Shown: positions 1 to 64,000 of the stretch, piece after piece
Numbering within the stretch: the first letter of the stretch is position 1
Layout of the letters: each line of letters begins with the position of its first letter
NCBI GenBank assembly: GCA_036377715.1
Contig: DASUXW010000194.1
Span: forward strand, 528 to 64,527
Direction: 5' to 3'
Origin: Gemmatimonadales bacterium
Lineage (GTDB): Bacteria; Gemmatimonadota; Gemmatimonadetes; Gemmatimonadales; GWC2-71-9
DNA: 64,000 nt
Program-made: the position numbers and the translations under genes
The notes under the pieces: generated by a model
The model's input: the letters and a program-made list of their open reading frames with translations, nothing else
Told to the model about the DNA's origin: nothing
The model's database searches: none

Positions 1-2265
1 CGCGCGCGCCTCCGCGATCTCGCGCACATCGGTGTAGGTCCCCTTCGACACGAAGGGCGACGCGTACACCTGGAGCGACATCGTCGGGGTGAACGTGTAG
101 CCCAGCCGCCAGGTCAGGCTGTAGGTCTTCTGGTCGAGGTGGGCAAAGGCGAAGTGCGCCTCGCCGGACCCATCGGTAAACGTGCCGTAGTACTGGATGT
201 CGTTCCGGTTGTGGTTGTACTCCGCGCTGAGCGACGTGGTGAACCGGCTCGCGAGCTTGAGATCGATCTCGGGCGAGACGTCGATCGTCTCGGAGCGGCC
301 CTGGTCTCCCCGGGTGTAATTGGCCGACAACGAGGGCACCAGCGCCCGGCGGTCGTCGCCCTCGATCGTGATCCACGGCGAGAGATACGCATCCTGCCGC
401 ACCGCGGGCCCGCCGCGCGCGCAGCGGTCGCAGTACGTCGTCCCCACCTGGCCCAGGGTGCCACCCGTGTGCAGCCACCAGCGATTGTTGAACTGGACGT
501 GCACGTTGGTGTTGAACGCCCGCTCGGTCGGGAGCCCGGCCGCGGTCCAGTACTCCCAGTGGTTGAAGTTCCACCGGAGCTGCTGGTACACTCCGTTCGG
601 CTGGTAGAAGTTCAACGCTGCCCAGGTGGTCCACAACTGCTGGTCGGCCTGCCGCAGAAAGCCGATGTCGTTGATGTCGAAGCCGGGCGTTCGCCGCTGG
701 TAGGCGGTCTCGAACTTGAGCCGCCGGCCGCCCACCTTGGCGAAGCGCAGTTCGTGGTTGATGCCGCTGAGCGAGGTGCGGGTCGGGTCGAAGCGGAGCG
801 CATCGTCGGGACGCTGGTACAGATGCACCGGGCTCCGCTGGGTGCGCGCGATCGCGGCGGTATCGCCGGCGACGCGGCTCAGGTCCAGCGAGCCGGAGAC
901 TTCCCACCGACCCCGGAAGCGCCAGCGCGCGTCCACACCCCCGCTGTACGCGTTCCGGTGGAGGTAGGGCTCGCTCGAGTCATCCAGCGATCGATTCACG
1001 CCCGTCAGCATGAACCCGATGCTCCCCTCACCGCCGCGGAAGTCCTGGTTGCCGCGCACCACCGCGTAGTTGGCGCCCGGTTCGAGCGTGGCGCCACCCA
1101 CCCCCGACACGCCGTCGGTCACCGCGTCGAGCACGCCGAGCGAGAACCCGCCGGGAAGGCGCCCGGTCATCTTGGCCGCGCCGAGGATCCGGGTGGCCGC
1201 CGGCGCCTCCCCACCCACGATCCCGGCAAGCTGCGGCGCGCGGCCGATCCGCCGTGAGTAGAACAGTGCCTCGCCGGTATTGCAGTCCACCACCACCACG
1301 CAGTTGACCCGGAAGGTGAACAGCCCCTTCCCCTCTACGAAGAACGGCCGCCGCTCCTCGAAGAAGGTCTCGAACGCGCTGAGGTTGAGCTCTGACGGAT
1401 CGGCTTCGACCTGACCGAAATCGGGATTCACGGTGGCGTTGACGAGAAGGTTGGACGCGAGCCGATAGCGGACGTCGCCGCCGAGCTCGACGTCCTGGCT
1501 CCGACCGACCACACCCGCGCCGGCGTCCTGCACGTTCTTGGTGACGACATACGGCACCAGCTCGGCGCGTCCCGGGCTGCCCAGGCTGTCCAGACCCGTC
1601 AGCTCGCCGAACTGCGAGCTCAAGCCGGACCGGGACATGCGATAGAGCGGCCACGTGACGGTCTCGGTTCGACGCTGGATGACCCGCCAGATCAGCAGCC
1701 CGAAGGTTCCATTCCCCTTCGAGGAGTAGTTGAGCTGCGCGAGCGGAATTCGGTACTCGGCGGTCCAGCCGAGCGAATCAATCCGGGCGGCACCATCCCA
1801 TACCGCGTCCCAGGCGGGGTCCTCGTCGCCGTCGTTGGAGATCGCGTGGTCCGACTTCGCCCCGGCCGCGTTGACCGTGAACTCGTAGCCGGTGCGTCGA
1901 TCGTGGTAGGGATCCAGCATGACGGTGACATAATCCGCGGGCGGATCTTCGTCGCGGCGGGCGAGCAGGGCGACGATGCTGTCCGGGTGCGGATCGAAGG
2001 CCCGAATGAATACGTACAGGTTGTGCTCGTCGTAGGCCACCCTCGCCTCGGTGCGCAACTGGGGCGGGGCGCCCTCGCTCGGCCTGGCCTCGAGAAACCG
2101 GTCGATGGGGGGCGCGATGCCCCATACCGGGTCGTCCTCCCGGCCGTCGATCGCCGGCGCCTCCGCCGTGCGAGTGGCGCGGACCGAGCTCGCGGTGGGG
2201 AGCGCGGGCGCAGTCACCAGTGCCTGAGCCTGGAGTGCCGACAGGAGGGCGAGCAGCAGCGTCAC
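1..2265 (-). CDS. CBM9-like/DUF5916-family secreted protein, 3' end off window (C-terminus missing)
   Basis: The third minus-strand frame is open from GTG at 2265 (in-frame TGA at 2269-2271 just upstream) to position 1. It is not in the ORF track because no stop lies in the window. Own translation: VTLLLALLSALQAQA signal-like N-terminus, then APAIDGREDDPVWG...RVAYDEHNLYVFIRAFD, typical of carbohydrate-binding family 9-like/DUF5916 proteins. The + ORF 139..1257 is its antisense shadow. Confidence 0.8.
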   Translation of the reverse strand, partial: MTLLLALLSALQAQALVTAPALPTASSVRATRTAEAPAIDGREDDPVWGIAPPIDRFLEARPSEGAPPQLRTEARVAYDEHNLYVFIRAFDPHPDSIVALLARRDEDPPADYVTVMLDPYHDRRTGYEFTVNAAGAKSDHAISNDGDEDPAWDAVWDGAARIDSLGWTAEYRIPLAQLNYSSKGNGTFGLLIWRVIQRRTETVTWPLYRMSRSGLSSQFGELTGLDSLGSPGRAELVPYVVTKNVQDAGAGVVGRSQDVELGGDVRYRLASNLLVNATVNPDFGQVEADPSELNLSAFETFFEERRPFFVEGKGLFTFRVNCVVVVDCNTGEALFYSRRIGRAPQLAGIVGGEAPAATRILGAAKMTGRLPGGFSLGVLDAVTDGVSGVGGATLEPGANYAVVRGNQDFRGGEGSIGFMLTGVNRSLDDSSEPYLHRNAYSGGVDARWRFRGRWEVSGSLDLSRVAGDTAAIARTQRSPVHLYQRPDDALRFDPTRTSLSGINHELRFAKVGGRRLKFETAYQRRTPGFDINDIGFLRQADQQLWTTWAALNFYQPNGVYQQLRWNFNHWEYWTAAGLPTERAFNTNVHVQFNNRWWLHTGGTLGQVGTTYCDRCARGGPAVRQDAYLSPWITIEGDDRRALVPSLSANYTRGDQGRSETIDVSPEIDLKLASRFTTSLSAEYNHNRNDIQYYGTFTDGSGEAHFAFAHLDQKTYSLTWRLGYTFTPTMSLQVYASPFVSKGTYTDVREIAEARA

Positions 2266-2322
2266 GGGTCACCCGCGGAAGAGTTGCCGCTTGGACAGTC
2301 GTGGCGTGCGAATGGTTGCTCG

Positions 2323-2775
2323 TCAGTCTCCGGTCCCCGGCCGGTCCACCCAGACCACGTTGACGATGACCCAGCGGCCGTTCCACTTCACCTCCTGGAG
2401 GTAGTCCACCCAGGAGATCGCGTCCACCCGGACCATCGCGGCGTTGCCGTACTGGTTCAGGATGGTGACGGCGTCCCGCCGTTCGGCCGGTGGAGTCGTG
2501 CCGGCCCCGGAGCGCGTCGCCTGCACCAGCTCCATGGCCGTCATGTCCGCCAGCCGGCTCCGGCCCCGATCGTCCTGGTACACCTGCCGTTTGGCGAGGT
2601 GGGGGTGCAGCGCCCGCTCCATCCGGGCGGCGTCGCCGTCGTACCAGCCGTCGATGTAGTCGAGCGCCGTGGCGCGGATGGCGGCGGAGTCCGCCGCGCT
2701 CTGAGCGCGCGCCGGGGCAGCGAAGGCGGCGAGCAGCGCGAGAACGCTGGGCACGAGCGAATGAGTCCGAATCAT
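2323..2775 (-). CDS. NTF2-like (putative lumazine-binding/SnoaL-like) secreted protein
   Basis: 150-aa ORF with signal peptide (LALLAAFAAPARAQS). The DYIDGWYDGDAARMERALHP...WNGRWVIVNVVW pattern fits the NTF2-fold family. Confidence 0.8.
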   Translation of the reverse strand: MIRTHSLVPSVLALLAAFAAPARAQSAADSAAIRATALDYIDGWYDGDAARMERALHPHLAKRQVYQDDRGRSRLADMTAMELVQATRSGAGTTPPAERRDAVTILNQYGNAAMVRVDAISWVDYLQEVKWNGRWVIVNVVWVDRPGTGD

Positions 2776-2931
2776 GGCATCCTCCCCTGGTTGGCGCCCA
2801 CGCTAGGGACCCTGTCTGGACCGGGCAACGCCGGTGGGGCGAGCGGCGTACGCGGTGTGACGAGTGGGGCCGTTTCGGTGACCAGCGGCACCCCCGTTGC
2901 CACCCGCCGAAGGGCGGCGCATCATGTCCCC

Positions 2932-4002
2932 ATGAGCCGCCTGACACCCGTCGCCGTGTTCCTGCTGGTCGCCGTGTTCTTCGCGATGCAGAACGCGATG
3001 GTGCACGTTTCCCGCGGCGCGCCGATCGACTGGCAGTGGGACGTGGTGCACGAGTTCGTCTACTGGCTGGTGTGGGCGGCGTTCACGCCGGCCGTGCTCG
3101 GCGCCGCCCGCCGCTGGCCGCCGTCGCGCGAGTCGGGCTGGCGGTCGCTGCTGCCGCACCTTGGCCTGATGCTCGTCGTGGCGCCGCTCCAGATCACGAC
3201 CTCGTACATCGTGCACCTCGCGATTTTCATCGCCCGCGGCCTGATCCCGGCCGACCAGGCGGCGGCGTGGCTCGCCGAACGGCGCCCGGGCATCGTGTGG
3301 GGAACGTTCGCGGGCTGTCTGTACTACTGGATGATCGCCGCGGTGTACTGGGCCTTCGCGTTCCAGCGGCAGGCGGCGCAGCTCGCGGCGTCGCTCGGCG
3401 CGGCGAGGCTCGACGCGCTCCGGGCGCAGCTCCAGCCGCACTTTCTCTTCAATACGCTGAACGCCATCTCCGTGCTCACGGTGGACGACCCGCCGCGCGC
3501 CAAGCGGATGGTGCTACGCCTGAGCGATCTCCTGCGCCGGAGCCTCGACGGCGGCGCCGCGCACGAGGTGCCGCTCGCCGCCGAGCTGGAGATGCTCGAT
3601 GCCTATCTCGGCATCCAGCGGGAGCGGTTCGGCGATCGGCTCCGGGTGCGGCTGGAGATCGAGCCGGAGGTCCGTTCGGCACTGGTGCCCGCCTTGCTGC
3701 TCCAGCCGCTGGTCGAAAATGCGATCCGGCACGGGCTCGAGGACGGCGCGGCCGGTCGGGGGGCGATCGTGGTCGCGGCGCGTCGTCGGGGAGACGTGCT
3801 CGAGGTCCTGGTGCGGGACGACGGACGGGGACTCCCGGCTGCCGCAACCGCACGGGACGGAATCGGCCTCGCCAACACCCGCGAGCGGCTGCTCAGATTG
3901 TATCGGGACCGCCAGCAACTCGAGTTGCGTGCGCCGCCCGGGGGCGGCACGGCGGTCGAGGTCACCCTGCCCTTTCACACCGAGCCGGCATGCGCGTCCT
4001 GA
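2932..4002 (+). CDS. LytS/YehU-type sensor histidine kinase
   Basis: In-frame ATG at 2932 inside track ORF 1846..4002. Several N-terminal TM helices, then the HFLFNTLNAIS His-kinase motif (PF06580 type) and an HATPase region (LLLQPLVENAIRHG ... GIGLANTRERL). Confidence 0.9.
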   Translation: MSRLTPVAVFLLVAVFFAMQNAMVHVSRGAPIDWQWDVVHEFVYWLVWAAFTPAVLGAARRWPPSRESGWRSLLPHLGLMLVVAPLQITTSYIVHLAIFIARGLIPADQAAAWLAERRPGIVWGTFAGCLYYWMIAAVYWAFAFQRQAAQLAASLGAARLDALRAQLQPHFLFNTLNAISVLTVDDPPRAKRMVLRLSDLLRRSLDGGAAHEVPLAAELEMLDAYLGIQRERFGDRLRVRLEIEPEVRSALVPALLLQPLVENAIRHGLEDGAAGRGAIVVAARRRGDVLEVLVRDDGRGLPAAATARDGIGLANTRERLLRLYRDRQQLELRAPPGGGTAVEVTLPFHTEPACAS

Positions 4003-4763
4003 TCGTGGACGACGAGCCGCTGGCCCGGCGGGGCCTCCGCCAGGAGCTCGCCCGCTTCCCCGCCGCGGAAATCGTGGGCGAGTGCGCCAACGGGCTGGAG
4101 GCCGTCCAGGCCGTGGTCGAGCGCGCCCCCGACCTCGTGCTGCTCGACGTGCAGATGCCCGGGCTCAATGGGTTCGACGTGATCGAGCGGGTGGGCGCCG
4201 ACGCCATGCCGGCCGTGATCTTCGTGACCGCCTACGATCGGCATGCCCTGCGGGCGTTCGAGGTCCACGCCCTCGACTACGTGCTCAAGCCCATCGACCC
4301 CGACCGGTTCCGCGACGCCATGGAGCGCGCCTCAGCGAGCCTGGCCCGGCGGGACCTGCCGGGCAGCACCGGCGATCGGCTCGAAGCCGCCGCGCGCATG
4401 GGCGCCACCCAGTCCCGGAGCGGCACGGCCGCTCCGCCGCTCTCACGGGTGGTGGTCCAGGAGGGCGGGAAGCTCTGCTTCCTCGAGACGACGGCGATCG
4501 ACTGGATCGAGGCGGCCGGCAACTACGTGCGGCTGCACGCCGGCACCCGCGAGCACCTGATCCGCGGTCCGCTCGCGCGGTTTGCCGCGCGGCTCGGCAC
4601 GGAGCGGTTCGTGCGCATCCGCCGGTCCGCGCTGGTGAACGTCCGCGCGATTACCAGCCTCGAGCGCTACGGCAAGGCGAGCTGGACCGTCAGCCTGCGG
4701 AGCGGATCCAGGCTGGTGTCGAGCCGGTATTATGTGCGCCAGATCCGGGCACTGCTGGAGTAG
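3990..4763 (+). CDS. LytR/AlgR-family response regulator (receiver + LytTR DNA-binding domain)
   Basis: ATG at 3990 inside track ORF 2490..4763, overlapping the kinase stop by 13 nt. MRVLIVDDEPLAR...LLDVQMPGLNGF receiver, with C-terminal LytTR pattern (FVRIRRSALVNVRAI). Confidence 0.92.
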   Translation: MRVLIVDDEPLARRGLRQELARFPAAEIVGECANGLEAVQAVVERAPDLVLLDVQMPGLNGFDVIERVGADAMPAVIFVTAYDRHALRAFEVHALDYVLKPIDPDRFRDAMERASASLARRDLPGSTGDRLEAAARMGATQSRSGTAAPPLSRVVVQEGGKLCFLETTAIDWIEAAGNYVRLHAGTREHLIRGPLARFAARLGTERFVRIRRSALVNVRAITSLERYGKASWTVSLRSGSRLVSSRYYVRQIRALLE

Positions 4764-4814
4764 GCGCCCGACACACGGTTGTCGCAGCGCGCCCGCCGGG
4801 GCTAGCTTGCGCTC

Positions 4815-5147
4815 ATGCGGCGTTTTCGGCTCCCGGCGGCGGTGACGCTCGCCGCCGTTCTGCTCTGCTCTCCCTGGCTCGCCTGTCTTCCGCTCTGCAT
4901 GGTCGCGGGGCACTATGGCATGGCGGGCGCCGGCATCGGCCAGGTCATGCACGCACCGCCGTGCCATACCAGCCGCGCGGTGCAGCGCGAGGTCCCGGTG
5001 CCGAACCCGCCCGTCGTCATGATCCCGCCGGCCCGGGCCCCGGACCTGCCCCCGCTCGTTCTGGCCGTGCTCCCTCAGCCGGCGGCTCACCCGCTCCACC
5101 TCCAGCAAATTCCCGCAGCCGATCCTCCTCCTCCACGTTCGATCTGA
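4815..5147 (+). CDS. hypothetical small secreted Cys/His/Met-containing protein
   Basis: 110-aa ORF with a signal-like N-terminus (LAAVLLCSPWLACLPLC), followed by HYGMAGAGIGQVMHAPPCH. No family recognised, and coding status is uncertain in this GC-rich context. Confidence 0.3.
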   Translation: MRRFRLPAAVTLAAVLLCSPWLACLPLCMVAGHYGMAGAGIGQVMHAPPCHTSRAVQREVPVPNPPVVMIPPARAPDLPPLVLAVLPQPAAHPLHLQQIPAADPPPPRSI

Positions 5148-5239
5148 ACCAAAGCCGCAACGACAACTTGTTCGCGTGACGAACCGTGGACGCTGCCGCG
5201 CCCGCCGTTCGTCCCGCTGTCCGCGATGGAGGAGGAGCG

Positions 5240-6370
5240 ATGAAACGACTTCCGCTACTGCTTTGCGTCGTGCTGGGCGCGGCCCCCGCCGCCGCCCAGC
5301 AGCCCGCCGATACCTCGGAGACGCCGATCGATCTGGGCCAGCCGCTCGGCGACCTCCCTGAGGTGGACCGCACGCCGGTGCAGATCACCGGATTCGGCGT
5401 CGGCAGCTACAGCTACGCCGGCCGCACGGGTGACAACTCGTTCGCCGCGAGCAAGGTGGCGCTGGCGGCGTTCCGCGAGCTGACCGATCACGCCTACGTC
5501 TTCGGCCAGCTCACCACCGCGCTCGAGGAAGCCGGGGACGGCGGCGGCGAGCTCGGCACCGAGATCGAGATCGACAATCTGCTGGTCTCGTTCGTGCCGC
5601 CCGGCGCGTCCAACGTCGCCCTCAACTTCGGCAAGCTCGACCTCCCGATCGGGTTCGAGCGCGACGACGAGCCGCTCAACTTCCTGGTGTCGCCCAGCTT
5701 CAACTTCGAGCTCGCCCGGCCGGTGAAGATGGTGGGCCTGCAGGGCACCTGGACGCCGAGCCCGCGCGCCGGCGTGTCGGGGTTCGTGTTCAACGGCTGG
5801 GACGGCGACCTCGAGCCCAACCACGGCAAGACGGCGGGCGCGCGGCTCGAGCTGCTGCCGGCGAGCGGCGTGACCCTCGGCCTGAGCGGTCTCTACGGCA
5901 GCGAGGGCGAGCAGGACGCGACCGACAACCGCTACCTGCTCACCTTCGACTACGCCGTCCAGCCGGCCTGGGACTGGATCGTGGCCGGCGAGGCCAACCT
6001 CGGCGGCGATCGCGACGTGCTGCCCGAGGGCGGCGACGCCACCTGGCGCGGCGCGATGGTGACCGCGGTCCACCGCCTGACCCGCCACTGGGCCCTGGCC
6101 GCGCGCGCCGAAGTGTTCCGCGACGCCGACGGCGCCCGCACCGGCGAGAGCCAGACGCTCGAGTCATATACCATCGCGCCGCTCTACTCGATCGGCGTGG
6201 GACGCGAGGGCATCTTCGCCAACGTGCAGCACACCACGTTCCGGATTCCGCGGCTCCAGCTCCGGGGCGAGATCCGGTTCAATCACTCGGACGTCCCGAT
6301 CTTCGAGACCGACGACGGGCTCGACACCTGGAACGTCGAGTACCGGCTCCAGTTCGTCACCACCTTCTGA
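5240..6370 (+). CDS. outer-membrane beta-barrel (porin-like) protein
   Basis: Internal ATG (MKRLPLLLCVVLGAAPAAAQQ signal) of track ORF 5186..6370. Alternating beta-strand pattern, ending in aromatic ...RLQFVTTF, which is typical of OM barrels. Confidence 0.75.
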   Translation: MKRLPLLLCVVLGAAPAAAQQPADTSETPIDLGQPLGDLPEVDRTPVQITGFGVGSYSYAGRTGDNSFAASKVALAAFRELTDHAYVFGQLTTALEEAGDGGGELGTEIEIDNLLVSFVPPGASNVALNFGKLDLPIGFERDDEPLNFLVSPSFNFELARPVKMVGLQGTWTPSPRAGVSGFVFNGWDGDLEPNHGKTAGARLELLPASGVTLGLSGLYGSEGEQDATDNRYLLTFDYAVQPAWDWIVAGEANLGGDRDVLPEGGDATWRGAMVTAVHRLTRHWALAARAEVFRDADGARTGESQTLESYTIAPLYSIGVGREGIFANVQHTTFRIPRLQLRGEIRFNHSDVPIFETDDGLDTWNVEYRLQFVTTF

Positions 6371-6380
6371 GGCGGCGCCC

Positions 6381-6926
6381 ATGGGACTCTATCGCCTGCG
6401 GAATGCCCCGCGCTCGGTCAAGCTGGCGGCCCTCCTGTTCCTGCTCGTGCTGGGCTACTCGTACGTGTTCGCCTTTCTCATGGTGAAGACCTGGGCGGGC
6501 CTCTCCCCCGCGGCCGTCAATGCGACCTACGCGCCGACCGCGCCGATGGACACGATGGCCATGGGAGAGCAGTCCACCAGCACGATGCAGCCGGTCGACC
6601 TGTCCCGCGTCCCCGAGATGAAGCACACGGTGGACACGGCGCTCCTCATCCAGGACAGTCACATCCACATCATGATCTATGCGATCGTGGCGGCGCTCCT
6701 GTCACTCATCATGCTCGGCCTCGACTGGCCGGGATGGTTCCGCGACCTCATGATCGTCGCCGCGTTCGGGGTCGGCGCGCTGGACTTCGCCGGCCAGTGG
6801 CTCATGAAGGCCGGACTTTCCGGCTTCGCCTGGCTGACGATCGTCTCCGGCTGGGGGATGGCGCTGGTCTATCTCATCGTCCTCGTCGAGACCGTCCGGG
6901 CCATTGCCGCCCGGCGCACGGCCTGA
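6381..6926 (+). CDS. hypothetical integral membrane protein (4 TM, conserved His cluster DSHIHIMIY)
   Basis: 181-aa ORF starting 11 nt after the porin stop. Clear hydrophobic helices. No family recognised. Confidence 0.65.
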   Translation: MGLYRLRNAPRSVKLAALLFLLVLGYSYVFAFLMVKTWAGLSPAAVNATYAPTAPMDTMAMGEQSTSTMQPVDLSRVPEMKHTVDTALLIQDSHIHIMIYAIVAALLSLIMLGLDWPGWFRDLMIVAAFGVGALDFAGQWLMKAGLSGFAWLTIVSGWGMALVYLIVLVETVRAIAARRTA

Positions 6927-6937
6927 AGGAGAACGCA

Positions 6938-7504
6938 ATGCGAGCTCGCATGCTCTGGCTGTTCGCGCTGCCGCTGCTGCCGGCGGCGCACCACCCGACC
7001 CCGACCGTCGTGCTGGTCCAGAAGACCGACCTCATCCGCCGAACGCTGCCTGAGGCGACGCAGTTCTTTCTCAAGACCGTCTCGATCGGCAAGGAGGACC
7101 TGGCGCGCATCCGCCGCGAGATCGATTTCACTCCGGACGACCCCGACGTGAAGTTCTACGTGGGCCGCAAGGCCGACGGATCGCCGGCGGGCGTGGTGTT
7201 CTTTCCGCAGGTGAACACCATGCACGGGCCGATCGAGGTGGGGCTCACCATGGCGCCGGGGGGAAAGATCGCCAACGCGGCGGTGACTACCGCGACGGTG
7301 GAGACCAAGCCCTGGGTGGAGGAGGCAATCGCCGCCGGCCTGCTCGACCGGTTCAAAGGCATGAGCTACGGGGACAGCGTGGAGTCGGCGCTCCGAGCCC
7401 CCCGACTCGAGCGGACCGGCGAGATGCCGCGCTATGAGGCGGAGGTGATCGCCACCGCGGTGCACCACGGGCTGGTGCTATACCACGACCTGTACCGGGA
7501 GTGA
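6938..7504 (+). CDS. FMN_bind-like domain protein, membrane-anchored/periplasmic
   Basis: ATG at 6938 preceded by AAGGAGAA, inside track ORF 6734..7504. HGPIEVGLTMAPGGKIANAAVTTATVETKPW resembles the FMN-binding domain of NosR/RnfG-type proteins. Confidence 0.6.
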   Translation: MRARMLWLFALPLLPAAHHPTPTVVLVQKTDLIRRTLPEATQFFLKTVSIGKEDLARIRREIDFTPDDPDVKFYVGRKADGSPAGVVFFPQVNTMHGPIEVGLTMAPGGKIANAAVTTATVETKPWVEEAIAAGLLDRFKGMSYGDSVESALRAPRLERTGEMPRYEAEVIATAVHHGLVLYHDLYRE

Positions 7505-7585
7505 GCCTTTCACGCTGAATTCACGCTCCGGGGTGAAGTTGGGTCTCACCGATTCACCGCGCCCTCCATCAACCCGGAGCGACCA

Positions 7586-8071
7586 ATGGCATTCTCACCC
7601 CGCGCAAGGTCCAGCCTCCTCGCCGCCGCGCTTGGGCTCGCCGCGGTCTCGACCGCCCGTGCCCAGGGCATCGAGGCGCCGCGCGTGCCGCTTCGGACCG
7701 CGCTCGCCGAGATCAACACCCTCCGGGCGGAATACGCCGCGGCCTACAACAAACACGATGCCGCGGCGGTCACCGGCATGTACCTGCCCGACGCCGTGCT
7801 GATCCGGCCCGACGGCAGCACCCTCCTGGGGCGGCCGGCCATCGGCAAGGCGATGACCGAGGAATCGGCCAAGTGGGCGCCGAGCACGCTGTCGTCCGAC
7901 ACCGTCCGCGTCTTCGGCAACACCGCGTGGGACGTAGGCACGATGAGCGCGACCGGCGCCGACGGCGCCAGCACGGTGCATTATCTCGTCGTGCTACGGC
8001 GGGAGCTGGAAGGATGGAAGATCAGCAGCCTGGCGGTGGTACCCGAGACGCCGGTCACGGCTGCACGGTAG
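7586..8071 (+). CDS. SnoaL-like/DUF4440 NTF2-fold secreted protein
   Basis: 161-aa ORF with a signal peptide ending AQG. YAAAYNKHDAAAVTGMYLPDAVLIRPDG ... WKISSLAVV is typical of DUF4440. Confidence 0.8.
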   Translation: MAFSPRARSSLLAAALGLAAVSTARAQGIEAPRVPLRTALAEINTLRAEYAAAYNKHDAAAVTGMYLPDAVLIRPDGSTLLGRPAIGKAMTEESAKWAPSTLSSDTVRVFGNTAWDVGTMSATGADGASTVHYLVVLRRELEGWKISSLAVVPETPVTAAR

Positions 8072-8122
8072 GAAGACGCGACGGCCCGGCACGATCCACA
8101 TCGTGCCGGGCGTCTCGTGCGG

Positions 8123-9331
8123 CTAGCGCTTGCTCGAAACGTCTTCGTTCTGCCCGCGGTCGGACCGGGGCACGTCCGCGTGCACCTGGGTGTCGATCCG
8201 CCGCGCCTGTGCCAGATGCTGCCGGAGATCGGGTACCTGATCCCGGATCAGCTTCCGCGCCGCGGCCGAGTTCAGGTCGCTGCCTTCCTTCTGGAAGTAC
8301 GGCATCAGCGCCTGGAAGTGCTCGGTCACCAGCGTCATGTACACTCGGTCGAACTCGGCGTTGCTCGCCTTCTGCAGCTTGTTCACCTTCTCCTGGTGCA
8401 GCTTGCCCAGGCCGGGGTTGACGTCGAGCCCGTTGCGCGAAGCCATCTGGGTCCAGCGGTTCTGAAAGTCGGTGTAGGCGTCCACCATCCGCTTGGCGAA
8501 CTGCTTGACCGCCGGGTCCTTTGCCCGCCGCTCGGCGATCTGCCCGAGACGGACCTCCATGAGGTTCGCTGCCGCCACGTTGGTGACGAAGTCGCGGTCG
8601 GCGCTCAGGTTGCCGTTCCGGTTGTTGTTCCCGGCTTTGTTGTTGGCGGTGTTGCCCGCATTGGCGGTAGCGACGTTCCCGCCCCTCAGCGTGCTGTCGA
8701 TCTGCCGGGCCATGTCGAGATGCCCGCGGATGATGGTGAGCCCGCTCGAGGCCAGCTGCCGAACCTCAGGCGAGTCGGCGGTGGTGGACTGCCGCTCGAA
8801 CGTCGACACGTCCTTCTGGTGGTCCTGCACCATGGTGTTCATGTAGGCCCGGTCGAACGCGGCGCCGGAGAGCTGGCGCAGGCGCGTCACCTGGCCCTGC
8901 TGGGCCGCGTCCAGCTGCGGCTGGATCGTGAGACCGTAGCGCGAGGCGAGCGAGCTCCACTGGTTCTGCATGCTGGAGTGATCGGTCACCATCCGGAGCC
9001 CGAACTGCTTGACCGACGAATCGGTGCCCTGTTGCCGGGCCAGGTCGCCCAGATTGATCTCCAGCAGATTGCCGGCGAGCGCCTCGCGAATGAAAGCGCT
9101 GTCGTTCCGGGCCTCGGATGCCGACCCGACCTGGGCCGGCGAGCCGGTCTGCGCCGGCGATCCGGTCTGGGCCGGCGCCCCCTTCTTGGGCAGGGTCTGG
9201 ACCCCCGGATTGGTGCCCCAGGTGCGGCGCGAAGCCGAATCCTGGGTCTGGGCGTGGAGCGCGCTCAGCGGCGCGGCCCCGAGCAGCATCGCCAGTCCGC
9301 CAGCGGCGGCGACGAAAGTTCGTGTCAACAT
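8123..9331 (-). CDS. tandem DUF4142 domain secreted protein
   Basis: 402-aa ORF. Two copies of the pattern ...LLEINLGDLA/ LMEVRLGQIA ... K(Q)F(G/A)..MV.DH/AY ... FDR.YM..MV..H are separated by an Asn/Gly-rich linker. Confidence 0.85.
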   Translation of the reverse strand: MLTRTFVAAAGGLAMLLGAAPLSALHAQTQDSASRRTWGTNPGVQTLPKKGAPAQTGSPAQTGSPAQVGSASEARNDSAFIREALAGNLLEINLGDLARQQGTDSSVKQFGLRMVTDHSSMQNQWSSLASRYGLTIQPQLDAAQQGQVTRLRQLSGAAFDRAYMNTMVQDHQKDVSTFERQSTTADSPEVRQLASSGLTIIRGHLDMARQIDSTLRGGNVATANAGNTANNKAGNNNRNGNLSADRDFVTNVAAANLMEVRLGQIAERRAKDPAVKQFAKRMVDAYTDFQNRWTQMASRNGLDVNPGLGKLHQEKVNKLQKASNAEFDRVYMTLVTEHFQALMPYFQKEGSDLNSAAARKLIRDQVPDLRQHLAQARRIDTQVHADVPRSDRGQNEDVSSKR

Positions 9332-9554
9332 TATGTCTACCCCTCCGTTGCGTGCGCAGTCCCAGCTTAGCGCGGTCCGGGCCCGGGGGATGTGATCCCG
9401 CTCCCCGCCGGCTCAAGCAGTAGGGATGTGCCGGCCGGGGGGTCCGTCGCGCCGAAGCCCCCTCCCGGGTCCTTTCATCCCCGGTTCACGGGATCCTCAC
9501 GCCACTCCAGGTATAGTGCGCGAAGGCGGCCCCGGTGACCGCGACACGGATGGG

Positions 9555-10760
9555 ATGGGCTACACCATGACCATCGGCTTCTCCCGGACACGCCTGGCAC
9601 GCATGCGCACGGCGCTGCAGCGCCATGTCGACAACGGCCGGGTTCCCGGCCTCGTGGCCCTCGTCTGGCATCGAGGCCGCGAGCACGTCGAGACGATCGG
9701 CACGTTGGGCTTCGACACCCAGGCGCCCATCCGACGGGACACTCTCTTCCGCCTCGCCTCGACCACCAAGCCGATCACCGCCGCCGCCGCGATGATCCTG
9801 GCGGAGGAGTGCAGGCTCAGGCTGGACGACCCCGTAGACCCGTTGCTCCCCGAGCTGGCGAACCGCCGGGTGCTGCGCAGCATCGAGCGCCCGCTCGACG
9901 ACACCGTGCCGGCCGAGCGGCCCATAACGCTGCGCGACCTGCTCACCTTCCGCTCGGGCTATGGCGAGGTGGGCTTCATCTCGCCCGCGTGTCCGCTCCA
10001 GCAGGCCCTGGCCGACGCCCGTCTGCCGCTCTACCAGTGGCCGTTCGCCGGCACACCGGACGAGTTGATGCGGCGGCTGGGAGCGCTCCCGCTCGCCGCT
10101 CAGCCCGGCGAACGATGGCTGTACCACATGGGGGCCGAGATCCTGGGAGTGCTGATCGCCCGCGCGACCGGGCAGCCTTTGGGTGGGTTCATGCGCGAGC
10201 GCATCTTCGAGCCGCTTGGCATGGCCGACACCGGCTTCCTGGTCCCGGAAGACCAGCTCGGCCGGCTTCCGGCCTGCTACGGATCGGACCTCTTCACCGG
10301 CAAGCTCGCAGTGCTGTACGAGGCGGGTCGCGGCTACGCGTCGCAGCCGCCCCTGTTCGAATCCGGTGCCGGAGGACTGGTCTCGACGGCAGACGATCTG
10401 CTCGCCTTCGGCCTGATGATGCTCATGCGGCGCGGCGAGCGCGTTCTCTCCCGGCCCACGATCGAGCTGATGACCACCGACCAGCTCACGCCCGCGCAGA
10501 AGGCGATCTCGCCGTTCTTCCCGCACTTCTGGGACGCGCACGGCTGGGGACTTGGCCTGGGAATCGTCACAGCGCGCGATGACGTCGCCGATGTGCCCGG
10601 AAAGTTCGGCTGGGACGGCGCGTTCGGCACGTCGCTCTGGATGGACCCCGGGGAGGAGCTGGTGGGTGTGCTCCTGACCCAGCGCCGGCCCGAGCAGCTC
10701 GCGCTGCCGCCCGTCGTGCGGGACTTCTGGACCTCGGCGTATCAGTTGATCGCGGACTGA
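9555..10760 (+). CDS. serine hydrolase (class C beta-lactamase/esterase family)
   Basis: Internal ATG at 9555 of track ORF 9426..10760. SxxK motif STTKPITAAAAM and the general beta-lactamase-family pattern. Confidence 0.88.
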   Translation: MGYTMTIGFSRTRLARMRTALQRHVDNGRVPGLVALVWHRGREHVETIGTLGFDTQAPIRRDTLFRLASTTKPITAAAAMILAEECRLRLDDPVDPLLPELANRRVLRSIERPLDDTVPAERPITLRDLLTFRSGYGEVGFISPACPLQQALADARLPLYQWPFAGTPDELMRRLGALPLAAQPGERWLYHMGAEILGVLIARATGQPLGGFMRERIFEPLGMADTGFLVPEDQLGRLPACYGSDLFTGKLAVLYEAGRGYASQPPLFESGAGGLVSTADDLLAFGLMMLMRRGERVLSRPTIELMTTDQLTPAQKAISPFFPHFWDAHGWGLGLGIVTARDDVADVPGKFGWDGAFGTSLWMDPGEELVGVLLTQRRPEQLALPPVVRDFWTSAYQLIAD

Positions 10761-12088
10761 TCGACCGGGAACTCCCCGGTGATGTCCGCCGCCGAGACCG
10801 TCAGCGCGGCGGCCGTCGCCGGCGTCTCGGGTGCCAGCGCGCCGGCGAGCCCCCAGGCGAACGGCAGCATCGCGATGACCATGAGCCCCGCGGTCCAGAA
10901 CGGCACCCCGACGCCGAGCCCGTCCATCATGAGTCCCGCGCCGATCGGAAACAGCACCCGCGACACCCCACCGAACGTGTGCTGCACGCCCATGTAGAGG
11001 CCGCGCTCGTTGCCGGGGACGACGCGTGAGAGCAGGCCGGTCACGCAGGGGAAAAGGAAGGCGGTGCCGAGCGGCATGAGAGTGAAGCCGAGCAGCAGGA
11101 CAGCCCAGCTCCCCGAAAGTCCCGTACAGCCGAGGCCCGCGGCCAGGAGCACCAGCCCCACCCGCGAGAGCCGCACCTCGCCGAGCAGGTCCACCATGCG
11201 CCCGAGAATGAGCGAGCGCACCACGACGCCCATCCCGCCCAGGTACATGATGAAGTAGCCGATGTTCTGCTCGTTCACCGCGAGACGACGGGCGAGGAGC
11301 AGTGGGACAACCTGAATCGTGCCGTAGAACGCACCGATGCCGATGGTGTAGATCCAGATCAGGCGCGAGGCCGGCTCGTACCAGTGGGAGACGACGCGGC
11401 CGATGGCCTGCCCCGTGCCGGTGGCGGAGCGCGCGACGTGCGATGCCGTGGTCGTGAGCTCGCGCGACTCGCCCAGATAGCGCGCGGCGAACACCGCGAC
11501 CAGCAACGCGAGCGCGGCCGCGGCCAGCCCGGGCGCCTCCTTCCCTCCCACGCTGATCATGGCCGATCCGAACGCCGGCCCCGCGACGGCACCCAGGCTG
11601 GTCACCGCTGACAGCCAGCCCAGGCTCTTGGTGCGCTCGTCGGGGTCGGAGACGTCGGCCACGTACGCCTGCACCACCCCGATGGTCCCGCCGCCCAGAC
11701 CCTGCACCAGTCGGGAGACGAGCAGCGCGAGCACCGATCCGGCGAAGGCAAAGATGACGTACGCGCCCGCGCTGAGCAGCAGGCCGGCGAGAATGGCGGG
11801 GCGGCGGCCGTAGCGGTCGGAGAAACGTCCCCACACGGGCGCCACCACGAGCTGCGCGACGGAGAACGCCGAGACCAGCACGCCCACCGTGGTCGCGCTG
11901 GCGCCGAGGTCGGTCGCGTAGAACGGGAGCAGCGGGACGATGATGGTGAGGCCCACCATGTCCACGAAGGCGGTGACGAACAGGACGGGCAGTCGTCCCC
12001 GGAAGGCGATCGGCGCCAGGATGCGGTCCTTGGGAATCGGGCTGACGCAACGATGCACCCCAGGAGGGCAACCCGCCAGGATCGTCAT
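10742..12088 (-). CDS. MFS transporter (drug:H+ antiporter/TCR-like)
   Basis: 448-aa ORF with 12 predicted TM helices. MFS signature GRFSDRYGRRPAILAG. Confidence 0.9.
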   Translation of the reverse strand: MTILAGCPPGVHRCVSPIPKDRILAPIAFRGRLPVLFVTAFVDMVGLTIIVPLLPFYATDLGASATTVGVLVSAFSVAQLVVAPVWGRFSDRYGRRPAILAGLLLSAGAYVIFAFAGSVLALLVSRLVQGLGGGTIGVVQAYVADVSDPDERTKSLGWLSAVTSLGAVAGPAFGSAMISVGGKEAPGLAAAALALLVAVFAARYLGESRELTTTASHVARSATGTGQAIGRVVSHWYEPASRLIWIYTIGIGAFYGTIQVVPLLLARRLAVNEQNIGYFIMYLGGMGVVVRSLILGRMVDLLGEVRLSRVGLVLLAAGLGCTGLSGSWAVLLLGFTLMPLGTAFLFPCVTGLLSRVVPGNERGLYMGVQHTFGGVSRVLFPIGAGLMMDGLGVGVPFWTAGLMVIAMLPFAWGLAGALAPETPATAAALTVSAADITGEFPVDQSAIN

Positions 12089-12157
12089 CCGGAGGACCGA
12101 CAGCAGCGCTGGCTGGGGAAGCCGGCGCGCAACTCTATCAGCGGACCGTGGGCACCT

Positions 12158-13141
12158 TCAGACGACGATCCTCCCGCTGGAGGCGAGCGCCAGATCTTCC
12201 GCGCCCCGACCGCTCGCCCGCGTGGGCACCACCAGCACCGGCCGGTCCGTGTGACGGATGACGTCGTCGGCCACGCTACCCAGGAGCAGGCGCTCGGCGC
12301 CGGTGGGCGCGTGCGTCCCCATGACGACGAGATCACTCTGGCAGGCCCGGGCGGAGGCGAGGATCTGCTGGGACACGGGACGGCCTGCCAGCACCCTCGT
12401 GAAAGCGGTACCCCCGGCCGCGCGCAGCGGGCCGGCCATGGCCTGGAGCGCGGTGTGCGCGCCCGCGACCCGCTGCTCACGCCAGTCCGGAGCCACTTGC
12501 TCGGGAAAGAGGACGATCCTGGCAAGCACCGCGGCCGGTTGCTCGATCACGTGCACGAGCGTGTAGGCCGTGGAGTGAGCCAGGGACCCGAGCGCCGCCG
12601 CAGCCTCCAGCACCACCCCTGCACCTGCCGTCCCATCCAGCGCCACCAGCACCGTGCCGAAGCTCGCGGGCCGGTTCACCACCGCGGTCTCGGGGGGGAA
12701 CAGGAGCACCGGAACGGCCACCGAGCGCAGGATCTCTTCGGCCACGCTCCCGAGCGCCAGCCGCTTGAGACCGCTCCGGCCGTGCGTCGTCGTGACGATG
12801 AGGTCGATGGCATTCGCCCGGGCGTAGGCACCGATGGCCGGCGCCGGCGGGCCGAAGAGCAGCGCGTGTCGCACCGGCGACGCACAGCGGGCGGAGAGCT
12901 CCCGCGCCGTGCCCTGCAGGTAGATGTCGAGCCGCGCCCGCTCCTCCTCCAGCATGTCGGGCGGAATCGGAGCGTCCGGGTTCATGACCGGCGGCATGGG
13001 AGGCTGCACCGTCACCAGATGCAGAGATGCACCGGCCGCGTCCGCCAGGGTCATCGCCGCCGGAAGCGCCTGTTCGGCCAGAGCGGAGCCGTCGAGCGGA
13101 ACGAGGATCGCCTTGAATGGCTGGGTATTCATCGTAGTCAC
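12158..13141 (-). CDS. universal stress protein, tandem Usp domains
   Basis: 327-aa ORF. Two repeats of the ILVPLDGS...A / VLVALDGT... and ...GTHG/TTHGRSG...LGSVA pattern. Confidence 0.9.
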   Translation of the reverse strand: MTTMNTQPFKAILVPLDGSALAEQALPAAMTLADAAGASLHLVTVQPPMPPVMNPDAPIPPDMLEEERARLDIYLQGTARELSARCASPVRHALLFGPPAPAIGAYARANAIDLIVTTTHGRSGLKRLALGSVAEEILRSVAVPVLLFPPETAVVNRPASFGTVLVALDGTAGAGVVLEAAAALGSLAHSTAYTLVHVIEQPAAVLARIVLFPEQVAPDWREQRVAGAHTALQAMAGPLRAAGGTAFTRVLAGRPVSQQILASARACQSDLVVMGTHAPTGAERLLLGSVADDVIRHTDRPVLVVPTRASGRGAEDLALASSGRIVV

Positions 13142-13368
13142 CTTCCGTGGGGTGTCGGGCTCAACATTCCACCCCGCCGCTGAAGCGGTGGTGATGCCGC
13201 TGCGAAGGATCCTTCACCAAATTGTCGGCCGGCGCGCAAGCTGATCGCCGCGCGCGGGTTACGAGGTTCTGTGTCGGGGGAATCCTCCAGCCCGTGCCCT
13301 GTCGCACCGCGGGCCGGCCAGCCCGGGTCGAGCCTTACCGAGGCGAGACTGCGGAAGGTGGGCGATCG

Positions 13369-13980
13369 GTGAGCGCGAGAACTGGACACCGGAGAGGAAT
13401 CGCGATCGAGCACGCCGCCGTGATTCTGGCGTTGCTCGCCGGACTCCTGTGCACCCGGCCGGCCCGGCTGCAGGGACAGCGGTTGGAGCTTCGGCCCATG
13501 TCGGGGCTGCAGTCGCCGTCGCGATTTTCGCTGCGCGGAGACGGTCCTCACGTCCGGCAGAAGTTCAGCGTGTTCGTCGGCGCCAGGCTCGCGGTCTTCT
13601 GGAACAGCCGTCTCGACGTGGTCAACGAGCTGCGGTACATCCCGGGAACCGCCGTTCTCCGGGGCACCGCCCAGGGAATCGCCCTTGGAACGACCGCGCA
13701 CCTGCTCTCCCTCACGACGCGGGTGCGCTACTGGCTCCTCCCGCCGACGCGCCGGCTGGCCTGGGAGGTACACTCGGGCGTCGGCGCGGCGTTCGGGGGA
13801 ACGCAGAAGTACGGGGATCTCTTCGAGCACACCATGGTGGGCGGAGTCGTCGGAACCGTGCTGCGCTACCAGGTCCTGCCTCGAGTGTGCGTTCAGGTCC
13901 AGCTGCAGGACTACCTCAGGTCCTACCGGCCGCTGCGAATCTCGTTCGGGATTGGGCTCCCGATGGCTGCCGCTCCCTGA
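13369..13980 (+). CDS. hypothetical secreted/outer-membrane-like protein
   Basis: GTG at 13369 preceded by GGAAGGTGGG, inside track ORF 13222..13980. Signal-like AAVILALLAGLLC, with beta-rich remainder. The start is uncertain. Confidence 0.45.
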   Translation: MSARTGHRRGIAIEHAAVILALLAGLLCTRPARLQGQRLELRPMSGLQSPSRFSLRGDGPHVRQKFSVFVGARLAVFWNSRLDVVNELRYIPGTAVLRGTAQGIALGTTAHLLSLTTRVRYWLLPPTRRLAWEVHSGVGAAFGGTQKYGDLFEHTMVGGVVGTVLRYQVLPRVCVQVQLQDYLRSYRPLRISFGIGLPMAAAP

Positions 13981-14582
13981 GGCCAGGCCCGCGCGATCGT
14001 CAGCACGCCAGCCACCACGATGACCGCGCCCACGACCCGCGCCACCCGCACAGGGGCCGGTGCCAGCCGCTCCGCGCCGATCGCGAGCCCCGCCGCGGCC
14101 ATCGCGACCGGGTTCATCATCCCGGCCACGAGAAGCGCAAGCATCAGGTTGCCGCAGCAAAGGCCGCACCGCACGCCCGACCAGATGCCGTGCCGAAGCG
14201 CGCCAAGCGCTCCGCGCGCGGGCGCACAGCCGCACCCCGTCCAGGCTCGGCAGAGCGCCAGCTGCCGCATCTTCCACGATGTAAACTGCAAAGCGGCCGC
14301 CGCGAGGAGCACCGCGCCGGCCGCCATCGGCATCCCTCGCGCCGACATCCCCCAGCGCGTTTCAGCCACCATGATCCCGGCGCTGGCGGCCCAGGCGACC
14401 ACACCGGTGACCGCCCAAACCGCGTAGTAACCCACGCCGACCACCGCCGTCAGTCCGTGCAGACGCATCGCTTCGACCTCGCGCACGGACCGGCGGTAGC
14501 GCCACAGCATCGGGGCCAGCGATGGAAGCATCATCGGCACCATCATGGCCATCCACATACCCAGGTAGCCGGCCGGGCGCAT
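13923..14582 (-). CDS. DUF2182 (predicted metal-binding) integral membrane protein, N-terminally short
   Basis: 219-aa ORF. GMWMAMMVPMMLPSLAPML and the C-terminal CGLCCGNLMLALLVAGMMN motifs are as I recall for DUF2182. Confidence 0.8.
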   Translation of the reverse strand: MRPAGYLGMWMAMMVPMMLPSLAPMLWRYRRSVREVEAMRLHGLTAVVGVGYYAVWAVTGVVAWAASAGIMVAETRWGMSARGMPMAAGAVLLAAAALQFTSWKMRQLALCRAWTGCGCAPARGALGALRHGIWSGVRCGLCCGNLMLALLVAGMMNPVAMAAAGLAIGAERLAPAPVRVARVVGAVIVVAGVLTIARAWPQGAAAIGSPIPNEIRSGR

Positions 14583-14585
14583 GGC

Positions 14586-15308
14586 TCAGCTCTCGTACTG
14601 ATCGTGGCGCCGGACCCACTTCTGAGCCTGGCCGTCCTCGTCGCGTCCCCTCGGCGTCAGGTCGATGTAGTTGTACGCGCCGTTCAGCAGGTCGATCCCG
14701 CGCGAGTACGTCGAGTAGGTATGATAGATGTCGCCCGTTGCGTCCTTGTAGAACACGCTCACGCCGGGCATCTCCTCACCGACTCCACGGACCGTGCCGT
14801 AGTTGTAGCCCGCCTCGCGGCGCTTCGCTTGGTCCGGGTCGAACGAGACGCCGAAATCCTGGTTGAAGTCGCTTCCGCCGGAGGAGACCCATTTGAAGCT
14901 CCAGCCCATCCGCTGCCGGTACGCCTCGAGCTTCTCGAGCGGCGCGCGCGAGATCGCAAGAAAGCTGATGTCGCGATGGGCCAGGTGAATGTCGATCCCG
15001 TTGAAGCTGTCGGCCCAGAACGAGCAGCCGGGACAGCCCTCGTTCCACGCGGGGTGGAACATGAAGTGGTAGACGACCAGCTGGCTCCTACCGACGAACA
15101 GATCGGCCAGCGTCTCCCTGCCCCCCGGGCCGTCGAACACGTAGGACTTGGCGACCTTTTCCCACGGTAGCTCGCGGCGTAGTCGGCTCAGGTCGTCGTG
15201 GAGCCGGGTGAGCTCCTTCTCCTTTGCCATAAGCGCGATCCGCGCTGCGATCCACTCGTCGTGTGAAACCACGGGCTGGCTTCGGGTGGGGATGCTCTGG
15301 GTTGCCAT
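14586..15308 (-). CDS. DUF899 thioredoxin-like protein
   Basis: Internal ATG (MATQSIP) of track ORF 14586..15350. The CPGCSFWADSFNG motif and overall DUF899 pattern. Confidence 0.88.
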   Translation of the reverse strand: MATQSIPTRSQPVVSHDEWIAARIALMAKEKELTRLHDDLSRLRRELPWEKVAKSYVFDGPGGRETLADLFVGRSQLVVYHFMFHPAWNEGCPGCSFWADSFNGIDIHLAHRDISFLAISRAPLEKLEAYRQRMGWSFKWVSSGGSDFNQDFGVSFDPDQAKRREAGYNYGTVRGVGEEMPGVSVFYKDATGDIYHTYSTYSRGIDLLNGAYNYIDLTPRGRDEDGQAQKWVRRHDQYES

Positions 15309-15369
15309 GACTCCTCCTCGGGTGGTGGGGTGGCGCGACCGCACCTGCATCGCTAACGTTCTACCGTTC

Positions 15370-15402
15370 GGTTGACAATATATTATTCAACCAGAAGGTT
15401 GA
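15370..15402. promoter_or_regulatory. candidate ArsR-type operator: three GGTTG/CAACC half-sites around an AT-rich core
   Basis: GGTTGAcaatatattatTCAACCagaaGGTTGA lies immediately upstream of the arsR-like start (15410). It is the only strongly AT-rich island in the 102-bp divergent spacer and also contains TTGACA. Confidence 0.5.
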
Positions 15403-15409
15403 GCGCAAG

Positions 15410-15727
15410 ATGCTGGATCAAGTCTATGGCGCGCTTGCAGATCCGACTCGACGCGAGATCCTGGGCATCCTCGCGGAGGGGGAGGCCAACGTCGGGGCGC
15501 TGGCGGAACGGTTCCCGATCTCGCTCAATGCCGTGTCCAAGCACCTCAAGGTGCTCGAGCGGGCCGGGCTGATCGATCGCACCATTCACGGCAGAGAGCA
15601 CCGGCTGCGGCTGAATGCGGAGCCGCTCAGGGATGCCTCGATGTGGCTGGAGCACTACCGCACCTTCTGGGAGGACCGCCTGGCGGCGCTGGAATCGTAC
15701 CTGTTGCAGAAGGAGCGCGAGCGATGA
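15410..15727 (+). CDS. ArsR/SmtB-family transcriptional regulator
   Basis: 105-aa ORF. LADPTRREILGIL...VGALAERFPISLNAVSKHLKVLERAGLI winged-HTH signature. Confidence 0.93.
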   Translation: MLDQVYGALADPTRREILGILAEGEANVGALAERFPISLNAVSKHLKVLERAGLIDRTIHGREHRLRLNAEPLRDASMWLEHYRTFWEDRLAALESYLLQKERER

Positions 15728-16170
15728 CATCGACCGACGAAGCGGCACCGGTCGTGGTGGTGCGGCGGCACTTCGCGGTGCCGAGGGAGCGCGTCTTCCA
15801 GGCGTGGCTCGACTCGGAAAGCCTGGCGCACTGGATGGCCCCGAGGTCCGCCGGCTTCACCCACGCCACCGTCGCCGTCGACGCCCGGGTAGGCGGCGGG
15901 TTCCGGATCGTGATGGAGGGACGGCCGGAGGGCGGCGTCGAGCATTACGGCGACTACCTGGCCATCGAGCCGCCGTCGCTGCTGTCGTTCACCTGGATCA
16001 GCCGGAACACCGATGACAGGCCTACGGTCGTCACGGTCGAGTTTCGTGAGCGGGGGACGGGAACCGACGTGGTCCTCACGCATCGAGGCCTGCCGGCCCG
16101 GTCGGTCGAGGGACATCGGCGCGGATGGACGGAGCTCCTGGGAGCACTCGACGAGGCGCTGACGGGTTGA
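15724..16170 (+). CDS. SRPBCC (AHSA1/START-like) domain protein
   Basis: ATG at 15724 overlaps the arsR stop (ATGA). PRERVFQAWLDSESLAHWM...GGGFRIVM...FTW pattern. This is a common ArsR partner gene. Confidence 0.88.
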   Translation: MTSTDEAAPVVVVRRHFAVPRERVFQAWLDSESLAHWMAPRSAGFTHATVAVDARVGGGFRIVMEGRPEGGVEHYGDYLAIEPPSLLSFTWISRNTDDRPTVVTVEFRERGTGTDVVLTHRGLPARSVEGHRRGWTELLGALDEALTG

Positions 16171-16294
16171 CCGCCGGCTTGCGTTTCTGGGCCGGGGCCA
16201 TAGCCTGGAAAAGACCCTACTTCGGAAGGTCTCTCTGACCGGAACCCTGGAACGGCTAAGGCGAGCCACCCGGCTGTGTCTGGCGGCCCTGTGC

Positions 16295-16972
16295 GTGATC
16301 GCACCGAGGGCGCGGGCCGCCCAGGGCCCGCCCGACTCGGCGGTCTACCGGATTGCTCCGAGCAGCCGGCTCGTGGTCAAGACCGGCAAGTCGGGGCTCT
16401 TCGGCTTCGCCGGGCACACGCACGTGATCCGCGCGCGGTCCGTTTCCGGCGAGCTGGTCTACCGCCCGGGGCAGCCGACATCCCACCTCCAGCTCACCGT
16501 CCCGACCGACAGTCTCGAGGTGTTGACCCCACCCGACACCGCCGAGATCCGGAAGGTCACCGAGGCGATGCGCACGGAAGTGCTCCACGTGGACCGGTAC
16601 CCGGAGATGACCTTTGCCGCCGACTCGCTCGACGCGAAGAGCGGGAAAATGCAACTGCAGCTCGCGATCACGATGGAGGGCACCACCCGCACGCTGCCGG
16701 TGATGGCGGATGTGACCATCGGCGGCGACACGATCTCCGCCGCCGGCACGTTCACCGCGAAGCAGACCGATTTCGGGATCAAACCGTTCAGCGGGGGGCC
16801 GGCCGGCACCGTCAAGGTGGCCGACCGGGTGACGTTCTGCTTCGATCTCAGGGCCGTCCGCGGGCTGGCGGGATCTGGCGGGGCGCCCGGGCCGGCGATC
16901 GAAGCGACCACGGTGCCGGGGTGCGTAGACCAGCAGACGGACACCGCGAAGCGCGAGCGGCGGCCGATGTAG
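16295..16972 (+). CDS. YceI-family periplasmic polyisoprenoid-binding-like protein
   Basis: 225-aa track ORF (GTG start). SGLFGFAGHTHVIRA ... VLHVDRYPEMTF ... FGIKPFSGG motifs. The true start is possibly upstream (see findings). Confidence 0.85.
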   Translation: MIAPRARAAQGPPDSAVYRIAPSSRLVVKTGKSGLFGFAGHTHVIRARSVSGELVYRPGQPTSHLQLTVPTDSLEVLTPPDTAEIRKVTEAMRTEVLHVDRYPEMTFAADSLDAKSGKMQLQLAITMEGTTRTLPVMADVTIGGDTISAAGTFTAKQTDFGIKPFSGGPAGTVKVADRVTFCFDLRAVRGLAGSGGAPGPAIEATTVPGCVDQQTDTAKRERRPM

Positions 16973-16973
16973 C

Positions 16974-18221
16974 ATGAATCCTCTTCTGGTGCAGCGCCGC
17001 ACCCTGCGACTGCTCTTCCTCACCCAGATCATCAGCGGTATCGGGCTCGCGATCGGATCCTCGGTCGGGGCGCTGCTCGCCGCGGACATCGCCGGGGTCG
17101 GCGTGTCGGGCGCGGCCGTGAGCGCCAACGTGCTCGGTGCCGCGCTCTTTGCGGTGCCTGCCGCCGCGATCGTGCACCGGTATGGTCGCCGGCCGAGTCT
17201 CGCCACCTGCTATGTCCTGGCGGCGGCTGGAGCGATCCTCATCGTGACCGCCGCGGTGCGGAGCTCGATTCCGCTTCTGTTTCTCGGATACCTGCTGTTC
17301 GGCGGCGGCAGCGCCGCTGGGCTGCAGGCCCGGTACGCCGCCGTAGACCTGGCCCCGGCACCGCTCCGCGGCCGCCATCTCTCACTCATCGTGTGGGGCA
17401 CCACCGTGGGCGCCGTGGCGGGGCCGAGCCTCGCGGCTCCCGCGGGTGCCTTCCTCGATGGGTACGGCATACCCACCCTCGCCGGCCCGTTCGTCTTCTC
17501 CGCCCTGCTGTTCGGCGTGGCGGCGCTGCTGCTGCTGCTGCTCCTGCGGCCCGACCCGGCGGTCGTCGCCGGCGAAGTGCTCGGCAGTGCCGCCGGACCC
17601 AGGCCGCACGCCTCTCGCGGCGCGACGGCTACCGCGCTCGGCCTCATTGTGTCACGCGCGCCGGCCCGCCTCGGGGTGAGCACGATGGCCGTCGGTCATG
17701 TGGTCATGATCGGCGTGATGACCATGACCCCGGTCCACATCCGAAGCGCCGGCCATGACGCGGCGCACACGCTGCGCATCGTGGGCGTGGTCCTCAGCTC
17801 GCACATCGCGGGGATGTTTGCGTTCTCGCCGCTCGTCGGCTGGCTCACCGACCGGCTGGGGCGCCGGCCGGTCATCTTCGCCGGCATCGGACTGCTGCTC
17901 ACGGCGTGCGCGCTGGCGGGCACTGCCGGGCGGGAGACGGTACCGCTGGCCGGAAGCCTCATGCTGCTCGGCCTCGGCTGGTCGGCGACCATGGTGGCCG
18001 GGTCCACGCTGCTCAGCGAATCGGTCCCGGCGGAGCTGCGCCCCTCGGCTCAGGGGTTATCCGACCTGGCGATGGGACTGGCAGGTGCTTCGGCCGGGGC
18101 ACTGTCCGGCGTGGTGGTGCAGGCGTGGGGGTATCCGACGCTCACGCTGCTCGCGGCACTCGCGACGGCGCCGCTGATCGTGCTCGCCTCGCCGCCGCTG
18201 GTGGGTAGTCGGGCCGCGTGA
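16974..18221 (+). CDS. MFS transporter
   Basis: 415-aa ORF starting 2 nt after the YceI stop. 12 TM-like segments, with RYGRRPSL and DRLGRRPVIFAG loops. Confidence 0.9.
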   Translation: MNPLLVQRRTLRLLFLTQIISGIGLAIGSSVGALLAADIAGVGVSGAAVSANVLGAALFAVPAAAIVHRYGRRPSLATCYVLAAAGAILIVTAAVRSSIPLLFLGYLLFGGGSAAGLQARYAAVDLAPAPLRGRHLSLIVWGTTVGAVAGPSLAAPAGAFLDGYGIPTLAGPFVFSALLFGVAALLLLLLLRPDPAVVAGEVLGSAAGPRPHASRGATATALGLIVSRAPARLGVSTMAVGHVVMIGVMTMTPVHIRSAGHDAAHTLRIVGVVLSSHIAGMFAFSPLVGWLTDRLGRRPVIFAGIGLLLTACALAGTAGRETVPLAGSLMLLGLGWSATMVAGSTLLSESVPAELRPSAQGLSDLAMGLAGASAGALSGVVVQAWGYPTLTLLAALATAPLIVLASPPLVGSRAA

Positions 18222-18352
18222 ACGGCCCGCTCGAAACCCCGCTGATCCAGGTCGCGGGGATTCAAGACCGCGCCGAGGCCGAGCTGCTTCAGGCGTGCGG
18301 CATACGGTATCTCGGCTTCCCGCTGCGGCTGCCGGTGCACCGCAAAGACCGT

Positions 18353-18766
18353 TCAATCCTTTCCCGCCACCGGCACCAGTGCCGGCGCACCCTTCTTCTT
18401 GATCAGTACCACCACGAACCTGGCGGGTTTGGTCGTGCTCGCGTTCCGACCGACCACGTGCACATCGTCCAGGCCTTCATAGAACGTCTGCCCCGCAGTC
18501 AGCGTCACCGGCTCACCGCCCTCCACCTGCATCACGACCGAGCCTTCCAGGAAGTAGACCAGCGCATCGGCGTTGTGCCGGTGGACCGGGTCCGCGGAGC
18601 CGGGCGGATACTCCACCATCAGCATCAGAGCTTCCTTGCCCGGCACATCCGGCAGCTCTTTGGTCATCAGGGGCGTGACTACGGCCTGCTGCGCGGTCAG
18701 CGGGCCGCCGACGGCGCACAACAGCGCGCCGAGGAACCCGGCCACGGCAATGTTGGGGACTCGCAT
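18353..18766 (-). CDS. cupin-domain secreted protein
   Basis: Internal ATG ([16 protein letters not shown] signal) of track ORF 18353..18826. GSADPVHRHNADALVYFLEG cupin motif. The start overlaps the upstream stop as TGATG. Confidence 0.85.
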   Translation of the reverse strand: MRVPNIAVAGFLGALLCAVGGPLTAQQAVVTPLMTKELPDVPGKEALMLMVEYPPGSADPVHRHNADALVYFLEGSVVMQVEGGEPVTLTAGQTFYEGLDDVHVVGRNASTTKPARFVVVLIKKKGAPALVPVAGKD

Positions 18767-19551
18767 CAGGAGATCCTGCCGGCGGTGAGGCCGGCCGTGC
18801 GTTCGGCCGAAGCTTGCGCCAGCCAATCCTCGAACCGGATGTCGCCCAGCCGGGCATCGCCGGTCGGCACCAGCGCGCGCTCGCCCAGCACCGCGCCGAA
18901 ATAGCGGGCGTGCGGATCGCTGACCACCTCACGAGGATCGTGGCGCGCGGCCAACCCCAGTCTGATGAGCTCGTCGAATCGAAATTGCTCGGGTCCGGCC
19001 ACTTCGACGACGCCCTCAAGCGGCGATTCGAGGGCGACCCTGCAGACCGCGTTGGCCACGTCATCGGCGGCCATCGGCTGAAAGAGCACGGGCGGGATGC
19101 GTACCCGGCTGCCGATGGTCGCCTCGTCGGCGATGCGCCTGACGAACTCGAAGAATTGCGTCGCCCGGACGATCGAGAACGGGATCGCCGACTCTCGAAT
19201 CAGCTTCTCCTGGGCGACCTTGGCCCGGAGGTAGCCGCTCTCCGGGATGCGATCGCAGCCCACGACCGAGAGCGCGACGTGGTGGCTCACTCCCGCCGCG
19301 GCTTCGGCGGCCAGGAGGTTGCCGGTCGAGATCTCGAAGAACTTCAGCACCGCCGAGTCTTCGAACGAGGGCGAGTTGGAGACATCCACCACGACGGCGG
19401 CCCCGGCGAGCACCTGGTCCAGTCCGTCACCCGTCAGGGTGTTGACGCCCGTGCTCGGGGCCGCCGGCACCGCCTGATGGCCGCGGTCACGGAGCCGGGT
19501 GACGAGCTTCGACCCGATGAGTCCGGTGCCTCCGATGACGACGAGCTTCAT
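18766..19551 (-). CDS. NmrA/SDR-like NAD(P)H-binding protein
   Basis: 261-aa ORF. The N-terminal [17 protein letters not shown] Rossmann motif. Confidence 0.88.
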
Positions 19552-20417
19552 GCCGTCACCCCGGCCATGGTGGGCTCCCGCAGCGTGGGCGCCGGCGAGC
19601 TGCGCAGGAAGCGGAGCAGCTCGGCGTTGATCTGATCCTGGTGCGTGGCCGTGATGCCGTGCGGCGCGCCCGGGTAGTAGATCTCCTGGGCGCCCTTGAT
19701 GAGCCGGGCCGACTTCTTCGCCGAGTCCTTGACGGGCACGATCTGATCGTCCTCGCCGTGGAGCACGAGCGTGGGGACGTCGAACTTCTTCAGATCCTCG
19801 GTGAAATCGGTCTGGGAGAAGGCCTTGATGCTTTCGTACGCGTTCTTGAGCCCGGATTGCATGCTCCAGAGCCAGAACTGATCCATGATTCCCTGCGACA
19901 CCTTGGCGCCGGGACGATTGGCCCCGTAGAACATGCTCGCGAAGTCCCGGTAGGTTTGCGAACGATCGTTGAACAGGGCCGTGCGCAGCCCATCGAAGAC
20001 CTCGATCGGCAGGCCTTCGGGATTCTCCGGCGTTTTCAGCAGCAGTGGCGGCACCGCGGCGATCAGGACGGCCCTCGCGACCCGGGCGGTACCGTGGCGG
20101 CCGATGTACCGCGCGACCTCACCGCCACCGGTCGAGTGGCCCACCAGGGTCGCGTCCCGGAGGTCGAGGGCCTCGATCAGAGCCGCAAGATCGTCCGCGT
20201 AGCCGTTCATGTCGTTGCCGCTCGAGGCCTGGCTGGACCGCCCATGGCCGCGCCGGTCGTGCGCGATGGTGCGAAATCCATTCTGGACGAGGAATAGCAT
20301 CTGCCCATCCCACATGTCCGCGTTCAGCGGCCAGCCGTGGGAGAAGGTGACGACGGGGCCCTCGCCCCAGTCCTTGTAGTAGATCTCCGTTCCGTCCTTC
20401 GTGGTGATGGTGCTCAT
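19548..20417 (-). CDS. alpha/beta hydrolase (non-haem haloperoxidase/arylesterase-like)
   Basis: Internal ATG ([21 protein letters not shown]) of track ORF 19548..20462. [10 protein letters not shown], nucleophile elbow GHSTGG, and C-terminal GAPHG. Confidence 0.9.
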
Positions 20418-20471
20418 GAGGCTTCTCCTCGAGCAAAGGGTGACCAGTGATTCCCCACGCACGCTGTCGCC

Positions 20472-21002
20472 CTAGTGGAGGGTGGCTGCTGCGGGGACGG
20501 CAGCCTGCCTGGCGGTGACCACCGCCTGGGGATGGAACCGACGGTGGGCGGCGAAGCCCAGCCAGGCGAACAGCGCGAGTACCAGGAGCTGGGTCAGCAC
20601 GAACGGCGGTTCGGTCTGCTTGGGGGCCGCGACGATCAGGGCCGGGATCCGGCGGAACAGCTGCACCAGCAGGATGAAAAAGTTCAGATAGAGAACGAGC
20701 ACCGTCCCGACCACGTAGACGCCGCGCCACGCGCCACGCAGATGCCTCCAGTATCGCGCGGCAATCACGAAGGGCAGGATGATCAGGGAGATGATCCCGA
20801 CCCAGTGCGACGCGAGCAGCCGAGTGAAGGGAAAGAAGAATCCGGTGATGCTGGTCAGGGTCGTCGTGACCAGGAAGATTCCGGTCCACCCGTCGATCCG
20901 CACACCCGCGATGAGCCCCCCGACCACGACCAACCCGGCCGCGATGGCGACGATACTGATCACGGTGTGAGCCAGCGTAAGGGTCGTGATGTCCATGGTC
21001 AT
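20472..21002 (-). CDS. hypothetical integral membrane protein
   Basis: 176-aa ORF with 5 hydrophobic helices, starting 1 nt downstream of the HD-protein stop. Confidence 0.65.
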   Translation of the reverse strand: MTMDITTLTLAHTVISIVAIAAGLVVVGGLIAGVRIDGWTGIFLVTTTLTSITGFFFPFTRLLASHWVGIISLIILPFVIAARYWRHLRGAWRGVYVVGTVLVLYLNFFILLVQLFRRIPALIVAAPKQTEPPFVLTQLLVLALFAWLGFAAHRRFHPQAVVTARQAAVPAAATLH

Positions 21003-21003
21003 G

Positions 21004-21672
21004 TCACTCCTCGAACGGAGCGTTCATCAGGAAATCCACGGTGGACGGTCGCTGATAGCCCGGCACGAAGCGCTCCCCGAAGTCCCCCGCGAAATTGTCG
21101 TAGGTGGTCTCCGGCTTGGTCTTGACGACGCGGCAGACCGAATCCGTGAAGCGGCGCTTCATTTCCAGGCGGGGAAACGCGGCGAGGATGGTCGTCATTT
21201 CGTGCGGCGGGATCACGTCGTACTGGAATCCGAATTCGACGCCGATGCCGGCCGTGCAAAGCGCGACTTCGGGCTCCTTGCAGAGGCCGATCGAAGGCGT
21301 GGAATTCAGCGCGACGCTGTCCCAGATCAACCGCGCTTGGCGATCGTCGAGGCCTTGGTCGCGGGCAAACGCCCGCGCCGCGTCCGCCCCTTCTATCTCG
21401 AACCGCCTGGGCCCGGCGAAGCTGTCGCTGAGCCCCAGATCGTGGAGCAGCGTGCCGATAGCGACCACTTCACCGTCGTGCGTCACGCCCTGCAGCTGCC
21501 CCAGCCGGGCCGCGAAGAGCCAGGATCGGACAGCATGGTTGAAGAGGAATGGCTCGGAATGCTCTCGGGCAAAGTCCAGTGCCCGGGTGATGAGCGGCGT
21601 GTCGTCCACCCTCACGCCACCCAGGACGCGGGTCCCCCGGCTCACGACGGCGGGTCCGGCTGTCGGCGACAT
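21004..21672 (-). CDS. HD-domain protein
   Basis: Internal ATG (MSPTAGPAVV) of track ORF 21004..22110. FNHAVRSWLFA...IGTLLHDLGL HD motif. Confidence 0.8.
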   Translation of the reverse strand: MSPTAGPAVVSRGTRVLGGVRVDDTPLITRALDFAREHSEPFLFNHAVRSWLFAARLGQLQGVTHDGEVVAIGTLLHDLGLSDSFAGPRRFEIEGADAARAFARDQGLDDRQARLIWDSVALNSTPSIGLCKEPEVALCTAGIGVEFGFQYDVIPPHEMTTILAAFPRLEMKRRFTDSVCRVVKTKPETTYDNFAGDFGERFVPGYQRPSTVDFLMNAPFEE

Positions 21673-21775
21673 GATCAGCTCCCCGTGAGATTGGGCAGCA
21701 CTATCGCGCCGGGGTGAGCCGCTCGCGTCCGTCGAATACCCTAGTCGAGCTCCCGGCGCGGGGCCGGTGTCCTGG

Positions 21776-24562
21776 TCAGATGAGGGAGGCTGTGTGGGTG
21801 GTGTCTCCGAGAGCGTCCCGCAGACTCCGGCGGGAGCTGATGCCGAGCTTGGTGAATACCTTGCGCAGGTGGTACTCGGCCGTGCGGGAGCTGATGAAGA
21901 GCTGGGCCCCGATCTCCGGGTTGGTGCGTCCCTGGGCCGCGAGCCGCGCGACCAGCGCTTCCTGAGCGGTGAGCGCATCGCGCGAATCGGCCGTGCGTTT
22001 GCGGACCGTCTCGCCCGTCGCCAGCAACTCGCCTCTGGCACGCTCGGCGAAGGCTTCGGCCCCGATCTGATCGAGCATTTCGTGCGCGATCCGCAATTGC
22101 TTCCGTGCATCGACGCGGCGGTTCTGACGCCTCAGCCACTCGCCGTACACCAGGTGTGCCCTGGCGAGGTGCACCACCATCCGACAGGCGCCGAGCCGGT
22201 CCAGGGCCTCCCGGTAGAGGGCCTCGGCTGCAGGACCGTCCTCGAGGAGTGCGCGGCCTCGGGCCAGGCTGCCGAGGGCCCAGTCGGTGGCCGCGGCAGG
22301 CGCTCGTTCCTCCAGGTGCCCGAGGGCGGCCGCGGCCACATCGGTTGCGCCGCTCCGGACGGCCGCCTCGATGAGCTCGACCAGGCACCAGCCGAAGAAG
22401 CCCAGGTCGTCGTACTCGCAGGCCTCCCGGGCAGCGTCGAGTGCGGCCCGGTAGCGGCCGAGTCCGTTGTAGAGCACCGCGGACGCATACCCGGCAAGAC
22501 CGAGCGCCCGTCCCTCGCCTCGCGCGTTCGCCTCCTTCACCGCGGCCTGGATCAGCCCGCGTGCGTGAGCTTCCTCGCCTCGCCAGGCGGCGAGTGCCAG
22601 GGAGGTGTAGCGGAGGGGCGCGTGGCCGGTCGCCTCCGTGATCGAGTCGGCCTCCTGGATCAGCGCGGAGGCCGCGGCGAACTCACCGGCATGGACGTGT
22701 ACGCCGGCGCGGTAGCTGAGCGCGATGGGAAGGGTGGCGAGCGCGCCGGCATCGCGGGCCAGCCGGACCGCCTGCGTCGCCAGCTCGTGCCACGCGTGGT
22801 CGTCCCAGAGGTCGGCGGCCAGGGGTTCGGGCGCAACCGGGCACGCGGTCCAGAGCCAGCGGACCATGCCGTCCATGCCGCATCGGGCCTGCTCGCGGAA
22901 CAGGTGAAGCGCCCGCTTCAGGGGCTGCACTCCCGCGGCATACCCCACCGTGAAGCGCATTGCCAGCCCGTCGAGGAGGAGGTCCGTAGGACGGGGAGGC
23001 TCCGATGGCGGCGGCGCCCCCCGAGCGGCCTCTGCGATCCGGACACCGTGTCGAGCACCCAGGCGCCCGACGAAGATCTCCGCTCCCAGCGCCTCGACGT
23101 AGGCCTCCCGGGCGAGGCCGGCCTGGAGCGCCTCGAGCCGTTTGGCCGCGTCGAGCAGCAAGGCCGGTGCGTCCCTGCCGCGGCTCTGGGCGAACACGAT
23201 GTGCGCCCGCATGCGCGCTACCCGCGCGCGCTGAAGCTCGTTTAGAGGACCCATGTCCGCCGCGGCGAGGAGCCCATACGCCGCGTTGGCGGCTCCGGCC
23301 TCGAATTTGGCCTGAGCCGCGGCCAGCGCCCGGACTCCGCGCCGGGCGGGATCGGGGGTAAGGTCGGTCGCCCGCTCGAGAAAGGCCGCGGCCGCTGCCA
23401 TCCCGCCGCGGGTCTGGGCTCGACCGGCCGACCGCTCCAGCTCGTCGGCCACGGTCTCGTCGGGCCCGAGCGCTGCCTGGGCGCGATGCCACGCGCGGCG
23501 ATCGGGATCGGCGCGCGGATCGGTCACTTCGGCCAGCGCGCGATGCACCGCTTGCCGCTCCTCCACCGCGGCCGCGCGGTACGCGGCCGAGCGCGCCAGC
23601 GGGTGGCGGAAGCGCACCCGGGCGCCGAGCTCGACGAGCCGCTCCGCCGCGGCCGGCGCGGCGGCGGCGGCGGCGATCCCGAGCACCTCGGCGGCGCGCC
23701 AGAGCAAGGTCACGTCTCCCACCGGCTCCGCCGCGGCCGTCAGCAGGAGTCGCTGAGTCTCGACCGGGAGCGCCCGGACCCGCCGGAGAAAGCTCTGCTC
23801 GATCAGGTTCGCCAGCGGCCGCGCGTCGGGTCGGCCGAAGCCGCCAGCCAGCTCCGCGGCGGTCAAGCCGTTGGGCAACTCGAGCAGTGCGAGGGGATTC
23901 CCACTCGACTCGGCGACGATCCGATCGCGTACCCGTTCATCCAGCCGCCCGGGTGTCACCGAGTCCAGCAGCGCACGGGCATCTACATCGCTCAAGCCCG
24001 CGACGACCATCACCGGAAGGGCCCTTAGCTCCACGTCCTCGTTCGGGGCTCGCAGAGCAAAAACCATGGCCACCGGCTCGGCCAGGAGCCGCCGCGCCAC
24101 AAAGCCCAGGACCTGCGCCGAGGCCCGGTCGAGCCACTGCGCATCGTCCACCAGGCAGACCAGGGGCCGCTCCTCGGCCACCTCGGACAGCAGTGTCAGG
24201 ACGGCAAGCCCCACCAGAAAGCGATCGGTCGCCGCGCCGGCCGTGAGGCCGAATGCCGTCCCCAGCGCGTCGCGCTGCGGATCCGGCAGATGCGCCAGGT
24301 GACTCAGGAGGGGTGCGCAGAGCTGATGCAGGCCCGCGAAGGCGAGTTCCACCTCGGATTCCACGCCCGCGGCCCGTGCCACCCGGCAGCCTGAAGCGTT
24401 GGCCGCCAGGTACTCCAGCAACGCGGTCTTGCCGATGCCGGCCTCGCCCCGCAGAACCAGCACGCGACTCTGTCCTCCGCGCACGTCGTCCAGCAACCGG
24501 TCGAGTGAGGCGCGCTCGCTGCCCCGGCCGCGCAGGTCGGTTCCGTGCTGCGGATCGGACAT
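21776..24562 (-). CDS. large ATP-binding LuxR-family regulator (LAL/MalT-like: AAA + TPR-like + LuxR HTH)
   Basis: 928-aa ORF. Walker A GEAGIGKT and Walker B LVCLVDDAQWLD, with the C-terminal LuxR HTH LTAQEALVARLAAQGRTNPEIGAQLFISSRTAEYHLRKVFTKLG. Confidence 0.93.
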   Translation of the reverse strand: MSDPQHGTDLRGRGSERASLDRLLDDVRGGQSRVLVLRGEAGIGKTALLEYLAANASGCRVARAAGVESEVELAFAGLHQLCAPLLSHLAHLPDPQRDALGTAFGLTAGAATDRFLVGLAVLTLLSEVAEERPLVCLVDDAQWLDRASAQVLGFVARRLLAEPVAMVFALRAPNEDVELRALPVMVVAGLSDVDARALLDSVTPGRLDERVRDRIVAESSGNPLALLELPNGLTAAELAGGFGRPDARPLANLIEQSFLRRVRALPVETQRLLLTAAAEPVGDVTLLWRAAEVLGIAAAAAAPAAAERLVELGARVRFRHPLARSAAYRAAAVEERQAVHRALAEVTDPRADPDRRAWHRAQAALGPDETVADELERSAGRAQTRGGMAAAAAFLERATDLTPDPARRGVRALAAAQAKFEAGAANAAYGLLAAADMGPLNELQRARVARMRAHIVFAQSRGRDAPALLLDAAKRLEALQAGLAREAYVEALGAEIFVGRLGARHGVRIAEAARGAPPPSEPPRPTDLLLDGLAMRFTVGYAAGVQPLKRALHLFREQARCGMDGMVRWLWTACPVAPEPLAADLWDDHAWHELATQAVRLARDAGALATLPIALSYRAGVHVHAGEFAAASALIQEADSITEATGHAPLRYTSLALAAWRGEEAHARGLIQAAVKEANARGEGRALGLAGYASAVLYNGLGRYRAALDAAREACEYDDLGFFGWCLVELIEAAVRSGATDVAAAALGHLEERAPAAATDWALGSLARGRALLEDGPAAEALYREALDRLGACRMVVHLARAHLVYGEWLRRQNRRVDARKQLRIAHEMLDQIGAEAFAERARGELLATGETVRKRTADSRDALTAQEALVARLAAQGRTNPEIGAQLFISSRTAEYHLRKVFTKLGISSRRSLRDALGDTTHTASLI

Positions 24563-24656
24563 CGTGGAAGGAAGAATATACGAGAGTCGATGCGCTCACG
24601 GGACACGATCGGGGAGCCCATATTGTTCCAACCTACTCGAACGAGCCGACCAGCAC

Positions 24657-25418
24657 ATGCAGACACTGACTGCCCGATGGGACGGATTCACGTTCCACCA
24701 TCGAAACGGGGCGGAATTCGAGCTCCTGGCCCGGGAGATCTTCGAGGAAGGAGAATACGGGTTCGACTGCGACAGGCCCGATCCCGTCATCCTGGACTGT
24801 GGCAGTCACATCGGCTTGTCGGTCGCCTGGTTCAAGCGGCGATATCCGGCGTCGCGCATCACCGCGTTCGAGCCCGACCCTGGGAATTTCCGGCTGCTGC
24901 AGACCAACGTCGCCATCAATCGCTGGTCCGGAGTCACGCTGCTGAACCTGGCGGTCTCGTCGCGGAAAGGCACGGCCCCGTTGTTCGGCGAGTTCGGAGT
25001 CGCGGCCCCCATGGCCTCCGCCCACTCGCTGTGCCGGGACTGGGGCAGCCAGCGATCCGACCAATCGATCATGGTGAACACGATACCGCTGGCGGACTAC
25101 ATCACCGGCCCGATCGATTACCTCAAGCTCGACATCGAGGGCATGGAGACCGAGGTAGTGCCGTCGATCGAGCCGCAGCTCCATCTGGTCGGCGCCCTGG
25201 GTCTCGAGTTTCACGGCACCGGCCCGAGGGCGAGCGCCGACGAGGAAGAGCTGACCGAACTGCTGCGTGCGAGCGGTTTCCGGGTCTCGCTCGTTCGCAA
25301 GACCCGATCCATCTTCCCGCCCGAGATCGGTGACTGGGTGGACCGGGTTCAGCCGTGGGTCTCGGTCATCAAAGCGACCCGGACCGGGACGCTCGGCGCA
25401 TCAACAGCAGGTAAATGA
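24657..25418 (+). CDS. FkbM-family methyltransferase
   Basis: ATG at 24657 inside track ORF 24399..25418. VILDCGSHIGLSV ... ITAFEPDP.NF..L ... DYLKLDIEGME pattern. Confidence 0.85.
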   Translation: MQTLTARWDGFTFHHRNGAEFELLAREIFEEGEYGFDCDRPDPVILDCGSHIGLSVAWFKRRYPASRITAFEPDPGNFRLLQTNVAINRWSGVTLLNLAVSSRKGTAPLFGEFGVAAPMASAHSLCRDWGSQRSDQSIMVNTIPLADYITGPIDYLKLDIEGMETEVVPSIEPQLHLVGALGLEFHGTGPRASADEEELTELLRASGFRVSLVRKTRSIFPPEIGDWVDRVQPWVSVIKATRTGTLGASTAGK

Positions 25419-26826
25419 AGAAGCTCAGCCCGAACGTCACGAACCACGCGTATGCATAGAGCCGGTCGAACATATTCGGGTCGCCCACGCTGCCGCCCGG
25501 CGTTCCGGCCGCTCGCGCGAAGCCCGGCACCACCGGCAGCACCGCCAGGACGAGCGCCGCCACTGCGCGCCGGTTGACGCCGTTCCGATAGGTGTACGCA
25601 CCCTTCTCCAGGAACAGATCATTCAACCGCAGCCGCTGCCGGCGCACCACCCAGTAGTCCGCGATCAGGATGCCGCCCACCGCCCCCATCAGGCTCGAGT
25701 AGCCCACCAGCCACGTGAAGATGTACGCCGCCGCATCGGCATAGAGCTTCCACGGCATCATCAGGACGCCGATCACCGCGGTGATGAGCCCGCCGGTCAC
25801 GTAGCCGATCCGTTTCGGGCTCAGATTGGAAAAGTCGTTCGCGGGCGAGACGACGTTCGCCGCCAGATTGGTCGTGAGCTGCGCCGCGAGCACCACCAGC
25901 GCCGCGAACACGATCACCCCCGGACTTCCGATCCTGGCGATCAGCGCCACCGGGTCCCAGATCGGCTCCCCGAAGCGCACCATGGTCGCGCTGGTGACCG
26001 CGACCCCGATGAACGCGAACGCCGTCATCGTGGTCGGAAGGCCGAGTGCCTGACCCAGCATCTGGGAGCGCTGGCTCCTGGCGTAGCGGGTGAAGTCGGG
26101 GATGTTGAGGCTCAGCGTGGCCCAGTAGCCGACCGAGGCGGTGAGCGCCGACGGGAACAACGGCCAGAACGAGGCTCGCGCGCCCCGGAGCCGCTCCGAC
26201 TCGCTCAACACCTGGCCGAGGCCGCCTCCCGTCCGTACGGCCCAGACCAGCAGAAGGCCACCGCCCGCCAGCAGCAGCGGGGCCGACCAGCTCTCCAGCC
26301 GCCTGATCCCTTCCGTCCCCTTGAGGATGACCGCCACCTGGATCAGCCAGAACAGCAGGAAGGCGAGCGCGGTGGCGCCCGGCACTCCGGTCCAGCCGGG
26401 CCACGCCGCGCGGAAGAGCGCATCCAGCGCCAGCCCTCCGATCCATGTCTGGATGCCGAACCAGCCGCACGCGACGATGGCCCGGAGCAGTGCCGGCAGG
26501 TTGGCGCCCCGCACCCCGAAGCTCGCCCGGCAGAGCACCGGAAACGAAATCCCGTATCTGGTGCCGGCGTGGGCGTTCAGCACCATCGGGACGAGCACGA
26601 CCGTGTTGCCCAGCAGGATGGTGAGCATGGCCTGCCACCAGTTCATCCCCTGCTCCATGAAGCCGGAGGCGAGGGTGTAGGTGGTGATCACCACGCTCAT
26701 CCCGATCCAGAGCGCCGCGATGTTGTAGGTGGACCAGGTGCGCCGCTCGGGCGGGACCGGGGCGAGGTCGGGGTTCCAGAGGGGGCTTCGGGTGATGTCC
26801 TCCGCCGCCGGGAGAGTCCGGATCAT
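25369..26826 (-). CDS. NCS1-family nucleobase/allantoin/hydantoin:cation symporter
   Basis: Internal ATG (MIRTLPAAED) of track ORF 25369..26889. NPDLAPVPPERRTWS..YNIAALWIGMSV and GTRYGISFPVLCRASFG signatures. Confidence 0.9.
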   Translation of the reverse strand: MIRTLPAAEDITRSPLWNPDLAPVPPERRTWSTYNIAALWIGMSVVITTYTLASGFMEQGMNWWQAMLTILLGNTVVLVPMVLNAHAGTRYGISFPVLCRASFGVRGANLPALLRAIVACGWFGIQTWIGGLALDALFRAAWPGWTGVPGATALAFLLFWLIQVAVILKGTEGIRRLESWSAPLLLAGGGLLLVWAVRTGGGLGQVLSESERLRGARASFWPLFPSALTASVGYWATLSLNIPDFTRYARSQRSQMLGQALGLPTTMTAFAFIGVAVTSATMVRFGEPIWDPVALIARIGSPGVIVFAALVVLAAQLTTNLAANVVSPANDFSNLSPKRIGYVTGGLITAVIGVLMMPWKLYADAAAYIFTWLVGYSSLMGAVGGILIADYWVVRRQRLRLNDLFLEKGAYTYRNGVNRRAVAALVLAVLPVVPGFARAAGTPGGSVGDPNMFDRLYAYAWFVTFGLSFFIYLLLMRRASRSGSL

Positions 26827-26908
26827 GGCCCCCAACCTACATGTTCGCCAATAGCACCGGTACGAGCTACCCGCCCGGTTTACCGCCATCCAGATGCGGC
26901 TCGAGTTG

Positions 26909-28336
26909 TCAGCGCACGACCTCTAAGTGCGCCATCATCCCCCCCGCGTGATGCTCCAGGATATGGCAGTGGTACATCCACTCGCCCGGCCGGTCGTCGG
27001 GCACCCACGCGATCCGCACCGTCGCCTTGGGCGGCACGTTGACGGTGTCCTCCCATGAGCGAAAGGCCGGCGGCTCGCCGTTCACCGCGAGCACCTGGAA
27101 GAAGAAGCCGTGCAGGTGGAAGGGGTGGTCCATCATCGTGTCGTTGACGACGTCCCACACCTGCAGCTCGCCCACCCGGACCGGCTGATCCCGGTGGTGC
27201 GGCTCCTTGTTGACCACGAACTGGGCGCCGCGCTTGAGGCTTGGCTTGACGCCCAGATGGACCTCGCGCGTCGGCGAGACGGGGCCGGTCACCAGCGGCT
27301 CGATGTCCCGTAGCTTCGCGGGAATCGTGGCGTGTGACGGCGCGGGGGGACCGACCCGGAGCGTGGCGAAGCGCGCCTCCCGGGCCCGGGCCACCGTGGT
27401 GCGGTCATAGCGCAGGGCGTTCACGTCGAGCACCTCGCCCTCGGCGAAGGGCCCGACCGCGAGCACCACGCGGTCGCCGGGCGTGAGCAGCACCTCGTCC
27501 ACGCCGACCGGTGCGTCGATGAGTCCGCCGTCGGTACCGATGATCGTCACGGAGCGAGCGCCGATCGAGAGCCGGATGTACCGCGCGCTCGACGCGTTCA
27601 CGATCCGCCACTGCTCCACCTGCCCGGCGGCCATGGTGAGCTCGGGCACCTGCCGCCCGTTGATCAGGAAGGTGTCGCCCTGCCGGCCGTCGTGCTGCTC
27701 GATCCACCAGCCCGGCGGCCTGATCTGCCCCTTCCGGTCCAGCGCGACGTCGTCGAGCACGAGCACCCGCTCCGCATCGAACTGCGGCTCGTCGGGAGCG
27801 CGCACCACCAGCGCTCCGTACAGCCCGCGCTCGAGCTGCACGGTCTCGTTGACGTGCGGGTGGTACCAGAAGGTCCCGGCATCAGGCAGCCTGAAGCGGT
27901 AGGTGAACGTCTCCCCGGGCTCGACGGGGCGCTGGACCATGTCCGTGCCGTCCATCGCTGCGGGCACCCGGAGGCCGTGCCAGTGGATGGCGGTGGGCTC
28001 CGGCAGACGGTTCGTGAGGTGCACCTCCAGCACGTCGCCCACTCGCGCCTCGATGGTGGGGCCGGGCACCTGGCCGTTGAAGCCCCAGGCACGGGTCTTC
28101 ACCCCCGGCACGAACTCCCACTCGGTCTCGCGCGCTTCGAGGTCTATGCGCACGACTTTGCCTCCCGGCGCCGGCTCGGCGGCTTCGTACGCCAGGGTGT
28201 AGGCGGCGCGCCAGTTTGCGGCCGCCCCGTGCTCGACCGGGCCGTGGCCGCCCCCGTGACCGTCGTGGTGAGCGTGAGCCGCGTCCCCGTGATGGACATG
28301 CTCTCGTGAGCCGTGATGATGATCATGGTCGTTCAT
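26909..28336 (-). CDS. multicopper oxidase (three-cupredoxin type) with His-rich N-terminus
   Basis: 475-aa ORF. Copper-site motifs HWHG (TAIHWHGLRV), WYHPH, HPFHLHG and HCHILEHHAGGMM. Confidence 0.92.
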   Translation of the reverse strand: MNDHDHHHGSREHVHHGDAAHAHHDGHGGGHGPVEHGAAANWRAAYTLAYEAAEPAPGGKVVRIDLEARETEWEFVPGVKTRAWGFNGQVPGPTIEARVGDVLEVHLTNRLPEPTAIHWHGLRVPAAMDGTDMVQRPVEPGETFTYRFRLPDAGTFWYHPHVNETVQLERGLYGALVVRAPDEPQFDAERVLVLDDVALDRKGQIRPPGWWIEQHDGRQGDTFLINGRQVPELTMAAGQVEQWRIVNASSARYIRLSIGARSVTIIGTDGGLIDAPVGVDEVLLTPGDRVVLAVGPFAEGEVLDVNALRYDRTTVARAREARFATLRVGPPAPSHATIPAKLRDIEPLVTGPVSPTREVHLGVKPSLKRGAQFVVNKEPHHRDQPVRVGELQVWDVVNDTMMDHPFHLHGFFFQVLAVNGEPPAFRSWEDTVNVPPKATVRIAWVPDDRPGEWMYHCHILEHHAGGMMAHLEVVR

Positions 28337-28490
28337 GGTGATCTCCTGCAGTGGTGACGCCTCGCGGGTGCAGCATGCGAGTGGGTGGCACGCTCCCCTG
28401 CCGGCAATCTAGCGCGTGTGTGAGTCTCGTCACGGTGCGTTCAGTGTTTCAGGAGCAGCATCAGAGCCGGACACAGCACGGGAGAGGGAA

Positions 28491-29525
28491 ATGATGCGAG
28501 GAGCCGTTCTCTACGGACCACACGACGTGCGATTCACCGAGCGCGACGTCCCGACGATCATCGAGCCGACCGACGCCATTCTCCGGGTTTCCGCGGCCTG
28601 CGTGTGCGGCTCCGACCTCTGGCCCTACCGCGGCGTCGATCCGATCAGCGAACCGACCCCGATGGGCCACGAGTATTGCGGCATCGTCGAGGAGGTCGGC
28701 AGTGCCGTCCGGATCGTCAAGCCGGGCCAGTTCGTAGTCGGCTCCTTCTTCGCGTCGGACAACACCTGCCCGATCTGTCGCGCGGGGTACCAGAGCCGCT
28801 GCGTGAACGCCGTGCCGATCGGGGCGATGGGCGCGCAGGCGCCCTACGTCCGCATCCCGCTCGCGGACGGCACGCTGGTCGCGACGCCGGACCTCCCCCC
28901 GGACGACCTGATCCCGAGCCTGCTCGCGGCCTCCGACGTCCTGGGCACCGGGTGGTTCGCCGCCGACGCGGCCGCGGCGGGGCCGGGCAAGACGGTCGTC
29001 GTCGTGGGCGACGGCGCGGTGGGGCTGCTCGGGGTGCTCGCAGCGAAACAGATGGGCGCCGAGCGGATCGTCGCGATGAGCCGCCACGAGGACCGGCAGC
29101 GGCTCGCCCGCGAGTTCGGCGCGACCGACATCGTGACGGAGCGCGGGGACGAGGGCGTGGCCCGCATCAAGGACATGACCGACGGACTCGGCGCGCACTC
29201 GGTGATCGAGGCCGTCGGCACGCAGGAGTCGATGCTGCAGGCGATCCGCTCCACCCGCCCGGGCGGACACGTCGGCTTTGTGGGGGTCACGCACGGTGTG
29301 GCGCTGCCGGGGCTGGAGCTGTTCTTCGCCGAAGTGCACCTGCTCGGCGGCCCCGCGCCGGTGCGGCGGTACCTGCCCGAGCTGATCCGCCTGATCTGGA
29401 ACCGCGAGATCAACCCCGGAAAAGTGTTCGACCTCACGCTGCCGCTCGACCAGGTGGCGGAAGGCTATCGCGCGATGGACGAGCGCCGCGCAATCAAGAC
29501 GCTGCTCCTCCCCCGGGCGGCCTGA
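28491..29525 (+). CDS. zinc-dependent alcohol dehydrogenase family oxidoreductase
   Basis: ATG at 28491 preceded by GGGAGAGGG, inside track ORF 28416..29525. [20 protein letters not shown], and Rossmann [11 protein letters not shown]. Confidence 0.92.
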
Positions 29526-29539
29526 GGCAGGAGGGCAGG

Positions 29540-29941
29540 ATGGAGCTCAAGCGCAGCGGATCGGAGCCCTCCGCGAAGGGGCCTCCCGACTGGTTCACCG
29601 GCACGGTTCGAATCGATCCCCTCTTTCAGCCGCACGAGCCGGCCCGCGCGGCGGGCGCGAGCGTCACCTTCGAGCCCGGCGCGCGCACGGCATGGCATAC
29701 GCACCCGATGGGACAGACCTTGATCGTGACGGCCGGCGCCGGACGCGCCCAGCGCTGGGGAGGACCGATCGAGGAGATCCGGCCCGGGGACGTCGTGTGG
29801 TTCCCGCCGGGCGAAAAGCACTGGCACGGAGCGTCGCCGACGACGGCCATGACCCACATTGCCGTCCAGGAGCAGCTGGACGGCAAGGCGGTCGAGTGGA
29901 TGGAAAAAGTCACCGATGAGCAGTACCGGGGCGTCGTGTAG
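29540..29941 (+). CDS. cupin-domain protein
   Basis: ATG at 29540 inside track ORF 28604..29941. [23 protein letters not shown]...[16 protein letters not shown]. Confidence 0.88.
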
Positions 29942-29959
29942 CCTGCACCCCGAGCGCTT

Positions 29960-30964
29960 TCAGACCAGCACCCCCTCCAGCGGCCTCCTAGGCGTGTGGT
30001 GCTCACCCGGGCGTGAGGAGAACCCCACCCGGAACAGGTGCTGCGGGATCCAGCCCTGCACCGGCAGCAGCTCCCGGACAGCCGCCCTCAGCTCCGGGTG
30101 CCGCATGGTCTGGCTCATGGGCTGGATGCTGAGCCCACTCTCCGTCGCCGTGAGCCAGATGCGCTCGAACAGCTGACCGGTCCTGACGTGGGCGGGATGA
30201 CTGTCCCCGTCGGCGCAGATGAGACCGAGCAGCGCGGCGCCTTCGACGATCTCGTGGTCCTGGCGCGCCACCGACTCGCCGAGATCGATTCGCGAGACGG
30301 CCAGCTTCTCCAGCCGGGACACCACCCGCGACTCGCCGAATACCCTCTGTCCGATCCAGTAGGCCAGCTCGCGCCGGAACGCCGGGTCGGCGAACTCGAT
30401 GCGATCCGCCTCCACCGTGAGCAGGTCGATCCAGCGGCGGAAGTGGTGATCATGCGTCAGATAGACCTGGAGGTCGGCTTCCACGCGGCAGGCGGTCAGG
30501 CGGGACCGGAGCCATTCCGGCACCGGATGGGCCTGGAAGACACTGTTGTCGTTGTGGCGCCGGAGAATGGATTCGAGGGTAGCGCCCGCACGGGCGGAGG
30601 AGGGCGATCCGCCCGGCTCGAAGGTCGCCGTTGCCACCAGCTCCTCGTCCCGCGGCTCGGGGAAGTAGGAGACGCTATGCCGGAAGCCGAAGTGCTCGGC
30701 GGCGACGAGCAGGTTCTCCAGGGCGCAGCCCACGCTGATGTACAGCTCCCGGCGGCCGGGATCGGCGATCGAGAGCGCTCGACGCATATCGGCGATGAAG
30801 TGGACTCGATTTCTTTGGATGTGAAAGGCCCAGGGCTGACTGTTCCTGGTCGAAGGCGCCAGGATCCCGTACCGGAGGAGAAAGCCGAGTTGGGTCTCGA
30901 TGGAGGAGGCCGCCGGGAAGTCGTCCTCGGAGAGGTCCCAGACGTGCCGGGTCATGGATGCCAT
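29960..30964 (-). CDS. nitroreductase-family (Acg-like) FMN oxidoreductase
   Basis: 334-aa ORF. APSTRNSQPWAFH and the two-lobed nitroreductase pattern. Confidence 0.85.
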   Translation of the reverse strand: MASMTRHVWDLSEDDFPAASSIETQLGFLLRYGILAPSTRNSQPWAFHIQRNRVHFIADMRRALSIADPGRRELYISVGCALENLLVAAEHFGFRHSVSYFPEPRDEELVATATFEPGGSPSSARAGATLESILRRHNDNSVFQAHPVPEWLRSRLTACRVEADLQVYLTHDHHFRRWIDLLTVEADRIEFADPAFRRELAYWIGQRVFGESRVVSRLEKLAVSRIDLGESVARQDHEIVEGAALLGLICADGDSHPAHVRTGQLFERIWLTATESGLSIQPMSQTMRHPELRAAVRELLPVQGWIPQHLFRVGFSSRPGEHHTPRRPLEGVLV

Positions 30965-31036
30965 GCGCCACCTGCGGAGAGTCCTGCTGCAATCTTGCTC
31001 TCCGATCGTGAGCCCGGGATGAAGGTCGTGTGAAAG

Positions 31037-32158
31037 CTAGGTGCAGCCCGGCAGCGCGGGGCTCGGAGCACCCCCCGGCAGGTCCAGGTCCAGGCTCGAG
31101 TCGAACACGTTGCCCTCCCAGCAGTCCCCTGTTCCGGTCCCGTCCCACAGGAGGTCCACGCCAGGGGGAAGGAACGGGATCGGCTGCGCGCCTCCGTTGC
31201 CCGTGACGGTGTTTTCCCGCACCCGGACGTGATCGGGGAAGGGCTCGATGTCGTCGATCGGCACGCCGGCGAGCTCGGCGAGCAGGCCGGTATTGGCCAC
31301 GCCGACCCCCACGAAGCTGTTGCCGGTGATGCGGTTGGCGCTTACATCCGTCGCGTCCGTGCCCACGATCAGGATTCCGGAGCCGGTCGGCACGAACGCG
31401 TCGATGCCCTCGGTGCTGGGGTTGGGGCGGTTGTTGTCGTGCAGGTTGTTGTGGGTCAGCAAGAGGTCCGACGACGACTTGACGGAAAGCCCCGGCAGCA
31501 GCACCACCAGAACTCCCGCGACGTTGTCGAAGCTCTCGTTGTCGGAGACCTGGACATCGGACGAGTTCTCGATCTCGATGCCGCTGAGATTGCCGGAGGC
31601 CGTGCTGCCCCGAACCGCCACGTGCTCGGATTGACCGACATAGATGCCGGCATCGCCGTGTCCGCGTGCCGAGCAGCGCTCGATCAAGCCGTTCGAGGAC
31701 AGCACCGGAAAGAGGCCGTACTCCCCGTCGTTCTCGGCGACCACGTCGGAGAGGTGGAACCCGCTCACGCCCACGAGCAGGATCCCGTTCTCCTCGAAGT
31801 TCCGGACGGTGAGGTTGGCGATCTCCACACCGGCTCCCGCCGCGGTCACGGTGATGCCGTTCTCCTGGCCCCCCGGATTCTCGAGGATCGGGGGCCGCCT
31901 GCCGATTCCCACCAGCTCGATCCCGGCCCTGTCGATGGTCACGGACTGGGCATAGATCCCGGGACGGAGGAAGATCCGGTCTCCGGGCTGCGCGGCGTCC
32001 ACCGCCGCCTGGATCGATTCACCCGGCCCGACCACCGTGGTGTGGTGGCCGAAGGGCGCCGACTCCGGCGCCTGGGACCGAGGCCCGGACGGTGCGGTCG
32101 TGTCACATGCCGCGGCAAGAAGGGCGATGACGCAACAAAGAAACGAGCGAGTCGACAT
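31037..32158 (-). CDS. right-handed parallel beta-helix repeat lipoprotein (NosD/pectate-lyase-like fold)
   Basis: Internal ATG at 32158 (GGGAGG 6 nt upstream) of track ORF 31037..32314. Lipobox LLAAAC, with repeated ...GI.V..S..V.V..N... beta-helix rungs. Confidence 0.85.
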   Translation of the reverse strand: MSTRSFLCCVIALLAAACDTTAPSGPRSQAPESAPFGHHTTVVGPGESIQAAVDAAQPGDRIFLRPGIYAQSVTIDRAGIELVGIGRRPPILENPGGQENGITVTAAGAGVEIANLTVRNFEENGILLVGVSGFHLSDVVAENDGEYGLFPVLSSNGLIERCSARGHGDAGIYVGQSEHVAVRGSTASGNLSGIEIENSSDVQVSDNESFDNVAGVLVVLLPGLSVKSSSDLLLTHNNLHDNNRPNPSTEGIDAFVPTGSGILIVGTDATDVSANRITGNSFVGVGVANTGLLAELAGVPIDDIEPFPDHVRVRENTVTGNGGAQPIPFLPPGVDLLWDGTGTGDCWEGNVFDSSLDLDLPGGAPSPALPGCT

Positions 32159-32200
32159 GGGGTGCCTCCCTGGCTCCGTGCTGGCGAGGTAGGGCGCGAC

Positions 32201-32891
32201 GCGCCACTCGCCTGGTTCCCGCGCCTCGAGCTCTCTTTCCGGAGGCGTGATCTCCTCCTCCCGCTCCGATAGCGGGATTTCCCGCTGCATCATCACTGCA
32301 TCCCGCCACGTCATCGCCGCTTCCCGCCCCGTTCGGACAGATCCCGCGGCGTCGCGCCGAGCTCCCGTTCCGTGCTCGAGATTTCCCGCTGGACGGCCTT
32401 CTCGTCCCGCTTGGTCATCTCCCCGTCCCGCCGCGCGATCGCCGCGTCCCCTTACGTCACGGGCACCTCCCGCTCCCGACGCTGTGCTTCCCGACCCGAC
32501 ACCGCGCCATCCCGTTGCGCGATCGGTCCGCGCCGGGACGTCGCGGGGAGTTCCCGGCCGGCTTCGGCGTCTCCCGCTCCGTCACGCCTCCATCCCACGA
32601 CGGCGGTTCCAGTTCCCGTCATCGAACGCCCTTGTCCCGCGCCGAACGCGCTCCTTCCCGTTACGTGACTCCCACGTCCCGCTCCGACGCCCCTGCGTCG
32701 CGCGACGAGTGCGACAGTTCCCGCGAGCGATCGCTCGTCTCCAGGCGCATCACCTGCGCTTCCCGCCCTCGATGCTCCTCGTCCCGGTTCGCCGCCTGCG
32801 TCTCACGATCGAGACGCTTCAGTTCCCGCGGCGTCATCGCTCTCTCCCGCTCCGTCTCCGCGACGTCCCGAAGCATCACGCCCGCATCCCA
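32201..32891 (-). repeat. phased 21-bp array: ~33 units each beginning CGGGA (minus strand), non-coding as it stands
   Basis: Plus-strand TCCCG starts at 32217, 32259, 32280, 32301, 32322, 32342, 32363, 32384, 32405, 32426, 32468, 32489, 32510, 32552, 32572, 32614, 32635, 32656, 32677, 32719, 32761, 32782, 32824, 32845 and 32866. One-mismatch versions sit at the in-phase slots 32238, 32447, 32593, 32740, 32803 and 32887. Slots 32531 and 32698 are degenerate. Spacing is 21 throughout, except 20 at two places. Confidence 0.9.
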
Positions 32892-32945
32892 TTCTGTCGC
32901 AGCGACAACCCTCAACCGCCGAAGCAGGAAAGTTCGACGCATCAG

Positions 32946-34406
32946 CTATTCCGACACCACCGCGAGCGCGTTCACCTGGCCAGGGCCGTAGAAGCCGTTG
33001 TATCCCACGCCGCCCTGGCAGGTCGCCGGGAAGAAGCCGCCGGGATTGAACGGCTCGGGCGGGCAGGCCACCGGATCGGCCGTCCGGGTGATCAGCGCCT
33101 GCAGCTTACCGGGCGACATCGTGCCGTGCGCGGAGATCGCCAGGGCCGCGACACCGGCGACGTGCGGCGAGGCCATCGACGTTCCCTCAGAGAGCGCGTA
33201 GCCGCCCGGGAAGGTTGACAGGACCAATCCCGCAAAGGGATCCTCGGTCTGGAACGGGAAGTCACCGCCCGGCGCGACCACCTGAACGACGCCGACGCCG
33301 TAGTTCGAGTAGAAGGACTTCTGCCGCGACGGACCATTGGCCGAGACGCCGATCACGCCCGGGATCTCGACCGGGATGACGACGCAGGCGTTCGTCACCT
33401 CACGTGTGAGAGGCGGCCCGTCGTCCGGACTGATCCCGTCGATGTTCCGCTTCGAGAGGTCCTGGTTCTCGTTGATCAACGCCGCGACGACCGTCACCCC
33501 CTGCTGCATCGCGTAGCGGATCGCCCGCTGCTCCGCCTTCCAGATCGCCCGCTGCTCGGGGTCGTTCCGGCAGTTGAAGAGCCAGGGGTCGGCGAAGTAG
33601 CTGTTGTTGGTCACGTCCAGGTGATGCGAGCCAGCCCACATGAACGCGCAGATGACCGCCTCGGGGAAGAAGAACCCGGCGGAGGTGGCAGCCTTGATGG
33701 CCGCGACTTTCACGTTGGGCGCGACGCCGACGATTCCGATGCCGTTCCTGGCCGCGGCGATGGTCCCGGCCGTATGGGTGCCGTGCCCGTTGTCGTCGGC
33801 CCAGGCGGCGGGGTCCGGGTTCGCGACACCGCCGAGGCAGGAGACGCTGTTCGCGAAATCCACGTTGGGCGCCAGATCGGGGTGGGTGAAATGGATTCCC
33901 GTGTCGATATCGCCGACCACGACAGAGGGACTCCCGCCGTCGATCGCACGGGCCTCGGGAGCATGGATCTGCACCATGTCCCACTGATAGACTGAGAAGG
34001 GGTCGTCCCCGGGAGCCGGCGTGCCGGCCGGCAGCGGCTTGGCCTCTCTCAGCTCCTCAGTCATCCGGGTCGCGACACCGGCCGTCGCCGACGCACCCTC
34101 GACCCTCTTGTCCTTCCCGATGGCGGCGGCGAACGACGAGCTCGTCGACCGCGCGATCGCCACGCCGATGGCATCATAGCGCGCCACGAGCGTGCCGCCG
34201 GCGCCCGCCACCGTCTCGGCCGCATCGGCCGGGACCGCCGTTCCCTTGTAGAGAATGACGTAAGTGCCTGCCGCGCCGGCGCTCGCGCGGGCTGACGGGG
34301 TGACGTCCGGCGGGGTGCCGGGATCCGTGGGCGTAGGGTTCTCGCTGCACGCGAGCATGGCGATGCCGAGCGCGACGATCGGGACCAGGGGGGAGACGCG
34401 GTTCAT
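32946..34406 (-). CDS. S8-family (subtilisin-like) serine peptidase lipoprotein
   Basis: 486-aa ORF with lipobox IAMLAC. Catalytic-triad contexts VVVGDIDTGI (Asp), HGTHTAGTIAA (His) and GTSMASPHVAG (Ser). Confidence 0.93.
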   Translation of the reverse strand: MNRVSPLVPIVALGIAMLACSENPTPTDPGTPPDVTPSARASAGAAGTYVILYKGTAVPADAAETVAGAGGTLVARYDAIGVAIARSTSSSFAAAIGKDKRVEGASATAGVATRMTEELREAKPLPAGTPAPGDDPFSVYQWDMVQIHAPEARAIDGGSPSVVVGDIDTGIHFTHPDLAPNVDFANSVSCLGGVANPDPAAWADDNGHGTHTAGTIAAARNGIGIVGVAPNVKVAAIKAATSAGFFFPEAVICAFMWAGSHHLDVTNNSYFADPWLFNCRNDPEQRAIWKAEQRAIRYAMQQGVTVVAALINENQDLSKRNIDGISPDDGPPLTREVTNACVVIPVEIPGVIGVSANGPSRQKSFYSNYGVGVVQVVAPGGDFPFQTEDPFAGLVLSTFPGGYALSEGTSMASPHVAGVAALAISAHGTMSPGKLQALITRTADPVACPPEPFNPGGFFPATCQGGVGYNGFYGPGQVNALAVVSE

Positions 34407-34527
34407 GCGAGCCTCCTTCAGCCGGGGAGCTGTCCTTCTTGGGCCGGGTGTGCCCTGTTCCGGGCGCCGTTAGTTAGCGCGCCGGCCCGCCGTGCGCATG
34501 GGCCACTCATGCCCACCTGGACGTCCG

Positions 34528-34950
34528 TCAACTCCCGCGCTGCTCGCGCAGCGCGTTCTCCCGCGCGGCGATCTCCGGCCCGAAATCCTCGGGCTCCCAC
34601 ACGGGCCGGATCTCCAGGTCGCTTGGCCCCGGCATCGGGTTCGGGCACCGTTTGGCCCACTCGACCGCCTCCTCCATCGACCGCACCTGCCAGACCCAGT
34701 AACCGGCCACCAGCTCCTTGGTCTCGGCGAAGGGTCCGTCGGTCACCGATCGCCCGGTGCCGCTGAAGTGGATACGCTTGCCGAACTTGCTCGGCTTGAG
34801 CCCGTCGCCCGAGAGCATGATCCCGGCTTTCACCAGCTCCTCGTTGTACTTCCCCATCGCCTCGAACATCTCGGCGGCGCCTTCCATCTCGAGGGGGGAG
34901 TTCTCCGCCTCGGAATCCTTCGTCGCCTTCACGATCACCATCACGCGCAT
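34528..34950 (-). CDS. YciI-family (DGPF-type) protein
   Basis: 140-aa ORF. MRVMVIVKATKDSEA...GKYNEELVKAGIMLSGDGL...TDGPFAETKELVAGYWVW. Confidence 0.9.
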   Translation of the reverse strand: MRVMVIVKATKDSEAENSPLEMEGAAEMFEAMGKYNEELVKAGIMLSGDGLKPSKFGKRIHFSGTGRSVTDGPFAETKELVAGYWVWQVRSMEEAVEWAKRCPNPMPGPSDLEIRPVWEPEDFGPEIAARENALREQRGS

Positions 34951-35171
34951 ATGGCCTCCTCGGGTGGGCAGCCGGAGCCCCGGGTGGGCTCCGATCAGGT
35001 TCTACCTATCCGTCGAATCGCGGGGGGAAAATCGACAGATCGGACGAAGAGCTCGCCCGGGCAGCGGGCCCTACTTGTCCATTCCTGAAACGATCCTTAA
35101 CATGGAGCCCGAGCCGGTGCCCACCGGTGCTGGGGGCTGGGTGGTGGATTCCTCATCCAGGAGGCTCGGGC

Positions 35172-35876
35172 GTGCCGATCTCCTACACCCTCGAGCCTCT
35201 CCGCTCGACCGGACTCGTGCGTGTCACGATGACCGGCCTCATCACCGCCGACGCACTCGCGTCACACCTGCTGTACCTATCCGAACAACGACTGTTCGGG
35301 CTCCCCGAGTTCGTCGACATGCGGGCGGCCCGGCTCGGCTGGTCCGGTGAGGAGATACGGTGGATCACGCAGTTGGTCGCCGTGCTTCGCAAGCGCTACG
35401 GCCCCGCGGTGGTGAGCGTGCTGGCTGACGAGGACGACACGTTCGACGTCCTGATCCAGTACCTCCTCGCGGCTGGTGACGCCGATCCGGGGGTCGGTCT
35501 GTTCCGCGATCGCCGGGAGGCCGAGGGGTGGCTGCACGATCGGGAGTTCTCCAGTCCAGCCCCCGACCTGGTCTTCAGCTCTGCTCGGCGCGTGCAGGGC
35601 ACCGCCGGGCTCAAGCCCGAGCGGCCGCCGGCGGCAGGCTGCGGCGTGCTGGGGTACGCCCGCGTTCGACGGGGTCTGGTACGCAGCGCCGTCGGGCTGG
35701 ATCCGGCGCGCTGGTATCCCGTGATCGCGCAACCGGCCGACGTGCTGGCGATCCACGTCAAGGGCTTTGTATGGCTGAACGATGCGGGGCAGGTCCGGCG
35801 CGTGCCCCTCCGCCTGCTCGAGGTCATCTGGGGAGGCATGTCGCCGCCTATGGATAGCTGCCGAGGTGACGTATGA
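35172..35876 (+). CDS. hypothetical protein, N-terminal STAS/SpoIIAA-like-looking domain + unknown C-terminal domain
   Basis: GTG at 35172 with AGGAGG 8 nt upstream, inside track ORF 35127..35876. The N-terminal ~120 aa are paralogous to the C-terminus of the next gene. The fold guess is inference only. Confidence 0.6.
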   Translation: MPISYTLEPLRSTGLVRVTMTGLITADALASHLLYLSEQRLFGLPEFVDMRAARLGWSGEEIRWITQLVAVLRKRYGPAVVSVLADEDDTFDVLIQYLLAAGDADPGVGLFRDRREAEGWLHDREFSSPAPDLVFSSARRVQGTAGLKPERPPAAGCGVLGYARVRRGLVRSAVGLDPARWYPVIAQPADVLAIHVKGFVWLNDAGQVRRVPLRLLEVIWGGMSPPMDSCRGDV

Positions 35877-36511
35877 CCGATCTCGAACTCGAGCTGCTGC
35901 GCCGGATCGCGCCCACCGGCTCCACGTTCGCGCCCGAGGGCAGCAGCGGACTGGATCGTCAGGCATTTCGCGTCCTGGTCCGCCACGTACGATCCCTAAT
36001 GGCGCAGGGGCTGGTCGTCGCCGACTTCCTGATGCCGGAGGAGTCGCGGCGGACCGAGCCCTTGTTGATTTCCTGCTCGCTCACCGAACTCGGCCAGCTC
36101 GCGGTTGCGGGTGACCGCCTGACGGCGGGCAGCATCAGCTACACCGTAGACCACGAGGCGCGAATCGTCCGGGTCACTGCACGGGGCACCATTACGGCCG
36201 CGGATCATGTGCGGCACGTGCGGGGCCTGGCCGCGTCCGGGCTGTTTGGGTACCATCGGCTCGCGGATTATCGCGATGCCTTCGTCGACACCGGGCCGCA
36301 GGACCTGCAGCGGGTTCTTCAGGTGGTCCATCAGCTCCGACGCGGCACTCAGCCCGCGCGGACTGCGTTTGTCACCGCCAACGACACCTTCTACGGGATG
36401 CTGCGGATGTATGAGGCGCTTGCCGTCGACCCGGCGCACGTAGTGCGGGTGTTCCTGGACCTCGGCGAGGCTGAAGCCTGGCTGGGCTGCGCGGTGCCCC
36501 AAGCGAGGTGA
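35873..36511 (+). CDS. hypothetical protein, unknown N-terminal domain + C-terminal domain paralogous to 35172..35876 N-terminus
   Basis: 212-aa ORF. The start overlaps the upstream stop (ATGA). Shared motifs: ISYT..., VRVT..G.ITA, LFG, DTF, F.D..EAE.WL. Confidence 0.6.
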   Translation: MTDLELELLRRIAPTGSTFAPEGSSGLDRQAFRVLVRHVRSLMAQGLVVADFLMPEESRRTEPLLISCSLTELGQLAVAGDRLTAGSISYTVDHEARIVRVTARGTITAADHVRHVRGLAASGLFGYHRLADYRDAFVDTGPQDLQRVLQVVHQLRRGTQPARTAFVTANDTFYGMLRMYEALAVDPAHVVRVFLDLGEAEAWLGCAVPQAR

Positions 36512-36719
36512 TCGCCGCGGGCCACGCACCCGGCCATGCGAAGGTCAGGCACAAGTGCGACCGACCCGAGGAAGCAGAAAGCCCCGCAACTCGGTAGAGT
36601 CACAGGGCCTTCGAGTTGGGTCTGGCGAGGATGGGAGCTCGGTTGTCATCGGCGGTTCGAGGGCTCGATCGCCTCCGGCTCGAATGCTGGGCTTTGCCGG
36701 ACAGTATACCCGCCCCCGT

Positions 36720-37226
36720 TCACGCGAGGCGCCACTCCGCGAGCGAGGCGTAGGTCCGTCCGTGCTGATCCGGAACGATCGTCAGCTCGAGCGCGGTGAC
36801 CGCATCGAGATCGACGCTCAGCTCCTCGATCTCGCTGGTCGCGCCGGCAGGGCTGAACGTGTACTGCTGGCGGACGATTTCCTGGAACGACCGTCCTCCA
36901 TCCCGGGACCAGCGCAAGGCGAACTCCTGCGTCCGCTCGATGTCGGCCTCCTGGAACCGGAGCCGCATGTGTCGGAGCCGCTGCGGCGCACGGAACAGGA
37001 GGCGGATACTCTGCCTGCCGGGATCCGCCGCGCGCCAACCCGCTCCGCCGCTCGACACCAGCGCCCCCTCGATCGGGTGCGCGGCGTCCTCGGACGTGAT
37101 CTCCACCTCGGCCAGATGGTCCAGGTCCAGCCAGGTCCCCGGTGTTACCCGCTCCTCGACCGCGGCGCGAACGACCCGTTTCTCCATGCCTGATCCTTCC
37201 GATCCCGGCTCGCCCTGCCCGCTCAC
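36720..37226 (-). CDS. hypothetical protein, galactose-binding-domain-like (discoidin/F5-8C-like) impression
   Basis: 168-aa ORF. The GTG start overlaps the upstream stop (GTGA). An alternative ATG at 37187 has GGAAGGA upstream. The W.A.....Q.I.L.F......M.L.F pattern suggests a jelly-roll domain, with low certainty. Confidence 0.6.
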   Translation of the reverse strand: MSGQGEPGSEGSGMEKRVVRAAVEERVTPGTWLDLDHLAEVEITSEDAAHPIEGALVSSGGAGWRAADPGRQSIRLLFRAPQRLRHMRLRFQEADIERTQEFALRWSRDGGRSFQEIVRQQYTFSPAGATSEIEELSVDLDAVTALELTIVPDQHGRTYASLAEWRLA

Positions 37227-37690
37227 CAGGTCAGAATGTCGAGCTCGTCGAGACAGGCCGCAACCGAGACGAGCGAAGTGAGGTTGAGCTCCCGCCTGAA
37301 CCGGTATGCGGCGTCCCGCACGTCGCGGGAGACGGGCGTGCCGGTCCGCTGGCGATACAGGCGGTACGAGTCCCCCAGTTCCTCAAAGACTCGTCGGAGC
37401 GATCGGGCCTCTCGCACCTGCTCGGGGCTTCGGGTGGTGCTGGCCGACAACGGATCAGAAACCAGTGGCCGGCGGAGCCTCGCCCTGGGTCGCGTCGCCT
37501 TGGCGCGCCGATCCACGGCAAGGCCGGCCTCGCTGACGCGCGCCAGCACACGATCGGTAAGAGTTTGGGGAATGGGGCGATTCGATCCGCTTGGGCGGGA
37601 TGAGGGGTCGGACATTCGGGCCTGCCATTGGCTAAAGGCGGACGCCTCCGTGCCGGTGTGGGAAGAGGGTACCTGGGAACCTAGCGGCAT
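37223..37690 (-). CDS. hypothetical protein
   Basis: 155-aa ORF, translationally coupled to 36720..37226. No family recognised. Confidence 0.5.
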   Translation of the reverse strand: MPLGSQVPSSHTGTEASAFSQWQARMSDPSSRPSGSNRPIPQTLTDRVLARVSEAGLAVDRRAKATRPRARLRRPLVSDPLSASTTRSPEQVREARSLRRVFEELGDSYRLYRQRTGTPVSRDVRDAAYRFRRELNLTSLVSVAACLDELDILTW

Positions 37691-37926
37691 GTACCTCGAT
37701 TCGCGAACCGAAGTGGCTGCCGGCTAATCCACTCGAGCGATCGTGATGCGCTCGCAGGGCGTCGTTGGGGACCGGCAGAGCCGAACGGAAACGCCCCGGA
37801 AACGGTCCGGCCAACCATCACCGGCGCCCATCGACTGGAGCGGTAGGTTGAAGGGTCTCCGGCCGCCCCGCGCTTCGCGGCCAGGGTCGTACCTCCCTGT
37901 AACGCTCTCCCTGACGCGAGACCTCC

Positions 37927-38808
37927 ATGATCCTGCTCAGCCTGGCTCTCCTCACCCTCCCGGTCGACAGCGCCGTGGTCCGGGATATCCAAGTCGCCGA
38001 CGGCGAGACCCTCCGCACCACCTCCGCCGGCACCGGTCAGCCGATCGTCATGATTCCCGGCATATTCGGTGGCGCGTTCGGGTACCGGAAGATCACCGGG
38101 CCACTGGTCGCCCAGGGCTACCGTACCATCGTGGTGGAGCCGCTCGGCTACGGGTTCTCCTCTCATCCGAAGAAGGCGGACTATTCCTTCGGAGCGCAGA
38201 GCGAACGTGTGGCCCGCACGCTCGACCAGATGGGCGTCAAGCGAGCCCTCATCGTCGCCCAGTCCAGCGGTGCCGCCATTGCCTTTCGCCTCGCAGTGAA
38301 ACGGCCCGACCTCGTGCGGGGGCTTCTCTCCATCGACGGGGGACCCGCCGAGAGCGCAGCCACGCCGGGAATGAAGAAGGCGTTCAAGTTCGGCGGCGGA
38401 CTGGTCAAGCTCACGCTGGATGAATCCAGGCTGCGACATGAAGTCCGGCGCGAGATCGTCGAGAATTCGGGAGATACCATTTGGATCACCGATGCGGTGA
38501 TTCGCGGCTACACGGCCGGGCAAACGGCCGATCTCGGCGGGGCGATCGACGCGTTTCACCAGATGGCCAGGTCAAAGGAGAGCACCTCCCTGGCCGAGCG
38601 ACTCCATCAGTGTGTGGCGCCTGTCCTGCTTCTGGTGGGGACGGCGGCGCACCCGGCAGAGGTACCGGACGACCAGCGCGAGCTGTTGAAGACCAGGCTG
38701 CGCAGCTTCCACGCCGAAGCCGTCCGCGGAGCGGGCCAGTACATTCAGGAAGAGCAGCCCGCCGTGGTGCTCGCAGCGCTGGCGCGGCTGAATCGGGAAG
38801 CAAGGTAA
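37927..38808 (+). CDS. alpha/beta hydrolase
   Basis: 293-aa ORF. IVMIPGIFGG oxyanion region, nucleophile elbow AQSSGAA, and a C-terminal His region. Confidence 0.85.
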   Translation: MILLSLALLTLPVDSAVVRDIQVADGETLRTTSAGTGQPIVMIPGIFGGAFGYRKITGPLVAQGYRTIVVEPLGYGFSSHPKKADYSFGAQSERVARTLDQMGVKRALIVAQSSGAAIAFRLAVKRPDLVRGLLSIDGGPAESAATPGMKKAFKFGGGLVKLTLDESRLRHEVRREIVENSGDTIWITDAVIRGYTAGQTADLGGAIDAFHQMARSKESTSLAERLHQCVAPVLLLVGTAAHPAEVPDDQRELLKTRLRSFHAEAVRGAGQYIQEEQPAVVLAALARLNREAR

Positions 38809-38829
38809 GTGCGAGACGGAACAGATCCA

Positions 38830-38858
38830 TTGCCCTACTGAGCAGGTGCAGCTATACT
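38830..38858 (+). promoter_or_regulatory. candidate sigma70-type promoter of the cold-shock gene (TTGCCC-17-TATACT)
   Basis: -35 at 38830-38835, a 17-nt spacer, and -10 at 38853-38858. This would give a ~160-nt leader, as is usual for csp genes. Confidence 0.5.
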
Positions 38859-38873
38859 CCTGCAGCGAGGACA

Positions 38874-38905
38874 GGGGACCGGCGCCAGGCCGGTCCCCTT
38901 CTTCG
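38874..38905 (+). terminator. GC-rich stem-loop + T-rich tract: terminator of the hydrolase gene and/or 5'-leader structure of csp
   Basis: GGGGACCGGC (38874-38883) / GCCGGTCCCC (38889-38898), 5-nt loop, then TTCTTCG. Confidence 0.5.
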
Positions 38906-39025
38906 TGGCGATCGTTCCTAGCGCACTAGCGCGGCGCTCGCCGGCCGGCGTGGGGGCGAAATCCACGCAGAACGTAGTCGAGAGTGCGGCATACCCGGCT
39001 CCGATTACCAATTTGGAGTAGGGAC

Positions 39026-39241
39026 ATGGCACGCACCACTGGCACGGTCAAGTGGTTCAATGACGCGAAGGGCTTTGGATTCATCACGCCCGAGGATGGT
39101 CAGAAGGACTGCTTCGTGCACCACTCGGCGATCTCGGGTCAGGGCTTCAAGAGCCTGGCCGAGGGCGACCGGGTCGAATTCGATGTCGTGCAGGGCCAGA
39201 AGGGCCCCGCCGCAGAGAACGTCGTGAAGATCGCGAAGTAG
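39026..39241 (+). CDS. csp: cold-shock protein (CspA family)
   Basis: ATG at 39026 (GGAGTAGGG upstream), inside track ORF 38984..39241. [15 protein letters not shown] and DCFVHHSAI (RNP1/RNP2). Confidence 0.96.
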
Positions 39242-39256
39242 ATCTTCGCAGAATTC

Positions 39257-39299
39257 GAACGATGGCCGGCTCCAGCGGGGCCGGCCATTGTTCTTTTGT
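39257..39299 (+). terminator. intrinsic terminator of csp
   Basis: 14-bp stem GAACGATGGCCGGC / GCCGGCCATTGTTC (one G:U), followed by TTTTGT. Confidence 0.75.
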
Positions 39300-39327
39300 C
39301 GGAGCCACCCGCCCCCGGAGCGTCGTC

Positions 39328-39501
39328 TTGCCCAGGAACACCTACGGCCGTGAGAAGCGCCAGAAGGAATTGAACCGTCAGCGCAAGCGAGAAGAGAAGC
39401 AGCAGCGCAAGCTCGATCGAGCCGCCGCCCGTGCCGAGCAGCCGGACCCTGCCGAGCCCGGCGCCCCTGGCGCGCTACCCGCGGATCTCGGTTCCGAATG
39501 A
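39328..39501 (+). CDS. possible small Lys/Arg-rich protein (57 aa)
   Basis: TTG at 39328 with GGAG 7 nt upstream, in the frame of track ORF 39262..39501. PRNTYGREKRQKELNRQRKREEKQQRK then a Pro/Ala-rich tail. The listed ATG lies inside the csp terminator stem. Confidence 0.3.
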   Translation: MPRNTYGREKRQKELNRQRKREEKQQRKLDRAAARAEQPDPAEPGAPGALPADLGSE

Positions 39502-39539
39502 GCCGGAGCTTCGTCTATGCCGCCGCGGCGCCAGGCGGC

Positions 39540-39623
39540 GCTCGGCTCGAGCCCGTCGCCCGAGAGCATGATCCCGGTCAGGGACGAGTTGTGCGTCTTC
39601 GACAATTCCGAGATCTTCGTCAT
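39540..39623 (-). pseudogene. remnant of a second YciI-family gene
   Basis: The first 28 codons of track ORF 39378..39623 read MTKISELSKTHNSSLTGIMLSGDGLEPS. Positions 39540-39577 match 34789-34826 of the intact YciI gene at 37 of 38 nt. Beyond that the frame runs into unrelated Ala/Arg-rich sequence. Confidence 0.6.
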
Positions 39624-39714
39624 GAATGCTGACGATGATCACAACAGAACGTGATCAGGGATTCAGATGCTTTTGACCGTGATCCCGCGGGGTCGCCCGA
39701 CGGCCAGCATAGCC

Positions 39715-39749
39715 GAAGCCCGGCACGACCTAAGTCGTTGCCGGGCTTC
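39715..39749 (-). terminator. strong hairpin abutting the 3' end of tRNA-Gln (terminator/processing structure)
   Basis: GAAGCCCGGCACGAC / GTCGT(T)GCCGGGCTTC with loop CTAA, 1 nt from the tRNA end. There is no clear U-tract. Confidence 0.4.
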
Positions 39750-39750
39750 A

Positions 39751-39823
39751 TTGCCCCTCCTGGGCTCGAACCAGGACTCTCCTGATCCAGAGTCAGGCGT
39801 GTTGCCAGTTACACCAAGGGGCA
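39751..39823 (-). tRNA. tRNA-Gln (anticodon CTG)
   Basis: Hand-folded cloverleaf: acceptor TGCCCCT/AGGGGCA (U1-A72), anticodon arm CCTGA-CTCTGGA-TCAGG, and T-arm CCTGG-TTCGAGC-CCAGG. No encoded CCA. Confidence 0.92.
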
Positions 39824-39865
39824 GTGTGGGGCCTGCGGCGGCAGCGGCTCTGGACCACCACCGGA

Positions 39866-39938
39866 TGGAGCTGAGGGGGATCGAACCCCTGACCTCTGCA
39901 GTGCGATTGCAGCGCTCTCCCAGCTGAGCTACAGCCCC
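39866..39938 (-). tRNA. tRNA-Ala (anticodon CGC)
   Basis: GGGGCTGTAGCTCAGCTGGGAGAGC... with the G3:U70 Ala identity pair, anticodon loop ATCGCAC, and T-loop TTCGATC. Confidence 0.93.
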
Positions 39939-39949
39939 GGAAGCGCGTA

Positions 39950-39978
39950 ATTCTAGCGGCTATCCCCCTGCCTGTCAA
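39950..39978 (-). promoter_or_regulatory. consensus sigma70 promoter of the tRNA-Ala/tRNA-Gln operon
   Basis: Minus strand reads TTGACA (39978-39973), an exact 17-nt spacer, and TAGAAT (39955-39950), ending 11 nt before the tRNA-Ala 5' end. Confidence 0.8.
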
Positions 39979-40130
39979 CGCGATACGAACCCGCTGCCCG
40001 GCAACCGTTTACCCCGCCGCTGGGCTCGCCTCCATGAGCTGCCGCACCGAGCAACCCACCGAGTTCCGTCCGGCCGTCCGTCCGCCCTCATATATTGTCC
40101 CTCCAACGACGACACCCCGGAGCCCCGACG

Positions 40131-41765
40131 ATGCGCTGGACATGTCTGCTGATGGCCGCAACCCTCTGCAGTGTGCGGTCACTGCCTGCCCAGGAATCGG
40201 CCCTGACGGCCGCCGAGGCCGCCGGCCGGACTCCACTGTACGACAACCTTGGCTCGTACCATATGCAGATCACCACCGGGTCGGCGGTGGCGCAGAAGTA
40301 CTTCGACCAGGGCCTCCGGCTCACTTACGGGTTCAACCACGACGAAGCCATCAAGTCGTTCCGCGAGGGGATCCGCGCCGACTCCGCCTGCGCCATGTGC
40401 TGGTTCGGCGTGGCCTACGCGCTCGGTCCCAACATCAACGTGCCGATGGACACCGCGGCCGTCGCGCCGGCGTGGGAGGCGGTGCAACAGGCGGTCCGGC
40501 ACGCCGGGTGGACCACGAGGCGCGAGCAGGCCTACATCGCGGCGCTGGTGAAGCGCTACTCGGCCGGCCCCGTCGCCGATCGCGCGGGCCTCGATTCCGC
40601 CTGGGCCCGCGCGATCGGCGAGGTGGCGAGAAAGTACCCGACCGACAACGACGCGCAGGTGCTCTACGCCGAGGCATTGATGGATCTCCGGCCGTGGAAC
40701 TACTGGAGCAACGCCGGCAAGCCTCGCGCGCCCAGCACGCTCGAAACGGTGCAGGTGCTGGAGCGGGTGTTGAAGCGCACACTCGATCACCCGGGCGCCT
40801 GCCACTTCTACATCCACGCGATCGAGGCATCCACATTCCCGCAGCGCGCGGTGCCGTGCGCCGAGCGGCTGGGGAGCCTCGTGCCCGGCGCGGGACACCT
40901 GGTCCACATGCCGACCCACATCTACATGCGGCTGGGCCGGTGGGAGGACGCGGTCGAGCACAACGCCCACGCGGTGCACGTGGATCAGCAGTATGTGGAG
41001 GCGCGCCACCCGTCGGGCGTCTACCCGATCGGCTACGTCCCCCACAACTACCACGTAATGTGGGAGGCGCTGCTGATGCTGGGCCGAAGCGCCGACGCGA
41101 TGAAGGCAGCGCGCGACATCCAGGCCAAGGTGCCGGTGGAGGTGGTGCACATGATTCCGCCGTTCGAGTACTACTCACCCGTGGCGCTGCTCACGATGGT
41201 GCGGTTCTCGAGGTGGGGCGACGCGCTGAAGGAGCCCGCCCCCGCGCCGGAGCTGCGGTATACCACGGGCCTCTGGCACTACGCCCGCGGCCTCGCGTTC
41301 GCCGCAACGGGCCGGCTCGACTCCGCGACCGTCGAGCACGACAGCGTAGTCGCCATCGCGGCGAAGATCCCGGCGGAGCAGCTGGCCAACCTCAATTCCG
41401 CGCGCACGCTCCTCCGGATCGCTGAGCGGCACCTCGCCGCCGAGCTCGCCGCGCGGCGGCAGCACACCGACGAGGCCGTCAGCGTGCTCCGCCAGGGCAT
41501 CGCCCTGGAGGACGAGCTCACCTACGACGAACCCACCGCCTGGGTCATTCCGCTGCGCCAGCCGCTCGGCGAGCTGCTCCTCTCCGCCGGCCGGTCCAAG
41601 GAAGCCGAGAAGGCCTTCAGAGAGGACCTGGTGCGCTACCCCCGTAACGGCTGGTCACTTCACGGCCTGGCCCGCGCCCTCGAAGCCCAGGGGCGCACTG
41701 GTGAAGCGCGTAAGGTGAAGGCGCAGCTCGAGCTGGTGTGGGAGGGGGCGGACGGGGCGAACTGA
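40131..41765 (+). CDS. secreted TPR-repeat protein
   Basis: ATG at 40131 (MRWTCLLMAATLCSV signal), inside track ORF 40095..41765. TPR-like helical repeats run throughout and the C-terminal region is TPR-like. Confidence 0.8.
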   Translation: MRWTCLLMAATLCSVRSLPAQESALTAAEAAGRTPLYDNLGSYHMQITTGSAVAQKYFDQGLRLTYGFNHDEAIKSFREGIRADSACAMCWFGVAYALGPNINVPMDTAAVAPAWEAVQQAVRHAGWTTRREQAYIAALVKRYSAGPVADRAGLDSAWARAIGEVARKYPTDNDAQVLYAEALMDLRPWNYWSNAGKPRAPSTLETVQVLERVLKRTLDHPGACHFYIHAIEASTFPQRAVPCAERLGSLVPGAGHLVHMPTHIYMRLGRWEDAVEHNAHAVHVDQQYVEARHPSGVYPIGYVPHNYHVMWEALLMLGRSADAMKAARDIQAKVPVEVVHMIPPFEYYSPVALLTMVRFSRWGDALKEPAPAPELRYTTGLWHYARGLAFAATGRLDSATVEHDSVVAIAAKIPAEQLANLNSARTLLRIAERHLAAELAARRQHTDEAVSVLRQGIALEDELTYDEPTAWVIPLRQPLGELLLSAGRSKEAEKAFREDLVRYPRNGWSLHGLARALEAQGRTGEARKVKAQLELVWEGADGAN

Positions 41766-41862
41766 CGGGCGGACGGACAGGCGGACAGACGGACAGACGG
41801 ACGGAAACGGCACACCAGACGGTGTGCCGTTTACGTCCGACCGTCCGACCGTCCGACCGTCC
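41766..41862. repeat. palindromic element with octamer-repeat arms; candidate bidirectional terminator
   Basis: Core stem AAACGGCACACC (41805-41816) / GGTGTGCCGTTT (41821-41832). The left arm is (GGACAGAC)-type repeats and the right arm is (CGTCCGAC)x3. The element fills the whole spacer between two convergent stop codons. Confidence 0.7.
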
Positions 41863-42855
41863 TCAGTGGCACTTCCCTCCCCCGCTGTCCCCGAACTCCT
41901 TCCCCGCGACTGACACGAACTGGAACGCATACCGATCGGGGTACAGCGTCAGCTTCAGCACCCCGTGGCCGCCGTTGTAGCGAACCTCGCTGTTGGGCGC
42001 GGGCGCACGGAACGTGTAGAGCGCGTCGCCACCGGTGCCGACCACGAACTCGCGGATCCCGCGCGCGCTGTCCGCCCGGCCGTCCGGGTCCTGCGGGGCG
42101 AACCGCTCGTATTGGTGGTTGTGGCCCGAGAGCACGAGGTCGGCTCCGGCCTCGTACAGCACCCGGAAGATCGGGCGCATGGGGGCGTAGGGCCGGTGCC
42201 GCCTGCCGGAGGTGAAGAGGGGACGGTGCCAGTAGGCGAGCGTGCATCGCGCGGGGTGCGCCGCGAGATCCGCGGCCAGCCAGACCGCCTGCGCGTCGAG
42301 ATCGCGCTCGCTGTTCAGGGAGACGATGTGCCAGCCGCCGAGGTCGTAGCTGTACCATCCGCGTCCCGGCGGGCCGGCACGGGCGCCGAAGTAGGCGAAG
42401 TACGGCGCGCCATCGCCGGTGCGATAGTCGTGGTTGCCGGGTGAGGGATAGGTCCGGTCCTTGAACGCCCCCCAGCTCGCGCCGTAACACGAGTAGTCCT
42501 GCGTCCGTCCGTCCGGGTACGCGTTGTCGCCCAGCGTGAAGACCGCTCCGCGGATCCTCGCTGCCAGCGCCGCCGTGGCCTCGTCGTCGTATGCCGAAGG
42601 GCACCCCGCGATATCCCCTGCCCCCACCAGCACCACGCCGCCCGCCGAGTCCGGCACCATGAAGCTGTCGGCCGGCGCCGGCGGCGTGCCCGCGTCCATG
42701 GACGGCGGCGCCGCTCGCGCCCCGCGCGACGTGGAGCTGCACCCCGAGTAGCAGCCGAGCTGGGAGATCAGGACCACGGCCGCGACACTCGGCCCGATCC
42801 TCCGTCCGCCACCACCCGCTTCGCGGGTACCCGGCCGGTCCGTCTGTCCGCCCAC
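41863..42855 (-). CDS. metallophosphoesterase (calcineurin-like), secreted/lipoprotein
   Basis: 330-aa ORF. GDIAG, GDNAY, GNHDY, and LSGHNHQYER motifs. Confidence 0.88.
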   Translation of the reverse strand: MGGQTDRPGTREAGGGGRRIGPSVAAVVLISQLGCYSGCSSTSRGARAAPPSMDAGTPPAPADSFMVPDSAGGVVLVGAGDIAGCPSAYDDEATAALAARIRGAVFTLGDNAYPDGRTQDYSCYGASWGAFKDRTYPSPGNHDYRTGDGAPYFAYFGARAGPPGRGWYSYDLGGWHIVSLNSERDLDAQAVWLAADLAAHPARCTLAYWHRPLFTSGRRHRPYAPMRPIFRVLYEAGADLVLSGHNHQYERFAPQDPDGRADSARGIREFVVGTGGDALYTFRAPAPNSEVRYNGGHGVLKLTLYPDRYAFQFVSVAGKEFGDSGGGKCH

Positions 42856-42867
42856 GAGCCTCGATTC

Positions 42868-44016
42868 CTACTGGTACTGGATGTAGAGCGGCTGCGGGTA
42901 CAGCTCGAGCACCTGCGCCGGCGTCATCATCGGTTTGTCGTTCTTGAAGAACAGCTTGAACCCGGCGTACTGCACCGGGTAGGGCACGATCCAGAACTTG
43001 TACGCGTCTTCCTTGAGCCGCGGCGTGCCGAACCCGTCCATGTCCACCACCACCTGCACCCGCGGATCGAGTGTGATCCGGTCGTGGTTGGTGAGCATGC
43101 GCCGGGTGAACCGGTGGACCACCAGCACCTTGGGTGGGATCTGCTCGCGCTCGACGATCCCGGCCAGGAGCTTCACGGCGTAGTTCACGTCGTCCGCGTC
43201 GAGCGTCCCGATTCGCCGTCCCGGTACGCCGCCGAGCTTCATCGCGAACTCCGGGTCGAGCGCCAGGTGCACGTACGGACGCTCGAGGTACTTCACCAGA
43301 TGCGGCAGCTCGTCGGGCACGGTGCTGTGACCGATCTGCACGTCGAGGAACACGATCCACCCGCGCTCCTCGGCCCAGCCGAGCACCTGTTCGATCGTCT
43401 GGTCGGAGTGTCGGAGCCGGTACTTGCCCCCGGGGCCCGGCATCCCCTGCGCCACGGTAGCGATGAGGTGGAGCGCCGGCATCACGCCCCGGGTCGTATC
43501 GGCTTCGGCCCATTCGGTGGCGGTGTGCTCGAGCCTGGCGAGCATCTCCGCCGGCGGGAGCTGGCCCAGGATGCCCATGCGGCTGGACTTGGGGTTGCCA
43601 TAGAAGGCGACGATGCGGTTCTCCGGCAGCAGCGCGCCGGGCAGCGGCTCGGGGCCCTTGACCGGCCAGCGGGCGGAGTCTGCCGGGGTGAGCGCGTAGC
43701 GCCGGCGCGCCCGCTTCTTCGCGACGGAGTCGGGCGCGGTGGTGTCGGCTGCCGCCGAGTCGGCGGGCTTCACCGGGACCGCCGCCCCGGCGTGCGAGGT
43801 GCGCTCGGCGCGGGCGGTGATCGGCTTCGGGACCCACGGTTTCGAAACCGGGGTGGTATCCGGGTCGGCGGCTGGTGTCGCGGTCTGACCGCCGGGGGGC
43901 GGCTGGCCGGGTCGGGCCTGGGAGTCGGCCTCGGGACCGCAGGCGGTCAGGGCGAGCAGGAGCCACACCGAGCAGCCGGTCAGGCGCGCGGCACGGGAGC
44001 GGACGAGGAGAGTCAT
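42868..44016 (-). CDS. conserved hypothetical lipoprotein (TIM-barrel/glycoside-hydrolase-like impression)
   Basis: Internal ATG (MTLLVRS...LLLALTAC lipobox) of track ORF 42868..44034. Pro/Ala-rich linker, then a conserved-looking globular domain. Confidence 0.7.
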   Translation of the reverse strand: MTLLVRSRAARLTGCSVWLLLALTACGPEADSQARPGQPPPGGQTATPAADPDTTPVSKPWVPKPITARAERTSHAGAAVPVKPADSAAADTTAPDSVAKKRARRRYALTPADSARWPVKGPEPLPGALLPENRIVAFYGNPKSSRMGILGQLPPAEMLARLEHTATEWAEADTTRGVMPALHLIATVAQGMPGPGGKYRLRHSDQTIEQVLGWAEERGWIVFLDVQIGHSTVPDELPHLVKYLERPYVHLALDPEFAMKLGGVPGRRIGTLDADDVNYAVKLLAGIVEREQIPPKVLVVHRFTRRMLTNHDRITLDPRVQVVVDMDGFGTPRLKEDAYKFWIVPYPVQYAGFKLFFKNDKPMMTPAQVLELYPQPLYIQYQ

Positions 44017-44082
44017 GGGGCATGAATCTACCAAAAGGGGCCGCCGGACGGCGGCCCCCCGGGAACCCAGCCCGCGTCGCGA

Positions 44083-44229
44083 TCAGACCGTCTTGCGTCC
44101 GGTGAAGAGGTTGAACAGGAAGACGATGATGGCGATGACCAGCAGGATGTGGATCAGGCCGCCGGCTACGTGGAAGACTAGCCACCCCAGTATCCACAGA
44201 ATGAAGAGGATGATCGCGAGCCAGAGCAT
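44083..44229 (-). CDS. lmo0937-family small membrane protein (48 aa)
   Basis: Not in the ORF track (<60 aa). Own translation: MLWLAIILFILWILGWLVFHVAGGLIHILLVIAIIVFLFNLFTGRKTV. GGGAGA lies upstream of the ATG. Confidence 0.8.
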   Translation of the reverse strand: MLWLAIILFILWILGWLVFHVAGGLIHILLVIAIIVFLFNLFTGRKTV

Positions 44230-44387
44230 GAAGGGTCTCCCTTCCGGTGTGAACTGTCACGATACGCCCCCGCCCGACGGCTGTCTGTGACAGCACTTAC
44301 ATCCCCGCCGGCGCTGGCCTCGAGGCCGCCCGCCTGTACTTTTCAGGGCTGGAGCGCCGCTGAACGACCGCCGCCCGGGGCCCTGCC

Positions 44388-46985
44388 ATGGACGTGTCCG
44401 AGCCCGCCATCCTCGAGGACCGCTTTCGCTTTCTCGCCCGCGCGAGCGCCGCGCTGGGCTCCTCGCTCGACTACGAGACCACCCTCCGCACCCTCGCGCG
44501 CCTGTGCGTGCCCGTGCTGGCCGACTGGTGCGCGGTCGACCTGATCGTGGGCGAGGGCGACCTGCAGCGGCTCGCCGTCACCCACGTGGATCCCGAGCGC
44601 GAGCGCTGGGGCTGGGAGGTCGGCCGGCGCTACCCGCCGCGCGCCGACGCCCCGCACGGGGTGATCGCCGTCCTGCGGAGCGGCCGGGCCGAGCTCTATG
44701 CCGAGATCAACGACGAGATGCTGCGTCAGACTGCCCGCGATCCCGAGCACCTGGCGCTGCTGCGCGCGCTGGGGCTCTCGAGCGCCATCATCGCGCCGCT
44801 CACGGCCCGGGGCCGGACCTTCGGCGCGCTGACGCTGGTCGCCGCCGAGTCGAACCGGCGCTACGGCGCGGCCGAGCTGGAGCTGGCGAGCGAGCTGGCC
44901 GACCGCGCCGCGCTGGCGGTGGACAACGCGCGGCTGCACGGTGCCGAGGCCGAGGCCCGGCGGCATGCCGAGCGTGCCGCCGAGCGTACGGCGCGCCTGC
45001 TCGACGTCACCTCCCGCCTCGCGCGCGACCTGTCGCCGGGCGAGGTGGCCGCCACCATGGTGGACCACGGGATCGGCGCGATGGGAGCGACGGCCGGCGC
45101 GGTGATGCGCCTCGATCCCGACCAGCGGCTCCTGGAGTTGCTGGAGTTTCGGGGCTACAGCGAAGAGCTGGTCCGTCCCTACCGCGTCATCCCGCTGGAC
45201 GCGCCGGTGCCCAACGCCGAGGCGGCACGCACCGGGCAGCCCATCTTCCTCTTTACCCGCGCCGAGCGTGCGGAGCGCTACCCGGGACTCGCCGCGCCGA
45301 TGCGGCAGACGGGCACGGGCGCGATCGTCTCGCTCCCGCTCCTCGCCGGCGACCGGGTGCTCGGCGTGCTGGGCCTGAGCTTCGCCGACGAGCGCGAGTT
45401 CACGGCCGACGAGCGCGCGTTCATGCTCACGCTCGCGGCGCAGTGCGCGCAGGCGCTGGATCGGTCCCGCACGGTGGCCGCCCTGCAGCGGAGCGAGCGC
45501 CGCGCGCGGAGCATCCTCGAATCGAACATGCTCGGCATCGGGCTCTGGACCGGCGGACGGGTCACCGAGGCCAACGATGCCCTGCTCGAGCTGCTGGGCT
45601 GGACTCGCGAGGAGCTGGCAGCGGGAGCCATCGTCACCGCGGTCCTCTCTCCGGCCGAGTACCGCGACATGGACACGAAGGCGCTGGAGGAGTGCGTCGC
45701 GCACGGCACCTGCCGGCCATACGAGAAGGAGTTCTTCCGGAAGGACGGCACTCGCGTGCCGGTGCTCGTCGGCGGCGCCATGGTCGAGGCCGAGCCGGCG
45801 TATCAGGGCGTGTTCTTCGTGCTCGATCTCACCGACCGCCGCAATGCCGAGGCCCGGCTGCACGCGGCCCAGCGCATGGAGGCCGTGGGGCGGCTTGCCG
45901 GCGGCGTGGCGCACGAGATCAACAACGCGCTGCAGGGCGTGCTCGGGTTCGCGGGCTTCGCCCGCCGCGCCGTCCCGGCCGGGACCCAGGCCGCCCAGGA
46001 CGTCGAGGAGATCCAGAAGGCGGCCGTCCGCGCCGCGGATATCACCCAGCAGCTCCTCGCCTTCAGCCGGCGCCAGGTACGCCGCCCCACCGATCTCGAT
46101 CTGGGCCGCGTCGTGACCGAGTTCACCCCGATGATGCAGCAGGCGCTCGGGCCCGAGCGGGAGCTGGTGGTGCGGGTGCCGCCAGGCGGCGCACCGGTGC
46201 TCGCCGACCGCGGCCAGCTCGAGCAGGTGCTGCTCAACCTCACCCTCAACGCGCGGGATGCGATGCCGGGCGGCGGCCAGCTCACGGTATCCGTGGCGAG
46301 GAATGACGGAGCCGTCCACCTCGAGGTGGCCGATACCGGCGGCGGAATGGATCCGCTCGTGCGCGAGCGGGTCTTCGAGCCGTTCTTCACGACCAAGGGT
46401 CCAGGTCAGGGGACGGGGCTGGGCCTCTCGGTGGTGCACGGGATCGTGCACCAGAGCGGCGGGCGGATCGGAGTCGAGAGCGTGAGCGGACGGGGCTCGG
46501 TGTTCCGGATCGAGCTCCCGGCCGCCGGCGAGCTCGCTCCGGCCCCGGTGTCGCTTCCCGCATCCGATCCACCGCGCGGAAGACGGGAGAAGCTGCTGGT
46601 GGTGGACGACGATCCGGCGGTGCTCGGCTTCGCGGCGCGGACGCTGGAGGATGCGGGCTACCAGGTGCTGCGGGCCGCCAATGGCGCCGACGCGCTGCAG
46701 CTCCTCGGGCAGCAGCCGGATGTGGCGCTCGTCCTGTCCGACCTCATCATGCCGGTCCTGAGCGGCCGCGCACTGGGTGAGCGCATCTCGCGCGAGCATC
46801 CCGCGGTGCGAGTCGCCTACATGTCGGGGCGGCCCGACCCCGATTTCGCCGGCGACACGGGTGCGCAGAATGGCCCACCCCTGCTCCAAAAGCCCTTCAC
46901 GCCCGACGCGCTGCTCCGGCAGGTCCGGACGGTGCTCGACGCGGCGACCATCCCGCCCCGCCACCCGGCCCGGACATCACCCTGA
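44388..46985 (+). CDS. hybrid sensor histidine kinase/response regulator (GAF-GAF-PAS-HisKA-HATPase-REC)
   Basis: 865-aa ORF. H-box VAHEINNALQGV, N/G boxes (LNLTLNARDAM, DTGGGMD, GQGTGLGLS), and C-terminal receiver LLVVDDDPAV...DLIMPVLSG. Confidence 0.93.
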   Translation: MDVSEPAILEDRFRFLARASAALGSSLDYETTLRTLARLCVPVLADWCAVDLIVGEGDLQRLAVTHVDPERERWGWEVGRRYPPRADAPHGVIAVLRSGRAELYAEINDEMLRQTARDPEHLALLRALGLSSAIIAPLTARGRTFGALTLVAAESNRRYGAAELELASELADRAALAVDNARLHGAEAEARRHAERAAERTARLLDVTSRLARDLSPGEVAATMVDHGIGAMGATAGAVMRLDPDQRLLELLEFRGYSEELVRPYRVIPLDAPVPNAEAARTGQPIFLFTRAERAERYPGLAAPMRQTGTGAIVSLPLLAGDRVLGVLGLSFADEREFTADERAFMLTLAAQCAQALDRSRTVAALQRSERRARSILESNMLGIGLWTGGRVTEANDALLELLGWTREELAAGAIVTAVLSPAEYRDMDTKALEECVAHGTCRPYEKEFFRKDGTRVPVLVGGAMVEAEPAYQGVFFVLDLTDRRNAEARLHAAQRMEAVGRLAGGVAHEINNALQGVLGFAGFARRAVPAGTQAAQDVEEIQKAAVRAADITQQLLAFSRRQVRRPTDLDLGRVVTEFTPMMQQALGPERELVVRVPPGGAPVLADRGQLEQVLLNLTLNARDAMPGGGQLTVSVARNDGAVHLEVADTGGGMDPLVRERVFEPFFTTKGPGQGTGLGLSVVHGIVHQSGGRIGVESVSGRGSVFRIELPAAGELAPAPVSLPASDPPRGRREKLLVVDDDPAVLGFAARTLEDAGYQVLRAANGADALQLLGQQPDVALVLSDLIMPVLSGRALGERISREHPAVRVAYMSGRPDPDFAGDTGAQNGPPLLQKPFTPDALLRQVRTVLDAATIPPRHPARTSP

Positions 46986-47624
46986 GCGGGCCCGTGCCGC
47001 GACCTGTTTGACGCCCATCCTCGCGAGCTGCCGGTCCTGTACGCCCGAGAGCAGCACCAGCGAGACGATCGCCCCGATCAGCGCGAGCTGCATGTCCCAC
47101 TGCGTATCCCACACGTCGCCCTGGGTGCCGAGGAAGTCGGTGGCCGCGCCGCCGGACGCGAGCGCGGTCCAGAACTCGATCAGCTCATAAAAGGCGCTGA
47201 ACGCGAGACAGAAGCACACCACCAGGAACGGCAGCCAGCGGCTCCCCCCGAGGGGCGAGCGGCGGATGAAGATCTCGCGCGCCAGCATCGCCGGAATGAA
47301 TCCCTGCGCGAAGTGGCCGATCCGGTCGTAATGATTTCTGGCGAAGCCGAACCAATCCTCCATCCAGAATCCGAGCGGTACCCGGGCATAGGTGTAGTGG
47401 CCGCCGAGCATCAGGATGAGGCAATGAACCCAGATGAGGGTATAGGTGAGGGGAGTCAGACGGAGTGTGGGGTAAAACCAGATGAGCACCGGCACCCCAA
47501 TGAAGATCGGCGCCACCTCGAGCCACCAGGTGAACCGATCGTGCGGTGAAATCCCCGACCAGACGAGCAGGGCCAACATGCTGACCAGCAGACCCTGCTC
47601 ATACCACGAGGGCTTCGAGCGCAT
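46977..47624 (-). CDS. DUF2238 integral membrane protein
   Basis: Internal ATG (MRSKPSWYEQG) of track ORF 46977..47834. YDRIGHFAQGF and the FYELIEFW motifs. Confidence 0.82.
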   Translation of the reverse strand: MRSKPSWYEQGLLVSMLALLVWSGISPHDRFTWWLEVAPIFIGVPVLIWFYPTLRLTPLTYTLIWVHCLILMLGGHYTYARVPLGFWMEDWFGFARNHYDRIGHFAQGFIPAMLAREIFIRRSPLGGSRWLPFLVVCFCLAFSAFYELIEFWTALASGGAATDFLGTQGDVWDTQWDMQLALIGAIVSLVLLSGVQDRQLARMGVKQVAARARSG

Positions 47625-47830
47625 CCGGGCTCCGGTTGTTCGGGTTTGGGGTCCACGGCTCCGGCCGAAAGGCGACCCACCCGCTTCGCGGTACCCGGCG
47701 CCGGGCGCCACAGTCGCCGCCCGCATGCGTGGGGCTGCTACTACGGCTGAGATGACTGGCGGCGACTGACGCGCCCTCTGCGAGCATCGCCTCCCGGCCT
47801 GCGCCCGCAACTCCGTTCCCACCGCCCCGC

Positions 47831-47886
47831 TCACCGCTTACCGCTTACCGCTCACTGTTCACCGTTCACCGTTCACCGTTCACTCC
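47831..47886. repeat. tandem heptamer block (TYACYGY)x8
   Basis: TCACCGC TTACCGC TTACCGC TCACTGT TCACCGT TCACCGT TCACCGT TCACTCC. The last unit contains the rnz stop codon. Confidence 0.9.
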
Positions 47887-48794
47887 CGATATCCCACCTC
47901 CACCACCATCCCATCCCGCGCCACCGTCGTCTCCGGGAATACCGCCCTGGCCTCGGCCAGAAGCTCGGGAGCGTCGCGGTTGTAGCGCGGGCTGATGTGG
48001 GTCAGGATCAGGCGGCGCACGCCGGCGTCGAGGGCAAGCCGTGCGGCTTCCGCGGCCGTCGAGTGGCCGGTCTCGACGGCGCGCTCGGCTTCGTCGCCGC
48101 CGAAGGTAGCTTCGTGGATCAGGAGATCGGCGCCGCGGGATGCCTCGAGCACCGCCAGCGTCGGACGGGTATCGCCCGAGTAGACGACTGTGCGGCCGCG
48201 GCGCGGCGCGCCCACCAGGTCCGCCGGGCCGATCGTGCGACCGTCCGCCAGCGTCACCGTCTCACCGCGGTGCAGCCGGCCCCAGAGCGGCCCCTCCGGG
48301 ATGCCCAGTTCCCGCGCGCGCTCCGGGTGGAACCGGCCCAGCCGGGTGTGCTCGGCGAGCGCGTAGCCGACCGTGTCGGCCCGATGCTCGGTGGGGAAGG
48401 CGATGATGTCGTACTCCGCGCGGCCGAGCCGATCGCCCGGGCGCACCTCGACGATGTCGACGGGGAACTTGTTGCGCTCGATCCCGAGGCTCAGCGCCGC
48501 GCCAAGCACCTTCTGTGCCCCGCGGGGCCCGTACAACGTGAGCGGCGCGCTCCGGTCCTGCAGCCCCATGGTCCGCACCAGCCCCGTGATCCCGAGCATG
48601 TGGTCCGCATGGAAGTGGCTGAAGAAGACCTCGGTGAAGGAGAACCCGACCCCGTACCGCATCATCTGCCGCTGCGTTCCCTCGCCGCAGTCGAACAGGA
48701 TCGTCTCCCCCTCCCGCTGCAACGCCAGCCCCGCCACGTTGCGGTCCACCGTGGGGCAGGCGGCGCCGGTGCCGAGGAAGGTGAGGGAGAGCAT
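47880..48794 (-). CDS. rnz: ribonuclease Z
   Basis: Internal ATG (MLSLTFLGTGAACPT) of track ORF 47880..48911. Metallo-beta-lactamase motif FSHFHADH. The N-terminal FTVH... extension in the track is translated repeat DNA. Confidence 0.92.
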   Translation of the reverse strand: MLSLTFLGTGAACPTVDRNVAGLALQREGETILFDCGEGTQRQMMRYGVGFSFTEVFFSHFHADHMLGITGLVRTMGLQDRSAPLTLYGPRGAQKVLGAALSLGIERNKFPVDIVEVRPGDRLGRAEYDIIAFPTEHRADTVGYALAEHTRLGRFHPERARELGIPEGPLWGRLHRGETVTLADGRTIGPADLVGAPRRGRTVVYSGDTRPTLAVLEASRGADLLIHEATFGGDEAERAVETGHSTAAEAARLALDAGVRRLILTHISPRYNRDAPELLAEARAVFPETTVARDGMVVEVGYRE

Positions 48795-48813
48795 GGGCGG
48801 AAAGGTAAGCAGG

Positions 48814-48984
48814 GGCGGTGAACAGTGAATGGTGAACGGTGAACAGTGAACGGTGAACAGTGAACGGTGAACAGTGAACGGTGAACAGTGAACAGTGAAC
48901 GGGACCAGCACACCGGGAGTAGTCTGGTGTGCTGGTCCCGTTCACTGTTCACTGTTCACCGTTCACCATTCACTGTTCACCGCC
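48814..48984. repeat. long palindromic element with heptamer-repeat arms (12 units left, 6 right)
   Basis: Core GGGACCAGCACACC (48901-48914) / GGTGTGCTGGTCCC (48926-48939). The left arm 48817-48900 is (RGTGAAY)x12 and the right arm 48940-48981 is the complementary heptamers x6. The element ends on the mlaD stop codon. Confidence 0.9.
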
Positions 48985-49886
48985 TAGAACAGCTCGATCG
49001 TCACCGGCACCTTCCCCGGATGCTTTTTGAGCTCGTCGATCAGCTGCTTCATGCTCTGGCTCAGGCCCCGGATGTCGGTATAAAAGCCGCTGTCGGTGGC
49101 GAATTTGCCGATGGTGCCGCGGCCGCTGTTCACGCCGGCCAGGACGCTGTCGAGGCGGGCGCTCGTGGTGGTGAGCTGCGCCGTCATGGCGGAGAGGTTG
49201 GCGGTGAGGGTGTCGGTGCGGTCGAGGGCGCGGGCCAAGTTCGGGTTGCCGAGGGTGCTGTCGAGCCGGGCGCCGAGCTGGCGGAAGGTGGCCAGCGTGC
49301 GACTCAGCTCGCCCATGGGGCCGCGCGCGGTGTCGCTCAGGATCCGCATGGTCTGCTGGGTGGACTTGAGCGTGGCCTGGAGGGCCGACATCGTCGCGCG
49401 GAGCTGATCGGCAGTCTCCTGGTTGATGATCTCCTGCGCCGAAATGAGCAGGCTGTCGGCGCGGGTGCTCAGCTCGGCGGCGCGGTCGCTCAGCCCCTCG
49501 GCGCGCTGCCCGCGGATTACGGTCCCGGGGGGGAGCCGCTGGCCGCTCTGGCCCGGATCGAAGTCCACGGCGTAGTCGCCCACGAAGGTGACGGAGACGA
49601 TCTCCGCCGTGGCGTCCGCCTTGGGGGTGATCTGGGGCGGAAGGCTCGCCTCGACGAGCACCTTGCCCACGTCCACGAAGTCGATGGCTTCCACCTTGCC
49701 GACGTTCACGCCCGAGATCCGGAGCGGCGATGCCCGCTTGAGCCCGCTCACATTCTCAAACTGGATCCGGACCGTGTTGCCGGCGCCGACCCGCCGGCCG
49801 CTGAGCCACATGGTCCCGAAGACGAAGACCAGGATGGCCACCAGCACGATCGTGCCCACGGTCACTTCCCGGACGCGGAGATCCAT
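48984..49886 (-). CDS. mlaD: MlaD/MCE-family protein
   Basis: 300-aa ORF. N-terminal TM, then the MCE domain (VRIQFENVSGLKRASPLRISGVNVGKV). Confidence 0.88.
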   Translation of the reverse strand: MDLRVREVTVGTIVLVAILVFVFGTMWLSGRRVGAGNTVRIQFENVSGLKRASPLRISGVNVGKVEAIDFVDVGKVLVEASLPPQITPKADATAEIVSVTFVGDYAVDFDPGQSGQRLPPGTVIRGQRAEGLSDRAAELSTRADSLLISAQEIINQETADQLRATMSALQATLKSTQQTMRILSDTARGPMGELSRTLATFRQLGARLDSTLGNPNLARALDRTDTLTANLSAMTAQLTTTSARLDSVLAGVNSGRGTIGKFATDSGFYTDIRGLSQSMKQLIDELKKHPGKVPVTIELF

Positions 49887-49892
49887 AGACGC

Positions 49893-50645
49893 TCAGGCGG
49901 CGAAGGAGGGATTGTCGAAATCGCGCTCGAGGAACTCGCGGACCTTGGGATTCTGCGAGTCCAGGAACTCCTGCGGGGTGCCCTGCATGACGATCTTGCC
50001 GTCGCTCAGGAGCGCCAGCCGGTCGGCCACGCGGAACGCGCCGCGCACGTCGTGGGTCACCATCACGCTGGTGACGCCGAGCTCGCGGTCGAGCCGCTGC
50101 ACCAGGCCGTCGATGATGTCGGCGTTGACGGGATCGAGCCCCGAGGTGGGCTCGTCGTACAACAGGTACTTGGGGCTCCCCGCGATCGCCCGCGCGATCC
50201 CCACCCGCTTGCGCATGCCACCGGAGAGCTGGGCCGGATACTTCTCCACCGTGTCGGCCGGCAGATTCACCAGCCGGATGCACTCGGCGATCCGCTCGCG
50301 CACGTAGCCCAGGTCCTGGTACTTGTCCTGGTCGGTGATGCCGAGCCGCACGTTCTCGAACACGGTCATCGAGTCGAACAGGGCGCCGTTCTGGAACACG
50401 TAGCCGATGTGCGACCGCAAATCGCTCAGCTCCCTCCGGCCCAGGCGGCACACGTCCTTGCCGTCCACGATGACGGTGCCCTGGTCGGGCTTGATGAGCC
50501 CGATGATGGTCTTGAGCAGCACGCTCTTGCCGGTCCCCGACGGGCCCAGCAGCGCCACCGTCTCGCCTTCGCGTACCTCGAACTCGACGCCGTTCAGCAC
50601 CGTCTGCTTGCCGAACCGCTTCACCACGCCGTGAACCTCGATCAT
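49893..50645 (-). CDS. mlaF: ABC transporter ATP-binding protein (MlaF-like)
   Basis: 250-aa ORF. Walker A GPSGTGKS, signature LSGGMRKR, and Walker B LLYDEPTSGLD. Confidence 0.93.
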   Translation of the reverse strand: MIEVHGVVKRFGKQTVLNGVEFEVREGETVALLGPSGTGKSVLLKTIIGLIKPDQGTVIVDGKDVCRLGRRELSDLRSHIGYVFQNGALFDSMTVFENVRLGITDQDKYQDLGYVRERIAECIRLVNLPADTVEKYPAQLSGGMRKRVGIARAIAGSPKYLLYDEPTSGLDPVNADIIDGLVQRLDRELGVTSVMVTHDVRGAFRVADRLALLSDGKIVMQGTPQEFLDSQNPKVREFLERDFDNPSFAA

Positions 50646-50655
50646 GGACGGAGGC

Positions 50656-51447
50656 TCACTGGTTGAGCAGGAGGCGGGTGAGCACGGTGTCGAGCACCAG
50701 AATGAGCACCGAGCTGGTGACGACCGCGGTCGTGGTGCTCTTGCCCACGCCCTCGGCGCCCTGCTGCGTGTTGAACCCCATGTAGCAGGAGATGATCGTG
50801 ATCGAGCCGGCGAAGAAGAACGCCTTGATGATCGAGTACCACGCGTCCCACGGCCGCCAGTAGTACTGGGCCCCGTAGATGAAGTCGGCGTCCGTGACCG
50901 GCAGGACCGCCTTGACCGAGAGCCAGCCCGACAGGATGCCCGTGAGATTCGCGAAGATGGTGAGCGCCGGGATCATGATGAGCCCCGCCAGAACCCGCGG
51001 GATGACCAGGTGCGACGACGGCGAGCGGCCCAGGCTCTCGAGCGCGTCGATCTGCTCGGTGACGCGCATGGTGCCCAGTTCGGCCGCATAGCGCGCCCCG
51101 ATGCGCCCGGCCAGGATGAGCGCGGTGAGCACCGGGCCCAGCTCCAGGATGATCGAGGAGACGACCAGCGTCCCCACCACGTAGTACGGGATGTTGCCGG
51201 CGAACTGGTACCCGGTCTGGAGCGCCGTCACCGCGCCGGCGAAGGCGGAGATGAGGAGCACGATGAACAGGCTCCCCGCCCCGATGTTCCACGCCTCTAC
51301 CATCATCCGCGGCCACCAGATCCGGATCTCGCTCAGGCCGCGGATCATGTCCACTACAAAGAAGGTCAGGCGGCCCACCTGCGACGCCCCGTCGAGGACG
51401 AGGCGGCCGGTGAGCTGGCGAATGTCGAGCGTGGTGGCGTTGGCCAT
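50656..51447 (-). CDS. mlaE: ABC transporter permease (MlaE-like)
   Basis: Internal ATG (MANATTLDIRQ) of track ORF 50656..51525. MlaE-type pattern ...MRVTEQIDALESLG... Confidence 0.9.
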   Translation of the reverse strand: MANATTLDIRQLTGRLVLDGASQVGRLTFFVVDMIRGLSEIRIWWPRMMVEAWNIGAGSLFIVLLISAFAGAVTALQTGYQFAGNIPYYVVGTLVVSSIILELGPVLTALILAGRIGARYAAELGTMRVTEQIDALESLGRSPSSHLVIPRVLAGLIMIPALTIFANLTGILSGWLSVKAVLPVTDADFIYGAQYYWRPWDAWYSIIKAFFFAGSITIISCYMGFNTQQGAEGVGKSTTTAVVTSSVLILVLDTVLTRLLLNQ

Positions 51448-51469
51448 AGGTCCTGTATCTTGCCCACCC

Positions 51470-52159
51470 ATGCCCCGTAAATCCACCCCCGCCCGGCAGT
51501 TCGCACGCGCCCACTCGGACGCCACGGCCTTCCGCCGCCGGCTGCTGCGCTGGTTTCGGCGTCACGCGCGCGATCTTCCCTGGCGCCGGACCCGCGATCC
51601 TTATCGGGTGCTGGTCTCCGAATTCATGCTGCAGCAGACCCAGGTTGCCCGGGTCGAGGCGTACTATCACCGCTTTCTCGCGCGATACCCCACCCTCGAG
51701 GCGCTGGCCCGGGCCGAGCCGGCGATGGTTCGGGAAAGCTGGGAGGGCCTGGGCTACTACCGGCGCGCGGCCAATCTGCACCGGCTGGCGCGCACCGTGG
51801 TGGACGAGCACGGCGGCGTCGTGCCCGCCGACCCGGCAGCGCTCCTGCGGCTCCCCGGCGTCGGCCGTTACACCGCCGGCGCCGTGGCGAGCTTTGCCTA
51901 CGAGCGGGCCACCCCGGCCATCGACACCAACGTGGCCCGGGTCATCCGGCGGGCGTTTCACCCGCGCCTGCGCGGCCCCGGCGTCGAGCGGCGAATATGG
52001 GAGACGGGCGCCAGGCTGGTCCCGCGGCGGAACGGCGCCGCGGCCTGGACCTTCAACCAGGCGATCATGGAGCTGGGAGCGCTGGTCTGCACGGCGCGGG
52101 TGCCGCGGTGTCCCGAATGCCCGGTGCGCGGAGTCTGTCGGACCGGCACTCGGCGCTGA
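51470..52159 (+). CDS. HhH-GPD base-excision glycosylase, MutY/EndoIII-like (no NUDIX-like C-terminal domain)
   Basis: ATG at 51470 inside track ORF 51191..52159. LPWRRTRDPYRVLVSEFMLQQT, LPGVGRYTAGAV, and the Fe-S loop CTARVPRCPECPVRGVC. Confidence 0.88.
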   Translation: MPRKSTPARQFARAHSDATAFRRRLLRWFRRHARDLPWRRTRDPYRVLVSEFMLQQTQVARVEAYYHRFLARYPTLEALARAEPAMVRESWEGLGYYRRAANLHRLARTVVDEHGGVVPADPAALLRLPGVGRYTAGAVASFAYERATPAIDTNVARVIRRAFHPRLRGPGVERRIWETGARLVPRRNGAAAWTFNQAIMELGALVCTARVPRCPECPVRGVCRTGTRR

Positions 52160-52243
52160 GCCTCCCGGGGCGCGGCCGCCCTGGCCACCGCGCGCCGCGC
52201 GCCGCAGATTGCACCCCAACCCCCACCCCGAGGCCGACCCCCC

Positions 52244-52630
52244 ATGGATACCGACAGCGTCTTCGTCGAGGCGAGCTTCACGCTGGGCAGGAGCGCCGGC
52301 GGCTGCCAGTTGTCCTCCGACGCGGCACGGATGTTCGGCCGCATCCTCCAGCTCACCCTGGCCGCGGGGATCGCCAATACCCCCGACCTGTGGGAGTCCC
52401 GGGAGACCGGCCGAGACTACGTGCTGGGCGTGGTCGCGCGGATCGGCGAGGAGGCCGCCCGACTGGCCGGCAAGGACCGCGAGATCACCGCCGACATCAT
52501 CCGGGAAGCCTCCAACAGGATCATCGATCGGGAGCGGGAGCGATTCGGGCTCCCGCGGCCCGACCAGAGCGCGATCCTGAGCAAGTTCTGCTTCGCGTAC
52601 GTGCTGAGCGACCTCTTCGGGGAGCGGTAG
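52244..52630 (+). CDS. hypothetical 128-aa protein, same frame as the downstream kinase
   Basis: Track ORF with no family recognised. It ends at TAG 52628-52630 (see finding). Confidence 0.5.
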   Translation: MDTDSVFVEASFTLGRSAGGCQLSSDAARMFGRILQLTLAAGIANTPDLWESRETGRDYVLGVVARIGEEAARLAGKDREITADIIREASNRIIDRERERFGLPRPDQSAILSKFCFAYVLSDLFGER

Positions 52631-52762
52631 ACGACCCGCCCCTGGCTCCGCGTTCTCGCCGCGATCGCCGGGCTCAAGATCGGGCTCGGCCTGCTCGGGT
52701 TCCTCGCCGGCGCGCCGCTGGAGGGGACTCGCCCCGAGCGTTACCTCGTCTACCTGGCGCAC

Positions 52763-55207
52763 GTGGTGGTGTTCGCGGCCTGCGCCGCGGGCCTCTGGCT
52801 CGGCGGAGGCCGCGATCGGCGCGCGCGCCACCTGGCGCTCTACTTCCTCCTCATCGGCTCCGAATTCGCCGACCGTCTGCTCCTCCGGCTCTCGGTGCCG
52901 CTCCCAGGCGCTGCCGGCGCACTGTTAACCCTGGGCCACGTCCAGGTCGAGGCGTTCCTCCCGTACGTGCTCTGGCTCTTCGTCCGCGAGTTCCCCCGGG
53001 TACCCGCGCCCGCCCGGCACGCGCGCCTTCCGCGCCTGGCACTGCCCGTCTCGCTCGCCGTCGGAGTCGTGCTGCTGGGCGTCAACCTCATCCACGCGGC
53101 CGGGCTGCTCACGGGGTCGGCATCGCCCCTCACCCGCGCGACCGGGGCGTTCTCGCGCTACGAGGAGCACACGCTCTATCAGGCTACGCTGTTCGTCTTC
53201 ATGCTGCCCACGCTTCCCTTCCTGGTCCGGAAGGCGCATCGGGCCGCCGACGACGAGCGACGGCGGGTGCGGCTGCTGCTGTTCGGGCTGGTCGCGGGAA
53301 GCGCGCCGATGCTGTCGGCCGTGGTGGTGATGTCGTTCTGGCCGGCGGCGGACGCCGTGCTGTCCCGGCCCGCCGTGTTCCGCTGGCTCGAGGTGCTGGT
53401 CTACACCGGCACGCTCTCGATTCCGATCGTGACCGCCTACGCCGTGCTGGTGCAGCACGCGCTCGACGTCCGGCTGGTGGTCCGGAAGGCCGTCCAGTAC
53501 GCGCTGGCGAGGTATACCGCCATCGCCGCCGCCGTCGCCCCGCTCGTGATCCTGGCAGTGCTCCTCTTCACCCACAGGCACCAGTCGCTCGCGGGGCTCA
53601 TGAGTGGTCCCGCCGGCCTGCTGCTCACCGCGGTGGCCGTGCTCGGCTTCGCGATGCTGGGGTTCCGACGGCGCATCCTCGCGGGGATCGACCGGCGCTT
53701 CTTCCGGGAACACTACGACGCCGCGCAGACGCTGCATGCGCTGGTAGAGGGAAGTCGAAACATCGCGGGGGTGGCGCAGCTGGAGGAGCTGCTGCTGCGC
53801 GAGATCGACCGCGCCTTCCACCTCGAGAGCGGAGCGCTGCTGGTCCGCGCGCCGGGCGCGGACCGGCTGGTGTCACCGTCTGCCCGGTCCCGCCCCCTGG
53901 CCGCCGACTCCGACCTGGCCCGGCTCCTGGCAGCCGTAGGGGGGCCGCTCCCGGTCCGGTTGGCGGAGCCCGACAGCGTGGTCGGAAACCTGCCGAGCGA
54001 GGACCGCCAGTGGCTGGCCGACGGCGGAGTCCGCCTCCTGCTGCCGCTGGTGCACGACTCGGGCGAGCTCTCCGCCATCCTGGCACTCGGCGCCAAGCGG
54101 AGCGAGCTGCCGTACACGCGCGAAGACCGCCTGCTGCTCGCGACCGTGGCCTCCTCGGCCGGCGCCGCCCTGGAGGATCGCATCGGCTCCGCCCCCATGG
54201 CCGGCGGGACCGCGGACGATGACCGGGTCGCCGCCGAGTGCGAGCGGTGCGGCGTGGTCCGCCCAGGTGATCAGCGGCAGTGCCCCGACTGCGACGGCAG
54301 GATGGTGCCGTGCAAGGCCCCCCTGCTCCTCGGCGGCAAGTTCCGGCTCGAGTCGCGCATCGGTCGCGGCGGGATGGGCGTGGTCTACCTGGCGACGGAC
54401 CTCCATCTCGGCCGCCGGGTGGCGGTGAAGACGCTCCCCTGGGTGGCGCCCTACCTCTCGGTCCGGCTCCGGCGCGAGGCACGGGCCATGGCCGCGGTAT
54501 CGCATCCCAACCTGGCGCTGATCTACGGGATCGAGTTCTTCCACGGCGTCCCCATTCTGATCGTCGAGTACCTGGCGGGCAGGACGCTGGCCGACCGACT
54601 GCGTCAGGGAAGACTCCTGTGGGGCGACGTGCTTGCGCTCGGGGCGGCGCTCGCCGAGGCGGTGGACCGGATCCATGCCGCGGGGATCCTTCACCGGGAC
54701 ATCAAGCCGAGCAACGTGGGCTTTGCCGCCGACGGCACGCCGAAGCTGCTCGACTTCGGCCTCGCCAGAGCAGTCGACGCGGCCCGCGGCTTCGACCTCG
54801 ACACACCCGACTCCCTCGATTCGGGAACGAGCGACTCGGACGGGCTGACGGGCGGCGGCGCCGTCGCCGGGACGGTGGCCTACCTCTCGCCCGAAGCGAT
54901 CAACGGCGATCCGCCGGACCCATCATTCGACATCTGGAGCCTCTCGCTCGTGCTCTACGAAGCGATTGCGGGCACCAATCCGATCCAGGGTGTGGCACGC
55001 GAGGAGACGGTCTCCAACATTCTGTATCGGGAGATTCCCGACCTGCGCCGCTACACGCCGGCCTGCCCCGCAGCCGTAGCCGAGTTCTTCCAGGGTGCGC
55101 TGAACGGCGACCGCGACCGCCGCCCGGCCACGGGCCAGGAGCTGGCCGAGCAGCTGCGCGCGCTGGTCGAACGGCTGAGCCGCGCGGCGATGCGGGCGGC
55201 GCCGTGA
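52763..55207 (+). CDS. membrane sensor Ser/Thr protein kinase (multi-TM + GAF-like + zinc ribbon + STK domain)
   Basis: 814-aa track ORF (GTG start). CERCG...CPDCDG ribbon, then the kinase motifs GRGGMGVVY, AVK, HRDIKPSN, and DFGLA. The true N-terminus probably lies upstream of 52763. Confidence 0.88.
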   Translation: MVVFAACAAGLWLGGGRDRRARHLALYFLLIGSEFADRLLLRLSVPLPGAAGALLTLGHVQVEAFLPYVLWLFVREFPRVPAPARHARLPRLALPVSLAVGVVLLGVNLIHAAGLLTGSASPLTRATGAFSRYEEHTLYQATLFVFMLPTLPFLVRKAHRAADDERRRVRLLLFGLVAGSAPMLSAVVVMSFWPAADAVLSRPAVFRWLEVLVYTGTLSIPIVTAYAVLVQHALDVRLVVRKAVQYALARYTAIAAAVAPLVILAVLLFTHRHQSLAGLMSGPAGLLLTAVAVLGFAMLGFRRRILAGIDRRFFREHYDAAQTLHALVEGSRNIAGVAQLEELLLREIDRAFHLESGALLVRAPGADRLVSPSARSRPLAADSDLARLLAAVGGPLPVRLAEPDSVVGNLPSEDRQWLADGGVRLLLPLVHDSGELSAILALGAKRSELPYTREDRLLLATVASSAGAALEDRIGSAPMAGGTADDDRVAAECERCGVVRPGDQRQCPDCDGRMVPCKAPLLLGGKFRLESRIGRGGMGVVYLATDLHLGRRVAVKTLPWVAPYLSVRLRREARAMAAVSHPNLALIYGIEFFHGVPILIVEYLAGRTLADRLRQGRLLWGDVLALGAALAEAVDRIHAAGILHRDIKPSNVGFAADGTPKLLDFGLARAVDAARGFDLDTPDSLDSGTSDSDGLTGGGAVAGTVAYLSPEAINGDPPDPSFDIWSLSLVLYEAIAGTNPIQGVAREETVSNILYREIPDLRRYTPACPAAVAEFFQGALNGDRDRRPATGQELAEQLRALVERLSRAAMRAAP

Positions 55208-55307
55208 TCCGCCCCCGAGTCACTTCCGAGTTCTCCGGCCCCGTTTCGCGCGGCCGGGAAACCAGCGCACTTGATATCGGTTTGAGCGTCCACCCGGAAA
55301 ATGCGGG

Positions 55308-55616
55308 ATGCCTTACCGTCCCTTTTGCGTCTACATCCTGGCCAGCGATACGCGGGAGCTGTACGTCGGCATCACGAACAACCTGGCGCGCCGCATCGCC
55401 GAGCACCGCGAAGGGCACGACCCTTACTCGTACGTCTTCCGTCACGCCACGACTCGACTGGTGCACGTCGAGACCGCGGGCGAGGCGCGGGACGCGATCC
55501 GCAGAGAGAAGCAGTTGAAGGGGTGGACCAGACGGAAGATGATCGCTCTGATCGAGAGCACGAACCCGGGCTGGCTGGACCTCACGACGAGTTGGCCGAG
55601 TGTCGAGCCGCTCTAG
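55308..55616 (+). CDS. GIY-YIG nuclease-family small protein (UPF0213/YhbQ-like)
   Basis: 102-aa ORF. FCVYILASDTRELYVGITNNLARRIAEH ... REKQLKGW. Confidence 0.9.
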   Translation: MPYRPFCVYILASDTRELYVGITNNLARRIAEHREGHDPYSYVFRHATTRLVHVETAGEARDAIRREKQLKGWTRRKMIALIESTNPGWLDLTTSWPSVEPL

Positions 55617-55649
55617 AGCGTCGGCCCGCTGTCTCCCCCGGGCCCCGTC

Positions 55650-56108
55650 CTACCGCACCAACGCCCCCGCCACGAGCGCCAGGAGCGCCAGCACCCCCGC
55701 CACCGAGCTGACGACCTTCTGCCGCTGCCGCAGCTCGTCGAAATAGGCGGCGCCGTGCCCCTCCGGGTCGAGCCGCGCGAGCTTCGAGGCTGTCGGCAGC
55801 CCGATGAGCAGCACCAGGAGGGCCCCGATGATCCCGGCGCCCTGCATGATCACGAGCCAGATGTTGAACCCGACCAGCTCGCCCATGCGGGCCGAGACGG
55901 AGAAGGTGAGGATCAGCCCCGACAGGACCGCCAGCAGCGCCCCGGGCGCGATGATTGCCTTGTACGCCGCCGCCTGCGACCGGGCGATCGCGCCGAGCCC
56001 CGCGCGGTCCTCGCGCTTCCCGGCGATTCCCGCCACCATGGACGCCAGCGCCCCGCCCAGCCACATGGTGAAGCCGAGCAGGTGGAGGAACAGCCAGAAT
56101 CTGATCAT
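55650..56108 (-). CDS. hypothetical integral membrane protein (4 TM)
   Basis: Internal ATG (MIRFWLFLHLLGFTMWLGG) of track ORF 55650..56381. The start overlaps the upstream stop (ATGA). Confidence 0.7.
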   Translation of the reverse strand: MIRFWLFLHLLGFTMWLGGALASMVAGIAGKREDRAGLGAIARSQAAAYKAIIAPGALLAVLSGLILTFSVSARMGELVGFNIWLVIMQGAGIIGALLVLLIGLPTASKLARLDPEGHGAAYFDELRQRQKVVSSVAGVLALLALVAGALVR

Positions 56109-56530
56109 GAGTTGACCGCGGAAAGAATGGCCGCGTCGATCGGCTGGCGCCCGCCGAAGCCGGCCTCGATCTCGTGCCAGTGGGTGATGCGATCCTCGCC
56201 CAGGCGCCAGCACAGGAAGATCGGCCGATCCTCCCGGAGCGAGTAGAAGTCCACCAGTCCCGCCTCGAATCCCTTGAATACGCAGCCTACCGATTCCAGC
56301 TCCTGGAGGTAGCGGTTGATCCGCTCCGCGTGCCGCGTGACCGCCTCGCGCGCGGCCACCAGTTCCGGGGTCTCGCCCCAATCGGCCCGGGCGCCGCCCG
56401 TCAGCACCTCGAAGCGCGCGACGGCGGCCCGCCAGGCGGGATATTCCAGCGTGAGGTCGTGCACGATCCGTTTGACCAGCGGGAGGGTGCGCTCGGCCTC
56501 TTCCAGCGTGAACAGCTTGAACTCCGGCAT
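56105..56530 (-). CDS. DUF2203 domain protein
   Basis: Internal ATG (MPEFKLFTLEEAERTLPLV) of track ORF 56105..56548. ...GCVFKGFEAGLVDF...LCWRLGE..I..WH pattern. Confidence 0.82.
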   Translation of the reverse strand: MPEFKLFTLEEAERTLPLVKRIVHDLTLEYPAWRAAVARFEVLTGGARADWGETPELVAAREAVTRHAERINRYLQELESVGCVFKGFEAGLVDFYSLREDRPIFLCWRLGEDRITHWHEIEAGFGGRQPIDAAILSAVNS

Positions 56531-56534
56531 CGTT

Positions 56535-56951
56535 CTACCCTTCCTCACCCCACACGATCTCGACCCCCGGGATCTGCTCGGGATGGCTGATGAAGCCCAG
56601 CACGCACCCGTCGCCGTCCACCACCGTGATCGTGGGCCTGAGGTGCGATTCGTGGGGATCGAGGTCCATCCGGACCCGGTAGCCCGTGAGCTCCTGGTCC
56701 GGCCCCACCACGGGCGGATTGGTGCGCATCAGCGAGTCGGCCCGCGTGTGCCAGGGATGCTTGCCCTCGGCCAGGCAGCGGGTGACGAGGTCGCGGTCGC
56801 TGAGCGTGCCCAGGAAGCGTCGCGTGCGGTGATCGTCCACCACCGGGACGACGGAGATGTTCCGCGTCTTGAACATGATCGCCACCTCGCTGGCCATTGC
56901 GCCGGCCACCGCGACGTGAGGATCCGCCACCATCGCTTCCGAGGCTTTCAT
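56535..56951 (-). CDS. CBS-pair domain protein
   Basis: 138-aa ORF. Two CBS-like segments (ISVVPVVDD...FLGTLSDRDLV; VVDGDGCVLGFIS). Confidence 0.82.
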   Translation of the reverse strand: MKASEAMVADPHVAVAGAMASEVAIMFKTRNISVVPVVDDHRTRRFLGTLSDRDLVTRCLAEGKHPWHTRADSLMRTNPPVVGPDQELTGYRVRMDLDPHESHLRPTITVVDGDGCVLGFISHPEQIPGVEIVWGEEG

Positions 56952-56981
56952 GTGGTCAATTTGTCCCGAACGGGGGGAGGG

Positions 56982-57818
56982 TCAAGACCGCGCCCCGGCG
57001 GCAGCCAGGGCGGCACGGGCGGCGCGGTACCCTTCCTCCGCGTAGCGGCGCATCCGTTCCACGCGGAAGGTGGCGTTCCGCTCGACGGCCGGCCGCACGT
57101 AGACCAGCGGCGGCCGGGAGGGCTCCGCGCGCCACGCGACGAGCTGCGCCGCCGTGGTCGCAGCCATGAGCGTGCCGACGGCTTCGTCGTGTGCCCGGAC
57201 TACCGGCGGTACCGGCGGCGGCGGCTCATCGCCCAATGCGTCGGCACCGGGCCCCACGTCCACCGCGACGACCGGCTCGGTGGCGACCCGCGCCGCCGCC
57301 TCGAGCGGCAGCACCCCCCTGAGCCCGCCGTCGCCGCAACGGCGGCCCGCCAGCGCCACCGGCGGAAAGTAGATCGGGAGCGCACAGGTGGCGCACAGCA
57401 CGTCAACGAGCGGCGCGTCCTCCCCGCCGGCGCCGAACAGGAGCAGCGCGCCGCTGCCGAGATCTACCACCGCCACGGTAAGCGGCACCATCAGCTCGCC
57501 GAACCGGCGGGCCGGCACCACCGCCTCGACCGCGCGCCGGAACGGCCCCGGTCTGAGCAGCGATCGCGCCCAGAGCCCGGCCACCGGCGCGAACGGGTCG
57601 CGCACGATCCCCCGGGCGCCCACCTCCGTGAGCCGCTCGAGCATCGCGTCATGCGCCACCCCCGCCGCGAGCCCGGCGGCGATCACCGCTCCCATCGACG
57701 TGGCCACGTACCGCGCCGTCGAGCGTCCCGTCTCGGCCAGCGCGCGCACGGCACCGAGGTGGGCCGCCGTCTTGGCGCCGCCACCGCTGAGCACCACGGC
57801 CGCAGGCGGACCCGTCAT
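56982..57818 (-). CDS. patatin-like phospholipase
   Basis: 278-aa ORF. Oxyanion LSGGGAKTAAHLG, nucleophile ATSMGA (GxSxG variant), and a DGG Asp motif (CGDGGL). Confidence 0.88.
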   Translation of the reverse strand: MTGPPAAVVLSGGGAKTAAHLGAVRALAETGRSTARYVATSMGAVIAAGLAAGVAHDAMLERLTEVGARGIVRDPFAPVAGLWARSLLRPGPFRRAVEAVVPARRFGELMVPLTVAVVDLGSGALLLFGAGGEDAPLVDVLCATCALPIYFPPVALAGRRCGDGGLRGVLPLEAAARVATEPVVAVDVGPGADALGDEPPPPVPPVVRAHDEAVGTLMAATTAAQLVAWRAEPSRPPLVYVRPAVERNATFRVERMRRYAEEGYRAARAALAAAGARS

Positions 57819-58258
57819 TGAGAAGCATTGCTCAGCCGGTGCGCCTCCGCCCGCCCATAGCGGGCGCGCTCCTCGTCGGTCTGCGGAACGAGCCGCGGCA
57901 CGCGCTTGGGCTTGCCGTTCTCGTCAATGGCCACGAAGACGACGTGCGCGGTGTGGGTGTGCCGCCGCTCACCCGTGCTCACCTGTTCGGCGTAGACCTC
58001 GACCGTGATGTCCATCGAGCTGTTGCCCACGTAGTCCACCGTCGCCTCGCAGGTCACGAGCGAGCCCACGGGGATCCGTTCCCGGAAATCCACCCGGTCA
58101 ATGCTCGCCGTAACGGCCGGCCCGCCCGCGTGCCGGATCGCCGCCACGGCCGCCGCCTGGTCCACCAGCGCCATCAACTCCCCCCCGAACAGATCGCCCA
58201 GCACGTTCTGCATGTGCGGCATCACGAAGGTGGTGATGGTGCCGGTGGAGGAGGACAT
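57815..58258 (-). CDS. acyl-CoA thioesterase (hotdog fold)
   Basis: Internal ATG (MSSSTGTITTF) of track ORF 57815..58348. NVLGDLFGGELMALVDQAA...ASIDRVDF pattern. The upstream track extension is translated repeat DNA. Confidence 0.85.
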   Translation of the reverse strand: MSSSTGTITTFVMPHMQNVLGDLFGGELMALVDQAAAVAAIRHAGGPAVTASIDRVDFRERIPVGSLVTCEATVDYVGNSSMDITVEVYAEQVSTGERRHTHTAHVVFVAIDENGKPKRVPRLVPQTDEERARYGRAEAHRLSNASQ

Positions 58259-58300
58259 GGGGCGGGGGTCGGGGTGCATGGGAGCTCCACGGATGGGGCG

Positions 58301-58384
58301 GCGGTGAGCGGTGAGCGGTAAGCGGGACCAGCACACCGGAGCGGGCACGTGTGCTGGTCCCGCTTACCGCTTACCGCTCACCGC
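58301..58384. repeat. long palindromic element, same family as 48814..48984
   Basis: 36-nt arms 58301-58336 / 58349-58384 (one G:T), with a 12-nt loop. The arms are heptamers GGTGAGC GGTGAGC GGTAAGC plus core GGGACCAGCACAC. Confidence 0.9.
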
Positions 58385-58387
58385 AGT

Positions 58388-60193
58388 TCAATAGTCCACC
58401 GGCCTCAGATAATACTCCCCGATCGCCGTCGCGCTGAGCATCGCGACCGTCGGGAGCCGGCGCTTCCAGTGGGTGGAGTCGAGCCGCTTCCGCACCAGCG
58501 CGATCTCGTCCTCGCTGTAGCCGAGCGCGGCGATCTGCGGGGTCCCGTAGCCGAGCAGGATCCAGTGGAGGATCGCGTCGGCGCGGGGGTAGCTGATGCC
58601 GAAGTCGCCCTCGTCGGTCTGGCCGCGGATGAGGTCGGCGCTCGCGGGTTTGGAGACGATCACGTCGGGCACGCCGAGGTGGCGAGCCAGCGCCCAGACC
58701 TGCGACTTGAAGAGGTCGCCGATCGGGTTCACCGGAGGCGAGTCGTCGGCATGCCAGGTGAAATAGCCGAACAGCCGCTCGGTCTTGTTGCCGGTCCCGA
58801 GCGGCAGGGCGCGGAGTGCGGCGGAGAGATCGAACAACGTGATCATCCGGGTCCGCGCCATGATATTGCCCAGCCGGCCGGCATCGGGCCCCTCCCCAAC
58901 CGCGCTCGCGAGCCCGTCCACCGCGGCGCTGATGTCCACCGTCCGCTCCTCGATGCCGAGCGCCTCGCCGATGAGCCGGGCGTGCTCGAGGCTCTCGGGA
59001 CTCGAGGTCCGGTACGGCATCCGGACGCCAAGCACGTTGCCGGGCCCCAGCGCATCCGCGGCCAGATAGGCCACCACCGAGCTGTCCACCCCGCCGGAGA
59101 GGCCGATCACCACGCGCTCGAACCCGCGGCGGCGGACGACCTCGTCGCGGATGAACGCCACCAGCCACTGGCGGGTGAGCTCCGCGTCGATCGCGAGGGG
59201 ATCGTGGGAGGGGTCGGCGCGCACCTGAATGGGCGCGAGCGCAGGGCCGACCGAGGGCTCGGGCGGACAGGGAGCCTCGGCTCGCCTCGCCTGGTCGACG
59301 CTGCCCGGTCTGCTCCGCCGGGCCTCGTGGAGCGAGCCGAGCAGATGCGGGAGCCGCATCTCCAGATCCGACAGGAGCGGCATGTCGGCCCGCGCGCGGG
59401 TGATCTCGTCGAAGTCGAGCGTGGTCTGGAGCAGCGCGTCCTCGAACACGGGGCCTTCGAGCAGCAGGTCGCCACGCGGCCCGGCCACCAGACTCCCGCC
59501 GGGGAACGCCTTCCCGCCCTCGAAGCCCACGAGCTGCGCGAGCGCCACATAGAGCCCGTGCTCCCCGGCGATGTCCCTGACCATCCGGCCCCACCGTCCG
59601 AGGCTCGCCGGCCGGCCGGGCGCATCGGGGTCCGGTTCCACCCCGCGCGCCGGGCTCGCACTCGGCACGATGATGAGCTGGGCGCCGCCGAGCGCCGCGA
59701 GCATCGACGTGAACGAGTGCCAGGCGTCTTCGCAGATGAGCATCGCGGCTCGGCCCCACCGGGTGTCGAACGCCTGCACGCCGCGCCCCGCCTCGACGAA
59801 CCGCTCCTCGTCGAACACGCCGTAGGTCGGCAAGAACACCTTGCGGTGCACGTGGCGGATCCCAGCGTCGGTCCCGCCGAGCGTCGCGTAGAGCGCGGAA
59901 TTGAAGAGGCGGTTCTGGTGCAGCTCGTAGAAACCGAGGGCGACATCGAGCGGGGCAGCCCCCACGTCGCGGTGACGGCAGGACAGGTCCTCGAACAGCC
60001 GCTCGGCGGTGACCGCCAGGTCGCGCACGCCGCCTTCGAGGAAGTAGCCGGTGAGCGCGGCTTCGGGCGCGATCAGCAGCTCGGGCGGCGCCGCGGCGCG
60101 CGCCGCCTCGCGGAACAGGACGCCGAGCCGGTCGAGATTCTCCTCGTAGGCGCCTTTCCTGGGGCGCATCTGGGCGATGGCGAGGCGGAGCAC
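58388..60193 (-). CDS. nadE: glutamine-dependent NAD+ synthetase
   Basis: 601-aa ORF. N-terminal CN-hydrolase domain (LRLAIAQM...ICEDAWH) and C-terminal NAD synthetase P-loop VVIGLSGGVDSS. Confidence 0.94.
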   Translation of the reverse strand: MLRLAIAQMRPRKGAYEENLDRLGVLFREAARAAAPPELLIAPEAALTGYFLEGGVRDLAVTAERLFEDLSCRHRDVGAAPLDVALGFYELHQNRLFNSALYATLGGTDAGIRHVHRKVFLPTYGVFDEERFVEAGRGVQAFDTRWGRAAMLICEDAWHSFTSMLAALGGAQLIIVPSASPARGVEPDPDAPGRPASLGRWGRMVRDIAGEHGLYVALAQLVGFEGGKAFPGGSLVAGPRGDLLLEGPVFEDALLQTTLDFDEITRARADMPLLSDLEMRLPHLLGSLHEARRSRPGSVDQARRAEAPCPPEPSVGPALAPIQVRADPSHDPLAIDAELTRQWLVAFIRDEVVRRRGFERVVIGLSGGVDSSVVAYLAADALGPGNVLGVRMPYRTSSPESLEHARLIGEALGIEERTVDISAAVDGLASAVGEGPDAGRLGNIMARTRMITLFDLSAALRALPLGTGNKTERLFGYFTWHADDSPPVNPIGDLFKSQVWALARHLGVPDVIVSKPASADLIRGQTDEGDFGISYPRADAILHWILLGYGTPQIAALGYSEDEIALVRKRLDSTHWKRRLPTVAMLSATAIGEYYLRPVDY

Positions 60194-60216
60194 GCCGGTA
60201 ATGTATACATTCCGGC

Positions 60217-60609
60217 ATGCTCTGGTACATCGCGCTGGGAAGCGCCGTGGGCGGCGTGGGGCGCTACCTGCTCGGGGGTCTGGTTCAGCGATCGTTCGCC
60301 GCCACCTTCCCGGTCGGGACTCTCTTCGTCAACCTCACCGGCTCCTTCCTGCTGGGTCTCTTCCTGCGCTATGCCATCGACACTCCCACCCTGACCCCCG
60401 AGGTCCGGGCGCTGCTCACCGTGGGTCTGTGCGGGGGGTATACCACGTTCTCGACCTTCAGCTACGAGTCGCTGGCGCTGATGGAAGACGGGGACTGGGG
60501 CCGTGCCGCAGCCTACATCGTGCTCAGCCTCGGACTCTCGCTGCTCGCCACCTTCCTCGGCGTCGCGGCTGCTCGCGAGCTGAGCTCGCTTCAAGCGAGG
60601 GTCCCGTGA
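60217..60609 (+). CDS. crcB: fluoride efflux channel CrcB/FluC
   Basis: 130-aa ORF. GSAVGGVGRY, FPVGTLFVNLTGSFLLG, and GLCGGYTTFSTF. Confidence 0.94.
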   Translation: MLWYIALGSAVGGVGRYLLGGLVQRSFAATFPVGTLFVNLTGSFLLGLFLRYAIDTPTLTPEVRALLTVGLCGGYTTFSTFSYESLALMEDGDWGRAAAYIVLSLGLSLLATFLGVAAARELSSLQARVP

Positions 60610-60610
60610 T

Positions 60611-60775
60611 TCACCACGGAAGCACGGAAGGCACGGAGGTGACACGGAAGGGACACCGGAGCCGCTCGGCGAGTGGGCCCCACAGCGACTTGTTTGCTGT
60701 TGTCCGGGTCCAGGGAGGCCGTCCGAACCCAAGGCCTTCCGTGTCACCTCCGTGCCTTCCCTGCTTCCCTGGTGA
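60611..60775. repeat. 165-bp element with 41-nt terminal inverted repeats built from CACGGAAG-type octamers
   Basis: Left arm 60611-60651 and right arm 60735-60775 pair with two C-C mismatches, with an 83-nt interior. It sits in the crcB-DUF190 spacer. Confidence 0.85.
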
Positions 60776-60796
60776 AAAGTTCGGAGCGGCCTGCGG

Positions 60797-61153
60797 ATGC
60801 ACGGCCTGACCGGCGAGCGCACCCTGATGCGTATCCACATCGGCGAGCGGGACCGTTACCACGGCAAGCCGCTCTACGAAGCCATTGTGCTCCGCCTGCG
60901 GGAGCGGGGGTTCGCCGGCGCCACGGTGTTCCGCGGGATCATGGGATTCGGGGCCAGCGCGGGCATCCACAGCGAGAAGGTGCTCCGCCTCTCCCTCGAC
61001 CTCCCGCTGGTGGTCGAGTGCGTGGATACCGAGGAGAGGATCCAGGCGGTCCTCCCCGAGCTCGACGGTATGATCGGTGGCGGGCTCATCACCCTGGAGC
61101 GAGCACAGGTGATCATGTACCGGGGTGACAGCGCCGGAGAGCACGGCGCATGA
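60797..61153 (+). CDS. DUF190 (PII-like, CrcB-associated) protein
   Basis: 118-aa ORF. LMRIHIGERDRYHGKPLYEAIV..LRE.GFAGATVFRGI.GFG. Confidence 0.9.
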   Translation: MHGLTGERTLMRIHIGERDRYHGKPLYEAIVLRLRERGFAGATVFRGIMGFGASAGIHSEKVLRLSLDLPLVVECVDTEERIQAVLPELDGMIGGGLITLERAQVIMYRGDSAGEHGA

Positions 61154-61617
61154 GCAGTCCGGTGCAGGCCCTCGCGGGCGTGCCGAACGCGTGTCAGGTC
61201 CTGCCGGGCGTGGTCACCGGCGGACAACCCTCTCCGTCGCACCTCGCGGCATTGCATGCGGTGGGAGGCGCGATCGTGCTCGACCTGCGCGACCCGATGG
61301 AGCGGCGGCCGTTCGACGAGCCCGCGGCGGTGGCCGCCCAGGGAATGGAGTACGTCAACATCCCGGTGGGCCCGGGGACGCTCACCGATCAGACCATCGA
61401 GCGCGTGCTCGCGGTGCTGCGCGGGGCCGGAGATCGCCTGGTACTGGTGCACTGCGGCAGCGGAAACCGGGTCGGTGCCGCCCTGATCCCCCATCTCATC
61501 CTGGACCATGAGATGGAGGAGGAGGACGCGGTGGGCCAGGCGATGCGGGTGGGGCTCCGCAGCGCCGAGCTCATGGAGTGGGGACTCGACTACGCCCGGC
61601 GAAACAAAAAGACCTGA
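61150..61617 (+). CDS. DUF442/dual-specificity-phosphatase-like (sulfur-transferase-associated) protein
   Basis: 155-aa ORF. The start overlaps the DUF190 stop (ATGA). CX5R loop VHCGSGNRVG. Confidence 0.8.
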   Translation: MSSPVQALAGVPNACQVLPGVVTGGQPSPSHLAALHAVGGAIVLDLRDPMERRPFDEPAAVAAQGMEYVNIPVGPGTLTDQTIERVLAVLRGAGDRLVLVHCGSGNRVGAALIPHLILDHEMEEEDAVGQAMRVGLRSAELMEWGLDYARRNKKT

Positions 61618-61672
61618 GGGCCGTCGGGGCGATCCGATGGTTCGGGCGGGGGCGGGGGAGTGAGGAACGGGT

Positions 61673-61734
61673 CACCCTGAACGAAGTGAAGGGGACATGC
61701 CCTTGGGTATGTCCCCTTCACTTCGTTCAGGGTG
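61673..61734. terminator. perfect 26-bp hairpin between convergent genes (candidate bidirectional terminator)
   Basis: CACCCTGAACGAAGTGAAGGGGACAT (61673-61698) / exact complement 61709-61734. The loop GCCCTTGGGT is itself self-complementary. Confidence 0.6.
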
Positions 61735-61762
61735 GCTCGTACTACCTGCCTACCTCCCGCCC

Positions 61763-63403
61763 CTACCTCCGCCGTCCTCCGGACATCCCGCCGCCTACGC
61801 TTCGGCCGCCATCCCCGCGATCGCCGCCGCCGCTCCACCCGCTGCGGGAACCGCCATCCGACCGGGACGGCGGCGAGAAGCTGCCGCGATCCGGAGCCCG
61901 GGACGGTGCCGGCCGGGCCTCGGGCTGCGACCGGGGCTTCGCACGCGGCTCCGGACGACTGTAGCCGCCATCCCTGCCAGACGGTCGCGCTTCTACCGCA
62001 GGCTGGGGAGACGGGTCGGGCCGCGGCTCCGCGCGACGAGGCTCCGGCTGGCGGTCAACCACCGAGCGGTCTGCCGCATCCTCCGACCGGCTCAGCGGAC
62101 GCACCTCCCTCGGCAGGTCCTGCCGGCCGGGACTGGTCGGGACGCTCACGCGCGGCCGGTCCGGCTCGCGCGACCGCCGCGCCTCGATGTTCGGCTGCAC
62201 CGTGCGGCTTTCCGCCCGGCGTGGCGCGGCATCACCGCGGGTGCGCGTCGGGCCGTCGGCCGCGCCGGAACGCCGACCTGCATCGGCGTCCCGGGTCGGC
62301 GCGGCGCGCCGCTCCGGCGCTGTCGAGCGCGGCTCGACCGGCCGGGCGTCCACTCGACGGGGCTCGACGGGGCGCGCCTCGGCGGCGGGCCGTGTGTCGG
62401 TGAGGCGGCGCGCCGGGCTCGCTTCCGAAATGCGGTCACGGACCACCGGCGGCAGGTAAACGGTGTTTACCGAGCGCCGGAGATCGAATCCCCGCGGACG
62501 ATAGCCGGCCTGCACGCCCTCGACATCACGGAATCGGTACGGGGTGTAGGGGCGGGCCCAGTTGCGGTCACGGTTCCCGTAATAGCGGCCGCCGTAATAC
62601 GGATTCCCGTAATGCGGGTAACCGTAGACCGGATATCCGAAGTAGCCATAGCCCCAGGGGCGCACCGGGTAGACGTAGGCCGGACGGTAGTAGTACGGGT
62701 CGTAGAAGAAGGGGTCGTAGAACGGATCATAGTAGAACCGGCGGTACGGGCGGCCGAAGAAGAGTCCGACCGAAAGACCGGAGCCGCAGGAGTACGACCA
62801 GCCGCCGCAGCCCCAGTAGTTGTCGTAGTACCCGTAGTATGGCCGGGAGTAGGAGTAGTCGGACGCATAGACCACCCGCTCGACCACCGTGTACGACAGG
62901 ATGTCGTAGTCGAAGCTCGCGTCAGCCATGCGTCGGACCAGCTCGTTGAGGTCCTGCTCGGGATCGGCGGGGAACCGGTTGGGCGCCAGCGCGCGGTAGT
63001 CCCAATGGTCGGCGAGCACGAATTGCCCGAATTGGAACGGCGTGCCCGACACCGCCGCGTAGACGGTCCCCCGTCCGGACTTGCCGTCGGCCTCGAAGGA
63101 CTCGCGACCGCCGCGGCCGCGGATCTCGTACTTCTTGCCGCCGCGGACGAAGTTGTCGTCGTTTGGATCGAGTGGGAACAGGACGCGAAGGACCCCGTCG
63201 GGATCCACATGCAGAACCAGCAGGTAGCCGTCGTTGCGCGCCCGGACCTGTACCTTGGCCCGTTCGCCCGGGAGATAAGTTCGATCGCTGTTGAGCCAGA
63301 GCTGAACAGCCGGATCGTCACCCGCGGCCCGAGCGGCCGCAGGGACCCCGCCCGCGGCCGGAGCCGTGGCGAGGAGCAGAGGAAGGAGCAAGGCGGAGAT
63401 CAT
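61763..63403 (-). CDS. DUF4384-domain secreted protein with Tyr/Gly/Pro-rich core and Arg/Pro-rich disordered tail
   Basis: 546-aa ORF with a signal peptide. LWLNSDRTYLPGERAKVQVRARNDGYLLVLHVDPDG is DUF4384-like, followed by extreme low-complexity regions. Confidence 0.85.
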   Translation of the reverse strand: MISALLLPLLLATAPAAGGVPAAARAAGDDPAVQLWLNSDRTYLPGERAKVQVRARNDGYLLVLHVDPDGVLRVLFPLDPNDDNFVRGGKKYEIRGRGGRESFEADGKSGRGTVYAAVSGTPFQFGQFVLADHWDYRALAPNRFPADPEQDLNELVRRMADASFDYDILSYTVVERVVYASDYSYSRPYYGYYDNYWGCGGWSYSCGSGLSVGLFFGRPYRRFYYDPFYDPFFYDPYYYRPAYVYPVRPWGYGYFGYPVYGYPHYGNPYYGGRYYGNRDRNWARPYTPYRFRDVEGVQAGYRPRGFDLRRSVNTVYLPPVVRDRISEASPARRLTDTRPAAEARPVEPRRVDARPVEPRSTAPERRAAPTRDADAGRRSGAADGPTRTRGDAAPRRAESRTVQPNIEARRSREPDRPRVSVPTSPGRQDLPREVRPLSRSEDAADRSVVDRQPEPRRAEPRPDPSPQPAVEARPSGRDGGYSRPEPRAKPRSQPEARPAPSRAPDRGSFSPPSRSDGGSRSGWSGGGDRGDGGRSVGGGMSGGRRR

Positions 63404-63566
63404 GGCACCTCCCGACGACGGAGCACAGGATTGGACGCCCGAATGGGCGCCGTGTTAACGTCTGCGAACCCTGTGCCACGGAACACACGCATATCACGGC
63501 AACACTTAGCCCCGGTGATCCGTTCCCCAAGCCCCGACCTGTCCTCAAAAGAGGACACCCCGGCCG

Positions 63567-63998
63567 TCAGGGCTTGCTGGTCTCCCTCCCTCCGTTCCAC
63601 CGGTGCCAGTACATGCGCATCTCGCTGATGAGCCCGCCCGCGGTCTCGCAGAAGATGGCACCGCGGGCGTCCACCCACTCCCCGGTGCGCTTGCGGCGAA
63701 ACACGCACTTGAACTCGGTCGAGAACCAGGGGCCGGCGGCGTAGATCTCACCCGAGGTGAAGGTGATCTCGGACTGGCTGTATGGGACATCCAGCCACCA
63801 CCGGCGGATCTCTCCGGCTCCGCGCACCGGCTCGGAAAACGGGGTCTCGATGAAGACGGCGTCCGGGGAGAAGACTGACGTGAGGAGATCGATGTCGGCC
63901 CGGACCCAGCCGCGGCCGAAGTTATCGATCAGCTCGCGGCCAAGCTCACGGGTGTCCCGGAGCTGCTCCGCCCCGGCCGCGGGGGTGACGCCGTCGGG
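63567..63998 (-). CDS. NTF2-like (SnoaL/ketosteroid-isomerase-like) protein, 5' end off window
   Basis: The frame of track ORF 63567..63827 stays open upstream to the window edge. Own translation: ...AEQLRDTRELGRELIDNFGRGWVRADIDLLTSVFSPDAVFIETPFSEPVRGAGEIRRWW... Confidence 0.7.
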   Translation of the reverse strand, partial: PDGVTPAAGAEQLRDTRELGRELIDNFGRGWVRADIDLLTSVFSPDAVFIETPFSEPVRGAGEIRRWWLDVPYSQSEITFTSGEIYAAGPWFSTEFKCVFRRKRTGEWVDARGAIFCETAGGLISEMRMYWHRWNGGRETSKP

Positions 63999-64000
63999 AG

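What the first reader, a model, noticed from the sequence alone, without database searches (positions are those of the whole stretch)
32201..32891. About 33 same-strand CGGGA motifs phased at exactly 21 bp fill a 0.7-kb spacer between two secreted-protein genes
The 788-bp gap between the S8 peptidase stop (32946) and the beta-helix lipoprotein start (32158) is not an ordinary spacer. Read on the minus strand, it is a head-to-tail series of 21-nt units, each opening with CGGGA.

Motif counts:
- 25 units are exact. Plus-strand TCCCG starts at 32217, 32259, 32280, 32301, 32322, 32342, 32363, 32384, 32405, 32426, 32468, 32489, 32510, 32552, 32572, 32614, 32635, 32656, 32677, 32719, 32761, 32782, 32824, 32845 and 32866.
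- 6 in-phase slots carry one mismatch: 32238, 32447, 32593, 32740, 32803 and 32887.
- 2 slots are degenerate.
- Spacing is 21 everywhere except 20 at 32322->32342 and 32552->32572.
- Every copy has the same orientation. A given 5-mer would be expected about once in 700 bp by chance.

The rest of each unit is poorly conserved apart from a weak RTGACG around unit positions 13-18. Whole-unit homogenisation therefore cannot explain the pentamer.

In the heptad-like reading frame the motif is Arg-Glu/Asp. The Arg codon is CGG in 25 units, against one CGC and one CGT. That points to a nucleic-acid-level constraint rather than a protein-level one.

21 bp is two helical turns, so all motifs lie on one face of the DNA. 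It is also 7 codons. I know of no described element with this architecture.

Hypotheses (inference):
- a phased protein-binding array, iteron- or centromere-like, or a nucleoprotein filament track;
- a GGA-rich leader or intercistronic RNA acting as a decoy or landing pad for a GGA-binding protein, since CsrA/RsmA sponges carry many GGA motifs;
- a decayed heptad-repeat gene.
Basis: partly seen in the sequence, partly recalled or inferred. Interest (0 to 1): 0.85.

Follow-up and report, generated by a model that had tools for sequence, protein, structure and literature searches.

The report
Eroding 21-nt CGGGA repeat tract
A 0.7-kb spacer between two secreted-protein genes of a soil Gemmatimonadota bacterium really does carry a CGGGA pentamer every 21 bases, but it occurs in only one narrow lineage, encodes nothing today, and is now losing its pentamers, so it looks like a relic rather than a working element.

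Summary
On the minus strand, 25 exact CGGGA sit in one 21-nt register across 32201-32891, with two 20-nt steps, and 8 further slots are near-matches. All 15 exact 21-spaced CGGGA pairs in the 64-kb window lie here, against 0.93 expected.

Three independent metagenome contigs (L121, L241, L242; S8 96% identical) carry the same 33 units, so it is not an assembly artefact.

A syntenic relative with S8 86% identical (L123) has no spacer at all. There the S8 stop overlaps the beta-helix start codon.

The tract is non-coding in every carrier. It has three in-frame stops and two frameshifts, and there is no protein homologue among 1.8 billion representatives.

CGG is used 26 times in 29, whereas real genes use 33% CGG before GAN (P about 1e-10). 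That implies a past constraint at the nucleotide level on the core and on unit length.

Among the four carriers, however, 8 of 15 substitutions hit the pentamer (Fisher P = 0.012), and at least three of those are polarised losses.

There is no RNA structure, Rfam match, terminator, promoter, or plasmid or phage match.

Verdict: a lineage-restricted repeat tract with only its core conserved, shaped by a lost constraint and now decaying. Its function is unproven. Interest is moderate.

The parts
32201..32891 (-). The array: 33 head-to-tail slots of 21 nt (two of them 20 nt). Consensus is CGGGA nGnGGnG RTGACG nnG. 25 slots have an exact CGGGA, 7 have one mismatch and 1 has two mismatches.
32892..32945 (-). 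Non-repetitive lead-in between the S8 stop codon and the first slot. It contains an ATG at 32942-32940, 4 nt after the S8 TAG and in the S8 frame.
32661..32942 (-). 93-codon ORF in the CGG-GAN frame (ORF-A). Gene callers call it as a gene in L241 and L242, and as 107 aa in L121. It has no homologue and no family hit, so it is probably not a real gene.
32661..32663 (-). In-frame TAA at slot position 19-21. It is present in the window, L241 and L242, and changed to TAT in L121.
32619..32621 (-). In-frame TGA at slot position 19-21, shared by all four carriers.
32452..32454 (-). In-frame TAA at slot position 19-21, shared by all four carriers.
32557..32576 (-). 20-nt slot caused by a 1-nt deletion specific to the window. 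L121, L241 and L242 have 21 nt here, and instead lack 1 nt at window 32463.
32327..32346 (-). 20-nt slot shared by all four carriers.
32159..32200 (-). Non-repetitive tail with the beta-helix gene's own ribosome-binding site, GGGAGG at 32165-32170. It is homologous to the GGAGGCAC..ATG upstream region of array-less relatives L126 and L127.
32946..34406 (-). Upstream gene: S8 (subtilase) peptidase. Orthologues end at the same ..VVS[EKR]* position.
31037..32158 (-). Downstream gene: parallel beta-helix (NosD-like) lipoprotein with signal peptide MSTRSFLCCVIALLAAAC. The last array segment is in frame with it.
32064..32165 (-). 102 nt that are deleted in frame in L121, L241 and L242. The deletion removes the ribosome-binding site, the ATG and the signal peptide, so gene callers start the beta-helix protein at the array ATG (32314 equivalent; 391 aa).

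Best explanation
The tract is a relic. It is a lineage-restricted tandem tract of 21-nt units in which only the core is conserved. It sits in the transcribed spacer of the S8 / beta-helix gene pair.

- **Past constraint.** For most of its history, selection acting on the nucleic acid held two things constant while the other 16 positions drifted almost to randomness. These were the pentamer CGGGA and the unit length of exactly 21 nt, which equals two turns of B-DNA and also seven codons.
- **Most likely mechanism (inferred, not shown).** A sequence-specific protein bound one CGGGA per protomer in a head-to-tail, regularly spaced array. It could have bound the duplex on one face, or the operon transcript.
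- **Loss of constraint (inferred from rates).** The constraint was lost shortly before the four known copies diverged. One route is that the partner was lost. The other is that the tract arrived here from another context.
- **Current state.** The tract is now non-coding DNA that is shedding its pentamers and picking up 1-nt indels.
- **Shown directly.** The pattern, its restriction to one lineage, its non-coding state and its present erosion.
For: - **Real and extreme phasing.**
- **Nucleotide-level rather than protein-level conservation.**
  - CGG is used 26 of 29 times, against 33% in real genes before GAN (P about 1e-10). GAA is used 12 of 19 times, against 13% of Glu codons in real genes.
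  - The third codon positions 3, 12 and 18 are at least as conserved as the first and second positions.
- **Historical rate contrast.** Core positions are retained in about 91-97% of slots. Non-core positions are only 0.364 identical pairwise, against 0.291 by chance.
- **Length constraint.** Every slot is 21 nt except for 1-nt deletions. Two of the three indels differ between carriers, so they are recent.
- **Regime change.**
  - Among the window, L121, L241 and L242 there are 15 substitutions. Eight fall in the 165 core positions and seven in the 525 others (Fisher P = 0.012).
  - Three of the four changes private to L121 destroy a CGGGA.
- **Not coding.**
  - Three in-frame stops and one frameshift are shared by all carriers.
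  - The codon score of the best frame is -0.15 to +0.15, against 0.58 +/- 0.18 for real genes.
  - No homologue or family was found.
- **Lineage-restricted.**
  - L123 has the same S8 / beta-helix / Acg-oxidoreductase order but no spacer.
  - L126 and L127 have no array.
- **Co-transcription is plausible.** The flanking genes have the same orientation, and no terminator-like or promoter-like site was found.
Against: - No binding protein, transcript or binding datum exists, so the mechanism is inference only.
- The rate comparison rests on 15 substitutions. Ten of them lie in or next to G runs, so G-run mutability could inflate the core rate.
- Carriers are very close to each other (about 2% divergence in the array) and local divergence is mosaic, so polarity is known for only four changes.
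- Coding-like features remain:
  - The GC order is pos3 > pos1 > pos2 in the CGG frame.
  - That frame scores best of six in all three segments.
  - 9 of 15 substitutions fall on its third positions.
  - The first segment is in frame with S8 and the last with the beta-helix gene.
- The strong purine skew of the sense strand (G 45%, C 25%, A 20%, T 10%) is not expected for a purely duplex-DNA site array.
- The estimate that the non-core positions are old assumes a single founder unit.
Confidence: 0.4

Rival explanations
1. Decayed heptad-repeat gene. The tract was once translated as (Arg-Glu/Asp-x-x-hydrophobic-Thr-x)n, either as a small ORF coupled to the S8 stop or as an N-terminal extension of the beta-helix protein. 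It is now a pseudogene.
For: - 21 nt equals 7 codons.
- The CGG frame is the best of six frames in all three segments.
- In that frame GC3 > GC1 > GC2, and T is concentrated at second codon positions 8 and 14, which would give V/M/I/L at heptad position 5.
- 9 of 15 substitutions fall on third positions.
- There is an ATG 4 nt after the S8 stop in the same frame, and the last segment is in frame with the beta-helix gene.
- The stops and frameshifts look like pseudogene lesions.
- In the deletion allele, the last 52 codons are called as the N-terminus of a 391-aa beta-helix protein in three samples.
Against: - Codon identity at the conserved residues is not protein-like. CGG is 26 of 29 against 33% expected, and GAA exceeds GAG in a genome that uses 87% GAG.
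- No 3-nt indels have disturbed the 21-nt period.
- There is no in-frame stop before the beta-helix ATG, so the ancestral ORF would fuse across a lipoprotein signal peptide.
- No homologue was found in 5.8 billion clustered proteins or 1.84 billion representatives, and there is no Pfam or NCBIfam hit.
- The coding score is 2-4 sd below real genes.
- All known carriers are already broken.
Confidence: 0.25
2. Neutral by-product. This lineage readily expands G-rich heptamer and 21-mer microsatellites. The tract is an old expansion of that kind which has decayed without ever having a function.
For: - The window has several heptamer arrays (sequence).
- Other Gemmatimonadota contigs carry (CGGGAAG)n, (CGGGAGCGG..)n and (CGGGAGG CGGGAGG CGTGATG)n tracts, one of them directly 5' of a gene.
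- The array is absent in L123.
- The core is eroding.
Against: - Neutral decay cannot leave five positions 91-97% intact while the other sixteen fall to near-chance identity.
- Neutral decay cannot keep every unit at 21 nt.
- Neighbouring units are not more alike than distant ones, so there is no sign of recent slippage.
- All four carriers have the same 33 slots, so there is no copy-number variation.
Confidence: 0.15
3. A working RNA element in the S8 / beta-helix transcript. It would be a GGA-rich or Shine-Dalgarno-like track that titrates a GGA-binding protein of the CsrA/RsmA type, or holds 30S subunits as a standby track for the downstream gene.
For: - It has the same orientation as both genes and no terminator was found.
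- The sense strand is G-rich and C-poor, which would be a poor Rho substrate (the Rho preference is from general knowledge).
- It carries 33 GGA-containing motifs.
- The single-unit junction of L123 (CGAGGTGGCGGCGATGAC) works as the beta-helix ribosome-binding site plus start. About 9 array units keep RTG 7 nt after the core.
Against: - The fold is no better than shuffles (z = -0.15), and stability is ordinary for this genome (-0.45 against -0.48 +/- 0.04 kcal/mol/nt).
- The core is not preferentially unpaired (0.43 against 0.37).
- There is no Rfam family.
- An RNA sponge does not need a strict 21-nt register.
- C1 and G2 of the core are not explained by anti-Shine-Dalgarno pairing.
- The core is being lost, not kept.
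- No csrA gene is known for this genome, and this could not be tested.
Confidence: 0.1
4. A working DNA element. It would be a phased protein-binding array with one site every two helical turns, acting as an iteron, centromere-like or nucleoprotein-filament track.
For: - The 21-bp register over 33 slots puts all cores on one face of the helix.
- All cores are direct repeats in one orientation.
- Only 1-nt indels are tolerated.
Against: - No rep, par or small DNA-binding gene lies within about 10 kb.
- There is no plasmid or phage similarity.
- The array is absent from a syntenic relative.
- The strong strand asymmetry at non-core positions is unexplained.
- The core is eroding.
- Five specified base pairs is very little for a specific site.
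Confidence: 0.07

Closest known systems
Degenerate (cryptic) minisatellite or tandem repeat in a bacterial intergenic spacer
   Same: It has head-to-tail units of constant length, is specific to one lineage, and lies between genes.
   Different: Only 5 of 21 positions are conserved. TRF detects just 2.3 copies. Neighbouring units are not more similar than distant ones, and there is no copy-number variation among carriers.
CsrB / RsmX/Y/Z-type sponge RNAs for CsrA/RsmA
   Same: It has many GGA-containing motifs on one transcribed strand.
   Different: Sponge motifs sit in hairpin loops at irregular spacing, in a stand-alone sRNA gene. Here there are no hairpins, a strict 21-nt register, an intercistronic location and no Rfam match.
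Plasmid iterons and partition-site arrays (e.g. 19-22-bp iterons, R1 parC, F sopC; from general knowledge)
   Same: They are direct repeats phased at about one or two helical turns that bind a protein cooperatively.
   Different: Those units are conserved over most of their length, number 3-12, and sit next to rep or par genes on plasmids or phages. None of this holds here.
MraZ / AbrB-type operators: direct repeats of a G-rich pentamer (TGGGN / TGGNA) in helical phase (recalled from memory; a lead, not a test)
   Same: A short G-rich pentamer is repeated directly, in register with the DNA helix, and read by an oligomeric protein. Two slots here are TGGGA.
   Different: Those have 2-4 repeats at about 10-bp spacing upstream of the regulated operon. 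Here there are 33 repeats at 21 bp inside an operon, and no such regulator gene is nearby.
Heptad-repeat low-complexity proteins and their pseudogenes
   Same: It has a 7-codon period, a charged Arg-Glu/Asp pair, and a coding-like composition in that frame.
   Different: Codons, not just residues, are conserved. There is no intact copy and no homologue.

Membership tests
CsrA/RsmA sponge RNA | GGA motifs presented in the loops of short hairpins | tested here: not met
   The MFE z-score is -0.15 against shuffles. Mean unpaired probability is 0.43 for the core and 0.37 for the rest.
CsrA/RsmA sponge RNA | Match to a curated family model (CsrB, CsrC, RsmX/Y/Z etc.) | tested here: not met
   There is no Rfam hit in the array even at E <= 10, and none at gathering score in the window.
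CsrA/RsmA sponge RNA | Stand-alone sRNA gene with its own promoter and terminator | tested here: inconclusive
   No sigma-70-like promoter and no intrinsic terminator was found. The scan may not fit Gemmatimonadota promoters.
CsrA/RsmA sponge RNA | A csrA/rsmA gene in the same genome | not testable with these tools
   Only 64 kb of the genome is available.
Iteron / partition-site array | Units conserved over most of their 17-22 bp | tested here: not met
   Only positions 1-5 exceed 1.2 bits. Non-core identity is 0.364 against 0.291 by chance.
Iteron / partition-site array | Adjacent rep or par gene, on a plasmid or phage replicon | tested here: not met
   The neighbours are YCII, S8 peptidase, beta-helix lipoprotein, Acg-type oxidoreductase, an alcohol dehydrogenase, a multicopper oxidase and a permease. 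There is no plasmid or phage similarity.
Heptad-repeat protein gene | An open reading frame through the repeats | tested here: not met
   There are three in-frame stops and two frameshifts in the window. Three stops and one frameshift are shared by all four carriers.
Heptad-repeat protein gene | Homologous proteins or an intact copy elsewhere | tested here: not met
   The only hit is the array-derived N-terminus of the L121 beta-helix call. There were 0 hits in the exhaustive phmmer search and no Pfam or NCBIfam hit.
Heptad-repeat protein gene | Conserved residues encoded by varying synonymous codons, with the genome's codon usage | tested here: not met
   CGG is used 26 of 29 times against 33% expected (P about 1e-10). 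GAA is used 12 of 19 times against 13%.
Heptad-repeat protein gene | Coding-type composition in one frame | tested here: inconclusive
   The CGG frame is the best of six in all three segments, but it scores -0.15 to 0.15 against 0.58 +/- 0.18 for genes and -0.71 +/- 0.57 for off-frame sequence.
Ordinary tandem repeat / minisatellite | Head-to-tail units of constant period | tested here: met
   There are 33 slots of 21 nt, two of them 20 nt, with autocorrelation peaks at multiples of 21.
Ordinary tandem repeat / minisatellite | Whole-unit similarity and copy-number variation between strains | tested here: not met
   TRF finds only 2.3 copies at 78%. All four carriers have the same slots.
Type III toxin-antitoxin RNA repeats (ToxI-like) | Near-identical repeats of about 34-45 nt directly upstream of an endoRNase toxin gene | tested here: not met
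   The units are 21 nt and diverged, and the downstream gene is a beta-helix lipoprotein.

The most novel reading that the evidence does not exclude
The tract is, or until very recently was, the binding track of an undescribed protein. That protein would recognise CGGGA and polymerise head to tail with a fixed 21-nt footprint, forming a 33-protomer filament on duplex DNA or on the operon mRNA. This would be a new kind of periodic nucleoprotein element in Gemmatimonadota. Related CGGGA(A/G)G microsatellites elsewhere in the phylum would be smaller sites for the same factor.
Probability: 0.12. Interest if true: 0.75.

Novelty: new variant of a known kind. Interest (0 to 1): 0.4.

Why it matters
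If the inference holds, this is a clean natural example of a repeat tract whose history can be read from rates alone. There was a long period in which only a 5-nt core and an exact 21-nt spacing were protected. That was followed by a recent release in which the core decays faster than its surroundings.

Such a history implies a trans-acting reader of CGGGA at a fixed spacing that is not yet known in Gemmatimonadota, a phylum with almost no molecular genetics.

Practically, the result is also a caution. The pattern is statistically extreme, yet it is confined to one species-level lineage and is non-functional as a gene. Gene callers nevertheless annotate 93-107-aa and 391-aa products from it.

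Tried and rejected
1. **Duplicated signal peptide.** I tested whether the 54-nt lead-in (MRRTFLLRRLRVVAATEWD) is a decayed duplicate of the beta-helix signal peptide (MSTRSFLCCVIALLAAACD). The local alignment score is at chance (13.0 against 13.5 +/- 2.1), so I rejected this.
2. **Amplified translation-initiation region.** I considered whether the units are amplified copies of the beta-helix ribosome-binding site plus ATG. The L123 junction and about 9 RTG-bearing units suggested it. However, the window's own ribosome-binding site is the ancestral one (shared with L126 and L127). Start codons are poorly kept, and C1 and G2 of the core are not Shine-Dalgarno-like. I kept it only as part of the RNA rival.
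3. **Heptamer sub-period.** I asked whether 21 = 3 x 7, as in other Gemmatimonadota tracts. Lags 7 and 14 are not among the top autocorrelation lags.
4. **Plus-strand ORF.** The 323-aa ORF at 32247..33218 has no family hit and negative codon scores, and it overlaps the S8 3' end. Its length follows from the A-poor composition of the plus strand.
5. **RNA structure, Rfam, promoter and terminator scans.** Nothing was found.
6. **BLAST of the array against plasmids and phages.** There was no match.
7. **Pattern scans of public collections.**
The viral scan (5 copies) returned 111 loci.
   - The hits are ordinary whole-unit 21-nt repeats, CGGGA-nn-TCCCG hairpin repeats, or runs of at most 14-19 slots.
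   - None resembles 33 slots at 0.36 non-core identity.
   - The genome scan never reached the source genome.
8. **Rate comparison of the array against flanking four-fold sites.** It is uninformative because divergence between the window and L121 is mosaic, at 0-19 differences per 300 nt.
9. **Literature searches.** Two searches returned nothing relevant.
Full report
**1. The observation**

Read on the minus strand, 32891-32201 is a series of 33 slots of 21 nt.
- 25 slots open with an exact CGGGA, seven with a one-mismatch variant and one with two mismatches.
- Two slots are 20 nt long.
One extra out-of-phase copy lies at 32474.

The pattern is far beyond chance.
- The window holds 15 CGGGA-N16-CGGGA pairs, every one in this array and on this strand. 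Dinucleotide shuffles give 0.93.
- The four-copy pattern occurs four times against zero expected.
- Autocorrelation peaks are at 42, 21, 63, 105 and 84.

Information content is 1.5-1.8 bits at positions 1-5. It is 1.15 at G18, 0.85 at G12 and 0.57 at C17, and T is present at position 14 in 48% of slots. The consensus is therefore CGGGA nGnGGnG RTGACG nnG.

The 16 non-core positions are 36.4% identical between slots, against 29.1 +/- 0.5% for register-destroying shuffles. Adjacent slots are no more alike than distant ones.

The sense strand is purine-rich: G 45%, C 25%, A 20%, T 10%.

**2. Context**

The array fills the 787-nt gap between two genes on the same strand.
- Upstream is an S8 subtilase (32946-34406).
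- Downstream is a parallel beta-helix (NosD-like) lipoprotein (31037-32158). Its own ribosome-binding site is GGGAGG at 32165-32170.
- A YCII gene lies further upstream and an Acg-family FMN oxidoreductase further downstream.

The closest named homologues of both flanking proteins are from Gemmatimonadales and Gemmatimonadota MAGs.

No promoter-like or terminator-like site lies in the spacer. Co-transcription with both genes is therefore the default expectation, but it is not shown.

**3. Relatives**

Three metagenome contigs from three JGI samples carry the same 33 slots, unit for unit. These are L121, L241 and L242, with S8 96% identical. The array is therefore not an assembly artefact.

All three share an exact 102-nt in-frame deletion. 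It removes the beta-helix ribosome-binding site, ATG and signal peptide. Gene callers therefore start a 391-aa beta-helix protein at an ATG inside the array.

Array-less relatives:
- L123 has S8 86% identical and the beta-helix protein 84% identical, with the same S8 / beta-helix / oxidoreductase order. It has no spacer at all. The S8 reading frame runs a few codons past the usual stop and its TGA overlaps the beta-helix ATG.
- L126 and L127 (beta-helix 77% and 71% identical) have an ordinary upstream region and no S8 gene.
- Other S8 homologues at 81-86% identity sit in unrelated contexts.

The array is therefore confined to one species-level lineage.

One further candidate carrier could not be read. 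The P0125 contig has 1,084 nt without a called gene upstream of an N-terminally short beta-helix gene.

**4. It is not a gene now**

- In the CGG-GAN frame there are three in-frame stops (32663-32661, 32621-32619, 32454-32452) and two frameshifts. Three stops and one frameshift are shared by all four carriers, so their common ancestor was already broken.
- The conceptual translation hits only the array-derived N-terminus of the L121 beta-helix call among 5.8 billion clustered proteins.
- The 93-aa ORF has no hit among 1.84 billion representatives in an exhaustive phmmer search.
- Pfam and NCBIfam give nothing.
- The long plus-strand ORF is a by-product of the A-poor composition of the plus strand.

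**5. Coding-like and non-coding-like signals**

Signals in favour of a coding past:
- The CGG frame is the best of six in all three segments. It scores -0.15, 0.15 and -0.04, against 0.58 +/- 0.18 for real genes and -0.71 +/- 0.57 off frame.
- GC content by codon position in that frame runs pos3 > pos1 > pos2, the order seen in real genes.
- T is concentrated at second codon positions.
- 9 of 15 substitutions between carriers fall on third positions.
- The first segment is in frame with S8 and the last with the beta-helix gene.

Signals against:
- Real genes here use CGC 61% and CGG 33% before a GAN codon, and GAG 87% for Glu. The array has CGG 26 of 29 (P about 1e-10) and GAA 12 of 19.
- The third codon positions 3, 12 and 18 are at least as conserved as the first two positions of those codons.
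- No 3-nt indel has ever disturbed the 21-nt period.
- There is no stop between the array and the beta-helix ATG.

**6. History inferred from rates**

Core positions are retained in 91-97% of slots, while the other positions are close to saturation. If the slots share a founder, the core has evolved more than ten times more slowly than the rest, and indels were excluded throughout.

Among the four carriers the picture is reversed.
- There are 15 substitutions. Eight fall in the 165 core positions and seven in the 525 others (Fisher P = 0.012).
- With L241 and L242 as close outgroups, three of the four changes private to L121 destroy a CGGGA. The fourth turns a TAA into TAT.
- Two of the three 1-nt indels are lineage-specific.
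- Ten of the 15 substitutions lie in or beside G runs, so mutability may contribute.

In any case, no purifying selection on the core is detectable now. The simplest reading is a change of regime. A long-standing constraint on core and spacing was lifted shortly before these copies diverged. This could be because the reader of the motif was lost, or because the tract came from another context. The window's 25 intact cores (an inferred 27 in the common ancestor) are what remains.

The numbers are small and local divergence is mosaic, so this is an inference rather than a demonstration.

**7. What it is not**

- **RNA.** The sense RNA folds no better than shuffles (z = -0.15). Its stability is ordinary for this genome. 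The core is not preferentially unpaired. No Rfam family matches. The hairpin-loop GGA architecture of CsrA sponges is not met.
- **DNA.** No rep, par or small DNA-binding gene lies nearby. There is no similarity to plasmids or phages. Iteron or centromere membership therefore fails on context and on unit conservation.
- **Elsewhere.** Pattern scans of genome contigs (truncated at 120 loci) and of viral contigs (111 loci) returned three kinds of hit: ordinary whole-unit 21-nt repeats, hairpin-type CGGGA-nn-TCCCG repeats in Verrucomicrobia and Bacteroidota, and short runs. The nearest in style have 14-19 slots and 0.41-0.48 non-core identity (L052 and L075). Nothing has 33 slots at 0.36.

**8. 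Verdict**

The pattern is real, unusual and unexplained by any described family. It is also narrow in distribution, non-coding and currently decaying.

| Reading | Confidence |
|---|---|
| Relic of a nucleic-acid-level, spacing-dependent constraint, most plausibly a protein that read one CGGGA per 21 nt | 0.40 |
| Decayed heptad-repeat ORF | 0.25 |
| Functionless old microsatellite of a lineage prone to G-rich repeats | 0.15 |
| Still-working RNA track | 0.10 |
| Still-working DNA track | 0.07 |

Interest is moderate (0.4). It would rise sharply if a more diverged carrier kept the core and phase, or if a binding partner were found.

Noticed in passing
window 47820-47883; 48816-48902 facing 48938-48982; 58301-58325 facing 58360-58384: Short intergenic gaps hold tandem heptamer arrays. 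At 48.8-49.0 kb about 12 copies of GGTGAAC/AGTGAAC face about 6 copies of the reverse complement around a GC-rich hairpin core, forming one long imperfect palindrome between two minus-strand genes. This may be a lineage-specific terminator or REP-like element.
   Followed up: partly
L002 (about 177-400 on the minus strand), L108, L023, L114 6444-6548: Other Gemmatimonadota genomes carry CGGGA(A/G)G-based microsatellites. Examples are (CGGGAAG)n facing (CTTCCCG)n, and a (CGGGAGG CGGGAGG CGTGATG)n 21-nt tract running in frame into the N-terminus of an FAD-oxidoreductase-like gene. The core CGGGA recurs as a repeat seed in this phylum.
   Followed up: partly
window 32064-32165 (absent in L121, L241, L242): An exact 102-nt in-frame deletion allele, seen in three metagenome samples, removes the beta-helix lipoprotein's ribosome-binding site, start codon and signal peptide. 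The remaining ORF stays intact with mostly synonymous differences. In those strains the protein is either dead or made without a signal peptide from an array-derived start.
   Followed up: partly
window about 35000-39700; tRNA genes at 39751-39823 and 39866-39938 (minus strand): About 4.7 kb next to two tRNA genes has no reading frame with the genome's codon signature. All six frames score negative over 36001-39000, and only one alpha/beta-hydrolase Pfam hit was found. It is possibly foreign or degraded DNA.
   Followed up: partly
window 32534-32549 and 32855-32870: A 16-nt inverted repeat (94% complementary) lies within the array. Slot 17 contains the reverse complement of the start of slot 2 (CGGGACGTCGCGGAGA). 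It could pair over 305 nt in the RNA, but there is only one such pair.
   Followed up: no
L052 4670-4900, L075 6476-6810, L099 5062-5350, L012: Verrucomicrobia and Bacteroidota contigs have 21-nt tandem units of the form CGGGA-nn(n)-(T)CCCG plus a variable tail, so each unit is a small hairpin. In an Akkermansia contig a direct array is followed by its inverse. This is a different repeat class that shares the pentamer and the period.
   Followed up: no
L123 2580-2601: In L123 the usual S8 stop (TAG) reads TGG. The S8 frame therefore runs three more codons (..VVSRWRR*) to a TGA that overlaps the beta-helix ATG, giving a 4-nt ATGA coupling junction.
   Followed up: yes
contig of P0125, JGI sample 3300056388 (no DNA available): A beta-helix homologue (83% identical, 348 aa, lacking the N-terminal ~25 residues incl. 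signal peptide) is preceded by 1,084 nt in which no gene was called. This is a possible second, more diverged carrier of the array.
   Followed up: no
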